Assembly (NCBI GenBank): GCA_963835065.1
Contig: CAWIEK010000037.1
Coordinates: forward strand, 187,946-251,945
Direction: 5' to 3'
DNA from: an uncultured Chthonomonadaceae bacterium
Lineage (GTDB): Bacteria; Armatimonadota; Chthonomonadetes; Chthonomonadales; Chthonomonadaceae
DNA length: 64,000 nt
Part shown: positions 1-64,000 of the stretch, one piece after another
Layout: each line of letters opens with the position of its first letter
Numbering within the stretch: the stretch's first letter is position 1
Made by a program: the position numbers and the translations under genes
Notes under the pieces: generated by a model
The model's input: the letters and a program-made list of their open reading frames with translations, nothing else
What the model was told of the DNA's origin: nothing
Database searches by the model: none

Positions 1-49
1 GGCGCAATCACCGCCTCCTTCAGCGCAGTCTTCTTTGCTGTACAGAGGG

Positions 50-293
50 GAAGAAAAGAAGAAAAGAAGAAAAGGAGAAGAGGAGAGGGAAGATAGAAAC
101 CGCGAAACATACGAAATAAACGAAAAAAGAACAAAGGAAAATAGACAGGATTAACAACAAGAACAGATTGGCTTTCGATGTTCCTATCCGTGTTCATCCG
201 TTTTGTCCGTGTCATCCGTGGTTTGTTCTTTTGGATTTTCCTTTTTCGTCTTGGTTCGTGTATTTCGCGGTTTCCCTCTCCTCTTCTCCTTTT
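50..293. repeat. Nested inverted-repeat composite of short repeats
   Basis: aaaaggagaagaggagagggaa (~70-91) pairs with ttccctctcctcttctcctttt (~271-293). Inside, aaaccgcgaaacatacgaa pairs with ttcgtgtatttcgcggttt. The centre has atccgtgttcatccgt-type nonamers. Confidence 0.8.
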
Positions 294-299
294 CTCCCT

Positions 300-1700
300 C
301 TATCCCATTGACTCGCTTTCCGACTGGTTGACGCGGGGCGCGTGGAGGGTGAAGAGGGCGAGGAGGAAGGAGCCTATGAGCGCAATGCCGCACATCAGGA
401 ACGGCAGGCTGTGGGCGGGCAGGTGCAGGGGACCGAGCCTGACCATGCCGAGCGGGTACAGCCACGCGCTGAAGGAACTGCCGGTAATCGCGCCCACGCC
501 CTGCGCGGTGGCGACTGCGCCCACAACCGCGCCGCGCTGATTGGAGCCGCTTTGCTCCGTGACAAGCGCCATCCACGCGGGAAAGGCGAGAGAAAACCCA
601 GTTCCAATCAGGGTTCCCAGGAGGATAAGAGTCAGGTGGGAGGGAAACAGCAGCAGCAGCCAATATGCGGCCATGCACATCCCGATGCCGGTTTTGACGG
701 CCAGTGCTTTGCCGATTTTATCGCCGATTTTGCCCATCGGGACGGAAAGCGCGCCTATAAGCAGGGCGGGCAGAACGAGCGTATTGCCGTAACTTTGCTC
801 GGTCATGTGGAAGGGGCCATCACGCTCTAAGGCAAAAGTCTTGATGTACAGCATGATGAAGCCGATGCCCAGGAAAGTAACAAATGTCATCAGCAGCGTC
901 ATGGGAATTCGCTTCAGCATCGCCTTCAACTCGTCAAGATGGATGGACTCGCCGCTTCCGTGTCCCTCGCCGCTTGTCGGCTGGAGTTTGGGCACGAAAA
1001 TGATGGCGGCAATCGTGGTCAGCCCGAACAGAATGGCCGCGAGGTAGAACGACGCTTCTTTAGAATGGGCAGGCGACATGTGCATGGAAGTTCGCGCCCA
1101 ATGGTTGACATTGCCGCCGAGAGACGGGCCGACAGCGATTCCGAAGATATACGCGACGTTGAACAGGCTCATGGCGGTGGCGCGGCGCTCTTCGGGAACG
1201 TGGTCGCCAATCAGACTGAACACGGCAGGCCACAACGCCGCCGCGCCTACCCCGTCCAGAACGCGCAGGCAGACGAGGGCATACGGGTTATGCACAAGCG
1301 GCGTCAGCAGGGCGGTAAACGTGGACAGTATCGGGCCGGCCAAAATCAGGGGCTTGCGCCCGATGCGGTCGCCCAACGCGCCCATCGGCCCTTTCAACGC
1401 GCCTTCAGTCAGCAAAAACGACGTGCCGATGATGCCGATCCAGCGAGCGGGCAAATGCGCGGTATCTTTGATAAACACCGGCATCGCCGACAAATTGACA
1501 AGCGCATACGCCAGTTCCGCCGACGCCGACACAAACATAATAGCAATCAGCAACGCCATGACGCTGTGTTTCCAATGCGCTGCGGCAGGTGAAGCGATAG
1601 GTTTCGAGGCGGAAGCAGAAGTTTCGTCCACAGGGGTAAGCGGCAGTGTTTCTGCGTCTATTTCCGCTTCTGTCGGCGACGAAGATGAGGGCTTATTCAC
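300..1700 (-). CDS. MFS transporter
   Basis: About 12 hydrophobic segments; MFS motif A-like GALGDRIGRK and GKIGDKIGK. Confidence 0.93.
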   Translation of the reverse strand: MNKPSSSSPTEAEIDAETLPLTPVDETSASASKPIASPAAAHWKHSVMALLIAIMFVSASAELAYALVNLSAMPVFIKDTAHLPARWIGIIGTSFLLTEGALKGPMGALGDRIGRKPLILAGPILSTFTALLTPLVHNPYALVCLRVLDGVGAAALWPAVFSLIGDHVPEERRATAMSLFNVAYIFGIAVGPSLGGNVNHWARTSMHMSPAHSKEASFYLAAILFGLTTIAAIIFVPKLQPTSGEGHGSGESIHLDELKAMLKRIPMTLLMTFVTFLGIGFIMLYIKTFALERDGPFHMTEQSYGNTLVLPALLIGALSVPMGKIGDKIGKALAVKTGIGMCMAAYWLLLLFPSHLTLILLGTLIGTGFSLAFPAWMALVTEQSGSNQRGAVVGAVATAQGVGAITGSSFSAWLYPLGMVRLGPLHLPAHSLPFLMCGIALIGSFLLALFTLHAPRVNQSESESMG

Positions 1701-1928
1701 AGATATTCCTTAAACCACAACGCCTGGCTCCTTGTTTAGCCCGCGCTTGAACTCGTGGTCGAATCATTAGTCTGAACTTTCACAAGGCGATAGTGCGGAA
1801 CGACAGCGCCGTCAATATCCGGCATCGTCAGGATTTCATACGCGATTTAAGTAAAGATTGCAGCAAGCCTGACGGCCTAATAAACCAAGCCAATCGCTTT
1901 GAAAAGCCGCGAGAACTCCATACACGGC

Positions 1929-1961
1929 AAACTGCGCCGCCTACATCCACAGACGGCGCAG
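1929..1961 (-). terminator. Probable intrinsic terminator after the oxidoreductase gene
   Basis: ctgcgccg/cggcgcag stem followed by TTT on the minus strand. Confidence 0.5.
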
Positions 1962-1992
1962 CAAGAGCCTGCGTTTCACCAACCACCAATTA

Positions 1993-3090
1993 CTAATCTA
2001 TCGTGACTTCGCGCTTTTCGTCTGCCGACTTGTAAATGGCGTCCATGATTTTGGCGACCATCAGGCCGTGTTCGCCGCTTACGAGCGGCGGCTTGTTGTC
2101 GCGGACGCACTCGACAAACGCTTTCATTTCCGCGTAATGCGTGTTGATATTGTTGCCGCCGGGGATTTTGGGCGAATAGCTGAACACGCTGCGATGCCGC
2201 TCCTGCGTGATGCTGAACGGGTACGCTTCCGCGCCGCCTTCGGAGCCGAGCAGCGTGACGTTCTGCACTTCGTCCTTGATGTTGGCGACGAAACTGGATT
2301 CCAGCACGATGGTTGCGCCGTTGTCGAAACGGATCAAGGCGGCGGCCATGTCTTCAACGGTGAAGTTCTTGTAATCCCACTGCCCCATAAAGCCTACCAC
2401 ATCGTCGCGCTTGCCGAACTGCTGGTACGTGACGCCGCTGGCCGCAACCGGTTTCGGATGTCCCATGAACCACAGCGTCAGGTCGAGCATGTGAACGCCG
2501 ATGTCAATCAATGGCCCGCCGCCCTGCTTGCTTTTGTCAATGAACACGCCCCAACCGGGAATGCCGCGCACCCGCAACGCCTGCGCGCGGGCATAATAAA
2601 TGTCGCCCAATTCGCCCGCGTCAATGAAGCGTTTCAGCGCCATGTTGGATGGCAGAAAGCGGCTGTTATAGCCGACCTGGAGGATTTTGCCGTTCTTTTT
2701 GGCGGTTTCCACCATTGCAGCGCCCTGCTGCGCGTTCATGGCAATCGGCTTTTCGCACAGCACATGCTTGCCCGCATTGAGCGAATCAATAGTCGGCTGG
2801 TAATGCGCGTAGTTGGGAGTGCAGACCGAAATAGCGTCAATCTCCGGCATTTCCAGCATTTGCTTATAGTCCTCAAACTTATGCTGAACCTGCGGGTATT
2901 TCGCGCTTGTCTTTTCCAGCGCGGCGGGGTCAATGTCGCACATCGCAAAAATTTCGCAGTCGTCCGGGATTTGCGAGTAGCCGGGCAGGTGCGCGCCATT
3001 GGCAATGCCGCCCGTGCCGATCACGCCAATGCGGACTTTCTTTTTGGGCGAGGCGGCAGTCGTTGTAGAAGTCGAGGTTGTGTTTGTCAA
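1993..3090 (-). CDS. Gfo/Idh/MocA family oxidoreductase
   Basis: Rossmann motif IGVIGTGGIA, HVLCEKP, GGGPLIDIGVH. Confidence 0.95.
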   Translation of the reverse strand: MTNTTSTSTTTAASPKKKVRIGVIGTGGIANGAHLPGYSQIPDDCEIFAMCDIDPAALEKTSAKYPQVQHKFEDYKQMLEMPEIDAISVCTPNYAHYQPTIDSLNAGKHVLCEKPIAMNAQQGAAMVETAKKNGKILQVGYNSRFLPSNMALKRFIDAGELGDIYYARAQALRVRGIPGWGVFIDKSKQGGGPLIDIGVHMLDLTLWFMGHPKPVAASGVTYQQFGKRDDVVGFMGQWDYKNFTVEDMAAALIRFDNGATIVLESSFVANIKDEVQNVTLLGSEGGAEAYPFSITQERHRSVFSYSPKIPGGNNINTHYAEMKAFVECVRDNKPPLVSGEHGLMVAKIMDAIYKSADEKREVTID

Positions 3091-3339
3091 GATGCCTGTT
3101 CCTTTCCTCTGTGTAGGAATTGTTCAATGGAGCGCTAATTCGCCGCGAACAGTGAAAATTCCTGCGAGTATTTTGAGGTTTTGCGGTTGCCGTAGTTTTT
3201 ATTGTTTGCGGCATTTGGAAGAGGTGACAGGAAAACGCATGTCAACCGGCGAATAGTACCAAAACGAATGGCATTTCCTCTGCGTATTGAACATTGACGG
3301 CGCGTAGATACTTGCGGCAGGAACTGTAGAAGCCTTTGA

Positions 3340-3942
3340 ATGGCCGGGCAAGACTCTGATGAAACACCGCAAAACCAACCCCAACCGAATAATATGCTGG
3401 TTCCTGCGGATGGGATTGCAAGCATCTATCCTCAGAACTTTAACGCGCCAAGCCCGAACTACGCGGCGTACATCGCTTTAAGAAGCAAGCTGTTGGAGGT
3501 TATACGCAAAGACACGACAGCCAGAAACAGAATTGTGGACGACATTGTAGACAGTCTGGTAGAAAATGATAGGAGTTTGCCAACGGGCTTACTGGCAGGC
3601 GTTCAGTACGTACTCACTCTCGGCAAATCCGTACGCGACAAGCGCAAAAAAACGGAAGGCTTCCGAAAAGCGGTTGTTGCTTTGCTGGAACAGGTATTTG
3701 ATCCGGTTTTAGAGTTCAAGATGACGAAAAAGGATATACTGGACGCTCTGGAAGCCAATGGCGTTGAGCGCGACAAAGTATCACCTCAGCAGATCAGTCA
3801 AGTTTATGTAAAAGTTCTTAGCAAGCTACGTTCGGGCGAACTGCGCGATCTGATTACGGAAGAACAACTGTTGCGGTACGTCAACCTCAAGATCGAGGAA
3901 ATAACCTACAGCCGAATGCAATGGGAACTTAACGAGCGATGA
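3340..3942 (+). CDS. Hypothetical protein, coupled to the downstream ParA-like gene
   Basis: 200-aa ORF in an AT-richer patch; ATGA overlap with the next gene; no motif recognised. Confidence 0.75.
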   Translation: MAGQDSDETPQNQPQPNNMLVPADGIASIYPQNFNAPSPNYAAYIALRSKLLEVIRKDTTARNRIVDDIVDSLVENDRSLPTGLLAGVQYVLTLGKSVRDKRKKTEGFRKAVVALLEQVFDPVLEFKMTKKDILDALEANGVERDKVSPQQISQVYVKVLSKLRSGELRDLITEEQLLRYVNLKIEEITYSRMQWELNER

Positions 3943-5195
3943 GTGAAACCAAACCAAGAGTCATAGCGTTTCTGAGCGGCAAAGGCGGTTCCGGCAAGAC
4001 AACCGCCGCCATTGCTATCGCCAAACTGCTCGCGGATATGGGATTTAAAACCCTGCTGATTGACTTTGATCTGGCAACCAACGGTGCTTCCTATTTCTTC
4101 AAATCGCAATTTCCACGCACTAGTAAGGGTATTTGGGAGTATCTAGCAGCCGAAGATGAACCGTTCAACTTGATTGTGGAGTTACCCATCCAAGTTGCGG
4201 ATAATCTTTTGTTTGTAGCCTCACGCACGAATCTAAATAAGAAGGGTTTGTCTTATGACACGGTGATGTATGACAATGAGTGGCTGCAAAAGCATGTTCT
4301 CAAACCACTCTATGATTATGCAATTGCCGAGAACATCGTTTATGTCCTGATAGATTGCCAAGCCGGGTACGCCATTTCATCTGCAGCGGCTGCGGAAGTA
4401 TCGGAAAGAGCAATTGTTGTCACTGAAGCGGATGCTATTTCCAGTGACGCTGCCGAAAATCTGCTTATCCAAATGGGGCAGAGTTTACCAGATGAACGAC
4501 GTTATCTTGTCAACAAAATTGATGTGCGTGACGCAGAAACGTACCGCAACATGCGGCATGTTTTTCAGGCTATGAACCGTCTGCCGCCACTGCCATTCGA
4601 CTTTAATGTACGCAATGCCTTCGGTGCGCGTCAAATTCCTGTTGACATCAACAAACCGTCGCCCTTGCTGTTTGCACTGTTCGAGACATTAAGGTATGCC
4701 TTTCCTGAAATTAACGACGTGCTGGATACCTACAAAGAAAAGCACATAAAAGGTTTGTTCTCAGACTATGATAGTAAGTTGCAGGATTTGCTCAACAGAA
4801 AAGAGGAATACGAACGGGAACGCCTGATATTAGGAAGGCAGAGCGAAATCAGTGGCTATACTAACAAAGCGCTATATTTAAAATTTATGACGGGAGCGAT
4901 AGCAGCTAGTGCTGCGGCAGGATTATACATAAATTTTCAAAACACCAAAACGTCTTATTTCATAGGCATCTGTTTTGCTGGAATTATTCTGTGGGTGGTC
5001 GGTGTTGTCTGGTCAGCCCTCAGGATGATGCCTAGCAATCGTGACAACGATAATTATGCAGGCGAGATTTCGCACAAAATAGACAGTATTAATGAGGAAC
5101 TTGCCCAAATCAGGTCTTTGCTCTGGACTCGATCCAAAGAGTATTTGATTGAGGCGGAGTTATCAAAACCACGCGAACTTGTCAGCACGAAGTAG
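3939..5195 (+). CDS. ParA/MinD-family ATPase with C-terminal coiled coil and two predicted TM helices
   Basis: Deviant Walker A SGKGGSGKTT, LLIDFD, Walker B LIDCQAG, LVNK. Hydrophobic segments FMTGAIAASAAAGLYI and YFIGICFAGIILWVVGVVWSAL. Confidence 0.88.
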   Translation: MSETKPRVIAFLSGKGGSGKTTAAIAIAKLLADMGFKTLLIDFDLATNGASYFFKSQFPRTSKGIWEYLAAEDEPFNLIVELPIQVADNLLFVASRTNLNKKGLSYDTVMYDNEWLQKHVLKPLYDYAIAENIVYVLIDCQAGYAISSAAAAEVSERAIVVTEADAISSDAAENLLIQMGQSLPDERRYLVNKIDVRDAETYRNMRHVFQAMNRLPPLPFDFNVRNAFGARQIPVDINKPSPLLFALFETLRYAFPEINDVLDTYKEKHIKGLFSDYDSKLQDLLNRKEEYERERLILGRQSEISGYTNKALYLKFMTGAIAASAAAGLYINFQNTKTSYFIGICFAGIILWVVGVVWSALRMMPSNRDNDNYAGEISHKIDSINEELAQIRSLLWTRSKEYLIEAELSKPRELVSTK

Positions 5196-5222
5196 TTTGC
5201 TTCATTAATTCTGTTCAAGGTG

Positions 5223-5260
5223 AGTTAGGCATTGGGGCTTGGCCCAATGCCTAACTTTTT
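5223..5260 (+). terminator. Intrinsic terminator
   Basis: 14-bp stem agttaggcattggg/cccaatgcctaact followed by a T run. Confidence 0.8.
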
Positions 5261-5330
5261 CATAAGCGAGTCCAGCGTTGTATTTTGGATTTTGGAATGT
5301 GGCCTGACCATTTACCGTCATACACTAATG

Positions 5331-5381
5331 TTACGGCGTTTGAAAAAAATCATCAATCGTTGCCTGCACTGTGGCTGTCAT
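5331..5381 (-). pseudogene. Short ORF MTATVQATIDDFFQTP*, possibly the 5' stump of a Uma2-type gene
   Basis: Strong SD gaggaggc upstream; the N-terminus resembles Uma2-family starts; stops after 16 codons. Confidence 0.35.
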
Positions 5382-5466
5382 TCCTGCGCCTCCTCAATCT
5401 ACCAAACCGCGCCCACTTCAAACATCATGTCCTGAATACCGAACACCGAATACCTGAACACCGGCC

Positions 5467-5961
5467 CTATCGGTAGTTGGAAAACTCTACGTCGAAGGGC
5501 AGGTCTTCCTGAGAGCGGATGAGTTTTTGGACAGCTTGCAGCGCGTCCTTGTCCTTGCCGGTGATGCGCAGTTGTTCGCCCTGTATCTGCGCGTTCACTT
5601 TGATGCCCGCGTCCTTGATGAGCTTGACCAGCTTTTTGGCTTCATCGGTGGGGATACCCTGCCGTAGCGTGATGGTCTGCCGCGCCGTGCCCCGCGAACC
5701 CGCTTCAATCTTGCCGTATTCCAATGCTTTCAGCGAAATGTTGCGCTTCGCCATTTTACCGCGCAAGATTTCGATGAGCGTGGTCAGATGAAACTCATCA
5801 TCCGATAGCAGTTTCACCGAATTATCTTCCAATTCCAGCGTACTTTTCGTTTCGCGGAAGTCGTAGCGCGACGCGATTTCCTTTTCCGTCTGGTCAATCG
5901 CGTTTTTCACTTCCGTCAAATCCACTTTGGAGGTTACGTCGAACGAGAACTCGGTTGCCAT
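5467..5961 (-). CDS. yajQ: YajQ family nucleotide/c-di-GMP-binding protein
   Basis: SFDVTSKVD, RYDF, QIQGEQLRITGKDKDALQ, C-terminal FSNYR. Confidence 0.95.
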   Translation of the reverse strand: MATEFSFDVTSKVDLTEVKNAIDQTEKEIASRYDFRETKSTLELEDNSVKLLSDDEFHLTTLIEILRGKMAKRNISLKALEYGKIEAGSRGTARQTITLRQGIPTDEAKKLVKLIKDAGIKVNAQIQGEQLRITGKDKDALQAVQKLIRSQEDLPFDVEFSNYR

Positions 5962-5979
5962 GTTTCACTCCTTTCAAAA

Positions 5980-6108
5980 CAGGGTTCTAGGGTTCTAGGG
6001 TTTTAGGTGTTCAGGAGTGAGAAGAACCTTTCTAAGTGAACATCCTATCAAACACCATGTAAGAGCATCACTCACCTAAAACCATAGAACCCTAAAAACC
6101 TAAAACCC
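5980..6108. repeat. Inverted short tandem repeats (agggttct/aggttttt vs cctaaaa)
   Basis: agggttctagggttctagggttttagg ... cctaaaaccatagaaccctaaaaacctaaaaccc. Confidence 0.75.
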
Positions 6109-7028
6109 TACTCTCCTAATTGTTCTTTACAGGTGCGCAATAGCCCGTCTACGGCCAGTTTCAGCGAGGTGAGCGCGTCTTGGACATGCCGCAGTTCAGG
6201 ATGCGGCAGGCGCGACAGTTCCAAGCCGGACAGGGACGGCAGAAAGTCCATGATGCGCTGCGCCTGCGGGGCAATGCGAACCGGGACGTCACTCAGGTTC
6301 ATTCCATCAACGGCATTGGCAAGCGGGTCGCCGGCGTCCTGAAAAAACTTGACGAGATGATCGGAAGGACTGTCTAAAATCTCTTTGGATTTTTCCGGGT
6401 GCTTTTTCAGCGCCTTGACCAGATTGCCCGTATCATCGCTGTTGAGTTTCTGGTCACGGATTTTCTCTACGACAGCCGTTTGCAGTTCCGGCTCCTCGTT
6501 CAGCTGCTTCAAAAACCGGGCGTGTTTTTCCGTCAGTTGTCCATCCGAAGGCCGGTTGGGACTGGAAATAACCGCTTCCCCGATGTTTTCCGGCAGGGCG
6601 AGCAGGTCCAGCAAATAGCCGACGGTTCGCTCCGAAAGCGCCAGCCGTTTGGCGATTTCGCGGTTGGTTAAGTTCAGCGTACCCTTAACGTGCTGAATAG
6701 CCCGGCCTTTTTCCAGCGGCTGCAAGTCTTCGCGCTGCAAATTCTCAATAAGCTGCTCGGTCAGCCGCTCATCGGGATTGATAGTCTTGTCTTTGATAAC
6801 GCACGGCACGGCTTTCAGGTTCGCCATACGCGCCGCCCGCCAGCGCCGTTCGCCTGTGACGATCTTAAACTTGCCCGTGTCCTGAAGCGGCGTCACGGTA
6901 ATCGGGTTCAACATGCCATGCTGCCGTATGCTGTCGGCCAGTCCCTGCAAGCTTTCTTCGCTGTGATGCTTGCGCGGCTGATCCGGGTCTTCCACAATCT
7001 GCGCGGTCTCAATCTGCTTAATTTCCAC
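6108..7028 (-). CDS. ParB/RepB/Spo0J family protein
   Basis: PDQPRK, LADSIRQHGMLNPITV, GERRWRAA, ENLQREDL, plus HTH NREIAKRLALSERTV. Confidence 0.93.
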   Translation of the reverse strand: MEIKQIETAQIVEDPDQPRKHHSEESLQGLADSIRQHGMLNPITVTPLQDTGKFKIVTGERRWRAARMANLKAVPCVIKDKTINPDERLTEQLIENLQREDLQPLEKGRAIQHVKGTLNLTNREIAKRLALSERTVGYLLDLLALPENIGEAVISSPNRPSDGQLTEKHARFLKQLNEEPELQTAVVEKIRDQKLNSDDTGNLVKALKKHPEKSKEILDSPSDHLVKFFQDAGDPLANAVDGMNLSDVPVRIAPQAQRIMDFLPSLSGLELSRLPHPELRHVQDALTSLKLAVDGLLRTCKEQLGE

Positions 7029-7159
7029 AAAAACCTCCGGGGTAGGGGTCAGGATTCAGGATTCAGGGGTCAGGAAAGGCTTCCTGTTTTCGACGAGCAA
7101 ACTATCGAATACAAGGGCATATTTCCCTGACCCCTGAACACTTGTCTATACTGTGTGAG

Positions 7160-7188
7160 ATTATAGCACTCAGGGAGGGGCATGTCAA
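7160..7188 (-). promoter_or_regulatory. Sigma70 promoter of the ParB-family gene
   Basis: Perfect TTGACA-N17-TATAAT on the minus strand. Confidence 0.85.
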
Positions 7189-7244
7189 CGCCGCGCCGCG
7201 CGAATGTGGCGCAGCGGGCAAGAATGAGCGGAAAATGGGAGGCG

Positions 7245-8483
7245 TCAGGGCAGGGGCGTTGCTTTGCTTTGCGCGGTGGCAACATCCGTAACCACGAGGG
7301 TACGTTTGCCGTTTTCGTTGCGCAGGGAGGCCAGCATTTTGCCGTCCGGCGAGAAAGCAGGGATGTAAGCGGGAAAGGTGAAGTCGGTCTGCTGTGTGGC
7401 GGAGGCCGAAACGGGAAGCGTTTGTACGCTGTTTGCGCCCATTCCCTTGCCGATGAACCGGACATTCTGCCCCGCAATGTCGCTGATCCACAGCGCGGAA
7501 CCGTTCTTGCCCGCCTGCGGCCCACCTGTGGTAACAAAAGCGAACTGAGCCATATCCGGCGTGAAGATAATGGAAGTGACGGCATCAGGATACAGGTGTG
7601 GATTGGGATTGACGGCCTTGACAACATCGGGAAACGGCAGTTTGCGGATGGTACGGGTATCAATGGTCATTTCGTACACGGAAAGCAGAATGTAGCGCGT
7701 GTTCGGGCTGCGGCGTATCCAGCGCACGGTTGCGCCATCAAGGGAAACCGCAAAGCCCAACACGTCGCCCGTACTCGTCAGGCGTACCACTTCGCCCTGA
7801 TCCAGCAGATACAAATCGAATTTGCCGTTATCCCCGCCCGCTACGATGGCATTGGTTGTGTTTGTAAGCCAGCCGAGCGGGTTGTACGCAGAAGGCACGG
7901 AATGAAACGGCAGACTGATAGCAGGCAGGAAACTGCCGCCGTTGCGATAACGGATCAAGGCTTGCAGGCTGCCTGTTTCGGTTTTGTGGACGCTTGCAAA
8001 CAGTGAAGAATCGCGCGACCAGGCGACGGGAGCAAGGGTGTTGTCGTTGAGCGATTTCCGCTGCTGTTTTATCGTGTCGTAGAAAGTGAGCGTCTGTCCA
8101 TCCGCAAGGTAGGCAATAGTTTTGCTGTCGGGCGTCCAGGAGGGCGCGAAAGCCGCGTTGACGCCGGGAAGCGCGACGATTGGCATGGCGGCAGAAGTGA
8201 GCGAAGGCGTAGAAGAAACTTTTGTCGCAGGCAGGGCAGGCGCGGAGGCTCCGGCGCTTTGCGCATCCGCCACCACTAGGGAAGCGCCGGGAACGGCTAT
8301 CTGCTTTCCATCCGGCGACCAGGTTTGCGCAAGGGCCGGTGAAAGCAGAAGGCCAAAAATCATCGTAGCAAAGTACGCCCCTAAACGTTTGCGAAGTATG
8401 GGAGCGCATAAGCTAAAGTTCGCGCGGAAGCTATGCCTGCCTGTTGTATGTGCCATATCAGATTTCCGTTGGCGCGCGGCCAC
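7245..8483 (-). CDS. Secreted TolB-like/PD40 beta-propeller protein
   Basis: Signal-like segment ending PALAQ; repeated WSPDGK, WTPDSK and FSPDGK motifs. Start codon uncertain. Confidence 0.8.
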   Translation of the reverse strand: MAARQRKSDMAHTTGRHSFRANFSLCAPILRKRLGAYFATMIFGLLLSPALAQTWSPDGKQIAVPGASLVVADAQSAGASAPALPATKVSSTPSLTSAAMPIVALPGVNAAFAPSWTPDSKTIAYLADGQTLTFYDTIKQQRKSLNDNTLAPVAWSRDSSLFASVHKTETGSLQALIRYRNGGSFLPAISLPFHSVPSAYNPLGWLTNTTNAIVAGGDNGKFDLYLLDQGEVVRLTSTGDVLGFAVSLDGATVRWIRRSPNTRYILLSVYEMTIDTRTIRKLPFPDVVKAVNPNPHLYPDAVTSIIFTPDMAQFAFVTTGGPQAGKNGSALWISDIAGQNVRFIGKGMGANSVQTLPVSASATQQTDFTFPAYIPAFSPDGKMLASLRNENGKRTLVVTDVATAQSKATPLP

Positions 8484-8526
8484 GTTCTTACACGACTATG
8501 CGGCCAAAATAGAAGCAAAAACAATT

Positions 8527-9262
8527 CTATGGAGACTGCCTGCCCTCTCGCAAAGCAGCCAGTTCCGCGCGCAATCTCGCATTTTCCGCTTCCGCGCTTT
8601 CTGCCCGTTGCGCTTCTTGTTGAGCGCGTTGCGCTTCTTGTTGAGCGCGCCGCTCGTGACTCCAGTGGGGTTGGCAGCATGATGCCGCGAATGGGATCAA
8701 ACAAGCGCAGGGTATTGCCCTCCTGCACCAGATCAAGGCCGAGCTGTTCGCTGCGCATCCGGCTTTCTGTGAGCGGAATGTTCTCGTACCGGCCTTCTAC
8801 CAGCCGATAGCCCTGAAAGCGCGGGCGCAGATAGTCGCCGGTTGGGTCGAAAAGAAAGTATTCGGACACGCGCAAGACGCTCTCATACAGGGGGCGCTTG
8901 ACAGCTATATCCTCGCGCCGGGTTTTGCGGGAGGTGAATTCGAAAACAACATCCGGCAAATGCCCGCCTTCGCGCCAACTCATAAATGAGTCGCGCTCCC
9001 GTTGGGCTACGCCAAAGACCACGTAGCAATCGGGAGAGATGCGCTTTTTGGGATCGCCTTCCTGATAAAACACGAAATTGTTGCCGGACACATATACGTC
9101 CGGCTGATCGGCATAACGTAACGTCAGAGCGTTGATAAAATCAAACATCAAATTGCGGTGCTTGTCGGTTTCCGCCATCGGTTTGCCATCTCTGGTTGGG
9201 TAGAAATCGTCATCGGAACAACGACGCTTGCGGGAGCGCGTGGGTGAAACTGTCATTGTCAT
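8527..9262 (-). CDS. Uma2 family endonuclease (frameshift near 8660)
   Basis: YPTRDGKPMAET, ISPDCYVVFG, PDVVFEFTS, EYFLFDP. The typical coiled-coil tail ERRAQQEAQRA...ARLRAELAAL is in the 8527..8736 frame. Confidence 0.88.
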
Positions 9263-9449
9263 GAGGGAATCTCCTCGGTATTATCCTGCCGAACCAGCCG
9301 TCTATGGGCGGGTCCGAATGCCGCATAAAGCCTGCTGAACGAGCCGCGCGTACTCACATTTTTACGCGGCTCTTCTCGCCGCACACCGCATGAGAACAAA
9401 GCCCCCGCGCCTATTGCTGGCTTGGAGGCTTTGCCGGCGAGAACCAACG

Positions 9450-10115
9450 TTACGAAGCGGCAGGCTCCGTGGATTCGTTGGGAAGGGCGGGGCTGGCCTG
9501 CGGGCCGTCCGTGGACGCATGGGGGCCTTCCACGCTTGTCGGAGCGGGAGCTTCGTCCTCAACATGGTGAACCGTCAGTGAAGCGATCACCGTATCGGCG
9601 GAAGTCAGGATTTCATACTTGTCCTGCGGCGGAAGGTCGGAAACGCGCAGGGTATCGGTTCCTATCATGTTGGAAACGTCAACCGTGATGTGATCCGGCA
9701 GGTCGCCCGGCTGGCAGCGAATTTCCAACTGCTCAATGGAATGCTGCAAAAGGGCGGTTTGCAGGCGAACGGGTTCGGGTTCACCGTGAAACACGAGCGG
9801 GATGTGAACTTTCACGCTGTCGCCGAGTTGGACGCCCTGAAACGTCACTTGCAGCAGTTTTTTAGTCACGCGGTCGCGCTGTATCTCACTGATTAGCGCC
9901 TGATGCCGAACGCCGCCCTCGACAATCAATTCCAGCATGGCGGCTTCGCCATGCGCGCGAATAAAATCATCCAGCGGCTTGGTTTCGGTCTGCAAATGCA
10001 GGGTTTTGTTGCCCCGGTGCTGTATGGAAACGGGGACGCTCCCCTCGCGGCGAAGCTGTTTCACTTGCCCCTTGGTACTCGCCTGTATCGGGCGAACGGT
10101 AAACTGTTGCGGCAT
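9450..10115 (-). CDS. rplY: 50S ribosomal protein L25/Ctc
   Basis: LRREGSVP, EIQRDRVTKKLLQVTF, VHIPLVFHGE, LPDHITVDVS. Confidence 0.9.
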   Translation of the reverse strand: MPQQFTVRPIQASTKGQVKQLRREGSVPVSIQHRGNKTLHLQTETKPLDDFIRAHGEAAMLELIVEGGVRHQALISEIQRDRVTKKLLQVTFQGVQLGDSVKVHIPLVFHGEPEPVRLQTALLQHSIEQLEIRCQPGDLPDHITVDVSNMIGTDTLRVSDLPPQDKYEILTSADTVIASLTVHHVEDEAPAPTSVEGPHASTDGPQASPALPNESTEPAAS

Positions 10116-10256
10116 ATTCTTGCCTCCTTATCATCTATGAATCAAATTGTATACGCTGTTTCTACGTATCGGAGGCGGATTCGTCAGCAAGCGCGCAAAT
10201 GGCGCGTGGAAGCGCTCTGCCCTTCAATGTGCGGACAGGAAAAAAGCCGGCGCGAT

Positions 10257-10466
10257 CTATAGCGGCAATTCAAGGTCTTGCAGCGTTTTCGCTGCCAGCA
10301 TCCGCCTGCCGATCTGCATCAGTTCCGCTTCCGGCAAAGACGCCAACAATCGCGAAACTTCCGGCGGCAACGGCGCAAATTGTTGCTCCATCATCGTCAG
10401 CAGAAACTGCCGAATACCTTCCTGCCGGCCTTTCTCCTCATAATACTGCGCGCCTGTCATTGCCAT
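10257..10466 (-). CDS. Orphan Rpn/DUF4351-type C-terminal module (69 aa); upstream Rpn remnant to ~10600
   Basis: MAMTGAQYYEEKGRQEGIRQFLLTMMEQQFAPLP...; SD aggaggaggt at 10474-10483; no nuclease domain upstream. Confidence 0.7.
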   Translation of the reverse strand: MAMTGAQYYEEKGRQEGIRQFLLTMMEQQFAPLPPEVSRLLASLPEAELMQIGRRMLAAKTLQDLELPL

Positions 10467-10600
10467 TTCCCGTACCTCCTCCTGATGTTTTCGCAATGCC
10501 GAGTCAATCACAACTTCTCGCAAAGTCGGCTGTTCGCGCGGGTCGCGTTTGTGCAGAATCAACAGCAGCAAAAACTGTATGGCTCTGCTGCGCTGAAGTT

Positions 10601-11992
10601 TTAATTATCGGAGTGCAAACGCGCGTGGGCAAGCTGCCACTGCTGCCGAACGGCGTCGGGAGCGGTTCCGCCCTGCGAACTGCGGACAGCGACGCTTGAT
10701 TCTACCGTCAGTGCGGAAAGGGCGTTCTCGGTGTTGGCTTGCAGCAGGGGAGAGAAGCGGGAAAGCATGGGCGCGTCCAGTTGTTCCAGCGTGGTGTTGT
10801 TTGTAGTGCAGTAGCGTACCACTTCACCAACAACATCGTGCGCGTCCCGGAACGGCAAGCCCTGCCGTACCAGATAATCCGCTAAATCCGTTGCGGTGGA
10901 AAAATCGCCCTGCGTGGCCTGCCGCATCCGCTCGGCGCGGAATTTTGCCGTTTCCAATGTCTTCTGCATGGCGGGGATTACGAGGCGCAGGGTGTCAATG
11001 CCGTCAAACAACGGCTCTTTATCTTCCTGCATGTCCTTGTTGTAGGCGAGGGGCAGGCCCTTCATCAGCGTGAGCAGGGTTATCAGGTCGCCGTACACGC
11101 GCCCCGTTTTGCCCCGCGCCAGTTCCGCCACATCCGGGTTTTTCTTTTGCGGCATGATGCTGCTGCCGGTTGTCACGGCATCATCCAGCGTGACAAAGCC
11201 GAACTCCGGGCTGTTCCACAAAATGATTTCTTCGGCCATGCGAGACAGGTGCATCATCACAAGGGACGCGAAAGCCAGAAACTCAACCGCAAAATCACGG
11301 TCTGATACGGCATCGAGGCTGTTGGGGATAACCGTTTCAAAATCCAGCAGGTCGGCAGTTCGCTCCCGATTGATGGGGAAGCCCGTTCCCGCCAAGGCTC
11401 CTGCGCCGAGTGGACTGCGGTTGACGCGCCCCGTTAAATCGCCCAGGCGTTCGCGGTCCCGGTCCAGCATCCAGAAGTAGGCGAGCAGGTGGTGCGCGAG
11501 GACAATAGGCTGCGCGTGCTGCAAATGCGTATAACCGGGCAGTACCGTATCGAAATGCCGGGAAGATAATTGCAGCAGGGTTTCCTGTAGATTGCGCAGT
11601 TCGGTTTCGATTTCCCCGCATTGGCCGCGCAAATACAGCCGTACATCGGTCGCTACCTGATCGTTGCGGCTGCGGGCGGTGTGCAGTTTCCCCGCCACAC
11701 TTCCAAGCCGTTCTCGCAGCAAGCCTTCCACAGCCGTATGCACGTCTTCGGCATCGGGCGGCAGTTCCACGCTCCCGCTTTCCAGATCGTCGCGCAGCAG
11801 TTTCAAGCCGGCCACGATCTGCGCGGCTTCTTCCGCTTCAATAATGCCGGTTTCGCCGAGCATCGTCGCGTGGGCGATACTGCCCTGAATGTCGTGCCGC
11901 CACAAACGGGCGTCAAAAATCAGTGAATTGTTCAGGCGTTCGATGAGTTCATCCGTCTTGCCTTCAAAACGCCCGCCCCATAGTTTTCGCAT
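10601..11992 (-). CDS. argH: Argininosuccinate lyase
   Basis: LWGGRF, HTARSRNDQVATD, GYTHLQHAQP, GSSIMPQKKNPD, YNKDMQEDKE. Confidence 0.98.
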   Translation of the reverse strand: MRKLWGGRFEGKTDELIERLNNSLIFDARLWRHDIQGSIAHATMLGETGIIEAEEAAQIVAGLKLLRDDLESGSVELPPDAEDVHTAVEGLLRERLGSVAGKLHTARSRNDQVATDVRLYLRGQCGEIETELRNLQETLLQLSSRHFDTVLPGYTHLQHAQPIVLAHHLLAYFWMLDRDRERLGDLTGRVNRSPLGAGALAGTGFPINRERTADLLDFETVIPNSLDAVSDRDFAVEFLAFASLVMMHLSRMAEEIILWNSPEFGFVTLDDAVTTGSSIMPQKKNPDVAELARGKTGRVYGDLITLLTLMKGLPLAYNKDMQEDKEPLFDGIDTLRLVIPAMQKTLETAKFRAERMRQATQGDFSTATDLADYLVRQGLPFRDAHDVVGEVVRYCTTNNTTLEQLDAPMLSRFSPLLQANTENALSALTVESSVAVRSSQGGTAPDAVRQQWQLAHARLHSDN

Positions 11993-12254
11993 CGCTTTCC
12001 TGCTTTCCTACTCTGCATGTTTTTATATTGGGTGTATCTGCGCGTTATTATACCGTATACGCAGGCGATACAAACACGCCCCCTGCCGCTTTTAAGCCGG
12101 GTGGACTGCCCAACAGAGTTTATGAAATATTTCCAACCTCCGGCGGAAAGCGCGGCAGTAAACCTCCGAGTTGACTCCGTGTTGTGAAAATCATGCCGGC
12201 TTTGATGCCTGTGAGGTAAAATGAAGATGTGCGCCGACCCCGAAAGGAGAACCT

Positions 12255-12896
12255 ATGCAAGCAACCATTGCGCCACCAGAAATTGCGCCGACGCCGCCTG
12301 TTCCGGTTTGGGAGACTGCCTCTAATCGTATTCCCATCACCGTCGCTATGTGTCACTTGTTGGAGGAGGCCGGACTGCTGACCGGTCGCTATGAACTCAT
12401 CAACGGGGAGATAATATCCAAAATGGGACAAAATGCGCCCCACAGACTCACCATTATGCTAATCAACGTATGGCTGATTCATGTTTTTGGCGCTTTACAT
12501 GTCGCCATTCAGAGTTCCATTGACATTGGGAACGTGGCAGACCGGGAGATCAACGCCCCTGAACCTGACATCGTGGTACAAACGCTTCCCGCGCCCGCCT
12601 TCGCGGTCAATCTGCCCCGACCCACCGACATTGTTTTGCTTGTGGAGGTTTCCGACACAACCGCCCATTTCGATTTACACAACAAGGCCGCGCTTTACGC
12701 CCGCGCAGGCATTGCAGAGTATTGGGTAGCCGACATTGGGAAAAGGCGTATCGTAGCGCATCGTAACCCCACGCCGAACGGCTACGCGGATATCAGCGAA
12801 TACTCGGAACAGGCGAGCATTGCCACCGCCGCGCATCCTTCTGTCAGCGCGCGCGTCGCCGACCTGCTCCCGCCGGCACAGCCACAGGCCGCGTAG
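12255..12896 (+). CDS. Uma2 family endonuclease
   Basis: RYELINGEI, PEPDIVV, LLVEVSDTT, KAALYARAGIAEYWV. Confidence 0.92.
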   Translation: MQATIAPPEIAPTPPVPVWETASNRIPITVAMCHLLEEAGLLTGRYELINGEIISKMGQNAPHRLTIMLINVWLIHVFGALHVAIQSSIDIGNVADREINAPEPDIVVQTLPAPAFAVNLPRPTDIVLLVEVSDTTAHFDLHNKAALYARAGIAEYWVADIGKRRIVAHRNPTPNGYADISEYSEQASIATAAHPSVSARVADLLPPAQPQAA

Positions 12897-12930
12897 CCCG
12901 CATCATGCCCCCTGCAACCTGATCAAGAAC

Positions 12931-12969
12931 GCCCTCCGCCACGAACGGGAACTGTTCGTGGCGGAGGGC
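12931..12969. terminator. Hairpin between convergent genes
   Basis: 16-bp stem gccctccgccacgaac/gttcgtggcggagggc. Confidence 0.65.
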
Positions 12970-13072
12970 ATTCGTAAAAGAATGTCAACAAAAGTTCGTT
13001 ATTCCATAGTGAGCGTCCGAGCAGACTACCGCGAAGGAGTAGTTTGCGCGGATGCTCAGGCGGCAGAAACCG

Positions 13073-15463
13073 TTACTGCGGCACGGCGATGTTAAGCCCG
13101 GAACTGAATGTTCCTCCGATGTAGGAGCCGCTCATCACGAAGGGCGTGGTTCCCGAGGGAATGGCGGACGCGCTCGTGAAGGTCAGCGTCACGCTCTGGC
13201 TGGCTCCCGGCATCAGGGTAAAGGCGGCGGGCAGGGAAGCGGCATACTGCGTTCGCAGCCGCGCGCTTGCTACTTTCACGTTGGGCGCGACCCCGTTGCC
13301 GGTGTCTTGCAGCGTGAACGTGACGCTAACCGTGTTGGCGCTGACGCGGGCGGCGCGGATGTTGGTGACGATTACGCGCGGCGCGAACTGTACTTCAAAG
13401 GCGCCGATGTCGCTGCCATCGCCACCGGGCGCGTTGGGAATACCGGGCAGAACCACAGGACGGGTAAACCCGCGCTGATCGCCCCTGCCGCCATACAATC
13501 CATCCAGCAACGAGCCGATGAGATTCCTGCCTTTGTTGATGGCCGGGCTGTTGGACGCCAGAGCGTGGGTGAGCGTTAGCCCGCCATTGTCCTGCAAAGG
13601 GCCGAGCAGGGGATTGGTGTTGAGAATGTCGTTAGCATCGGTGAGCATGCCGCCCCCGTCGTCATCGGCCAGATTATAGCCGTAATTCATGATTCCCGGA
13701 TGTTCAAAAACGAGATTGCCGTTCGCGCTGCCGGCAAAAATGTTGTCGGTCACGATCAGTTGACGACCGGGAGCGTCGTCGTAAAACCCGCCGCCCTGCG
13801 CGGCCGTGTTGCCGTAAAAGGTCGAGTTGCAAAGGAAGCTCTGCACAATTGCGGAGTTGTAGATAGCCCCGCCCTTTCCGGTGGCCTGATTGCCGCTGAA
13901 CGTGCTGGCGTACGTTATAAGAGACTGCGCGGAAGAAATACGCAATCCGCCTCCATTGGCGGCGAGGTTGGAATAAAGCGTACACCGCGACAGGATTGCG
14001 CCCTGACCGCCGACAAAGAGGCCGCCGCCATCTCCCTGCGTTTGATTAAGGGCAAGCGTGCTGTTGGTCAATTCAAGAACGCCGCTGCTGCTGATGCCGC
14101 CGCCATTGTCGGTGGCGAAACTGCCCACTACCGAACAGTTCGTCAGAAGCGCGCTTCCCGTATTGTTGATGCCGCCGCCCTCATGGAAGGCGAAACCGCC
14201 CGTAATCGCGCTGTTTGTCAGAATTGCGGCTCCGCTGTTGCTCAGGTCGCCGCCATTGCCGTTGACGCCGTTGCCGAAAATCGTCAGGCCGGATGCGATA
14301 AGCAGGCCTGTGTTGAAAACGCCGCCGCCGTCCTGGTTGGCGAAATTGGCCCTCACATCGCAATTGGAGTATGTGGAATTGGCGACATTACCGGTGCCGC
14401 GCACATTAAAGATGCCGCCGCCATTGACAGCGTTGTTGCCTTTGAAGGAACAATTGTTGATGGTCCCGGCAACATCGTCCTCGCTAAACAGGCCACCCCC
14501 GGCGGCGGCGCTGTTGTTCTGGAAACCGCAGCCGTCCATGTTGAGCGTCACGCTGGAATTGGGCGTGGCGGAGCAGGCAACGCCGCCCCCTCCTCCTATT
14601 TTGTTGGCGGCGCTGCCGACCACATTGCCGTTGAAAGCGCCGCTCGTAACCGTAAGCGTGATTTTGCCGTTATCCGATGCGCCAATGTGCGCGCCGCCGC
14701 CCAGTATCTGCGCGCTATTGTTGAGGAACTGACAGTCGGACAGCGTTACGCCGACCACGCTGTTCATCCCTGCTAAGGCGGAAAAGCCGCCGCCAAAGTC
14801 TGTGCTGGTATTGTTGGTCAGCGTACAGTGGCTCAACGTCGCCGACGCGCCGGAGTTGGCCGCGCTGCTGCAAAAGACTCCTCCTCCGAATGAGGCGCTA
14901 TTGCCGCTGAGCGTACAGTTGTTCATCGTTAAAGAGCCGAGGCTGCAGATGCCTCCCCCAAACTCGCTGCTGTTGCCGCTGAGCGTACAGTTGGTCAGCG
15001 TGAGCGCGCCGATGCTGAAGATGCCGCCGCCCACGCCGGTATTGCCTTGCGAGAGGCCGTTGCTGATCGTGACGCTCGTGATGCTTACGGTGGGGCCGCT
15101 TGTCGCCCCGCTGATAACGCTGAAAACCGTAAACGCAGGCGTGTTCGGGTCGGAACTGCGCGCGACGGCCACGTTGAAGCCGGTTCCATCTATGGAAACA
15201 GCGTCGGTAATGTAGGGCAGGGCCGAGGTAAGCGTAATCACGCCACCCACATTAAAGGTGATGGTGTCGGCTCCGGCATGGGCGTTGGCTTGCGTGATCG
15301 CGTCGCGCAACGTGCCGCTGCCGGAGTCGTTTAGCGAGGTGACAGGATAGTTATCGGCGCGGGCGACCCGCCCTAAACAAAGCGCGGATAGAAGCAGCAG
15401 CCACAAACCGGCCAGTCGGCGCAGGCGTGGAATTAGAGCGCGAAACAGCGCGGAAGGGAACAT
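13073..15463 (-). CDS. Secreted beta-helix/Pmp-repeat protein with choice-of-anchor Q-like C-terminus
   Basis: Likely start 15463 after SD aaggag; signal peptide ending ARA; VTSLNDSGSGTLRDAI; repeated GGGI/FxxN; LGPLQDNGG...DQRG...DIGAFE. Confidence 0.88.
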   Translation of the reverse strand: MFPSALFRALIPRLRRLAGLWLLLLSALCLGRVARADNYPVTSLNDSGSGTLRDAITQANAHAGADTITFNVGGVITLTSALPYITDAVSIDGTGFNVAVARSSDPNTPAFTVFSVISGATSGPTVSITSVTISNGLSQGNTGVGGGIFSIGALTLTNCTLSGNSSEFGGGICSLGSLTMNNCTLSGNSASFGGGVFCSSAANSGASATLSHCTLTNNTSTDFGGGFSALAGMNSVVGVTLSDCQFLNNSAQILGGGAHIGASDNGKITLTVTSGAFNGNVVGSAANKIGGGGGVACSATPNSSVTLNMDGCGFQNNSAAAGGGLFSEDDVAGTINNCSFKGNNAVNGGGIFNVRGTGNVANSTYSNCDVRANFANQDGGGVFNTGLLIASGLTIFGNGVNGNGGDLSNSGAAILTNSAITGGFAFHEGGGINNTGSALLTNCSVVGSFATDNGGGISSSGVLELTNSTLALNQTQGDGGGLFVGGQGAILSRCTLYSNLAANGGGLRISSAQSLITYASTFSGNQATGKGGAIYNSAIVQSFLCNSTFYGNTAAQGGGFYDDAPGRQLIVTDNIFAGSANGNLVFEHPGIMNYGYNLADDDGGGMLTDANDILNTNPLLGPLQDNGGLTLTHALASNSPAINKGRNLIGSLLDGLYGGRGDQRGFTRPVVLPGIPNAPGGDGSDIGAFEVQFAPRVIVTNIRAARVSANTVSVTFTLQDTGNGVAPNVKVASARLRTQYAASLPAAFTLMPGASQSVTLTFTSASAIPSGTTPFVMSGSYIGGTFSSGLNIAVPQ

Positions 15464-15800
15464 GGTTGTGGGTCTCCTTGTTGCCGGGCAACAGATTGCT
15501 GCCTGCGAACATAGTGGGTTCAGAAGGTTTGTTTTGACAGGTGACGCTCGGAGATCGAGGGCGGAAGGAACGGCGCGGATGCCCTTTCCGCCTTCCATTG
15601 CGGCGTTTCCCATCAACAATAATAACCCGGCAAAGAAGGAAATAAGCCTGTTTACACACAAGTTGCAAGTACGCTGTAAAAATGCAGAAACTCAGGGGCT
15701 TTCGTTCTAAAAACGCTCTGAATGCCGGATGTTGGCGGCAAAACCGTTTACGCGCAAGATGCAGTGTTCGGGGTGCGCAAGCGCCTGCTAAAAAGAGGGA

Positions 15801-17123
15801 TTGACAGGAAACATGGCAGAAAGTCTCGCAGAGTTGTTGCGTGGTTTGCGCGGGGCGCGGGGGCTTTCGCTGGCGCAGTTGGCTGCGCGGTCACAAGTGT
15901 CGGAGCGTACGCTCAGTTATTGGGAGGCGGGAACCCGGCAGCCGCGCCTGCCGGAACTGGAAATGGTGTTGGCCGCGCTGGAAACGCGGACGGCACAGCG
16001 AAACGAGGCGCTCACCCTTCTTTCCGGGCCGCGCGGCGCGCGGGAACTACGTTTGTCGCCGGAGCATATCCGCCATGAAAACGCTATCGGGATGCTGCCT
16101 TCGGGCGGCGATCTGCTGCGGGCGCTCAGGCATCGGCGGGGCCTGTATCTGGAGCAGGTCGCCGCGCAGATGGGCGTGTCGGGGGCAACCGTGAGCCGCT
16201 GGGAGCAGGGCAAAGTCGTGCCGCCTCCCGACCGCCTGGACGCGCTGCTGACGCTGCTGGGCGCGCGGCAGGGGGAGCGGGCTGCGCTGAAGGAGGGGTA
16301 TCTGTTTCTTATGACTCCGCTGCGCGCTTATACGCAGGAGGTTTCTGATTTGCGGGAAAACTTTGAAGCGTTCATGCGCGCGCACTACGCCACTCCTGAC
16401 GACAGGCTCGACGATTTAAGTTTTCTCTCCTTTGAGGCACAGGCGTGGACGCTGACGGTCAGAGACTCAAGTGGACGGAACCTGCTGGCGGCGGTTTGCG
16501 CCAACTATGCGGCCTTTCTTGCCGCCTCCGGGCGGATGAAGGAGGCGGGGCAGTATGCCTGGCGCGCGCTCGACCTTCTGGAAGCATCGTCCTCGTCGCA
16601 AGAAACCTTTACGAAAGAAACCGCGCTGCGCGGAGCCATCATCGCGGCGCAATCGGAGGTGTTTCAGGGAACGCGCCCCGCGCCCGAACGCGGGCTGAAA
16701 ATACTGCAATCGTGGCGTTCCGTCGCCGTCGCGCCCATGTTTCAAGCCTGGATACTTTCCAACATGGGCGGGTATCTCGCGCTGCAAGCCGATTGGGAGG
16801 CCGCCCTAATTTTGCAGCAAGAGGCGTGCCGCGTGGCGGAACGGGATTCAGACCCGGATCAACTGCGCTTTCGGCAAATGGATCTGGCGCGGGTGGAACT
16901 GAGCGCGGGACGGGCGGAGCGGGTGCTGTCTCTTGTCACCCTGTCGGCGCAGGACTTTCCGAGCCGGCGCGCGCGTATTGAATTGCTGTTTGCCGAAGCG
17001 CTGCTGGTTCTGGAGGAACGCGCCAACGCGCACTTTTGGCTGGAGCGCGCCAATGCCGACATCCTTGCCAATGACCTCACATATTTGCAGTCCCGCTCCG
17101 ATGCTCTGACCAAACGGCTTTGA
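15801..17123 (+). CDS. Transcriptional regulator with two XRE HTH domains and a helical/TPR-like C-terminus
   Basis: LRGARGLSLAQLA...YWEAG and LRHRRGLYLEQVA...RWEQG; divergent from the beta-helix gene. Confidence 0.88.
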   Translation: MTGNMAESLAELLRGLRGARGLSLAQLAARSQVSERTLSYWEAGTRQPRLPELEMVLAALETRTAQRNEALTLLSGPRGARELRLSPEHIRHENAIGMLPSGGDLLRALRHRRGLYLEQVAAQMGVSGATVSRWEQGKVVPPPDRLDALLTLLGARQGERAALKEGYLFLMTPLRAYTQEVSDLRENFEAFMRAHYATPDDRLDDLSFLSFEAQAWTLTVRDSSGRNLLAAVCANYAAFLAASGRMKEAGQYAWRALDLLEASSSSQETFTKETALRGAIIAAQSEVFQGTRPAPERGLKILQSWRSVAVAPMFQAWILSNMGGYLALQADWEAALILQQEACRVAERDSDPDQLRFRQMDLARVELSAGRAERVLSLVTLSAQDFPSRRARIELLFAEALLVLEERANAHFWLERANADILANDLTYLQSRSDALTKRL

Positions 17124-17387
17124 GCGCCTGTAAATCTAACCTTTCCCGAACCGGCGCAGGCAAAGAATGAAGGATGAAAAAATGATATGTAGAGGCATCG
17201 TCGAAATCTTGGCAATACAGCGCTTCCAGCCCGATGTCTCGTTGTGTCAGGTTGTAGGAGTGAGGCGTCGTGGCCTCCGTAGCGTCAGGGCGGACGGGAG
17301 CGTGGGAACATCCTCATGCACCTCCCTTCCTGTATGGATAGCACCTGTGGGTATAACGTCTTTATAGTAGACGTTTGTACTAATGTT

Positions 17388-17414
17388 TAGACGGAGACGT
17401 GGGGCAAAGGGTTC
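17388..17414 (-). promoter_or_regulatory. Putative ECF-sigma promoter
   Basis: GAAC-N17-CGTCTA on the minus strand. Confidence 0.5.
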
Positions 17415-17466
17415 GCTTTTTCGCGTTGTTTTGATCTTTTTTTCTGTTTCTTTTTTGCGGGATTGG

Positions 17467-17566
17467 CACTAAGGGTCCGTAAATCTATAACTTCCCGAAT
17501 GTCGGTAGGGGCGTTGCTTGCTGCGCCCAATACGGCGGGAAGTTATAGATTTACAGACCCTTAGTG
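17467..17566. mobile_element. MITE-like element with an internal GTAG-type REP hairpin
   Basis: 31-bp near-perfect TIR cactaagggtccgtaaatctataacttcccg/cgggaagttatagatttacagacccttagtg; the core is gtaggggcgttgcttgctgcgccc. Confidence 0.7.
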
Positions 17567-17582
17567 TAGAAGGACATTTGGT

Positions 17583-17966
17583 ATGACTATTACATTGAAT
17601 TTACCCCCGGATATGGAAGGGCAAGTGCAGCAGGCAGCGCGGACGCAAGGCAAGGAGGTCGCCGTGTTCCTTCTCGACAGTATCCGTCAGCGTTTGCGCC
17701 ATGACGTGCTGCCTGAATCGGAGGCGCGTCTGCTTCAGATAATCAATGCCCCCATTGCTCCCGAAGCGCGGCAGGAACGCGATGCTTTGCTTGCGCTGCA
17801 ACAACAACGGGAACTGACGGATGCCGAACAGGAAACCCTCACTCAACTTATAGATGAGGTCGAACTCGCCAACGCGAAACGCTGGCAGTGCCTTGCCGAA
17901 CTCGCCGAACGACGCGGGCTTTCGCTTGCCGAAATCACGCGGGAACTGGAAATACCCCTTACCTGA
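17583..17966 (+). CDS. Hypothetical protein, probable partner of the HNH gene
   Basis: MTITLNLPPDME antitoxin-like start; ends 5 nt before the HNH gene. Confidence 0.8.
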   Translation: MTITLNLPPDMEGQVQQAARTQGKEVAVFLLDSIRQRLRHDVLPESEARLLQIINAPIAPEARQERDALLALQQQRELTDAEQETLTQLIDEVELANAKRWQCLAELAERRGLSLAEITRELEIPLT

Positions 17967-17971
17967 ACGCC

Positions 17972-18397
17972 ATGTCGCAAACCTACATTCCAGTTGCGCT
18001 TGAACGTCTTGTTACTGAGCGTTCAAGAGGACAGTGCGAATATTGCCGCTGTTTGACCGAGTTCCATTCCGACCCATTTGCCGTAGAGCATATTATTCCT
18101 GAAGCGAGAGGCGGTTCTACAAACGAGGCTAATCTGGCCTTGTCATGTCTGGGATGCAACAGTTTCAAAGGCGCGTTTCAGACCGGAATAGACCCGGTGA
18201 CGGAAAGAGAAGTTCCTCTGTTTCATCCACGAGTGCAGCAATGGACACAGCATTTTGCATGGAACGGCGATACGACACAGGTTATCGGCATTACGGCGAC
18301 AGGACGCGCAACCATTGCGCGATTGCGCCTGAACCTTCCGGGTCTGGTCAATCTCCGCGCTGCGCTTCATCGCTTCGGCGTTCACCCTCCAGGTTAG
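17972..18397 (+). CDS. HNH endonuclease
   Basis: CEYC...VEHIIP...GG...NLALSCLGCNSFKG, LFHPR, GITATGRATI; likely start MSQTYIP at 17972. Confidence 0.92.
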   Translation: MSQTYIPVALERLVTERSRGQCEYCRCLTEFHSDPFAVEHIIPEARGGSTNEANLALSCLGCNSFKGAFQTGIDPVTEREVPLFHPRVQQWTQHFAWNGDTTQVIGITATGRATIARLRLNLPGLVNLRAALHRFGVHPPG

Positions 18398-18527
18398 GCT
18401 ACCCCCGCCATACTTCACGCAGGAAATCTCATTTGAAGATTGCCATAACCGAAGCCGAGAGTCTCGGCTTTCCTCTGCTTAGTCAGGGTATAATTCCACA
18501 CAGATCGCAGAAGGGAACCATCCGGCA

Positions 18528-18781
18528 ATGACAACCAAAACACTGGACACTATCACCCGCGAAGAGTTTGACCGCCGGCTTGATGCGTACAACGAACGAC
18601 GGCACAACGAATTACAGCGCATCGAAGCACAACAGGCGCAAGTTGGATCGGTGTTGGCCCATTATGAGCAAATGCTGGACGAAATTGAAGCTGGACTTGC
18701 GACTTCATACATGAACGACTGGATCAAATTATAGCGCGAGTAGAACGCATTGAAGAACAAACGCGCTTCCGTTCTTCCTGA
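18528..18781 (+). CDS. Small coiled-coil hypothetical protein (probable frameshift near 18705)
   Basis: ORF 18528..18734; a shifted frame continues IHERLDQIIARVERIEEQTRFRSS*. Confidence 0.55.
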
Positions 18782-18795
18782 ATAAAAGGAAGCCG

Positions 18796-18966
18796 TTAGC
18801 CACTGTAATCGCCCATTGCGCCCGCGTCCGCCTGCTTATGCGCCGCAGCCGCGCTGCCAGGCAGTTGTTATTCCATGCTGCCCGACAGCAGTACGCCTGT
18901 CGCGTCTTTCAGTTTGAAGTAGAGTTTGAACTGCATGCCGCGCGTCTTGACGATGCCTAACGTCTC
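18796..18966 (-). pseudogene. argG: Orphan diverged copy of the argG 3' end
   Basis: Reads ETLGIVKTRGMQFKLYFKLKDATGVLLSGSME*QLPGSAAAAHKQADAGAMGDYSG*; intact argG (47364-47543) reads ESLGIVKTHGMQSKLYFKLKYPEGALLAGNMEQKLLGSQPVAHEQADAGDAGATGDYSG*. Confidence 0.93.
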
Positions 18967-20066
18967 AATATGCCGGCAGGGCCGTTTCCATCAATGTGCA
19001 TAAATTGATTGGTGCAAGTGTTCCACTCTCGTCTTGCTGCGCGGCGCGTAACTGCTGAAGACCTTGCGTGAAGGGAACAAACGTATCGGTGGCGGGCGAG
19101 AAAACCATTTCATGTATTTTCAGGCGCGGCCCTAATGTGTCCGCAATCGACATGAGTTTCTCTACCGGCAAGCCTTCTGCGGGCAACTGAAGCGCAAGCG
19201 CGTACTGACGCTCCAGTCCCTCTGCTATAGCTTTATCGGCAGACAGACGCTGCAGTAAGTCTTCCGGCGAAACGAAGGTGTCATTTTCGACGGTGTAGAC
19301 GAGTTTATCATTCACTATGTGTGGGTGAACCACTTCCAGCAGTTCATAAATTCCCCGCGCCAATAACAGAGGACGCCCATAACGCCGCATGTACCATTCC
19401 ACCCAGGGCTTCGCTTGCTCGCCCAACTGTTGGCCTGTTATCTGGGGCAGCAACGTCCGGGCGGGCCGATATACGCGCACACGCTGGCTCGCCAGCATGG
19501 GGATCAGCGCGGCAGTCAGGGAACCGTCCTTATCGGAAATGTGATGCTGCGCGGCCAAGGCTTCCACGACCAGCGCAGCCTTCTGCTGACAATTCCACAC
19601 GGGCGTTTGCAGCGCGTGTATCAGCGGACGAAGGGGAACAGCAGCGTGGGGGTTCTGCTGCGCCAGGCGTCCCAATGCCAGGCAGGTATTGTTCGCCAGG
19701 TGAACCGGATCGCGCTCCAACGCCTGCGAAAGCGCCCGAATTGCGCGTTTTGCATCCGGCGCGTAACTCAGAATGTAGGCCGCCGCGTCCTGCTGCTCCG
19801 ATGTGCCTTTGCTTAACATTTGTTCCAGCAGCGCCTGCTGTTGCTGCGCCTGCTGTACGAGACGCTCCTCCGCCGCTTTCATACCTCCGCCGATTTCCCC
19901 GCAGAGGCAACGTTACCCAACAACCGTCTTTCATCCATTCCTGATAAAGCTGCATTACCTGCTGTACGCCAGCCGCGTTCGCTGTCTGCGCGGCAGTCTC
20001 GGCTCTTTGCGCCCTCACAGGACACGCCCTCAAAAGCAGCAAACAGCAAAAAATCCACGTTCGCAC
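18965..20066 (-). CDS. Secreted HEAT-repeat-like protein (frameshifted near 19900)
   Basis: Signal peptide MRTWIFCCLLLLRACPVRA in the 19530..20066 frame; helical repeats and LPQITGQQLG..W.EW in the 18965..19882 frame. Confidence 0.65.
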
Positions 20067-20107
20067 CGTATTCTCCTTTAGAATTTTACACTAACAATTA
20101 TAAATTT

Positions 20108-21046
20108 TTAGGTACGCGGTCCCAAAAAGCGGTCGCCATTGAAATGTATCATGTGATCCGGCATATCCGAGAGCCAAACTTCCGTGTCCCATGCAATGTC
20201 CGTAAGATGTTTGCGGAACGTAGCGAAATCCGGGAATGCGCTGACATAGATGCGTCCAGAGGTGCAGGACGCAAGCAGTATTTCCAGTTCCACGATCCGC
20301 TTGGGTGAGATAGGACCGTGTGATGTTACCGCTTCCACCAAAAACAGCCAGTTGCGGGCTTCATCGTGCATAACAACGTCAGGCAATTTGCTGTGTTCTG
20401 TCACAGGCACACCAAGCGTCAGCAATCTTTGTGTGTCAACAACCAGCATCTTTTGCGCGGTATCACCCAAATACAACACATGAGCATCAGGAGCAAATCG
20501 GGAAGCGAACTCCTCTACAATCGCCGCTTGAAGTTCGTTGTGCTTTCCCGGCGACAAGTCAAATTGTGTGCCATCCGGTAAACGCGCCGGTACGCGATTG
20601 AACTGCCGCGCAGTTTCGTATAGGGTTGTTAAAGTCGGCTGTTGTCGGACAAATTCTTCAACAGCGCCTTGCCATTGTTCCGTGCCATAAGTCTGTATGG
20701 CTGTCAACGCTTCTTTAGCGATTGCATAGTGAGCATGAGGGCTGTTTGTCGCCAGTGCGGGATTGTCCGGGTTGTAGTCAGCAATACGCGCCTGCACAAA
20801 CTGATGCAGAACCTGACGGCGAAATGTTTCTCGCGTATTGGGCGCGTAATCCTTCTGATAATGTTGCCGAACAAAAGCCATAATGCCTTTTGTAATCGTC
20901 ACACTCTCGCGGCGTGACTCTTCCCACCTCTCCTCCGGCAGCAAGCGGCAAAGCGCAAGCAGTACACAGGCAGCCATTTCCGTTTGCTGCGCCTTCGGCA
21001 ACCCCAAATCTTTCAATGCCTCTTGCGCTTCTTCAATGCTCGGCAT
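20108..21046 (-). CDS. BsuBI/PstI family type II restriction endonuclease
   Basis: YAPNTRETFRRQVLHQF, LSPGKHNELQ, KLPDVV, VEAVTSHGP, IAWDTEVW, IHFNGDRFLGP. Confidence 0.95.
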   Translation of the reverse strand: MPSIEEAQEALKDLGLPKAQQTEMAACVLLALCRLLPEERWEESRRESVTITKGIMAFVRQHYQKDYAPNTRETFRRQVLHQFVQARIADYNPDNPALATNSPHAHYAIAKEALTAIQTYGTEQWQGAVEEFVRQQPTLTTLYETARQFNRVPARLPDGTQFDLSPGKHNELQAAIVEEFASRFAPDAHVLYLGDTAQKMLVVDTQRLLTLGVPVTEHSKLPDVVMHDEARNWLFLVEAVTSHGPISPKRIVELEILLASCTSGRIYVSAFPDFATFRKHLTDIAWDTEVWLSDMPDHMIHFNGDRFLGPRT

Positions 21047-21052
21047 GTGTCT

Positions 21053-22725
21053 CTATTCATCCTTCTCGTGTTTCGTCTCGATACCGAACATTTCATCAAC
21101 AACCATATCTACTTCTTCAAGAGATGGCTGGTGATGTAAGAAGCGTTTGCCTAATTCTTCAAGAGCATCCAGAGGGGGCAGGGGCATGGCCCGGAGTTCC
21201 GTTGCGCTTACCTGTGTGCTGCCGTTGAAGATGCGAAAGTATGTGTCCAGCAGGCGGCTGTTCAGCAATGCCGACAACCCCAATGCTTCCTCTTTGCTCA
21301 TTTCGCCACCCGGACGGTAGATGTAATTCAGATGGTTTTCCAGCCCTAAATACTTGCCCGCCACAATTGTTTGCAGGTAGGGCGCGGCAATCAAGCGGCG
21401 ATGCTGTTCTTTGGAACTGAACCGGCGCAATAGGACATAGTTTTTGTTCGGTACGAGCAGGGGTAATGCTTGTTCGTTGACCATGATGAACTGCGGCTTG
21501 CGGCTTGCCGTTCGCGGCCATTGCGCCTGCATCGCCTGCACATGCTGCATCCATAGCAACGGCGCGTGTGTTTCAGGAACACAGCCCTGTTCGCACAGCA
21601 ATGGCACGGCGCGGAACGGCACAACCGGGCCGGTAGAAATGGCAAGGCCATGCGCGGACAAGCGGCCCGTCCAGCCATTGACAACATCCGCGAGGCGCTG
21701 TTCTTCCGTTTCCACAGGCACATGCAAAATCTTATCCGGGCTGTCATAGTCCAGCACGTCGCGCAGGGAAACTTGCCGGTGAAAACAATCGGCAAGATCG
21801 TTCGCCCCGCTGCTCATAGAGATACGAACCTGCGCATTTTCATCACAATAGCGGGAGGGAGGCTGTTTCACTCCCACCAGAATAATGTTTTCCTGCAGCA
21901 CTTCATCCCGCCCGAATGCTTCCTTGCGCGAGTCGAACAGATGGATCGCTTTTGGAACCACTTCGCCAAAGAAACTCTCCCGAAAACGCCGAAAATAGGG
22001 GCCGGAAGCGAAACTGCGCGGCGTGATAAAGATCAACTCCCCCTCCGGCTTGAGCAAACCCGCCGCCGATGCCCATGAAAAGCGCGTACATATTCGGCTG
22101 TCCATGCACAAACCGGGAAGCGGCAAGGGCGCGCGGATCGGAACCCGCAATCTTGAAATACGGCGGATTGCAGATCACAATGTCATAAGCGCGGGCGATG
22201 TTATTTGCGCGAGGCAATGTTACTTGCAGGAACAAGGTTTTCCGCAGGAGCAGGATTTTCCATGCCGCCGAACAATCCCTGTTCCGCCCTAAACGCCGCC
22301 TGTTGCAGCAGAAAGTCGTCGGAATGAACATGGAATTTCAGCAGTACGCCTCGCTTGCGCAGCCAGTTTTCCAGATGGCGCAAACATAACTGCAAATAGC
22401 CGAGCAGTTGACTGTCCGTTTCAAAGGCGTCGAGTTCGATTTGGGTCGGCCTGTCCGGGCGCGAAGCCAGTTCTTCACAAAGGGCGCAGGCCAGTATTCC
22501 CGTTCCCGCGCCCGGATCAAGGATTCGCAGCGACCAACCCGAAACTGAACACAGCGACGCCATAAACCGCGCGACAGGCAGGGCGGTCAGATATTGCCCT
22601 CTGTCTTTTTTCACGTCCGCGCCCACGCCACTCGCGTACCATTGCCCCAGCCTGTCCGCATACTCTGCAGGCGTTTCTTCGGAACCTGCAATCGGAAACG
22701 CCGGTTTTTCTGCTGATACACGCAT
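21053..22725 (-). CDS. Eco57I/BsuBI-type adenine DNA methyltransferase (split by two frameshifts)
   Basis: GQYLT and ILDPGAGTGIL (first frame), ICNPPY (second frame), IFITPRSF, TGPVVPFR and FNGSTQVSATEL (third frame). Confidence 0.9.
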
Positions 22726-22897
22726 GGGTAACTCACTCTTACCGGGTTCACATTTACATTTCCTGCAGCCGATTCACGCCCCGGCTACACGGCGTTCACG
22801 GCGCGAACATATTCAATTTCATGATGACGCGGGAGCAATCTCAATCACGGAAGCGTGTTCCGTTCAGGGCATTGCCTGCCATGACCGGCTGTATCAC

Positions 22898-24307
22898 TCA
22901 TCGGGTGGAGTCGTGCGTGTTATGGGCGTGAATGTCCGCGTGGGACAACACCATTGCGGAAACGACGGGCGGCAGGCTGCCGCCGAAGAGCTTCAAGTCA
23001 ACCGCCACTTCTTCCGTCGCGCTCGTGTTGGTCAGGGTCAGCGTTAGCGTCTTGTCCTTGATGCTTGCGGAACCGGAGAGGAGGGGCAGTTTTTGAGGTT
23101 TGCCGTTTACGGTCACGTCAACGGTGGGCGCGTCGCACAACAGCCGAACCGCCTGCCCGCCCTGATGATCCTTGTATATATGATAGACATGGTACGTGGG
23201 CGTTTTCAGCATCTTGTCGCCGTCCGTGAGCAGCAAGGCTTGCAGCACGTTGATGGTTTGCGCGATGTTGGTCATTACCACCTTGTCGGCATGGCGGTTG
23301 AAGATGTCGAGCGTGAGGGACGCGACGAGCGCGTCCCGCATCGTGTTCTGCTGCCAGAGGAACGCGGGATTTTGACCGGGCGCTGCGGGATGCCATGTGC
23401 CCCATTCGTCCACGATCAGGCCGATTTTGCGCTCCGGGTCGAAAGCGTCCATCAGGGCGCGCTGCTGCACGACAAGCGGCTCCATCTGAATGGCTTTCCA
23501 CAGCAGTTCGTACCACTGCGCATCCGTGTACTCCGTTGCCGTGCCTGCCGTGCCGCAATAGTAGTGCGCGGCAAAGCCGTGTATCGGCGGATGATGCCCG
23601 TGATCTTTTTTCAGTTTGGTAAAGAACCGGCGCGTCCAGTCCAGATCGTTGGTGTTGGGGCCGCAGGCGATGAGATACAACGGGTCCGCGCCCCAGTTGC
23701 GCAGATAGGTGGCGAAACGGCGGTACTCCGTGCCGTAATCTTCCGGCGTAAAGTGCCCGCCGCAGCCCCAGTTTTCATTGCCCACACCCCAGTAGCGGAT
23801 GTTGTACGGCGCGTCCTGTCCGTTCGCCCGCCGCTGCCGCGCCCATTCGCTGTCGCCGGGGAAGTTGCAGTATTCCACCCAATCGCGCATTTCGCGGGGG
23901 CTGCCGCTGCCCAGGTTGCCGCAAAAGTAGGGTTCCGCGCCCACCGCGCGGCAGAAATCCATGAATTCGTGCGTACCGAACTCGTTGGTTTCGATCACAT
24001 CGCCCCAGTGGATGTTGATGCGGCGCGGGCGCTTTTCGCGCGGCCCAACCCCGTCAATCCAGTGGTAATCATCCGCAAAGCAGCCGCCCGGCCAGCGTAT
24101 GAGCGGCGTTCCCACTTCGCGCAGCGCGGCGACCACATCGTTGCGCACTCCGCCCGTATGAGAAATCAGCGACTCGGTTCCCACCCAGCAGCCCTCGTCT
24201 ATGCAGCCGCCCAGATGTTCCATAAAGTGGCCGTAAATGTTGGGGTTGATGGTTCCTATGGGTTCGTTGCAAAGCACGTTGACGGTAATAGTCGGCAAGT
24301 TCGGCAT
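22898..24307 (-). CDS. Alpha-L-arabinofuranosidase, GH51
   Basis: YGHFMEHLG, RWPGGCFAD, WGVGNENWGCGG, VDEWGTW, NIAQTINVLQ. The extreme C-terminus is probably frameshifted. Confidence 0.95.
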   Translation of the reverse strand: MPNLPTITVNVLCNEPIGTINPNIYGHFMEHLGGCIDEGCWVGTESLISHTGGVRNDVVAALREVGTPLIRWPGGCFADDYHWIDGVGPREKRPRRINIHWGDVIETNEFGTHEFMDFCRAVGAEPYFCGNLGSGSPREMRDWVEYCNFPGDSEWARQRRANGQDAPYNIRYWGVGNENWGCGGHFTPEDYGTEYRRFATYLRNWGADPLYLIACGPNTNDLDWTRRFFTKLKKDHGHHPPIHGFAAHYYCGTAGTATEYTDAQWYELLWKAIQMEPLVVQQRALMDAFDPERKIGLIVDEWGTWHPAAPGQNPAFLWQQNTMRDALVASLTLDIFNRHADKVVMTNIAQTINVLQALLLTDGDKMLKTPTYHVYHIYKDHQGGQAVRLLCDAPTVDVTVNGKPQKLPLLSGSASIKDKTLTLTLTNTSATEEVAVDLKLFGGSLPPVVSAMVLSHADIHAHNTHDSTR

Positions 24308-24453
24308 GATAGCGCGGGTCTCCCTGTCTTTGATAGATTGAACAAAATGGTTTGTGGCTTGAATTTTGTCGTAGGCTGTTCCTCCGTTTATTCAACCCAC
24401 ACCCGGCGATTCCCTGCGTTGTTTCTTCCATTCTGCCCGTCTTCCAAAGTGAA

Positions 24454-24490
24454 AAATCCCGGCTGACCTGTAAAGGTTAAGCCGGGATTT
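24454..24490. terminator. Hairpin/terminator-like element
   Basis: aaatcccggct...agccgggattt. Confidence 0.55.
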
Positions 24491-24520
24491 AACTTGCGAT
24501 ATAAAAAGTCCTATATTTCG

Positions 24521-24546
24521 GGAACCAGGCGTCTCTCTCCCCCGTC
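24521..24546 (+). promoter_or_regulatory. Putative ECF-sigma promoter
   Basis: GGAAC-N17-CGTC. Confidence 0.5.
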
Positions 24547-24554
24547 ATTCTCGA

Positions 24555-24697
24555 CAATGAGGCCCCGTTCCGTCTCATTGATGAGGCCTCGTTATGTCTC
24601 ATAGGGACGTCCCATGATTTTGACGCGCGAAAACAGACGCTTTTTGCCATACTTCAGTTTTGGTATTTATGCCCGCCTGTTCTTTGCGCGTCAAAAT
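24555..24697 (+). ncRNA. Candidate sRNA with two repeated hairpins and a long 3' stem
   Basis: caatgaggccccgttccgtctcattg, then atgaggcctcgttatgtctcat, then a ttttgacgcgc...gcgcgtcaaaa stem; no credible ORF. Confidence 0.4.
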
Positions 24698-24791
24698 TAT
24701 GTCTGTTTCAGAAGGGTTGAGCGTTGAGCGTTAAGCGTTAAGAACACAAACTTAATGCTGAACACTCTCACTCTCCACTGACCCCTGGCCC

Positions 24792-25178
24792 CTAACTCCT
24801 GACCCCTTCCGAATGTCCCTTCCGCAACGTGAGAAACCACGTATGGCGGCGCAATTCGGCCTGTTCCGTAAACTGGATGCCGCACTCGTACCACGTCATG
24901 CCCGGTTCTTCCACAAGATGCTGCCGCACGATCCGCGCCCGGCCCACGCGCAGTTCCGTTGCCGGCGGCGGGTAGATCAGGATTTCACTGCCGCAGGGCA
25001 TGCAAATCGGCATCCGAAGTTTCAGCCCTTTGCGGCTGATGTCCACGCATGGACACTCGAAACTCCCCATCTGCGGATGCTCCACGCGCAGGGTTTTGGC
25101 GACGCAATTCTGGCGCAGCGCGTCGCGCCGGTCGTCTTCCAAAGTGCTTGTTATTTTTTTCGTGGCCGTAGTCGCCAT
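24792..25178 (-). CDS. Stand-alone PilZ domain protein
   Basis: RxxxR (RDALR) and DxSxxG (DISRKG) motifs; CGIQF. Confidence 0.88.
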   Translation of the reverse strand: MATTATKKITSTLEDDRRDALRQNCVAKTLRVEHPQMGSFECPCVDISRKGLKLRMPICMPCGSEILIYPPPATELRVGRARIVRQHLVEEPGMTWYECGIQFTEQAELRRHTWFLTLRKGHSEGVRS

Positions 25179-25351
25179 TGTTTTACTCTCCCAAATTCAG
25201 GTGTTCAGGTATTCGGGTGTTCAGGTATTTGGTCGTACACAGAGAGTGTTCTGTTACGTTCCCCATACGATACGTCCTATGATGATATGTTCCGCTTCCG
25301 GTTTGCTTTTCGGACGCGCGCGAGGTCGGCGCGCGTGTAAACGAGGGGGCA

Positions 25352-27254
25352 TTATTTTTCTCCCTGTATCACTTTGATGGACAAGTCGGACTGCGTGGTC
25401 GTGACGCCCCAGATGGCGCGGTCACTCCAGACGTTGGTTCCCCAGATGGCGCGGCTGGCATTGAGTATGTTGGCGCTCACGCCCCAAATAGCCCGCGTTC
25501 CCCAGATTGCCCGCAGGTCGGTGACATCCGTTCCCCAGATCGCCCGCGTTCCCCAGATCGCGCGATCCATGTTGATATACACGTTGCCCTGATCGTCTAC
25601 GGACAGGGACGGCGACAAGGCAGGCTGCGTGGCGACAATCGGGCTGCACAGGGCGGCGGGAATGTTGAGGAAACCCGCGCCATACGTGCAGGGGTCGGCA
25701 TTGCCCTGCGCGTCCGCCCATTTGTCCGCCGCAAACATCAGGCGGGCTTTGATGGTGTCGGGCGTCAGGGCAGGGTTGGCTTGCAGCAGCAGCGCCGCCG
25801 CGCCGCTGACAACCGGCGTCGCCATCGAAGTTCCCGACAGCCGGATGTAATCTTTCGACGCTTTGCTGTCGCCTTTCACGATGTACTCGTTGTTCAGCAC
25901 ATTGGTTTGCGCGTTGAAGTTAAGGTCCAGATACGAGCCGGGAACGTTCAAAGAAACAATGCGGTTGCCGGGCGCAACGATGTCGGGCTTCAGCGTCAAA
26001 TCCAGGCGGGCCGGGCCGCGACTGGAGTAAGTCGCCACCGCGTCGTGGGGATGCTGGCCGTCTACGGATTTCATCGCGCCCACGGTAATCACATACGGAT
26101 CGTTGCCGGGGCTGTCAATGGAGCCATAACTGGTGCCGTAACCTTCGTTGTCCGGCAGGGGCGGATCGGGCAGCGCGTCATTGGCGCGGCCATCGTTGCC
26201 TGCCGCGCACACCACCACAATTCCCGCCTTCCACGCCGCTTCCACCGCCTGGCACAAAGGATCGTTGGCGGCCGTATCGCCCACCGGATGCCCCATAGAC
26301 AGGTTCAGCACCCGAATGTTATAGGGGTTGTTGTTCTTAACGCTGTTGACGACCCACGTAATGCCCGCCACAACCGTACTGACGTCACTTTGTCCGTTGG
26401 AATTCAGTACGCGCACATTGACAAGGGACGCTTTGGGCGCAATTCCGTAGTAGGTTTGCGTGTTGGTGCTCGTGTTCGAATTGCGCGCGTTGCCGGCAAT
26501 GATGCCCGCCACATGCGTTCCATGCCCGCACTTGTCGTCGCCGGAACCCTTTGGGCCGTCAAATCGTTATCCGTAAGCCATGTCCAGGGATCAGGACGCG
26601 GGCCGGATTTCGGACCGGGATCATTGGCAGGGTCAACAAAGTTGACGTTGGCAACAACGCGATCACCCTGAGATGTTCGATTTCAGTTTCGTGTCAAGAA
26701 TATATTTGCACAAGTCGTCCGCCTGCGTCGTGAATACCACTGTCCAGAACCGCCACGCCGACGCCTGTGCCATCCACTTTGTAAGGCGCAGCCCAGGCGG
26801 TTGCGGTTCCCGTCGCCGTCGTGGTAAACGTATCATATTTTCGGACAATGGCGTTGGACGACAGATGCTGTACAAAAGGCAGGGCCGCCAGTTTGTTCAA
26901 TGCTTGAGTGGGAACGCGCACCGTCACCGAATGGATGAGCGGCAGTTTGCTTTGAATGGACGCGCCGCAGGCCTTGAGCGCGGCTTCGCGTTCGGGAGTG
27001 CAGTCGCCGTCCAATCGCAAGATTACAGACGACCATCCGCCTTTTGTTGCTGTCATCGCGCTCGATAAAAACCGATCCGTTTTGTCGCCGGTTTTTTCAG
27101 CGCGTACCGGCAGCGCAAGCCCGGCCAGCAGCAAGGCTATTGCTGCGCCCGCTGCGCCTGCGCCACCGCGTTTCTGTTTTCGAGGAAGGCAAGGGCCGTT
27201 TATCTGCCGGAACATATCCCCTGCGCGAACTTTTCTTATATACGTCATAACCAT
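25352..27254 (-). CDS. Secreted S8 subtilase with C-terminal RAIWG repeats (frameshifts ~26550-26730)
   Basis: Signal peptide and prodomain; triad VAVLDSGI, GHGTHVAGII and SGTSMATP spread across frames; AAGNDG; six RAIWG repeats. Confidence 0.88.
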
Positions 27255-27505
27255 ATTCCTTAATGTTTGAAAGTGAATCCAACAGGAAACTCGCCGGAAT
27301 GGAGGCAAATCAAACCTCTGCTTGGTTATGCCGCGTTTGCGCGCGTTCGGGGGCTATGATAATTGCGGGAAAAATAGGGTTTCAGGTTTCAGGTTTCAGG
27401 TGTCAGCAAGAACTGCTGTTGCCTGTTCCTTTGTGCAGGTCGTGGCAAGGCGTACAAAGAACGGCCTGTCCCTGACACCTGACACCTGACACCTGACACC
27501 TTCCT

Positions 27506-30008
27506 CTATGCCGCTTTCAATTCCGGCCATTCGGTGACTTGCAGCGAAATGGCGCTCGCCTCAAGTTCGATGGCCTTGTCCGCGCTTTTTTCCCGGCCTG
27601 CGAGATTGCCCAGTTTTCGCTCCGTTTTCTGGTGGTACATCTGCGTATCCGCTGCGGAAAGCAGCGTGGCGCAATCGTCGCCATCCTGCGGGAAACAGGC
27701 TGCGCCGATACTGACGCCCAAATGCAGCGCGCCCAATTTCGGGTGTATCAAGTCGGGGTCATACGTTTCGACCGCATGTTGTAAGCGTTGCGCCAGTTCC
27801 GTCGCGCCCGCCTTGTCGCCCCCCTCCACCACGATCAAAAATTCATCGCCGCCATATCGCGCCACAATATCATTCGCGCCGACATGGGCGCAGAACAAGT
27901 GCGCCAGGTCCGCAAGCACCTTGATCGCCCTTTTGGTGTCCGAAGTTGTCATTGATGGGCTTGAAACTGTCCAAATCCAGGCACAGCAGGGCAAACGGCG
28001 CGCGTTCGTCTCGGCGGCACTTTTCTTCCACCATCTGCGTCAGGTAGCGGATGTTGTACGCGCCCGTGAGTGGGTCGGTGAACGCATGGCCGCGCGTCCG
28101 GTCGAACAGCAGGCCGTTGTACAGCGCCATCGCCGCCCGCTCGGCAATGGTTTCCAGCAATTGCCGGTCATGGACGCTGAACGCTTCCTCTTCGGGCGAG
28201 TACAGGTTGATGGTTCCCAGCACTTCGCCCTGATGCACGATGCTGACGATCAAGGCGGTTTGAAATGTCACCCATTGTGCCGACTGCGAACTGGTCAGCA
28301 GCAAATCGTCCTGATCGTACTGCCCGACATACGTAGTCCGCGTGGCCGCCACCTGCATGGACGTGCAGCGCCCGTTCAGGGTGCGGGCTGTGGCGAGAAA
28401 GTCGTGGTTGAGTCCCACCGCCGCCCGCGCGCTCATCGCGTCCTCGCCCTCTGCTTTGAGCAGGAACACGCACGCGCCGCCGGGGAAAATCGCTTCCAGT
28501 TTGCGTGCCAGAATGTCAATGGTTTCCTGCAATCCCAGGCTGGAAGACAGGGTTTGCGCCACCTCGTACAGCGCCCACAGTTCCGAACTGGCGCGCTGAA
28601 TGTCGCGGGCCGCGCCCTCCATTTTGGATTTCGGATTTTCGATTTTGGATTGTTGGGGAACCAATGGCCCTTCGCCCTGCTCGGCCATTTCCTGCACCAC
28701 GCGGTCAATCACGAGCGAAAAAGCGTCCACGATCACGGGGTCGAAGTGCGTGCCCGCGTCCTTTTGGATCACGGCCAGGGCGCGTTCATGCGTCCATGCC
28801 GCGCGGTACGAGCGGGAACTGGTCAGGGCGTCGTACACGTCGGCAACCGCCAGAATGCGCGCCGTGAGCGGGATATCCAGCCCAACTAATCCTTCCGGGT
28901 AGCCCGTGCCGTCCCATTTCTCGTGGTGGTACTTCACGGCGGGCAGAACCGGCCAGGGGAAATCCACCGGGTCCAGAATGGCCGCGCCGATTTCCGGGTG
29001 CTTCTTAATTTTTTCAAATTCCTCGTCGGTCAAGCGTCCCGGCTTGAGCAGCACGTATTCGGGAACGCCCAATTTGCCGATGTCGTGCAGCAATGCGCCC
29101 GTGTTCACGCCTTCAAGTTCCGCGCCCGTCAATCCCATTTGTACGGCAATGGCGACGGCATAACGCTGCACCCGCAGAATGTGCTGGTGCGTATACTGGT
29201 CTTTGGCGTCAATGGCAAGGGCGAGACTCTTGATGGTGGCGAGATACAAGTCCGCCAGGTGCGCCTGATTGCGCTGCAGTTCCTCGATGTGGACGAGTTT
29301 TTCTTCCTGCCGTCCGATGTACGTGCTGTAAGACAGATAGGTGAGATACGCGACGGGAGACACGAACAGCAGAATAGCGATCACATGTTGCCCGAACAAA
29401 ACCAGGGCGAGCGTACTGATACAGGCTCCGGCAAAATAGCTGGGCGCTGTCCATAAAAAAGTCTCTTTCCACAATTTAAAGGCGGGCTGTTCCGTACACA
29501 GCGAAATGATGAGGGCGACGCCGCCCGTGTTGATAATGAAGTTGGTCAGCGCCGCGCCGACAACCGCCATGAACGTTTCCACAGGGCGCATTTGCAGCGT
29601 GCCGCCATTCAGCCACAGAAATACCAGCCCCGCCAGCCAGCCTTCCAAAATCGCCAGGCACGAATTAAACGCCAGTTGATATAAAGGCTGCCGCTTGGGA
29701 TACAGCCCGCCGAACAGACAAGAAACCATTGCCGTCAGCGCGCCCGCGCTCGGCCCGAAATGCAGCATGGCGGCAAACGAAATGGCAAACCCCAGCGACA
29801 TAGACCCGGCATCTTCTTCGTGTTTATGGCGCATCAGGCAAATTTTTTTACCTCCGGCCAGCACCGCCAGCGCCATGAACACAACCAGTTCCCATGCCTG
29901 TGTTTTGGTGTGGGGAACCACTGTCGAGCAGGCATAAACGGCAGCCACCAGGCCGAGCAGGCAAACTGTCAACAAGTACAACTGTGCATGCTTTGGCAAA
30001 CTACGCAT
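27506..30008 (-). CDS. Membrane sensor-HD-GYP-GAF-GGDEF protein (frameshift ~27920)
   Basis: N-terminal multi-TM region; HDIGK and [35 protein letters not shown] in the 27506..27994 frame. Confidence 0.93.
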
Positions 30009-30342
30009 CGGAAATACCTCTTACCTTACTCTTTCACTTACATCTTCAAGTCAATTTTATCTTCCACATATCTGCATCTTCAACTCTTGCAAGTTTTAGA
30101 CCATGAACATGCCGGTTCATCCGAACACCTGAACACCAAATACCGAACACCAACACTTTCAGTGCAGTTCGTTCGATTGTCAACACACTCTCCCTACTTC
30201 TTTAGCCTGAATTTCCAAAATATGCCGGAAAAAGCAAAGGTAAAATTTCAGGTTAAATTTGCCGGTTCGCGTGGAATAACTTCCGCAGTGAGTAACTTCA
30301 TCCGTAAAATAACTTCATCCGTGAAAAGGAGTGACAAGCATC

Positions 30343-31206
30343 ATGTCGTCACACAACTTACAGCCGCGCGTTCTCTCGCAGCACTCCGGACGCTTCAAAC
30401 GCGCGTCCGTCAAGCATGGGTTCACGCTCATCGAACTGCTCGTCGTGATCGCCATTATCGGCATTCTGGCAGCCATCTTATTCCCGGTCTTTGCCCAGGC
30501 GCGTGAGTCGGCGCGGGCGACGGCCTGCCTGTCCAATACCAAACAGGTCGGCATGGCGCTGACGCTGTATGTGCAGGACTATGACGAGAGCCTGCTCGCG
30601 TGGCGCAACTGTCCGGCACATGCGGCAAGCGGCGTCGCGGCCTGTTCGCTTGCCGATCAAACCGCTTCGCTTTGGACCAATACCCTGCAGCCGTATCTCA
30701 AAAATCAGCAGGTCTTGCAGTGCCCGTCCTACGTGGAGGCAACTACCGCGCAGGCTATGGACGCTGATGACTGTGACGGGCCGGGCGCGTCGTCCGGCGT
30801 GTTCCCGACAGACGCCGTATTCGCCCATTACGGCCTGGCGTACCCGGCCACCTATTATCCGGGCTGCGACACGACGGGCAGCATGGCCTACGCCCATTAC
30901 GCCGCAAGCGGCTGGACAACGGACGCGAACGGCAATTACGGTTTTGTCACGCAAACACTGCCCTCCGTGGTTTCGGCAGCCCGTACCGCGATGGTCATAG
31001 ACGCGCTCACCTTCCAAAAGCATGACGGGAGCGGCCCCTATGTCGGCATGTTGTACGGCTGCGAGGGACGCTTTCGGCACAAGGGCGGAGCCAACCTGAC
31101 GTTTCTGGACGGACACGCCAAATGGATCAGCAACAACCCGGAACGCCATCTGGAGCAGGACGAATCCGGCTGCTACTTCGAGCGCTACTTCACCTCGGAC
31201 AAATAA
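30343..31206 (+). CDS. Prepilin-type N-terminal cleavage/methylation, DUF1559-like protein
   Basis: [54 protein letters not shown] (H-X9-DG). Confidence 0.93.
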
Positions 31207-31255
31207 TTTTGGATAAACAGTTCTGGATGAATAATCAAGGAAGAGGAAGCCAACA

Positions 31256-31435
31256 ATGTTCTCACAAACCAAACAAGTAACGACGCCGCGAACGACAAAA
31301 TGGATTTTGCTTCCCGTTGTCGCCTTCACCTTCAGCCTGATGGCAGGCTGCAAAACGCAAACCGCCGATGCGTCCGATCCCGACCCGCACTACTACAAGG
31401 GCGCGAACTTTCGTGGCAAGCCGAGGAAAGTGTGA
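31256..31435 (+). CDS. Small putative lipoprotein (59 aa), absent from the ORF track
   Basis: MFSQTKQVTTPRTTKWILLPVVAFTFSLMAGCKTQTADASDPDPHYYKGANFRGKPRKV*; hydrophobic core plus lipobox-like MAGC; purine-rich SD. Confidence 0.75.
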   Translation: MFSQTKQVTTPRTTKWILLPVVAFTFSLMAGCKTQTADASDPDPHYYKGANFRGKPRKV

Positions 31436-31668
31436 AGGTGGAGTCGGTGTCGGGTGTCGGGTGTCGGGTGTTGGGACAATGGTTATTCGTGCTGAGGTAA
31501 ACTTCTATACTTTCCCATCTCCTGAACACCCGAACACCCGAATACCCTCCCTATGCGGTAAACTGCACGGTAATGATCTGTTTTTGCCCGTAAGAAAGGC
31601 CGCTGCCGCATGAATGCAAATACGAACTAGCGATCGTTCCGTCCGTCCTCTTCGGACAGCCTGAAACC

Positions 31669-33379
31669 ATGGATGCCGTTCCCTTCGATCCTATCCAGGT
31701 GGAAGTGTGGCGGCATCTGCTGGCGGCGGTGGCCGAAGAAATGGGCGTCACGCTGGAACGCACCGCCTATTCCCCCAACATCAAGGAGCGGCTGGACCAT
31801 AGCTGCGCTCTCTTTGATGCGGATGGCCGGATTGCTGGCGCAGGCCGCGCATATCCCCGTGCATCTGGGCGCGATGCCTCTGATGATCCAATCCCTGCGT
31901 TCCCGTCTGGACTGGCAGCCCGGCAGCATGTGGCTGTGCAACGATCCCCGTTACGGCGGAACCCACCTGCCCGACATCACGCTGATTGCGCCCGTCTTTG
32001 ATAGGGAACAGGGAACAGAGAACAGGGAACAGGCAAGACAGGGAACAGGGAACAGGGAACAGGGAACAGCAGAGGAATTCCTATCAACTATCAACTATCA
32101 ACTATCAACTCCTCCTGTTCCCTGTTCCCTGTTCCCTGTTCCCTTACTGGGCTTCGTCGCCAGCCGCGCCCACCATGCCGATGTGGGTGGCTTGTCGCCC
32201 GGTTCGCTGCCGCTTTCTACCGAAGCGTTTCACGAGGGGCTGATTATTCCGCCGATTTTGCTGGTGGAAAATGGGCAGATAAAGCAGGATGTTTTGGAGT
32301 TGGTGTGCGCCAATTCGCGCACGCCACACGAGCGGCGGGGCGATTTGTCGGCGCAGATTGCGGCCAATGAAACGGGGATTCGGCGGTTTCTCGCGCTCAT
32401 GGAAGCGTATGGGCCGGAAACGTTTCAGCATCGGGTTCAGGAAAACATCGCGTATGCCGCCGCGTCCGTGCGCGCCGCCCTGCGCCGATTGCCTCCCGGC
32501 GTTTATCAGGCCGAAGATGTATTGGACGATGACGGCGCGGGGAGTGTGGATATTCCGATTCGCGTGACCATGACCGCGCATGAGGGGGGCAGCGTTTGCT
32601 TTGATTTTACGGGCAGCGCCCCGCAAGTACGAGGCTCGCTCAACGCTACGGAAGCCATTACGCGCTCGGCCTGTTATTATGTCGCTCGCTGTTTGGTGGA
32701 GGAAGAAATACCGACCAATGAAGGCTGCTTTGCGCCCGTTGACGTGATTGCGCCCCCCGGAACCATTGTCAACGCCCGTTTTCCCGCCGCCGTCGCTGCC
32801 GGAAACGTGGAAACCTCGCAGCGCATTGTGGACGCGCTGCTGCGCGCGCTTGCCAAAGCCCTTCCCGACCGCATCCCCGCCGCCAGCCAGGGCACGATGA
32901 ACAATCTGACGATTGGCGGGTGGGATGGAGCGCGGCAGCAGCCGTTCGCGTATTACGAAACTATCGGGGGTGGGGCGGGCGCGTCTCCGCTTGGCGCGGG
33001 CGCGTCGGGCCTTCATACCCACATGACCAACACCCGCAACACGCCCATCGAAGCCTTTGAAACGCACTATCCCATGCGCGTGGAAACGTATGCGCTTGCC
33101 GACAACACGGGCGGGACGGGCAAACACGCGGGCGGGAATGGCATTACGCGCCGCATCCGCCTGCTCACCGATTGCCGCGTGTCCCTGCTCACGGAGCGGC
33201 GCGTTCATTCCCCGTTCGGCGCGCAGGGCGGCAGCCCGGGCGCTGTCGGCAAAAACCGGCTGCAAAAACCGGGACAAACGGAGCAAACCCTGCCCGGCAA
33301 ATGGAGCGAAGACTGCCCCGCCGATACCCTCTTAACCCTGCAAACGCCCGGCGGCGGCGGCTGGGGAGAAGCACTCTAG
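31669..33379 (+). CDS. Hydantoinase B/5-oxoprolinase family protein (frameshift ~31830)
   Basis: RTAYSPNIKERLDHSCALFD, HIPVHLG, NDPRYGGTHLPD, RAHHADVGG, TPGGGGWG. Confidence 0.93.
32003..32144. repeat. Palindromic heptamer element inserted in frame in the hydantoinase B gene
   Basis: (agggaac)n-(ctatcaa)n-(gttccct)n with no stop in the reading frame. Confidence 0.9.
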
Positions 33380-33547
33380 TACCAGACCATCAAACTTGAA
33401 CAATCGTGATGTAGGGACGCAATTTATTTAGCGTCGGTTGCAACATATAAGTGATTATTTCCGTACTAATTTATAAATTCAACCGTAGCCTCTTCTGTTA
33501 CGTCCTTGTTTGAACATCCTTTCTGCGCCAACTTCCGTTCTGGAGGC

Positions 33548-35933
33548 ATGATGCTGACCAAACCCGCCCTGCTGTTCCTCGCGCTTTTCCTTGCTCTGGC
33601 CGGCATTTGCGCCCTGCCCACATCCGCCCGCGCCGACACGTACACTGTCACCAGCGCGGATGATAACGGCGACGATAGCAGCCCCGCGCCCGGTTCGCTG
33701 CGGGAAGCCCTGATGTTTGCGGAAGCGCATCCAGGCGCGGACACCATCGCGTTTGCTATTCCCGGTCCCGGCCTGCATACCATCCGCCTCCTCAACAGCC
33801 TGCGCACCATCGTGGAGGCTGTGACCATTGACGGCCAAACGCAGTCCGGGCAGGCCAACTCCTTTCTCATCGAATTGAACGGCGAGAACGCGGGTACGGG
33901 AGCCAATGGTTTCCAAGATACTGGGATCCAATGTCACCATACGCGGCATGGTCATCAACGGCTTCGATTACGATGGCATCGAGATTCTCGAATATGGAAA
34001 CTGCACACTGGACGGCAACATCATCGGCACGGATGCCGGCATGACCGTCGCCAAACCCAATCACGGCTACGGCATCCACATTGATGCCTCCGACAACAAT
34101 ACCATCACTTCCAACGTGATTGCGGGCAACGGCGGCAACTACCATTCCGGCGGCATACTACTGGAAGCGGGCAGCAAAAACAACCTGGTTGCAGGCAACG
34201 CAATCGGCACAAACCTGCAAATCGCCCTGCCCAACATGCGGTCGGGCATTGGGGTAGAGCAGTCCGGGCAAAACACCTTCAGAAACAACATCATTGCGGG
34301 CAACGCCGACAACGGCATCTACTTTTATGACAGGGCGGATAACAACATCGTGATTCAGAACACGATTGGAGCTGTGCCCTCAGGCGCGGCTTTGACGCCG
34401 ATGGGCAACGGCGGCGACGGCGTAAACATCGTCAGCGCGTCGAACAACCAGATCGGCGGCACGATCCAGATGGATGGACAAACCGTATCGGGCGGGAACA
34501 CCATTGTCAAGAGCGGCAGGCGCGGCGTGAGCATCATCGGCACATATGTTGGAACCGCAAAGGGCAACATCGTGTCGGACAACATCATTGGCGGCGTTTA
34601 CATTGCCCCGCCTCCCGGCAGCAATCCCTACAGCAATCTGAACAACTCGTTGGGCAATACGCTGGATGGCATTTATATGCAAGGCGACGTGAGCGGAACT
34701 ATCATCGGGCAGCATCAGTTCCGCCCGGATTTCAGCGTCGGCGGCAACACCATCAACAACAACGGCAATGACGGATTGCAGGTCGAAGGCGATAACGCGG
34801 TCATTTCCGGCAACAGCATACAGGGCAACGGAGGCCGGGGCATCGAGATTACCGGCGGCGACAGCAATATTATCAGCCATAACACCATTACCAACAATAT
34901 CAAGGGGATTACGGTTCTTGCCGGTGTAGGGCAGACGCTCACGCAAAATTTGATTTATAGCAATGCTAATTTCATCGCCATTGATCTGAACGATGATAAC
35001 GTGTCCGGCAACGATACGGGCGATGGCGACACCGGCCCCAACAACTTCCAAAACTATCCCCGCCTGACCTCCGCGCAAACCGCAAACGGCATGACGGCTA
35101 TTACGGGAACCCTGAACAGCGCGCCCAACGCGCAGTACGTGCTTGAGTTCTTTTCCGCGCCCGCTCTGAATAAGTCCGGGCACAGCGACGCCGCCACGTT
35201 CCTCGGCACAACCAACATCACGACGGACGGTAACGGCAACGCCACTTTCACGCTTGCCGTGCCGGCTGTTTCTCCCGCCTCCGCGTTCGTCAGCGCCACT
35301 GCAACCGGGCCTGACGGCAGCACGTCCGAGTTATCCGAAGCCGTTATGAACAACAGCGCGGTTTCCGTCCTGGCCGCCGTAGATGTCACAGGTCAGGTGC
35401 AGGTCAGGCTTGGAAGTTTCCATTATAACCGCGTCACGCGCCGCTACACGCAGATCGTTACCATTACCAACACAAGCGCCAGCGCCATTGACGGCCCTAT
35501 TTCGCTGCTGCTGCTGAAATTCAGCAACGCGGCTTCTGACCTGCGCAACCGTTCGGGCATGGCGTATATCACCGATCCCACCGGCTATCCCTACATCAAC
35601 TTTCCCGCCGCCAGCCTCGCGCCGGGCGCGAAAACGAGCGTGTTGCTGGATTTCTTCTACCGCCGCAATTATCCCATCACCTATACTCCCCGCATCCTGT
35701 CCGGCCCCAATGACCGCCATGCCGTCCGCATCAAGGGCGTTCGCGCCAATCCCGCGCCGACAGCGGCAACAAGAAACGTGGCCGAGACAAGAAACGTGGC
35801 CGAGACAAGAAACGTGGCGAGGGCAAACAGCGCGGTTAAAACAAGGAGCGCGGTGAAAGCAAAGGCCGTCAGCCGGTCACGCCGCGCTTTTACGCCTGCT
35901 CCGCGTAGAAAACGGGCGCGGAACACAGCATAG
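33548..35933 (+). CDS. Secreted right-handed beta-helix repeat protein (frameshift ~33915)
   Basis: SD ggagg; signal peptide ending ARA; PGSLREAL; repeated GNxIG/GIxI; DGDTGPNNFQNYP, ATATGPDGSTSELS; basic low-complexity tail with (TRNVAE) repeats. Confidence 0.85.
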
Positions 35934-35965
35934 CCGCCACAGGGGGAGGTATTTTCAAAAGGGGG

Positions 35966-35995
35966 TTGACAGCCTGCTTTCCGGTTTGGTATACT
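35966..35995 (+). promoter_or_regulatory. Sigma70 promoter of the arg operon
   Basis: TTGACA-N18-TATACT with an extended TGn. Confidence 0.8.
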
Positions 35996-36027
35996 AACTA
36001 TTATCTTTTTCAGGGAATAATGTTCTT

Positions 36028-36096
36028 ATGTCCGCAGATCACTTGACCAGTTTATGTTCGGCATCCAGCCGTCGCCGTCAGCGTACCGGTATCTAG
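36028..36096 (+). CDS. Putative Arg-rich leader peptide MSADHLTSLCSASSRRRQRTGI
   Basis: CGT CGC CGT CAG CGT at 36070-36084; AGGGA at 36012-36016; lies between the promoter and argC. Confidence 0.75.
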   Translation: MSADHLTSLCSASSRRRQRTGI

Positions 36097-36184
36097 CCCA
36101 CGCTGCGCGGCGCAAGTCGTCTGCTTCGCAATCAACAGTCGTGGGCCGACCCGAACACCGGGGGCTTGCGGCTTTTTTGTTTTT
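36096..36184 (+). terminator. Attenuator: mutually exclusive antiterminator and terminator
   Basis: The terminator stem agtcgtgggcc..cccg/cggg..ggcttgcggct (36137-36173) is followed by a T run. gcccacgctg (36096-36105) can pair with cagtcgtgggc (36136-36146). Confidence 0.72.
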
Positions 36185-36226
36185 ATCGCCACGCCGCCGG
36201 TCACACTGTACCGCGCGGCGTTTTTA

Positions 36227-36441
36227 AATTCACCACCCGCTGCGCTAGAGACACAGAGACACAGAGGGGGAACACAGAGAAACGAAAAGAAGAAAAGAAG
36301 AAGAAGAGAAAAGAAGAGAATAAACCCCTTTGCTTGCTTTGCCTCTTGGCGGTTCCGTTTCCTCTCCTTAATCTCTCCGTCTTTTCTCGCATTGGCTTTT
36401 CCTCTGTGTCTCTGTGTCTCTAGCGCAGCGGGTGGTGAATT
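36227..36441. mobile_element. MITE-like element with perfect 41-bp terminal inverted repeats
   Basis: 36227-36267 is the exact reverse complement of 36401-36441; the interior is purine/pyrimidine-skewed. Confidence 0.8.
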
Positions 36442-36459
36442 CCCGTATTGGAGCGTATT

Positions 36460-37515
36460 ATGTTAGAGGTAGCGGTGGTTGGGGCGTCGGGATATGGGGG
36501 AGGGGAGTTGCTGCGCCTGCTGGCGGGGCATCCTGATGCGCGGGTGACGCAGGCGATCTCGGAAACGTATGCGGGCAAGGCTCTGTCCGCCGCCTTTCCC
36601 GGCCTGACCGGAACCCGCGCATCGGAACTGCGCTTTGAAAGTTATGGCGACGGCAGCAGCGTGGCGCAATGCGACGTAGTGTTTCTGGCGCAGGAAAACA
36701 CCAAAGCCATGCAGACCGCGCCGCATTTAATCGAAGCCGGGTGCAAAATCGTGGATTTGTCCGCCGATTTTCGGTTCCGCGATGTAGATACGTATGCGCA
36801 ATGGTACGGTATGGCTCACGCCTGCCCACGCTTGAATCAGGAAGCCGTATACGGACTGCCGGAACTCAACAAAACAGCCATTCGCCAAGCCCGCATCGTG
36901 GGCAATCCGGGCTGCCATGCCACCGCAGGCATACTCGCCCTCGCGCCGCTGGTACAAAACGGCTTAATTGCGCCGGACAGCATCATCATTGATTCCAAAA
37001 CCGGCGTATCGGGCGCGGGGCGGGCCAAGTTCAGCCTTGATTACCATTTTCCCGAAATTAACGAAAGCGTGAGCGCGTACAAGACCGCCGGTACGCACCG
37101 CCACACGCCGGAAATCGAAATGTCGCTGCAAGCGCTTACCCAACCACAAGCGCCACTCGCGGTTACGTTCACGCCGCATCTTATTCCCATCACGCGGGGC
37201 ATTCTGGCAACGTGCTACGCAACGCTGAAGCAAGCGGCAACCGTACAGGAACTAAACACGCTTTACGCGCAGTTTTACGCTGACGCGCCCTTTGTCGCCG
37301 TCGTGGAAGACCATCTTCCGGCCACCAAGCACACCGTTGGCACGAACTATTGCCATCTCGCCGTAAGCGTAGACCCGCGCAACAACCGCGTCACCGTAAT
37401 CTCCTGTCTCGACAACCTGATTAAAGGCGCGGCAGGACAGGCCATTCAGAACATGAATTTGATGTGTGGCTTACAAGAACATGCGGGCATTAACGCAGGA
37501 GGTATCTGGCCGTGA
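36460..37515 (+). CDS. argC: N-acetyl-gamma-glutamyl-phosphate reductase
   Basis: GASGYGG, DLSADFR, VYGLPE, NPGC, GVSGAG, DNLIKGAAGQA; ATG at 36460 after ggag. Confidence 0.97.
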   Translation: MLEVAVVGASGYGGGELLRLLAGHPDARVTQAISETYAGKALSAAFPGLTGTRASELRFESYGDGSSVAQCDVVFLAQENTKAMQTAPHLIEAGCKIVDLSADFRFRDVDTYAQWYGMAHACPRLNQEAVYGLPELNKTAIRQARIVGNPGCHATAGILALAPLVQNGLIAPDSIIIDSKTGVSGAGRAKFSLDYHFPEINESVSAYKTAGTHRHTPEIEMSLQALTQPQAPLAVTFTPHLIPITRGILATCYATLKQAATVQELNTLYAQFYADAPFVAVVEDHLPATKHTVGTNYCHLAVSVDPRNNRVTVISCLDNLIKGAAGQAIQNMNLMCGLQEHAGINAGGIWP

Positions 37516-38282
37516 GTATCGTCACAAGCGATAAAAAATCAACCGTAGGGGCGCAATTTATTGCGCCCGACTCGCGCTCTGCGCCCTCTGCCGCGCTTGC
37601 GCCCGATTCGCGCCCCGCGTCTGCCACACCCCTTACCTCTTATGTGTCCGACGCACATTCCGCAATCGAAACTCTAATGCCGAGAAGCGGTAATCGCCCT
37701 GCCTTCATTCGCGCCTATCAGGTGACGGACTACCCACAGGTGTTGGCGTTATGGCAGGAAGCAAATCTGCGGCCTTTTCTGGAGCAGGAACTCGAACGGT
37801 TGCTCGGTTCGGGCGGCGGCGCGTTGGTGGCGGTTGTGCCGCAAGCGAATGAGGGCGGCAAGGCCGGTCTGAACGGAACAGAAGCAGCGGTGACAGCGGG
37901 GCATGAAGCGCCTCTTACCGATACGGTTGTCGGCATTGTCCTGTGGTCGCATAACGGCAGCGTGGGTATTTTGTGGCGGCTGGCGGTTGCGGAACAGCAG
38001 CGCGGGCGCGGTATTGCGACGAAACTGCTGGATCGGGCGGAGCAGGACATTCGCGCGGCGGGCTTCAGTGGCGTGACCCTGTTGACCCGCGTGACAAACA
38101 CCGTCGCCAAAAGCATGTATGCCAGACGCGGCTACAAATGGAACGACCATCTGGAATTTTGGGGCAAGAAACTGCCTGATCTAATGGAAACACTTGATTT
38201 AATAGAAACGCCGGAGCGGATGGAAACGAACGCTCTGCCAACGGACATGCCTGCAACTTGTGAGGAGCAAACATCGTGCTGA
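37512..38282 (+). CDS. GNAT family N-acetyltransferase
   Basis: LAVAEQQRGRGIATKLL, N..AKSMYARRGY. Confidence 0.88.
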   Translation: MSIVTSDKKSTVGAQFIAPDSRSAPSAALAPDSRPASATPLTSYVSDAHSAIETLMPRSGNRPAFIRAYQVTDYPQVLALWQEANLRPFLEQELERLLGSGGGALVAVVPQANEGGKAGLNGTEAAVTAGHEAPLTDTVVGIVLWSHNGSVGILWRLAVAEQQRGRGIATKLLDRAEQDIRAAGFSGVTLLTRVTNTVAKSMYARRGYKWNDHLEFWGKKLPDLMETLDLIETPERMETNALPTDMPATCEEQTSC

Positions 38283-39496
38283 CGCAGTGGAAGGACGTGG
38301 AAGCGGGCGTTACGTACCCGGAAGGCTTTGTCGCCGCCGGGGTGCGCTGCGGCCTCAAGACACAGGGCGCGGACTTGGCCTTGCTTGTCAGCGACAGCGC
38401 GGCTGCCGTCGCAGGCGTGTTCACCACCAATCGCGTACAGGCCGCCTGCGTCCAGTATTCTCGGCGCGTGGCGCGGAACGGCACGGCGCGGGCGGTGCTT
38501 ATCAACGCGGGCAACGCCAACGCCTGCAACGGCGAGCAGGGCGACCACGACAACCGCACAATGGCCGAATGGGTGTCCAGGCATTTGAACATTCCTCCCG
38601 ACTCGGTTCTCACGGCGTCTACGGGAATCATCGGACACCTGATGCCGATGGAAAAATTACAGGCGGGGATTGCGGATGCGGTTGCTAATCTGGACCGGGA
38701 CGAAACAACCGATGAAACCGTTGCCCGCGCCATTATGACAACCGACACGGTTCCCAAGTTTCGCGCCTGCGATGTGGACAGTGACCAGTGGGTCGCGCCC
38801 ATTCGGTTTGGCGGGATGTGCAAGGGCGCGGGCATGATCGCGCCCAATATGGCAACCATGCTCGCCTTCGTCACCACCGATGCCCGCCTGCCCGCCCCGC
38901 TTTTACAGGAAGCCCTGAAACGCGCCATTGCCGCGTCCTTCAACAGCGTCACGATTGACGGCGATACCAGTACCAATGATATGTGCCTGCTGCTGGCGTC
39001 CGGCATGGGCGAGGGCGTGATTTCCGTGCCCGGACCGGCCTTTGAAGATTTTGTCGAAGCCTTAACGCGGCTTTGCATCGAACTCGCCAAAGCCATTGCC
39101 CGCGACGGCGAGGGCGCAACCAAATTGGCCGAAATCATCGTGCGCGGCGCGTTGACCGAAACGGGAGCGCATACCATTGCCAAAACCATTGCCGAGTCGC
39201 CGCTCGTCAAAACCGCCCTCTTCGGCAACGATCCCAATTGGGGCCGCCTGCTGATGGCGGCGGGACGCGCGGGCGTTCCCTTCGACCAAAACAAAATTGA
39301 CGTGTCCATCGGCCCGCATCTCGTGTGTTCGCAGGGCGGCAGCGTAGACTTTGACCGGGATGCCGCCCACGATTATTTGACCGGCAAGGATGTGCAGATC
39401 ATCCTTGACTTGAATCAGGGTGACGAACTCGCCACCGTCTGGACTTGCGATTACAGTTACGATTACATCAAGATCAATGCCGAGTATCATACATAA
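38276..39496 (+). CDS. argJ: Glutamate N-acetyltransferase (ornithine acetyltransferase)
   Basis: NAGNANAC, STGIIG, AIMTTDT, KGAGMIAPNMATML, DGDTSTND, DGEGATK. Confidence 0.98.
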   Translation: MLTQWKDVEAGVTYPEGFVAAGVRCGLKTQGADLALLVSDSAAAVAGVFTTNRVQAACVQYSRRVARNGTARAVLINAGNANACNGEQGDHDNRTMAEWVSRHLNIPPDSVLTASTGIIGHLMPMEKLQAGIADAVANLDRDETTDETVARAIMTTDTVPKFRACDVDSDQWVAPIRFGGMCKGAGMIAPNMATMLAFVTTDARLPAPLLQEALKRAIAASFNSVTIDGDTSTNDMCLLLASGMGEGVISVPGPAFEDFVEALTRLCIELAKAIARDGEGATKLAEIIVRGALTETGAHTIAKTIAESPLVKTALFGNDPNWGRLLMAAGRAGVPFDQNKIDVSIGPHLVCSQGGSVDFDRDAAHDYLTGKDVQIILDLNQGDELATVWTCDYSYDYIKINAEYHT

Positions 39497-39530
39497 GCAG
39501 GGATAAGGGGTAAGTGGTAAGGGATAAGTC

Positions 39531-40364
39531 ATGTTAAGGATGCAGGATGAAGGTATGAAGTTACGCTCGTTGGGCTATCGTACCGACTTGATCTTTGCGC
39601 GTTTCGCGGGCAGCATCACGGACAGGGGCGAGTATCTGGTAATCCGCACCCCTTCTAATCCGACCTTTTTCTGGGGCAACTTCCTGCTGTTCGCCAACCC
39701 ACCGCAGACCGGCGATTTTGACCGATGGAAAGCCTTGTTCGCGCGGGAGATCGGAACGCCTGATCAGGTGAGGCATCTCGCATTTGGATGGGACACTGTT
39801 GAAGGCGAAACGGGTGAAGTCGCGCCTTTTCTGGCAGCCGGCTTTGATTTGGATACAAGCATCGTGCTGACCGCCCGGCAGGTACATATTCCGCCGAAAT
39901 TCAATCCCGGTGTTGAAATACGCGCCTTTGAATCGGATGAAGATTGGGAGCAGGCGACGCAAAATCAGATTGCGCACCGTGAGCCGCAATTCAGCCTTGA
40001 AGGGTATACGAAGTTTCGGCGCGCGAAAATGGCCTCTTATCGCGCAATGGCGGCGCAAGGATTAGGGCATTGGTTCGGAGCGTATGTAGAGGGGCAACTT
40101 GCGGGCGATTTGGGGCTTTTCGTGGATCAAACTGAGGACAAGGTAGGCCGTTTTCAATTTGTCACGACTTACGAAACTTTTCGACGGCAGGGTGTCTGCT
40201 CCACCCTCGTTTACAAAGTCGCTCAATTCGGGTTTACAAACATGGGCGTGGAAACGCTGGTCATGGTAGCGGACGAAGACTATTTTGCAGCCCGCATTTA
40301 CGAATCCGTCGGATTTCAGCCAACCGAGCGGCAAGCAAGCCTGCAATGGTTTGAGAAGGCATAA
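39531..40364 (+). CDS. GNAT family N-acetyltransferase
   Basis: RTPSNPTFFWGNFL, FRRQGVCSTL, AARIYESVGF. Confidence 0.9.
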   Translation: MLRMQDEGMKLRSLGYRTDLIFARFAGSITDRGEYLVIRTPSNPTFFWGNFLLFANPPQTGDFDRWKALFAREIGTPDQVRHLAFGWDTVEGETGEVAPFLAAGFDLDTSIVLTARQVHIPPKFNPGVEIRAFESDEDWEQATQNQIAHREPQFSLEGYTKFRRAKMASYRAMAAQGLGHWFGAYVEGQLAGDLGLFVDQTEDKVGRFQFVTTYETFRRQGVCSTLVYKVAQFGFTNMGVETLVMVADEDYFAARIYESVGFQPTERQASLQWFEKA

Positions 40365-40485
40365 TGAACCCGAAACAACCGGTCATTAAACTGCGCGTAA
40401 TGAGCCGTCTGAGCAATCACCGCCGCTGGCAGCCGCGCAAGAATTCTGAACTTGTTGTAAAATAATGATATAGGCGCTCACATCT

Positions 40486-41352
40486 ATGCTGAAAATTGAC
40501 CAGAATACCCATGCGTCCGTGCTGATTGAAGCCCTGCCTTACCTGCGGGAATTCTACGGCAAAACCATTGTCGTCAAGTACGGCGGCAACGCCATGATTG
40601 ACGAAACGCTGAAAGCGCAGGTGATGCAGGATATTGCGCTCCTGCATTACGTCGGGGTGCGCCCGGTATTGGTTCACGGCGGCGGGCCGGAAATCAGCGC
40701 CATGATGAAGCAGATGGGACACGAGCCGGCCTTTATCGGCGGCCTGCGCGTCACGGACGCCGAAACAATGGATATTGTTGAAATGGTGCTGGCGGGCAAG
40801 ACTAATAAAGGCATTGTGTCCCTGCTCAACACGCAGGGCGCGAAAGCCGTCGGCTTGAGCGGCAAGGACGCCAACTTGATTCAGGCGTATAAAATGGAGT
40901 CGCCCCAAGGGGATTTGGGCTACGTGGGCGAAGTGGCGAAAGTGAACGCCGAACTGCTCATTCTATTGAGCGAACAGGGCTACATTCCTGTGATCTCTTC
41001 CGTCGCCATTGGCCCGGATGGAGAAAGTTACAACGTCAACGCCGACCATGTGGCCGGGCATATTGCGGCAGCCCTGCGCGCGGCCAAACTGGTTATTCTG
41101 ACCGATGTGGAAGGCTTGTACGCCAATTACAGCGACAAGACATCGCTGATTTCGGAAATGGACGCGACGGACGCCGAAGAGATGATCGCGTCCGGCGCGG
41201 CGGAGCGGGGCATGATTCCCAAATTGGAAGCCTGCATTGTCGCTGTAGAAGGCGGCGTGCCCCGCGCTCATCTCATAGACGGACGCATCCCCCATGCCCT
41301 GCTCATCGAAATTTTCACGGATGCGGGTATCGGCACGATGGTTCACGAATAA
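40486..41352 (+). CDS. argB: Acetylglutamate kinase
   Basis: VVKYGGNAM, VHGGGP, GLRVTD, NVNAD, GMIPK. Confidence 0.98.
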   Translation: MLKIDQNTHASVLIEALPYLREFYGKTIVVKYGGNAMIDETLKAQVMQDIALLHYVGVRPVLVHGGGPEISAMMKQMGHEPAFIGGLRVTDAETMDIVEMVLAGKTNKGIVSLLNTQGAKAVGLSGKDANLIQAYKMESPQGDLGYVGEVAKVNAELLILLSEQGYIPVISSVAIGPDGESYNVNADHVAGHIAAALRAAKLVILTDVEGLYANYSDKTSLISEMDATDAEEMIASGAAERGMIPKLEACIVAVEGGVPRAHLIDGRIPHALLIEIFTDAGIGTMVHE

Positions 41353-41373
41353 AATGGAGAACTTGACGAACTG

Positions 41374-42114
41374 ATGTTACAGAGAAATACTTTCCGGGGT
41401 TCCTTGACGAACACCGTTATACGCCCTTTTGTTGCGGCCTGTGCTGTGTTGGCGTTGCTTGTGTCCGGCGTTTCCAGCCTGAGTCGCGCCGACTCGCGGC
41501 ATGATGTGGACGAGTACAGCGTGTCGTTTGTGGACTCGCCAACACGCGACAAACATGATAACGATTACACGAACGCGCTTGTCAACACCCTGCATTGGGG
41601 GCATTTTCCGATTCGCATTGGATTTACCAACGCTATAAGCAGCGACCGGCAGAAATTGGACGAAATCGTCGAACGGGGTTTCGATCAATGGGTACGCGCC
41701 ACACAGGGCGAAGTGAAGTACGAAGTGGTTTCCAACCCGTCCCGCGCCGACCTGACGATCACGTATGAGGTTGTGTCTTCGCGTCCGCTTACGGGCGGCA
41801 AATTGGGCACGACCGGCTTCAATTACGACCCGACCAAACGGCAGTTGCGCCATGCCGACATGCACCTCAGCGTGTGGGAAGGCATGACCCGCCGCGACCT
41901 GACGCGGTTTGAAAACACCGCTGCGCATGAATTCGGCCACGCGCTGGGCATCAACGGCCACAGCCCCGATCCCGACGACCTGATGTACTATACGTCGTCG
42001 CACTCGGATGGCGTAACTGCCCGCGACCTGAATACCCTGCGGCAGGCATACGGCGGTTTCGCGCACAAAGCAACGGCGGAAACCAACAAGAAAAACGCCA
42101 AAACGCGCTCGTAA
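41374..42114 (+). CDS. Secreted matrixin-like zinc metalloprotease
   Basis: Signal peptide; HEFGHALGINGHS followed by Met-turn LMY. Confidence 0.9.
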   Translation: MLQRNTFRGSLTNTVIRPFVAACAVLALLVSGVSSLSRADSRHDVDEYSVSFVDSPTRDKHDNDYTNALVNTLHWGHFPIRIGFTNAISSDRQKLDEIVERGFDQWVRATQGEVKYEVVSNPSRADLTITYEVVSSRPLTGGKLGTTGFNYDPTKRQLRHADMHLSVWEGMTRRDLTRFENTAAHEFGHALGINGHSPDPDDLMYYTSSHSDGVTARDLNTLRQAYGGFAHKATAETNKKNAKTRS

Positions 42115-42115
42115 C

Positions 42116-42245
42116 TGTCTGAACCATGATTTTCAGGATTAACGGATTAACCGGATGTACTGCGCACTCATTATTGATTGAGCCTGCAATCTCACGCTCT
42201 GAAATCCTGTTAATCTATTAATTCTGAAAATCATGGTTCCAGACA
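42116..42245. repeat. Inverted-repeat element with nonamer (ggattaac) units
   Basis: tgtctgaaccatgattttcaggattaa ... ttaattctgaaaatcatggttccagaca. Confidence 0.8.
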
Positions 42246-42258
42246 ATCGGAGAACCCC

Positions 42259-43521
42259 ATGATACTTGAACAAGAACTCGACCATTCCCCTCATCTTTCG
42301 CCACCATCGTACATCCATGATGTCGCTTGTGACGCTGCGTATATCATGCAGACGGACAGCGAGTATGTGCTGGGCACGTATGCGCGTCAGCCGATTGTGT
42401 TTGTGCGCGGCGAAGGCGCGCGGTTGTGGGACAGCGAGGGGCGCGAGTATCTGGACTTTCTGGCGGGCATCGCTGTCGTGCAGGTGGGGCATTGCCACCC
42501 GCGCATTGCCGACGCGATTGCCAATCAGGCGCATACGCTGATGCAGGTCAGCAACCTGTACCACAACGCGCTGCAGGCTCCGCTTGCCAAACGCCTGTGC
42601 CAGTTGGCGGGCATGGAAAAAGCGTTTTTCTGCAATTCGGGCGCGGAAGCCAATGAGGCCGCGCTTAAAATCGCCCGCAAGTGGGGCAAGCAGAAGCGCG
42701 GCAGCGAGTGTTACGAGATCATTACGTTTCAGGGTTCGTTTCACGGGCGCACGATGGGGACCGTGACGGCAACCGCGCAGCCAAAATATCAAATGCCGTT
42801 CGCGCCACTCGTGCCGGGTTTCCACTACGCACCCCTGAATGATCTTCCCGCGCTCGAAGAACTTGTCAGCGAGAAAACCTGCGCCGTGATGATTGAGCCG
42901 ATACAGGGCGAATCGGGCGTCAACGTCGCGGCCCCGGAATTTCTCAACGGCCTCCGCGCCCTGTGCGACAAGGCCGAAGTATTGCTGATTTTAGATGAAG
43001 TGCAATGCGGCATGGGACGAACGGGGCGCTTTTTAGCAAGCCAGCTTGCGGGCATACAGGGCGACATCGTGACGCTTGCCAAAGGGATCGCGGACGGTTT
43101 TCCGATGGGCGCGTGTCTGACGCGGGGCGAAGCCGCTCATACCCTTGTTCCCGGCGATCATGGCAGCACGTTCGCGGGCCAACCCCTCGCCTGCGCCGCC
43201 GCCCTCGCCACACTGGATATAATCGAAGACGAAAATTTAATGCAGCGCGCCGACCAGACCGGGCAGTATTTCCGAAGCGCATTGAACCAACTCCGCGCCG
43301 ATTTCCCCGAACGCATTACGGAAGTGCGCGGGCGCGGGCTTATGGTGGGCGTCCAATTTGCGCAGCCGGAAGCCAAAACCCTGTACCAAAACTTGCTCAA
43401 AGCAGGCATCATCGCCAACGCGACAGGGGACTACGTTCTGCGCTTCGTTCCCCCGCTCATCGTCACCAATTCCGATTGCGACCTCGTTGTGGACACGTTG
43501 CGCGGACTGCTGCAAGCATAG
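42259..43521 (+). CDS. argD: Acetylornithine aminotransferase
   Basis: YLDFLAGIAV, NSGAEANEAA, FHGRT, EPIQGESG, DEVQCG, LAKG; arg operon context. Start uncertain. Confidence 0.95.
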   Translation: MILEQELDHSPHLSPPSYIHDVACDAAYIMQTDSEYVLGTYARQPIVFVRGEGARLWDSEGREYLDFLAGIAVVQVGHCHPRIADAIANQAHTLMQVSNLYHNALQAPLAKRLCQLAGMEKAFFCNSGAEANEAALKIARKWGKQKRGSECYEIITFQGSFHGRTMGTVTATAQPKYQMPFAPLVPGFHYAPLNDLPALEELVSEKTCAVMIEPIQGESGVNVAAPEFLNGLRALCDKAEVLLILDEVQCGMGRTGRFLASQLAGIQGDIVTLAKGIADGFPMGACLTRGEAAHTLVPGDHGSTFAGQPLACAAALATLDIIEDENLMQRADQTGQYFRSALNQLRADFPERITEVRGRGLMVGVQFAQPEAKTLYQNLLKAGIIANATGDYVLRFVPPLIVTNSDCDLVVDTLRGLLQA

Positions 43522-43554
43522 TCGGCTTGTGAAGGAAATAAAGGGAGATAAAAG

Positions 43555-44310
43555 GTGACAGGAACGGCTCAAAGCACAACAGTGAAACACCCATACTCTG
43601 ATGCTTTGCCGCCTGAACCACTCGTGTTTACGCCTGCTCCGGCGGAACATCCAACCCGGCGCTTGTGGACCCACGCTGACTATCACAAAGCAGGTGAACT
43701 CGGCTTGTTCGGCCCGGAAGAACAGTTGGAATTGATTAACGGCGAGGTTTGGCACAAAGCAAGGCCGCGAAGCGCCGCACATGCCTTTGCCACAATCCTG
43801 ACAGGCGAAACCCTGCGCAGTAACATCGGACCAGATTTTCACGTTCAGGAAGAGAAGCCGGTAGTGCTGGATGATTTGACGGAACCCGAACCCAACATAA
43901 TGGTTGTACGCGGCACACGGCGGCAGATGTTCAGCCTTGCAACACCTGCAAATGCCGTGTTGGTTGTGGAAGTGTCGGAAACAACGCTCCGGTTCGATCA
44001 GACCGTTAAAGCGGAGGCTTACGCCCGCTCAGGAATTGCCGATTACTGGATATTGAACCTGCGCTTCAGGCAACTGGAAGTGCGCCGGGAGCCGGGACTG
44101 CTTGGCGACGGGCAATGGGGCTACCGTTCCCTGCAAATTATACTTTCTGGCAGTCAAATCTCCCCGCTTGCCGCGCCGGATGTTGTTATCAATGTTGCCG
44201 ACCTGCTGCCTGCTATCCAAGCCGTCAGCGCGGCGGATGCTTCCAACCGCAGTATGCCACTCCCTGACGATCAGGCCGCAGTTTCGTCAGATGCTCCTCA
44301 GAATGAGTAG
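43555..44310 (+). CDS. Uma2 family endonuclease
   Basis: LELINGEV, EPEPNI (N where D is usual), VVEVSETT, YARSGIADYWI. Confidence 0.9.
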   Translation: MTGTAQSTTVKHPYSDALPPEPLVFTPAPAEHPTRRLWTHADYHKAGELGLFGPEEQLELINGEVWHKARPRSAAHAFATILTGETLRSNIGPDFHVQEEKPVVLDDLTEPEPNIMVVRGTRRQMFSLATPANAVLVVEVSETTLRFDQTVKAEAYARSGIADYWILNLRFRQLEVRREPGLLGDGQWGYRSLQIILSGSQISPLAAPDVVINVADLLPAIQAVSAADASNRSMPLPDDQAAVSSDAPQNE

Positions 44311-44322
44311 ACTCAACCCAAC

Positions 44323-45303
44323 ATGGACGCGACTCAACTACGACAAATCATTGAAGACAACGCGCAGCAATGGCGCAAAAAGTCTGTTATCAGCCTGTTT
44401 GACTTTTCCACCGAACAGATACGCGCCGTTTTGGATGTGGCGGCGGGGCTGAAGCAGTACGATCTGGCGCGCGAGCGCAGCGTATACTGGCAATATCCGC
44501 GCACCCTTGCCCTGCTGTTTGAAAAACCCTCCCTGCGCACGAGGGTCAGTTTCGAGGCGGGCATGGCGCATTTGCACGGGCAGGCTATCTACCTTGCGCC
44601 CGGTGACGTGGGATTGGGCGCGCGGGAAGCGGTTGCGGACGTGGCGGGGGCGCTTTCCCGGTGGGTGGACATTATCGCCGCCCGCGTGTTCAAGCATGAA
44701 ACCGTTGAAGACCTGCAAAAACACGGCACGATTCCTGTTATCAACGCGCTCAGTGACCGCGAACATCCTGTTCAGGCGTTTGCCGACCTGCTCACGCTTC
44801 AGGAGCAAAAGGGTCCGCTCGGCAACAACTTGAAACTGGCATACGTCGGGGACGGCAACAACGTTTTACACGCGCTCTTGCTTGCCTGCGCCAAAATGGG
44901 GGTACACTTAAGCGCGGCCTGCCCGCTCGGTTACGAGCCGATGGACAGTTACGTGCAGGAAGCGACCCGCATCGCGCAGCAAACGGGCGCAAGCGTGGAA
45001 ATCATTGCCGATCCCGTTCAGGCTGTACAAAACGCCGATGCCGTGTATACCGACGTATGGGCCAGCATGGGACAGGAAGACGAAAAAACGGCGCGAACGC
45101 AAATCTTCGCGCCCTATCAGATCAATTCCAGTTTGCTTTCCCGCGCCAAACCGGACGTATCTGTGTTGCATTGCCTGCCCGCCCATCGCGGCGAAGAGGT
45201 TTCCGCCGACGTCATGGACGCGCACAATACGGTTATCATGGATCAGGCGGAAAATCGCCTGCACACCCAAAAGGCGCTGCTCATGCTGATTTTGGGCCTG
45301 TGA
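44323..45303 (+). CDS. argF: Ornithine carbamoyltransferase
   Basis: FEKPSLRTRVSF, HPVQAFAD, GDGNNV, DVWASMG, HCLP, QAENR. Confidence 0.96.
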   Translation: MDATQLRQIIEDNAQQWRKKSVISLFDFSTEQIRAVLDVAAGLKQYDLARERSVYWQYPRTLALLFEKPSLRTRVSFEAGMAHLHGQAIYLAPGDVGLGAREAVADVAGALSRWVDIIAARVFKHETVEDLQKHGTIPVINALSDREHPVQAFADLLTLQEQKGPLGNNLKLAYVGDGNNVLHALLLACAKMGVHLSAACPLGYEPMDSYVQEATRIAQQTGASVEIIADPVQAVQNADAVYTDVWASMGQEDEKTARTQIFAPYQINSSLLSRAKPDVSVLHCLPAHRGEEVSADVMDAHNTVIMDQAENRLHTQKALLMLILGL

Positions 45304-45316
45304 CCGCGTATTTCCT

Positions 45317-45388
45317 TCTGCAAACAATTCGCAGACTGCAATTAGTTCGCAGTCTGCAACTCGATTGCAATCTGCCATTCGCTTGCAA
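45317..45388. repeat. Four tandem 18-bp quasi-palindromic repeats
   Basis: tctgcaaacaattcgcag / actgcaattagttcgcag / tctgcaactcgattgcaa / tctgccattcgcttgcaa. Confidence 0.75.
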
Positions 45389-45399
45389 AAGGAGACACC

Positions 45400-46092
45400 A
45401 TGAATCAAATCAGAACTTTGACACTGCGGGTCGCCGCGCTCGGAATGCTGACCTTCGGGTTGCTGACGCGCAGCCAATTCGCGCAGGCCGCGCCGCCCGC
45501 CGCCCCGGAACTAAAAGCCGTTCAAGCCGTGACCGTAGAAGCGAGCGGTCCAAAATCCGGCGACAATGGCGACAAGTTCTTTAATATCGAAGGCGCAAAA
45601 AACGGCAAGTATGCCTGCTTCGGCCTGTTGCGCTTTGATGGCGCGACCCTGAAAAAAGAACTGGATGGCAAATACGGCGCGGGCAAATACAAAATCACCA
45701 ATGTCACGCTGCAATTGACGCAAAGCCCCGCAAAATTTTCCAAAGATGGCCCGGTCAACATCTTCTTCCGCGCCGATACGACGCCCAATCTCAATGTGCA
45801 GTCGCTGAAATACCCCTATGCGCCCGGCGACAAAACCATCGGCGGCAGTAAAATCGCCGTTGGCGTGCCCTCCAAAACTTCCGCCAAAGCGGAAGCCGAA
45901 GAAAGCGTTGTCGAGGCGTACAACCTGACCAACGACGCGAGCGGCAGCGGCCTGAAAGACGCCCTGCAAGCGGGCAAAATCGTGACCTTAGTTTTAACGG
46001 CGGGGGATGAGGCGGTTGCCGAAACCTACGCCGGCTTGAAAGGCGTACGCAAACGCAAAGCGCCGACGTTGGTGGTAAGTCTCAATAAGTAG
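45400..46092 (+). CDS. Secreted hypothetical protein
   Basis: SD aaggag; signal peptide ending AQA; beta-rich body. Confidence 0.8.
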   Translation: MNQIRTLTLRVAALGMLTFGLLTRSQFAQAAPPAAPELKAVQAVTVEASGPKSGDNGDKFFNIEGAKNGKYACFGLLRFDGATLKKELDGKYGAGKYKITNVTLQLTQSPAKFSKDGPVNIFFRADTTPNLNVQSLKYPYAPGDKTIGGSKIAVGVPSKTSAKAEAEESVVEAYNLTNDASGSGLKDALQAGKIVTLVLTAGDEAVAETYAGLKGVRKRKAPTLVVSLNK

Positions 46093-46201
46093 TCAGTAGC
46101 CAGTAGTCAGTAGAAATGCCCTGTTCATCGTGGCTTTTCCTACTGAAAAAAGAGTAATAGCGCGTGTTCTACTGACTACTGACTACTGGCTACTGACTAC
46201 T
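46088..46201. repeat. Inverted heptamer repeats (cagtagt/ctactga)
   Basis: agtagtcagtagccagtagtcagtag ... ctactgactactgactactggctactgactact. Confidence 0.85.
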
Positions 46202-46217
46202 TTTTAAGGAGTGACTC

Positions 46218-47543
46218 ATGCGCAAAATTGTACTGGTGTATTCGGGCGGGCTGGATACGTCCGTGTGTATTCCGCTGATGCGGGAAGAGTACGGCTTCGA
46301 CCATGTGATTACGGTTACGGTAGATGTGGGGCAGGCGCGGGAAGACATTGCGCAGGCCGAGGAGCGCGCCCGCCGCTTTGGAACCGAGCATTATACGGTA
46401 GACGCCCGCGCCCTGTTCGTGGAAAATTTCTGCTGGCCTGCGGTGCGCGCGAACGGCGAGTATCAGGGCTACCCGGTTTCCACGTCTATCGCCCGCCCGC
46501 TGATAGCCCTGAAAGCGGTGGAAAAGGCGCAGGAATTGGGCGCAAGCGCGTTCGGGCATGGCTGTACGGGCAAGGGCAACGACCAATTTCGTATCGAATA
46601 CATCATGCGTACCCTGATGCCCGACGCGGAAATTATTGCGCCCATGCGCGAAGGGCGCAAAATGCCAGATGGCAGCCGTTCGCCCTGGACCCGCAGCGAA
46701 GAGATCGAATACGCGAACGAACACGGTCTGGACATTTCGCAAACCACGAGCAAAATCTGGAGCATTGACGAGAACTTGTGGGGGCGCAGCGTGGAAGGCG
46801 GACGCTTGGAAGAGCCGAATTACGCGCCCCCCGAAGAAATCTACCAGTGGACGCGCGGCCTTGCCGACTGCCCCGACACGCCCCGCGAACTGACCATCGG
46901 CTTTGAAAACGGCGTACCCGTATCTCTCGACGGCAAAAAATACGCGCCACTCGATCTGGTGGTGGAACTGAACAAAATCGCGGGCGAAAACGGCGTCGGG
47001 CGCGTGGACATCATGGAAGACCGGATGCTCGGCCTGAAAGTGCGCGAAAACTACGAGTGCCCGGCGGCAGTGGTGATTCTGGCCGCGCACCGCGCCCTGG
47101 AAGCGCTCGTTTGTACGCAGGCGGAATTGAAGTTCAAGAAACTGGTGGACGGCGAATGGGGTGAAATGGCCTACAAAGGCTTATGGTTCGACCCGCTCAA
47201 GGAAGATTTGGAAGCGTTCATCAACAAGGTGCAGGAGCGCGTTACGGGAACCGTCAACATGCGGCTGGCAAAAGGCAGCGCGATTATCGTGGGACGGGCA
47301 AGCGAAATGGCCCTGTACAACGAAGACCTGGCAAGTTTCGACAGCAAAACGTTCAATCAGGCCGAGTCGTTGGGCATCGTGAAAACGCACGGCATGCAAT
47401 CTAAACTCTACTTCAAACTGAAATACCCGGAAGGCGCGTTGCTGGCAGGCAACATGGAACAAAAACTGCTTGGCAGTCAGCCGGTCGCGCATGAGCAGGC
47501 CGACGCGGGTGACGCGGGCGCAACCGGCGATTACAGCGGCTAA
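46218..47543 (+). CDS. argG: Argininosuccinate synthase
   Basis: YSGGLDTS, HGCTGKGNDQFR, SIDENLWGRSVE, GVGRVDIMEDR. Confidence 0.98.
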   Translation: MRKIVLVYSGGLDTSVCIPLMREEYGFDHVITVTVDVGQAREDIAQAEERARRFGTEHYTVDARALFVENFCWPAVRANGEYQGYPVSTSIARPLIALKAVEKAQELGASAFGHGCTGKGNDQFRIEYIMRTLMPDAEIIAPMREGRKMPDGSRSPWTRSEEIEYANEHGLDISQTTSKIWSIDENLWGRSVEGGRLEEPNYAPPEEIYQWTRGLADCPDTPRELTIGFENGVPVSLDGKKYAPLDLVVELNKIAGENGVGRVDIMEDRMLGLKVRENYECPAAVVILAAHRALEALVCTQAELKFKKLVDGEWGEMAYKGLWFDPLKEDLEAFINKVQERVTGTVNMRLAKGSAIIVGRASEMALYNEDLASFDSKTFNQAESLGIVKTHGMQSKLYFKLKYPEGALLAGNMEQKLLGSQPVAHEQADAGDAGATGDYSG

Positions 47544-47658
47544 AAGCCTCTTCTGATAGGCGCGGCATTTGCGTCTGAGGGACGCTTGACCTTTCCTGCC
47601 GGGTTAGGCAGCGCCCGGCCCAATGTGTCCGGTAGTGAAAAGGAGAAAGAAAGCAACA

Positions 47659-48420
47659 ATGGCAGCAATCAAGCAATCACTGGCGTGGTGGGCGCTGGCA
47701 AACAAGCTGGGCGCGGACGCGCTTATCAAGGAATCGAAGCGTATCGGCTATGCGGGCGTGGAAATGGCCCCGGAAAACTTATGGCCGCAAATCACGGACG
47801 GCGGGCTGCAAATCGTTACTATGGGCGGGCACAAGTCGCTTTCGGACGGCTTGAACCGGCGCGAGAACCATGACCGCATCGAAGCGGAAATCAACGCCAA
47901 TCTGGAACTGGCCGTGAAGTGGCATATTCCCGCGCTCATCGTGTTCAGCGGCAACCGCAACGGCCTGCCGGACGCGGCGGGAATTGAGCATACGGCGGAA
48001 GGGTTGAGCCGGGTGGCGAAAGCGGCGGAGCAGGCGGGCGTCACGCTCGTGCTGGAACTGCTCAACAGCAAGGTAAACCATCCCGATTACCAGTGCGACC
48101 ATACCGTTTGGGGCGTGGACGTGTGCAAACTCGTGAACTCGCCCCGCGTGAAACTGCTGTACGACATCTACCACATGCAGATCATGGAAGGCGATGTAAT
48201 TTCCTGCATACGTTGGCCAACATCGAGTACATCGGGCATTTCCATACGGCCGGAGTTCCTGGCAGGAACGAACTGGACGAGAATCAGGAGCTGTACTACC
48301 CCGCTATCTGCCGCGCCATTGCCGCAACCGGATTACGAGGGCTATATCGGGCAGGAGTTCACGCCGAAGGGTGATCCCGTCGCCGCGCTGGAACAGGCAT
48401 ACAAAGTCTGTAGTATATAA
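47659..48420 (+). CDS. Hydroxypyruvate isomerase-like TIM-barrel protein (compensating indels ~48210 and ~48330)
   Basis: [44 protein letters not shown] in the shifted frame; GQEF. Confidence 0.9.
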
Positions 48421-48442
48421 AGAGGCGAAACCTACAACACCA

Positions 48443-48474
48443 AACAAAGGCAGCAGTTCGCTGTTGCCTTTGTT
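48443..48474 (+). terminator. Terminator after the hyi-like gene
   Basis: aacaaaggcagcag-ttcg-ctgttgcctttgtt. Confidence 0.7.
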
Positions 48475-48598
48475 CTCAGTGCTGAAAAATCGTACATGTG
48501 GAAAGTTGACGAGTTACCTGGCATCAAGGGGCAATGGCTGACTAATTGATGCAGGATAGTAGTTGGCTGATGACGAATTCAGGGATTGACGAAGAGGG

Positions 48599-49948
48599 AT
48601 GAGCCAGATGTATGTCGAGAAACTAACCATTAAAAATTTTCGTTGCTTTGCTGAAGCCTCCATAAACTTGAATTATCCAGGTCGTGAACCTCGCCGTGGA
48701 CAAAAAATTCCCGACCGTTATAAGAATGTCACTTTGTTTATTGGTTCAAATGGCTCCGGTAAGACCACAATTTTTAAAGCCCTCTGTCTCGCGGTTCTTG
48801 CGCCGGTAGTGCGTGGTAGTGGATTACGCCCGGACTTCTTTGTGCGTCGGCCCTCCGGTTATACAGGAGATGTACGCAACACCAGTGAACCACTTCCGCT
48901 TACTAACAGTGATATTGTCGCTTATTTGAAGCTCAGTGAAGTAGACGCTAAAAAGCCGCCTCAACCAAAAAGCCGCATTGTCGGTCAGGCGGTAATCCAT
49001 CGCCAAGGAGACATAGAGGACGTTACCACTGCATACAACGATACTTCTGTTTGGGAGCGCATTTATCAAAATTCGTCTCCTGCATTTTTTCTAGTTGCCT
49101 ATGGCGCAAATCGCCGTTCGGCAAATCCCGAGGGCTATACGGAACGTAATCGTTCTCCACGCTACGAGCGGATTGCCAGTATCTTTGAGGAGTATGCCGC
49201 TCTGGTTCCATTTACTGTGGGATATTTGGAACTTGATAAACGTGGATTGCTAAGTGAAGCGCAGCGCATCCTGAACCACTTACTGCCTGATAATGTCACG
49301 CTCTCTGATTCAACTGACCGTGAAAATCGTCCCCTGTTCAATGCATTTGGCGTCTTTCATCCTTTTACCGCTCTCTCTGATGGCTACCGGGGCTTTATTG
49401 CCTGGGTGTGGGATTTGCTGGTACAAATGGCCCGTGTATTGCCGCTCAATGCAAGCGCCGATGAGTTTAACCAACTGAGCGGGGTCGTAATTGTTGATGA
49501 AATTGACCTCTTCCTGCATCCACGTTGGCAGCGATTTTTAATTGAGGAATTGGCAGACCAGTTTCCAAAACTTCAATTCCTCTTTTCTACACACAGTTCT
49601 CTCGTAGTTGGAATGCTCGAAAAGGAAAATGTACGTGTTCTGAATCAGTCGGAAGATGGTTCAAAGGTAGAACAATATCAAGAAGAAGTTGAAGGGAAAA
49701 CACCTAACGAACTCCTGACCAGCATCTACTTCGGGCTATCTTCTACACGCTCCCCGCACAGTGGAACACTAAGTGAACAGGTGGAAAGAGAAATGGCAAC
49801 AGCAATCCCATCTACAACACCTGAAGAACTACGCCTTGCTCCATTGAGTGAAACGCAGCAACAAGATTTAAAGCGATTGATGGCACAGAGCCGCGAGTAC
49901 GGAAAAGCAATACATAAAGCGGAAGAGGAAGTATTGGAAAAGTTATGA
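48599..49948 (+). CDS. ABC/AAA_21-type ATPase, PtuA-like
   Basis: IKNFRCF, GSNGSGKTT, LSDGYR, IVDEIDLFLHPRWQ, STHS. Confidence 0.9.
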   Translation: MSQMYVEKLTIKNFRCFAEASINLNYPGREPRRGQKIPDRYKNVTLFIGSNGSGKTTIFKALCLAVLAPVVRGSGLRPDFFVRRPSGYTGDVRNTSEPLPLTNSDIVAYLKLSEVDAKKPPQPKSRIVGQAVIHRQGDIEDVTTAYNDTSVWERIYQNSSPAFFLVAYGANRRSANPEGYTERNRSPRYERIASIFEEYAALVPFTVGYLELDKRGLLSEAQRILNHLLPDNVTLSDSTDRENRPLFNAFGVFHPFTALSDGYRGFIAWVWDLLVQMARVLPLNASADEFNQLSGVVIVDEIDLFLHPRWQRFLIEELADQFPKLQFLFSTHSSLVVGMLEKENVRVLNQSEDGSKVEQYQEEVEGKTPNELLTSIYFGLSSTRSPHSGTLSEQVEREMATAIPSTTPEELRLAPLSETQQQDLKRLMAQSREYGKAIHKAEEEVLEKL

Positions 49949-50865
49949 TCCAATATCCTACGCGCAGCGCCGTGATTGCGCGTCTTGCCCGTAAACGGCA
50001 ACCTTTATGGCAGGCGAAGGCTATACAGCGTACACAATATTTTCAGGCGGTAGGCAGATACATCAAGAAGGATGAATGGCTGCCTGATGGCAGGAAAGCT
50101 GTCGAGTTCTGGGGCGAAGTTAAAAGCGTTTTTGTGACAGTGCAGTATAGCAAATGCGCCTACTGTGAGATCAAACTTGAAGCCAGCGACATTGAATGGG
50201 ATTTGGAGCATTTTCGCCCGAAATCCGAAGTGGCTGAATGGGAGTTACCTAGGTCTGGTGACAACGATCTGGTAAGAAGACACTTCCATCGAAAATCGAG
50301 TGACAATCGCTGGGAGTACCAACTTCCCACAGGTACAGCGATGCCGGAAGGATACTACTTGCTGGCTTATGACCTTGAAAATTATGCCGTATCCTGCAAA
50401 ACATGCAACACCAAATACAAATCAACTTACTTTCCCATTGCAAACAGACGTGTGGTTCATGGACGAACGGTGGCAAGTCACAATTCGGAAGGCGCCCATC
50501 TGATTTATCCCCTCGGGGATCAAGGAGAAGACCCTGAGCAATATATTGCATTTGAGGGTGTCCAAGCCGTCACAAAAAACGCTTCAGTTCGAGGGCAACT
50601 TATCATTGACTTCTTTGATTTGAACCGTGACAGTCTACAGCACAGTCGTGCAGAGTGGTTGGTACACACTTTTTGGAACACGTTTGAGGGATTTGTCGCA
50701 GGCACTCCAAGAGCAGCTAAAACAATGGAGTGGTTACTTTCTCACAAAGCGCCACATACTAATTGCACTCGTTGCTTCCTTGATCTCTGTCTAAATGACC
50801 GCGCTGAAGCAGAGAAGCAGTATCTTAAGATGGAAAAGATTTTACGAAAGTCTCCCAAACTTTAA
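49945..50865 (+). CDS. HNH-like endonuclease, PtuB-like
   Basis: KCAYCE, LEHFRPK, YYLLAYDLENYAVSCKTCN; ATGA overlap with the ATPase gene. Confidence 0.85.
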   Translation: MIQYPTRSAVIARLARKRQPLWQAKAIQRTQYFQAVGRYIKKDEWLPDGRKAVEFWGEVKSVFVTVQYSKCAYCEIKLEASDIEWDLEHFRPKSEVAEWELPRSGDNDLVRRHFHRKSSDNRWEYQLPTGTAMPEGYYLLAYDLENYAVSCKTCNTKYKSTYFPIANRRVVHGRTVASHNSEGAHLIYPLGDQGEDPEQYIAFEGVQAVTKNASVRGQLIIDFFDLNRDSLQHSRAEWLVHTFWNTFEGFVAGTPRAAKTMEWLLSHKAPHTNCTRCFLDLCLNDRAEAEKQYLKMEKILRKSPKL

Positions 50866-50932
50866 TCGCTCGATTGCTGTGTGTTTTCCACACAGACTCT
50901 GGCTGCTCTCATTTGTATGCATGTAAAAAGGG

Positions 50933-51163
50933 GAGGGCGATGTCATCCGAACCCTGCGCGACAACATAGACTACATCGGGCACTTCCATACGGCAGGCAA
51001 TCCAGGCCGCAACGAACTCGATGAGAACCAGGAACTCTACTATCCCGCTATCTGCCGCGCCATCGCTGCAACGGATTACGACGGTTACATCGGGCAGGAG
51101 TTCACGCCGAAAGGGGATGCCGTAGCCGCGCTGGAACAGGCGTACAAAGCGTGTGACGTTTAG
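50933..51163 (+). pseudogene. Orphan diverged copy of the hyi-like gene 3' end
   Basis: Open frame [76 protein letters not shown], homologous to 48187-48420; no start codon. Confidence 0.95.
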
Positions 51164-51271
51164 GGCGTGAGACGATAATAGCAAGCAGTCAGGCCGCAGC
51201 AGTTTGCTGCGGCCTGACGAGTTTTAAGGACCACCGTGTATCGTGTCCGGCTTCTAACTCGAAAAATTTTC

Positions 51272-51300
51272 TTGACACGATGTTTGATATACGTTATACT
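51272..51300 (+). promoter_or_regulatory. Sigma70 promoter of the LacI/xylan cluster
   Basis: TTGACA-N17-TATACT. Confidence 0.8.
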
Positions 51301-51338
51301 CTGCTATCACGAATTAGCACGTTCACGCCAGCACGAAA

Positions 51339-52433
51339 TTGCGGGGTTGCCTGTTGTCAACAGACCGGAAATCGCCTTCAGCGCCGTCATCGCGCTCATC
51401 TCACCCGACCATTGCGACAATAGCCGCGCATATCGGGCTGTCCCGGGCGACTGTGACGCATGTTTTGAATGGTAAAGCGGCGGAATTGCGCATTCGGCCC
51501 GACACGCAACGCCGGGTTCTGGAAGTCGCCCAGGAACTGGGGTATCGCGCGAACGCCTCTGCGCGCGCCATTCGGGAGGGCCGTTTTGGAAATATCGCCC
51601 TGATCCAGTCAACGTGCGGACAGTATCTTCCCAATGAACTGCTCAATGGGTTGACTCGAGCCATTGCGGACAAAGATTTGCATCTGGCGCTGACGCAGGT
51701 ACATGAGCATGTCCTGGATGAGGTGTCCTACCTTCCCCATACCATGCGCGACCTGTCCGTTGATGGCGTTTTAATTAACCGTCATCTGGGATCCACGCTG
51801 CCCTATCTGGAACGAATTCACCGTCTGCGCATACCCGCCGTATTTCTGAATGTGCAGCAAGAGTTTGATTGCGTCCATCCAGATGATCTTATGGGCGGGC
51901 GGATGGCGACGGAGTTTCTGCTCCATCTTGGGCACCGGCGCATCGCCTATGTGGATACGGACGAACCGGGAAATCACCATTATAGCAAGTCAGACCGGCG
52001 CCTGGGCTATGAACAAGCAATGACATCGGCGGGGAAAAATCCGAGGGTCTGGCTTCTCCCGAAAGATTGGCAGGCAGCCGGAAAGGCGGGCATGGATCAA
52101 CGTGTCGAATCGGCGCGACTGTTGCTGGCGTGTGACGACCGGCCTACCGCAGTGGTCGCATACGAACTCGTGGAGGCGATGGCTGTGATTCGCGCCGCAT
52201 CTGTGCTGCGTTTACAAATTCCCGAAGACCTCTCTCTGATTCAGTTTCATCACGGGATTGATGACCGTTTTTTCGTACCGATTCAGACTGTAAGCAACGC
52301 TATGGAACAGGTAGGCATATCCGCCGTGGATATGTTGCTTGAGAAAATCGAAAACCCCGAGACGCCTTTGCCGGAGAGAAGCATTCCGGTGACCATGCTG
52401 GAAGGGGCGACCTGCATGTCTCCTCGTACCTGA
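51339..52433 (+). CDS. LacI family transcriptional regulator
   Basis: TIATIAAHIGLSRATVTHVLNG, LGYRAN, LGHRRIAY, IPEDLSLI. Start uncertain. Confidence 0.93.
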   Translation: MRGCLLSTDRKSPSAPSSRSSHPTIATIAAHIGLSRATVTHVLNGKAAELRIRPDTQRRVLEVAQELGYRANASARAIREGRFGNIALIQSTCGQYLPNELLNGLTRAIADKDLHLALTQVHEHVLDEVSYLPHTMRDLSVDGVLINRHLGSTLPYLERIHRLRIPAVFLNVQQEFDCVHPDDLMGGRMATEFLLHLGHRRIAYVDTDEPGNHHYSKSDRRLGYEQAMTSAGKNPRVWLLPKDWQAAGKAGMDQRVESARLLLACDDRPTAVVAYELVEAMAVIRAASVLRLQIPEDLSLIQFHHGIDDRFFVPIQTVSNAMEQVGISAVDMLLEKIENPETPLPERSIPVTMLEGATCMSPRT

Positions 52434-54515
<2,082 letters not shown>

Positions 54516-54716
54516 GAATCTATCCCAATTGGCCGGGTATTGAAAATACCCGGCAGGAAAGTACAAGCGTCCTGCGGACGCGAAGCTCAGTCCTCTTGGG
54601 ATAGGCTCTAACGGATGCGGTAGCACACAGCACAAACACGCTATGATTGCCGCAAACCTGGCAACGCTTCTAAATCCTGTGACAAACAAATTTAACCTGT
54701 TGAGTTGAGATGAAAT

Positions 54717-57305
54717 ATGACAACATTGCGACCCGCAGCCGCGTATACGGCGCTTCTAGCAGCCTTGTGTGTCCTGCCGATGCAGGCATTGCGAGCAGAC
54801 GTGAAGGCGACGCTGGACATTGATATGGGCAAGAAAGGTCCGGCGATACCGCCCACCTTCGGCGGCCTCATGACCGAGGAGATCAACCACAGCTACGACG
54901 GCGGACTCTTTGCCGAGTTGATTCAGAACCGTACATTTCAGGATCCGCCTCCCCGTCGCCAGCAGGCGCAGCAGCAGGATTTGCCCGTCCACTGGTCGCT
55001 GATCGGCGATGGCAAGGCGAGCATGGATCGCAATGATCCGGTGAACAGCGCCCTGCCTGTCAGCCTGCGTCTTGACCTTTCGGGCGGCTCGGCGGGTGTG
55101 GCGAACGACGGCTACTGGGGTATTCCCCTTCGGCCCAACACGAAATACACTGCCAGTTTCTACGCTAAAAGCGGACATGGCTTTACGGGTTCAGTAACGG
55201 CAACACTCTACACGGATGATGTTGGCGCTGTCAGCAGTTTGAAAGGCGAAGCAAACCTGGATATGCAGACCTTGTTCCACGACGGCAACGTCGCCGTTGC
55301 CAGAGCGTACACGAAACCGATCTCTGGCGCGTGGGAGAAATATACCGTCACGCTCACGACCGGCCACGATGCGCCGACAACCGCGAAAGCCCACTTCGTC
55401 CTTTCCGCAACGGGAACCGGCAGTGTATCCTTCAGCCTTGTCTCGCTCTTTCCGCCGACGTACAAAAACACGCCCGGCGGACTGCGTCCAGACTTGATGA
55501 AGTTGATGGCCGACCTGCATCCGGCCTTTATCCGCCTGCCCGGCGGCAACTATGTGGAAGGCAGCACGTTCCCGACCCGGTTCAACTGGAAACAGATGAT
55601 CGGCCCCGCCGAACTGCGTCCCGGTCACATGGGCTGCTGGGGATACCGTTCCTCCGATGGATTCGGGATGCCGGAATACCTTCTGTGGTGTAAGCAACTT
55701 AAAGCGGAACCGATTCTGGCCGTTTTTGCAGGCTATGTTTTGAACGGGAACCATGTCGAGGCGGGCAGCCCGGAGATGGAGCAGTATACTCAGGAGGCGC
55801 TGGAGGAGATCGAATATGTCAGTGGGCCGGCGACGAGCAAATGGGGGAAACAACGCGCCGCGGACGGCTTGCCTGAGCCATTCACTCTGCGCTATGTCGA
55901 AATCGGCAATGAAGACTGGTTCGACAGGTCTGGCAGTTACGACGGCCGGTTCACGCAGATGGCGAAAGCGATCCGCGCGAAATATCCCAACCTCAAGATC
56001 ATCGCGACCGCTCCAGTCAAGAGTTTCAAGCCCGATATGGTTGACGACCACTTCTATCGCAGCGCGCGCCAACTGATGACGTTGGGCCGTCAGTACGATC
56101 CGCCAACGGGCGAGGCGAAACCGCTGCGGTTTAACGGCGGCGGCTGGAACGGACGGCAGCCGGACGGTATCCAGACATTTGTGGGCGAGTGGGCCACGCA
56201 GGAGGGACGTCCCACCCCGAACCTGAATGCCGCGCTTGCCGATGCCGCGTTCATTATGGAACTGGAACAGAATGCGGATGCCATTCCCATCGAGTGCTAC
56301 GCGCCCCTGCTGGTCAACGTGAATCCCGGGGCATCGCAGTGGGGAACCAACCTGATTGGCTATGACGCGCTTAACAGTTTCGGCTCACCAAGCTACTATG
56401 CTCAGTCTATGCTTGCCAAAAATCGCGGCGAGATCGCTTTATCGTCCGGCCTCAAAGTGGAGCCGTTTCAGCCAAAGCCGGAACCCGCGCCACACGGCGG
56501 TATCGGAGTCGGAACATGGCATACGCAGGTGGAGTACACCGACATTAAGGTGACGGCCCCGGACGGCCATTCGCTCCTGACGGTTGCCCCCACGGCAAAC
56601 CTCGCCGGCTGGCAGACTACGGGCGGCAGATGGGATGGGCGGAATAATACGATCCTGCCTGTCAACGGCGATTCCAAATCGTGGGCTACGACAGGCGATG
56701 CAAACTGGACCGACTATACCATCCAACTCCGGGCGCGCAAACAGGGAGGCCGCGAGGGATTCATCGTTCTCTTCCATGCGAAAGACAGCAACAACTACCG
56801 CTGGTGGAATGTTGGGGGTTGGGGGAACACGCTGGCGCGCTTTGAAGCCGCAGGTAACGGGGATCGCGTGCCTTATGGCGAGGGCGTTCCGTTTATGGTC
56901 GAAACGGGTCGTTGGTATGACCTCAAACTGGAAGTTAAGGGCTATCATATTCGCGGCTTCGTGGACGGCAAACTTGTGTCGGACACGAACGAGGCTCCCG
57001 CTTTCACTCCGCTTCCTGTCATCACCTCGGCTACATACACTGCTTCCAGCCATACCGTCTTCGTCAAAGTTGTCAACCCCGGCAGCGATCCGGTAGACAT
57101 GGATATTCGCCTGAGCGGTGTCGGAAAAGTCGAGCCGAAGGGCACAGCCATCGTTCTTGCGGGGGATTCGGGCGCGGTGAATACCGTCGAACATCCGATG
57201 AACATTGCGCCGAAGCAGGAAGCGATCACAAACGCCTCGATGTCGTTTCGCAGAACGTTCCTGCCTCACTCGTTCACGCTCCTGCGGCTCACCACCAAAC
57301 CGTAA
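54717..57305 (+). CDS. Secreted GH51 alpha-L-arabinofuranosidase with an inserted lectin-like module
   Basis: EEINHSYDGGLFAELIQNR, RLPGGNYVEG, VEIGNED, VGEWA, YAPLLVN; WTDYT...WWNVGGWGN insert. Confidence 0.92.
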   Translation: MTTLRPAAAYTALLAALCVLPMQALRADVKATLDIDMGKKGPAIPPTFGGLMTEEINHSYDGGLFAELIQNRTFQDPPPRRQQAQQQDLPVHWSLIGDGKASMDRNDPVNSALPVSLRLDLSGGSAGVANDGYWGIPLRPNTKYTASFYAKSGHGFTGSVTATLYTDDVGAVSSLKGEANLDMQTLFHDGNVAVARAYTKPISGAWEKYTVTLTTGHDAPTTAKAHFVLSATGTGSVSFSLVSLFPPTYKNTPGGLRPDLMKLMADLHPAFIRLPGGNYVEGSTFPTRFNWKQMIGPAELRPGHMGCWGYRSSDGFGMPEYLLWCKQLKAEPILAVFAGYVLNGNHVEAGSPEMEQYTQEALEEIEYVSGPATSKWGKQRAADGLPEPFTLRYVEIGNEDWFDRSGSYDGRFTQMAKAIRAKYPNLKIIATAPVKSFKPDMVDDHFYRSARQLMTLGRQYDPPTGEAKPLRFNGGGWNGRQPDGIQTFVGEWATQEGRPTPNLNAALADAAFIMELEQNADAIPIECYAPLLVNVNPGASQWGTNLIGYDALNSFGSPSYYAQSMLAKNRGEIALSSGLKVEPFQPKPEPAPHGGIGVGTWHTQVEYTDIKVTAPDGHSLLTVAPTANLAGWQTTGGRWDGRNNTILPVNGDSKSWATTGDANWTDYTIQLRARKQGGREGFIVLFHAKDSNNYRWWNVGGWGNTLARFEAAGNGDRVPYGEGVPFMVETGRWYDLKLEVKGYHIRGFVDGKLVSDTNEAPAFTPLPVITSATYTASSHTVFVKVVNPGSDPVDMDIRLSGVGKVEPKGTAIVLAGDSGAVNTVEHPMNIAPKQEAITNASMSFRRTFLPHSFTLLRLTTKP

Positions 57306-57372
57306 CGTTCATCGCGCTTCGGCACGGGTATTGGAGGATTGGGTTCCTGCAATCAGGAGAATGTAGAAACCG

Positions 57373-59067
57373 ATGGATGCTAAGATTATTGTACAGATTG
57401 GCCGCCTGCTATTGCTGTTCCTCAGCGCCGCAGCTATGTTCGGCGTTCTGCCCGCACATGCCGCGGCGCCTGATGATTCCGCGCAAAACCCTATTATCTG
57501 GGCGGATGTGCCGGACCCTTCCATAATCCGCGTCGGCAATACCTATTATATGAGCAGCACCACCATGCACATAAATCCGGGGCTTCCCATTATGAAGTCT
57601 CGTGACCTCGTGAACTGGCAGTTGGTAAACTACGCTTATGACACGCTCAGTGATACGGATGAGCTGGCTCTGCGGAACGGCAAAAACAACTATGGACGGG
57701 GTTCTTGGGCGAGCAGCCTGAGATATCATGATGGCGTCTACTACGTAACGACCTTCAGCAGTGTCACCCATAAGACATACATTTTCAAAACCAAAGACAT
57801 CGAAAAGGGGACGTGGACCCTATCCTCATTCGAGCCTGCGCTGCACGACCATTCGCTGTTCTTCGACGACGATGGCCGTGTCTACATGGCGACCGGCAGC
57901 GGCAATATCCGTCTGGTTGAACTCACGTCGGATGCGTCAGGGGTCAAACCTGACGGCGTGAATCAAGTCATCATTCCGAATGCCAGCCTTGTGGCAAGCC
58001 CAAACGTCGGCCTCCCGGCGGAAGGTTCGCAGCTCTTTAAGATCAATGGGAAATACTACCTCTTCTGCATCACCTGGCCGAGAAGGGGAATGCGTACCGA
58101 ACTTGTCTTTCGGGCGGACAAAATTACGGGACCTTATGAGGGGAGGGTCGCCCTGAGCGATCAAGGCGTGGCTCAAGGGGGACTCATCAACACGCCGGAC
58201 GGCAAATGGTATGCCTATCTCTTTCAGGATCACGGAGCGGTTGGTCGCACTCCCTTTCTTGTGCCTGTGAAGTGGGAAGACGGCTGGCCTGTGCTCGGCA
58301 CAGACGGCAAAGCGCCGTCCACGCTGGACATTCCCGCCGGTAAGGACACGATTGGGGGCATTACAGCCTCCGATGAATTCGACCGGTCGCCACGACTGCT
58401 GGCAGATCTGAAAAAGTCGCCTCGTGGCGAAAACGATACTCTGCGCGCCGCATTTCCGCTTGCCTGGCAATGGAATCACAACCCGGACAACCGCTTCTGG
58501 TCTCTAACGGACCGTCCGGGATGGCTGCGTTTGACAACAGGACGTGTGGCCGCTACGCTGATGGAAGCGAGAAACACGCTGACCCAACGGATGTTCGGCC
58601 CACGCTGTTCCGGGATTATTTCCCTGGATATAAGCGGCATGAAAGACGGCGATGTCGCCGGTCTTGCCGCCTTCCAGAAGAACTACGGCTACGTTGCTGT
58701 CAAGGCAGTGGGGAACTTAAAATCTATCGTAATGGTAAGCGCCGAATCGGGATCAGGGGTAGAGTTGGCTGCTGTTCCGCTGGAGCAGAAGACTGTATTT
58801 CTTAAGGTGCAGGCTGATTTTGAAAATAGAACCGACAGGGCCTCCTTCTATTATAGCCTGGATGGCGCGAACTGGAATGCGATTGGCGGTTCTCTAAAGA
58901 TGGCCTACACGCTTCCCCATTTCATGGGTTATCGCTTTGCCCTGTTCAACTTTGCGACAAAGTTTACAGGTGGGGCCGTAGATTTCGACTATTTCCACGT
59001 GACGACGGCGCGGGTGCGAACATATGAGCCATCCGAGCCGCAAGCCCGGCAGGGAAAACGCCTTTGA
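57373..59067 (+). CDS. GH43 beta-xylosidase/arabinosidase-like protein
   Basis: NPIIWADVPDPSIIRVG, WASSLRYH, HDHSLFFDDDG, AEGSQ, WQWNHNP. Confidence 0.93.
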   Translation: MDAKIIVQIGRLLLLFLSAAAMFGVLPAHAAAPDDSAQNPIIWADVPDPSIIRVGNTYYMSSTTMHINPGLPIMKSRDLVNWQLVNYAYDTLSDTDELALRNGKNNYGRGSWASSLRYHDGVYYVTTFSSVTHKTYIFKTKDIEKGTWTLSSFEPALHDHSLFFDDDGRVYMATGSGNIRLVELTSDASGVKPDGVNQVIIPNASLVASPNVGLPAEGSQLFKINGKYYLFCITWPRRGMRTELVFRADKITGPYEGRVALSDQGVAQGGLINTPDGKWYAYLFQDHGAVGRTPFLVPVKWEDGWPVLGTDGKAPSTLDIPAGKDTIGGITASDEFDRSPRLLADLKKSPRGENDTLRAAFPLAWQWNHNPDNRFWSLTDRPGWLRLTTGRVAATLMEARNTLTQRMFGPRCSGIISLDISGMKDGDVAGLAAFQKNYGYVAVKAVGNLKSIVMVSAESGSGVELAAVPLEQKTVFLKVQADFENRTDRASFYYSLDGANWNAIGGSLKMAYTLPHFMGYRFALFNFATKFTGGAVDFDYFHVTTARVRTYEPSEPQARQGKRL

Positions 59068-59075
59068 GGAGACAG

Positions 59076-61289
<2,214 letters not shown>

Positions 61290-61291
<2 letters not shown>

Positions 61292-61355
61292 CATGTAGAG
61301 GTTCGCTCAGGAACCGGGAATTACCGCCCGGTTCATGAGCGAACCTCTACATGTT
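61290..61355. repeat. Long REP-like palindrome between convergent genes
   Basis: aacatgtagaggttcgctcaggaaccggg...cccggttcatgagcgaacctctacatgtt. Confidence 0.8.
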
Positions 61356-61371
61356 GCCACAGCCTCAAACA

Positions 61372-62016
61372 CTATCCGTTCTGCGCAACAAATTGCCGAA
61401 GCGAATCGCGCCACTCTTCAGGCAGAGCCTCAACCTGCATAGCGCGTCGCATCAACGCGACATCCTCTGTTTCGCCGCGCTGCCATCGGTTCAAATCCGC
61501 AATTCGCACGTGATGCGATTCTCGCTCGATAATGTTAATGGCATCTCCTCGTCCCACATCTCCTTCCTGTCGTACTGCCAGATAAAAGCCGCTATAGCCG
61601 CTTTCCAGGAAATGCCGGACAATATCGGTTCGCCCGAACTTTGCCGCCAACTTGTAGCAGGGCTGGCGCGGCTGCGTGACGACAAGTTCCGTTATCCCAA
61701 TTTGAAGCAGGTCGCCGATATGAATGCTCTCCTCCGTCAGTCCCTCAATGGTCAGGTTCTCCCCAAAAGCCCCCGGCGGCAAGTCGGTTTCTCCCAAAAA
61801 TTCGCGCCAGAAGTCGTAATGCTCCATGGGATAGGCGTAGACGGCCTTATCCGGGCCGCCATGTACCGTCAGGTCCGCTTGTCGGTCCCCCTCCAGATTC
61901 AGGCGATTTACCCGGCAAGGACCTTCGACCGGCGCTTTGAAGATGCCTGTCTCCACCGTTCGGCCTTTCCAGCGGATGGTTTGCGGCAGTCCCACATTCA
62001 CGGAAACGATATGCAT
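61372..62016 (-). CDS. MOSC domain protein (YiiM-like)
   Basis: TGIFK, GDRQADLTVHGGPDKAV, FGENLT, QPRQPCYKL. Confidence 0.93.
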   Translation of the reverse strand: MHIVSVNVGLPQTIRWKGRTVETGIFKAPVEGPCRVNRLNLEGDRQADLTVHGGPDKAVYAYPMEHYDFWREFLGETDLPPGAFGENLTIEGLTEESIHIGDLLQIGITELVVTQPRQPCYKLAAKFGRTDIVRHFLESGYSGFYLAVRQEGDVGRGDAINIIERESHHVRIADLNRWQRGETEDVALMRRAMQVEALPEEWRDSLRQFVAQNG

Positions 62017-62112
62017 CTGCTTCTCCTACCTCCTGTGAGGTCGTATCGAACATAGGGTTGTAGTCGTATTCAGCCGCCAGGCGCGCTATCCAAACTTTTT
62101 GCTCGGCTCCCG

Positions 62113-64000
62113 TTACAACAGCGATTCAGAAGACCCTTCTGATACGATGTCTGAAATCGCCGCCTTCCAGCTCAGGGCGCGACCTGACTGCCACGCGGCA
62201 TTGAAAGCGTTCTCGCCTAATATCAAGCGGCAACGCTCCAACTGCCGCTCATAAAACTCCCGCGCGTTGCCGAGGAGCGGAGAACGAATCGTTTCGCGCA
62301 ACTGGGCCGCCATTCCCCACAACTGCGCGGCTGACGCCGTTTTTGCCTGCGCCAGTCTCACCGCGGCCAACCCTTCCAGGCTTTCCGCGACACCTCGCCT
62401 GTCCCCCAACTCTCTTAACAAGATCAGACCTTCCTCATGCAGTAAACGAGACTTTCCATAGTTACCCTGTTCAAACGCGACTTGGCCCATGCCATTGAGA
62501 GACCAGCCGGCCCCCTGGCGATTGTTCAGTTCTCGATAGATCGTCAGGCTCTCCTCATACCAGGCGCGGGCCTGCTCATAGTCGCCCTGTTCTCGGACAA
62601 GCCGCCCCAGATGGTGCAGCAGCGAGGCGGTTCCCTGCCGATTGCCCAGATCCCGGAAGATCGACAGGCTTTCCTCATATAACGCCTGAGCCTGCCCATT
62701 GTTGCCCCGCGCCACGGCCACATCGCCCAGTTCGATGAGCGCCCAGGCACCGCCCTGCCGATTGCCTAACTCCTGAAAAAGCGCGCGACATTCTTCCTGC
62801 AGCGACCAGGCCGTCAGGTGGTCGCCCTGCGCGGCGGCCACGTTGCCCAAATGATGGAGCGACCAGGCGACGTTCTGCTGATTGCTGAGTTCTCGGGAAA
62901 TCGTTAAGCCTTCCTCATACCAGACGCGGGCCTGCTCATAGTCGCCCTGTTCTCGGACAAGCCGCCCCAGATGGTGCAGCAGCGAGGCGGTTCCCTGCCG
63001 ATTGCCCAGCTCCCGGAAAATCGCCAGGCTTTCCTCATACAAGGCGCGGGCGATGTCGTGATTCCCCTGCGCCGCGGCCACGTCTGCCAGGCCATTGAGC
63101 GCCCAGGCAGCGCCTTGCCGATTACCTAATTCCCGAAAGATCGCCAGGCTCTCTTCCTGTAAAGCCTGAGCGGACACATGATCACCCTGATAATAACCCA
63201 GCACCCCGGCCCCATTCAGCGCCCTGGCCCGCTCATTTGTTCGCTCATCCGCTCCGTTACGTAAGAGCGCTTCAGAAAGGTAGGCTCGTCCTTCGCTGTA
63301 ATGTCCATGCATCTCCCAAAATCGGTAAAGCGCTCCTGCCAGTTGCAGCCCTGCCTTTGCGCCTTTCTCCTCCTCCCGGCACCATGCCAGCGCAGCCTCC
63401 AAATTAGCGTGGTCTGCTTCCAAACGCGCCAGCCACACTCCCTGGTTCGCCCCCGTCAACTCCGGCTCGACTGCTTCCGCCAGAGCCAGAAAATAGTCCC
63501 GATGCTGTGTTTTCACCCATCCCATCTCAGAGTTTGCAGCCAGTTTCTCGGCCCCGTACTGTCGTACCATCTCCAGCAAACGATACCGTCTGCCTTCTTC
63601 GCGCTCCTGTTCCGTAAATACGACAAGCGATTTGTCGAGCAGAGAGGCAAGCAGATCAAGAACCTGCCAGGGTTCGATAAACATTCCGCTGCACACTTGC
63701 TCTGCCGCTTGCAGTGTCCAGCCGCCTGCAAACACGGATAGTCGCCCCAACAGCATCTTTTCCGATTCGTTTAACAGGGCATACGACCAGTCCAATGTCG
63801 CCCGCAGGGTCTGTTGCCGTGTTTGTGACGCGCGATCCCCGATAGTCAACAGGTTCAAGTAATTGTCCAGACGGGCGGTGACCTGCTCGACGGTCAGTGT
63901 CTTAATCCGCGCAGCCGCCAGTTCCAGGGCGAGCGGCGTACCTTCCAGGCGAGCGCATATTTGCGCCACGAATTGCGCATTCTCGCTTGTCAGAGCAAAG
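62113..64000 (-). CDS. NB-ARC-like ATPase/TPR regulator, 5' part outside the window
   Basis: ICARLEGTPLALELAAAR, RQQTLRATLDWSY, RLSVFAGGW; 40-aa TPR repeats. Confidence 0.9.
   Translation of the reverse strand, partial: FALTSENAQFVAQICARLEGTPLALELAAARIKTLTVEQVTARLDNYLNLLTIGDRASQTRQQTLRATLDWSYALLNESEKMLLGRLSVFAGGWTLQAAEQVCSGMFIEPWQVLDLLASLLDKSLVVFTEQEREEGRRYRLLEMVRQYGAEKLAANSEMGWVKTQHRDYFLALAEAVEPELTGANQGVWLARLEADHANLEAALAWCREEEKGAKAGLQLAGALYRFWEMHGHYSEGRAYLSEALLRNGADERTNERARALNGAGVLGYYQGDHVSAQALQEESLAIFRELGNRQGAAWALNGLADVAAAQGNHDIARALYEESLAIFRELGNRQGTASLLHHLGRLVREQGDYEQARVWYEEGLTISRELSNQQNVAWSLHHLGNVAAAQGDHLTAWSLQEECRALFQELGNRQGGAWALIELGDVAVARGNNGQAQALYEESLSIFRDLGNRQGTASLLHHLGRLVREQGDYEQARAWYEESLTIYRELNNRQGAGWSLNGMGQVAFEQGNYGKSRLLHEEGLILLRELGDRRGVAESLEGLAAVRLAQAKTASAAQLWGMAAQLRETIRSPLLGNAREFYERQLERCRLILGENAFNAAWQSGRALSWKAAISDIVSEGSSESLL

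Follow-up and report, generated by a model that had tools for sequence, protein, structure and literature searches.

How might arginine biosynthesis be controlled in a bacterium in whose genome the arginine repressor is not found? Operons for arginine biosynthesis are usually controlled by ArgR/AhrC. The window analysed here, a stretch of 64,000 nucleotides from an uncultured Chthonomonadaceae bacterium, carries such a gene cluster, and an earlier note had suggested that the cluster is governed by a ribosome-dependent attenuator and that the genome be searched for argR. That search returned no ArgR: neither of the two ArgR domains (PF01316, PF02863) was found in the bacterium's own assembly, which is 92% complete.

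T-box riboswitches likewise sense the charging of tRNA. The T-box model (RF00230) gave no match at the argC leader, and a search of the locus with Rfam 15 gave nothing above the gathering score; the 13 sub-threshold matches include no bacterial leader or riboswitch family. The T-box-like elements of this genome precede other genes instead. Three matches lie just under the gathering score (L104, L105 and L106, on C69, C43 and C11): a pair of near-identical elements upstream of valS-like ORFs, of which the one at L105 appears frameshifted, and one element with inserted repeats before a thrC-like ORF, where the gene names are our reading of the translations.

The leader in front of argC

The features of the locus are as follows (positions of the window; T1 and T2 are the two terminators, and segments 1 to 6 are the pairing strands).

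35966..35995, + strand: sigma70-type promoter with extended -10, TTGACA-18-TG-TATACT, from a consensus scan; a similar promoter occurs in most homologous leaders
36012..36016, + strand: weak Shine-Dalgarno candidate AGGGA, 11 nt 5' of the ATG, read from the sequence
36028..36096, + strand: leader uORF of 22 codons, ending RRRQR-TGI-stop; in-frame start in 44 of 45 homologues
36070..36084, + strand: segment 1, the Arg control codons CGT CGC CGT CAG CGT; 90% paired as the 5' strand of the predicted protector
36096..36105, + strand: segment 2, the antiterminator strand at and after the uORF stop, partner of segment 3 by alignment pairing and folding
36137..36184, + strand: predicted terminator T1, with segment 3 at 36137-36147, segment 4 at 36164-36173 and a U tract at 36173-36184
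36191..36225, + strand: predicted hairpin/terminator T2, with segment 5 at 36193-36201 and segment 6 at 36210-36221, then T5
36227..36441, no strand: REP-like palindrome of 215 nt, a dispersed repeat inserted between T2 and argC
36460..47543, + strand: the putatively regulated cluster, argC (36460-37515), GNAT, argJ, ORF, argB, ORF, argD, ORF, argF, ORF, argG

The sigma70 promoter that the earlier note had read here is borne out, with TTGACA at 35966-35971, an 18-nt spacer, the TG element and TATACT at 35990-35995, which together make 11 of 12 consensus matches. No other such site lies within 35000-37000, where 0.7 would be expected. A purine-rich motif at a position comparable to that of the Shine-Dalgarno candidate is common among the leaders of relatives. 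An out-of-frame ORF of 8 codons (36020-36046, + strand) overlaps the start of the uORF, 3 nt after this candidate. The 22-codon uORF was also found as described, its Arg codons confined to 36070-36084 as CGT CGC CGT (CAG) CGT, close to its end.

Folding of the RNA placed both hairpins where they had been proposed, each with a T tract on its 3' side. The folding energy is -21.5 kcal/mol (z -2.8) for T1 (36137-36173), which precedes T6GT5, and -18.8 kcal/mol (z -3.4) for T2 (36191-36221), which precedes T5. The T1 fold contains an internal bulge, and that of T2 has a loop of 3-5 nt and bulges; a simple terminator scan of the window called neither of the two. The predicted antiterminator (36096-36146) reaches -21.8 kcal/mol with z -2.1, and the region of the predicted protector hairpin, in which segment 1 pairs with segment 2 (36073-36084 with 36100-36112), reaches -22.6 kcal/mol over 36067-36115 with a z score within -2.1 to -3.4. 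For the pairing of the 3' arm of T1 with 36188-36201, called 4:5 below, the energy is -18.5 kcal/mol and z is only -1.75.

Among 657 promoter-like sites in the 8-Mb genome, a single one is followed by an Arg-run mini-ORF, a hairpin and a U tract, and this is the argC leader, with thresholds that were chosen when the window was already known. A second copy of the leader was sought in the same genome and none was found, the remaining matches having E values of 0.07 or worse.

Downstream, argC, argJ, argB, argD, argF and argG score above the NCBIfam cut-offs, and four interspersed ORFs have no NCBIfam match; we infer that the cluster from argC to argG is co-transcribed. The palindrome at 36227-36441 lies outside the conserved leader. 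Its terminal stem of 46 bp is conserved, whereas its purine/pyrimidine-rich interior varies. The genome holds 85 matches to its arms, and the paired copies, 32 in number, measure about 50-390 nt. One arm of it is also found 3' of the argC leader in two relatives (G021 and G060), and the same spot is filled by other palindromes in further relatives.

Distribution of the leader in the Armatimonadota

A search of 185,579 species genomes with a pattern of the leader core gave 16 matches, 14 of them in Chthonomonadaceae or Chthonomonadales and two attributable to chance. In JGI metagenomes, nine of ten pattern matches were real leaders. Three pattern matches (L036, L039 and L048) have no argC nearby and were taken as chance. 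A search anchored on ArgC, which carries no bias toward the motif, found the uORF and the leader at 16 of 30 loci of relatives.

A covariance model was built from 26 leaders (alignment A3), of which 12 came from patterns that required Arg codons and a stop. It matched in 39 of 68 Chthonomonadales genomes, and 38 of these are real once three weak matches away from argC are dropped (G031 and the second matches of G024 and G016, which have no argC nearby and were taken as chance). In 35 of the 38 genomes argC lies 3' of the leader, and in the remaining three the leader runs into a contig end. Nineteen real leaders, including two of a distant family, stand outside the model alignment, and argC is downstream of 18 of the nineteen. 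The earlier note had proposed that the regions upstream of argC be aligned among related genomes; in this comparison the uORF, the Arg run, the position of the stop, the antiterminator and the terminators all proved conserved, with compensatory changes.

The model matched in 9 of 151 Armatimonadota genomes, and two of these belong to a distant family, both with the match immediately before argC. Of 30 argC loci taken from the phylum's other families, only the one in G091 showed a promoter and an Arg-codon uORF within 420 nt; at the remaining loci argC may not be the first gene. The leader of G091 (L128:2688-2916, - strand) is a diverged homologue, missed by the covariance model, with the same order of segments. 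The sequence of its antiterminator differs yet stays complementary, and its T2 is of the type seen in family f3, with a U tract.

ArgC scores over the cut-off in 61 of the 68 genomes of the order, which indicates that many lineages lack the leader, and 30 of the 68 genomes have no real leader match. ArgR was found in one of 41 relatives (G010, a 70% complete MAG), in none of 33 near-complete relatives and in 2 of 151 genomes of the phylum. The single ArgR of G010 (L031, G010:C471) adjoins a second, divergent argC (37% identity) on a short contig, and contamination and transfer are alternative explanations for it. Since 30 of 68 genomes show no real leader and ArgR was found in none of the 33 near-complete relatives, loss of ArgR does not require an Arg attenuator.

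Several loci depart from the common layout. G017 (L082 / L003) carries an inserted open frame, about 200 codons long, that separates argC from the attenuator. G011 (L005) has the uORF and T2, segments 3 and 4 (T1) are absent and its folds show no switch; the gap may stem from a deletion between repeated motifs or from faulty assembly. G008 and G067 have lost T2 and retain T1 with a U-rich tail. In G022 (L022) a promoter and a T2-like hairpin are present and the uORF is absent, and in G023 (L013) a long palindromic repeat occupies the place of the leader. One argC match (L028, G002:C14:482713-483771) is interrupted by internal stops, which probably reflect frameshifts or errors of sequencing, behind an intact leader.

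Probable translation of the uORF and the two predicted terminators

We propose that transcription of the arginine biosynthesis operon is attenuated in this leader in a ribosome-dependent way, according to the supply of charged tRNA-Arg, a reading that the features of the sequence make very probable. When Arg-tRNA is plentiful, a ribosome at the stop codon would cover segment 2, T1 (the pairing of segments 3 and 4, 3:4) would form and transcription would terminate at about 36180, with T2 (5:6) catching the read-through. When Arg-tRNA is scarce, the ribosome would stall on the CGY codons and cover segment 1, and segments 2 and 3 would pair (2:3) before segment 4 exits RNA polymerase. T1 would then be kinetically blocked, as it must swap three Watson-Crick pairs for three G.U pairs, and the freed segment 4 would pair with segment 5 and so block T2. 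With no ribosome on the leader, the protector (1:2) would hide segment 2, and the default would be termination.

The helices of this scheme were examined in two alignments, A3, a MAFFT alignment of 26 rows that was not fitted to a structure, and A4, a model alignment of 44 rows fitted to 2:3 and 5:6. In A3 the 2:3 helix is 96.7% paired, with two-sided changes at four of seven pairs, which upholds the claim that the segment after the stop is complementary to the 5' arm of T1. The terminated fold (1:2, 3:4 and 5:6) is 91.4% paired in A3, with compensation at 9 of 29 pairs, a result reached by no shuffle. In A4, 2:3 is 96.1% paired (five of seven pairs compensated) and 5:6 is 92.7% paired (five of nine). 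A change from A-U to G-C in 2:3 is seen in three or more clades, each with its own support, of an ArgC tree, which was built quickly, has an open backbone and leaves out eight of the 45 leaders that have no usable ArgC. The three central pairs of T1 are mostly G.U (in 19, 26 and 25 of 44 leaders), and 2:3 has Watson-Crick pairs exactly where T1 has these, which plausibly raises a barrier to strand invasion.

The folding was then considered with a ribosome on the RNA, with footprints of 12 nt, as given in the accessible part of PMC4833913, and 16 nt. The geometry agrees with the scheme: segment 2 is left free by a ribosome on the control codons and is covered by one at the stop. At the moment when segment 3 emerges, with the A site on the Arg codons, 32-40 of 43 leaders form 2:3 (P>0.5), against 13 of 43 with no ribosome and none of 43 with the ribosome at the stop, the last partly a result of the mask itself. 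In co-transcriptional snapshots of the window's leader, in which RNA behind the ribosome was held unpaired, the stalled ribosome gives 2:3 with P=1.0 until the RNA reaches 36169, and T1 rises to about 0.75 once it is complete. Emergence of segment 5 brings 2:3 back to about 1.0, and the complete T2 has a P of about 0.8. With the ribosome at the stop, T1 and T2 both have P of 1.0.

At equilibrium the picture changes. With T1 fully exposed and the ribosome stalled, T1 is still dominant in 28-32 of 39 leaders, a set from which 6 of 45 were dropped because the segment finder failed and in which at least one is misassigned. Likewise T2 persists in 20-22 of 26 leaders of family f1 and in 3-4 of 9 of family f3. 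In the window, the state with 4:5 lies 6.5 kcal/mol above that with 5:6, and escape from the read-through folds has to cross computed barriers of about 12-13 kcal/mol. Because the terminators persist at equilibrium in most stalled simulations, the switch would have to be kinetic. In the footprint-constrained folding that the earlier note had recommended, the antiterminator appears in the emergence snapshots, and T1 and T2 dominate most stalled folds at equilibrium.

The note had also claimed that the freed 3' arm of T1 could break T2. This claim has held up in the conservation of the helix: 4:5 is 81.7% paired among the leaders, which was equalled by 2 of 500 shuffles. It did not hold in covariation, since three pairs of 4:5 are changed on both sides, no more than in shuffles (328/500), nor at equilibrium, where T2 wins. 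There is a different reading, in which only T1 of an Arg-codon attenuator is regulated, 4:5 is a by-product of repeated GC motifs, and T2 is independent and acts as a leaky damping terminator or as a 5'-protecting stem of the processed mRNA. The covariation and the equilibrium folds fit this reading, as do G008 and G067, which do without T2, and G022, which keeps its T2-like hairpin although the uORF is absent. The tails of the terminators point the other way. In f3 leaders (n=9) the T1 tails have 3.7 U of 9 and the T2 tails 6.2, and in f1 leaders (n=26) the values are 6.8 and 5.6, a comparison that leaves out four leaders with no alignable T1 or T2. As the U tract of f3 leaders is mostly on T2 and not on T1, the signal of the ribosome must reach T2. 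In addition, the base of the T2 stem is near-invariant and its top covaries, as would be expected with a second partner, and the pairing of 4:5, at 82%, is seldom matched by shuffling. We regard regulation of T1 alone as possible but doubtful.

Two clades have repaired the usual mismatch in 4:5 differently, the f3 clade with a U-A pair and a second clade with a G-C pair that entails the loss of a T1 pair, and this, together with the tail pattern of T1 and T2 in f3, favors a relay in which the freed 3' arm of T1 blocks T2. The difference in tail strength between T2 and T1 does not follow the energy of 4:5 (rho 0.06). From these models we give the relay a chance slightly better than even. The wider proposal is that a six-segment relay, possibly ancestral in the Armatimonadota, stands in for ArgR there as a CGU-tuned arg attenuator, and that it is T1 in some lineages and T2 in others that has come to do the terminating; we place this at even chances.

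The uORF appears to be translated, to judge from several features of the 45 leaders. An in-frame start is present in all but one of them, and that one has no upstream sequence. Among 42 leaders with a called promoter, 32 have an ATG 3' of the promoter and in frame with the Arg run, and the other two frames have 0 and 2, though the leaders of relatives are not statistically independent because of kinship. The stop codon is TAG in 26, TAA in 13 and TGA in 6. Before the run, Arg makes up 14 of 431 residues, compared with 7.4% in the long ORFs of the genome. The Arg codons of the uORFs (n=233) include 128 CGT and 60 CGC, whereas CGT accounts for 13.8% of the Arg codons in long ORFs. Variation between C and T at the third position of the Arg codons fits G.U pairing in the protector and so is no proof of coding alone. 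The first core Arg codon lies 27-31 nt from segment 2 in most leaders. The genome's own tRNA-Arg anticodons are CCG, CCT, TCT, GCG (2) and TCG (2), and none with ACG was found in the 92% complete assembly, from which tRNAs can be missing unassembled. Without an ACG tRNA-Arg, CGU would be read by wobble, and the genome may decode CGN codons without inosine.

Could the nascent peptide itself, RRR-E/Q-R, cause a ligand- or antibiotic-dependent arrest in place of a stall on uncharged tRNA? SpeFL, the fungal arginine attenuator peptide and the macrolide +X+ leaders are arrests to compare it with. In A4 the codon after the third Arg is Glu in 38 and Gln in 3 of 44 leaders, and the conserved A of this codon, its middle position, is unpaired in the predicted protector, a point in favor of an arrest. 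An Arg-Leu-Arg motif marks antibiotic-stalling leaders, according to the available text of PMC8632094. The N-terminal part of the peptide varies in both length and sequence, and only the Arg run and the E/Q are kept, which is evidence against an arrest peptide. In leaders of that class (SpeFL, TnaC, fungal AAP) the nascent peptide is conserved upstream of the stall site; no such conservation was found among the 45 leaders. Stalling would moreover switch the operon on, which is the wrong sign for an arrest by free arginine, and the regulated gene is always argC. An arrest peptide is therefore improbable.

Still less probable is an untranslated RNA switch, whether a riboswitch, a T-box-like element or a protein-bound RNA, in which the Arg codons would be a mere pairing strand. 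Segment 1 does pair with segment 2, and in the consensus fold it can also pair with segment 6, as such a switch would allow. The count of in-frame ATG codons, the fixed stop at which TAG and TAA are exchanged and the depletion of Arg upstream speak against it, as do the lack of a match to a bacterial Rfam family, the variable linkers and the absence of an extended aptamer-like conserved core. Finally, short ORFs and GC hairpins are common, but a chance arrangement in a single genome is refuted, with next to no probability left to it, by a leader that is kept before argC in 38 genomes across the order, covaries and is unique among the 657 promoter-like sites.

Known attenuators and what the leader means

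The classical attenuators (trpL, hisL, thrL, leuL, pheL and ilvL) share with the argC leader a uORF of cognate codons, a protector, an antiterminator, an intrinsic terminator and read-through that is favored by stalling. In the accessible text of PMC11857589 the antiterminator of classical attenuators forms ahead of the terminator, and ilvBNC of C. glutamicum is given as a three-hairpin attenuator; uORFC-8-2 of cysS in Rhodobacterales is a classical-type leader attenuator in the available part of PMC8632094. The earlier note had assigned the leader to this geometry, and the assignment stands for what can be tested in sequence, namely an Arg-codon uORF, a position between promoter and operon, a predicted terminator with a U tract, a covarying antiterminator and a geometry in which the position of the ribosome decides whether segment 2 is free; in most leaders equilibrium folding does not show the antiterminator outlasting the terminator, and the co-transcriptional snapshots favor it. 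The leader differs from the classical ones in that arginine would be sensed, the target is argC-J-B-D-F-G, the host belongs to the Armatimonadota and no Rfam leader family matches. It also adds another conserved terminator, to which a 4:5 relay is predicted, and has six segments rather than four.

Other uORFs respond to arginine in different ways. In the speF leader of Salmonella (orf34/speFL), pausing at consecutive uORF Arg codons likewise refolds the leader according to arginine supply, but the target is ornithine decarboxylase and the means are Rho, sequestration of the ribosome-binding site and decay by RNase G, with neither arginine biosynthesis nor intrinsic terminators in the part of PMC6386406 that was accessible. 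The uORF of rbfL in S. aureus also senses arginine limitation through Arg codons; these are the rare AGA/AGG, however, the downstream ribosome-binding site is occluded, stalling turns the target off and the target is a biofilm regulator, according to the accessible text of PMC13009471. In E. coli the uORF argL affects an arginine biosynthesis gene, argF; it overlaps the 5' end of argF, and the main text of the report (10.1101/511675) does not mention arginine and describes no terminator in its accessible part. The tandem attenuators of Salmonella mgtCBR also place a number of alternative stem-loops of a single leader under the control of uORFs, of which there are two in the account available in PMC3641672, whereas here one uORF would control two serial terminators.

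A full-text search that reached few subscription papers turned up no classical attenuator of an operon for arginine biosynthesis, so that an earlier description in print may exist. The accessible text of PMC8632094 and its supplement list cys and phe uORFs and no arg leader, and the word arginine is absent from the accessible main text of PMC2965389, PMC5314783, PMC4833913 and PMC11857589. Relative to the papers that were accessible, what is new is that an operon for arginine biosynthesis would sense arginine itself, that the host belongs to this phylum and that a relay of two terminators is predicted.

Arginine biosynthesis is usually described as controlled by a repressor and is missing from the lists of classical attenuators in the accessible papers. 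If the relay is real, one Arg-starved ribosome would flip two intrinsic terminators in series, 2:3 freeing segment 4 and 4:5 blocking T2, and this predicted relay would extend the four-segment design of the textbooks. The leader could also serve strain engineering as a sensor of arginine starvation. For the Chthonomonadales themselves, a conserved and covarying attenuator that very probably reads Arg codons shows how an order in which ArgR was hardly ever found can regulate a costly pathway.
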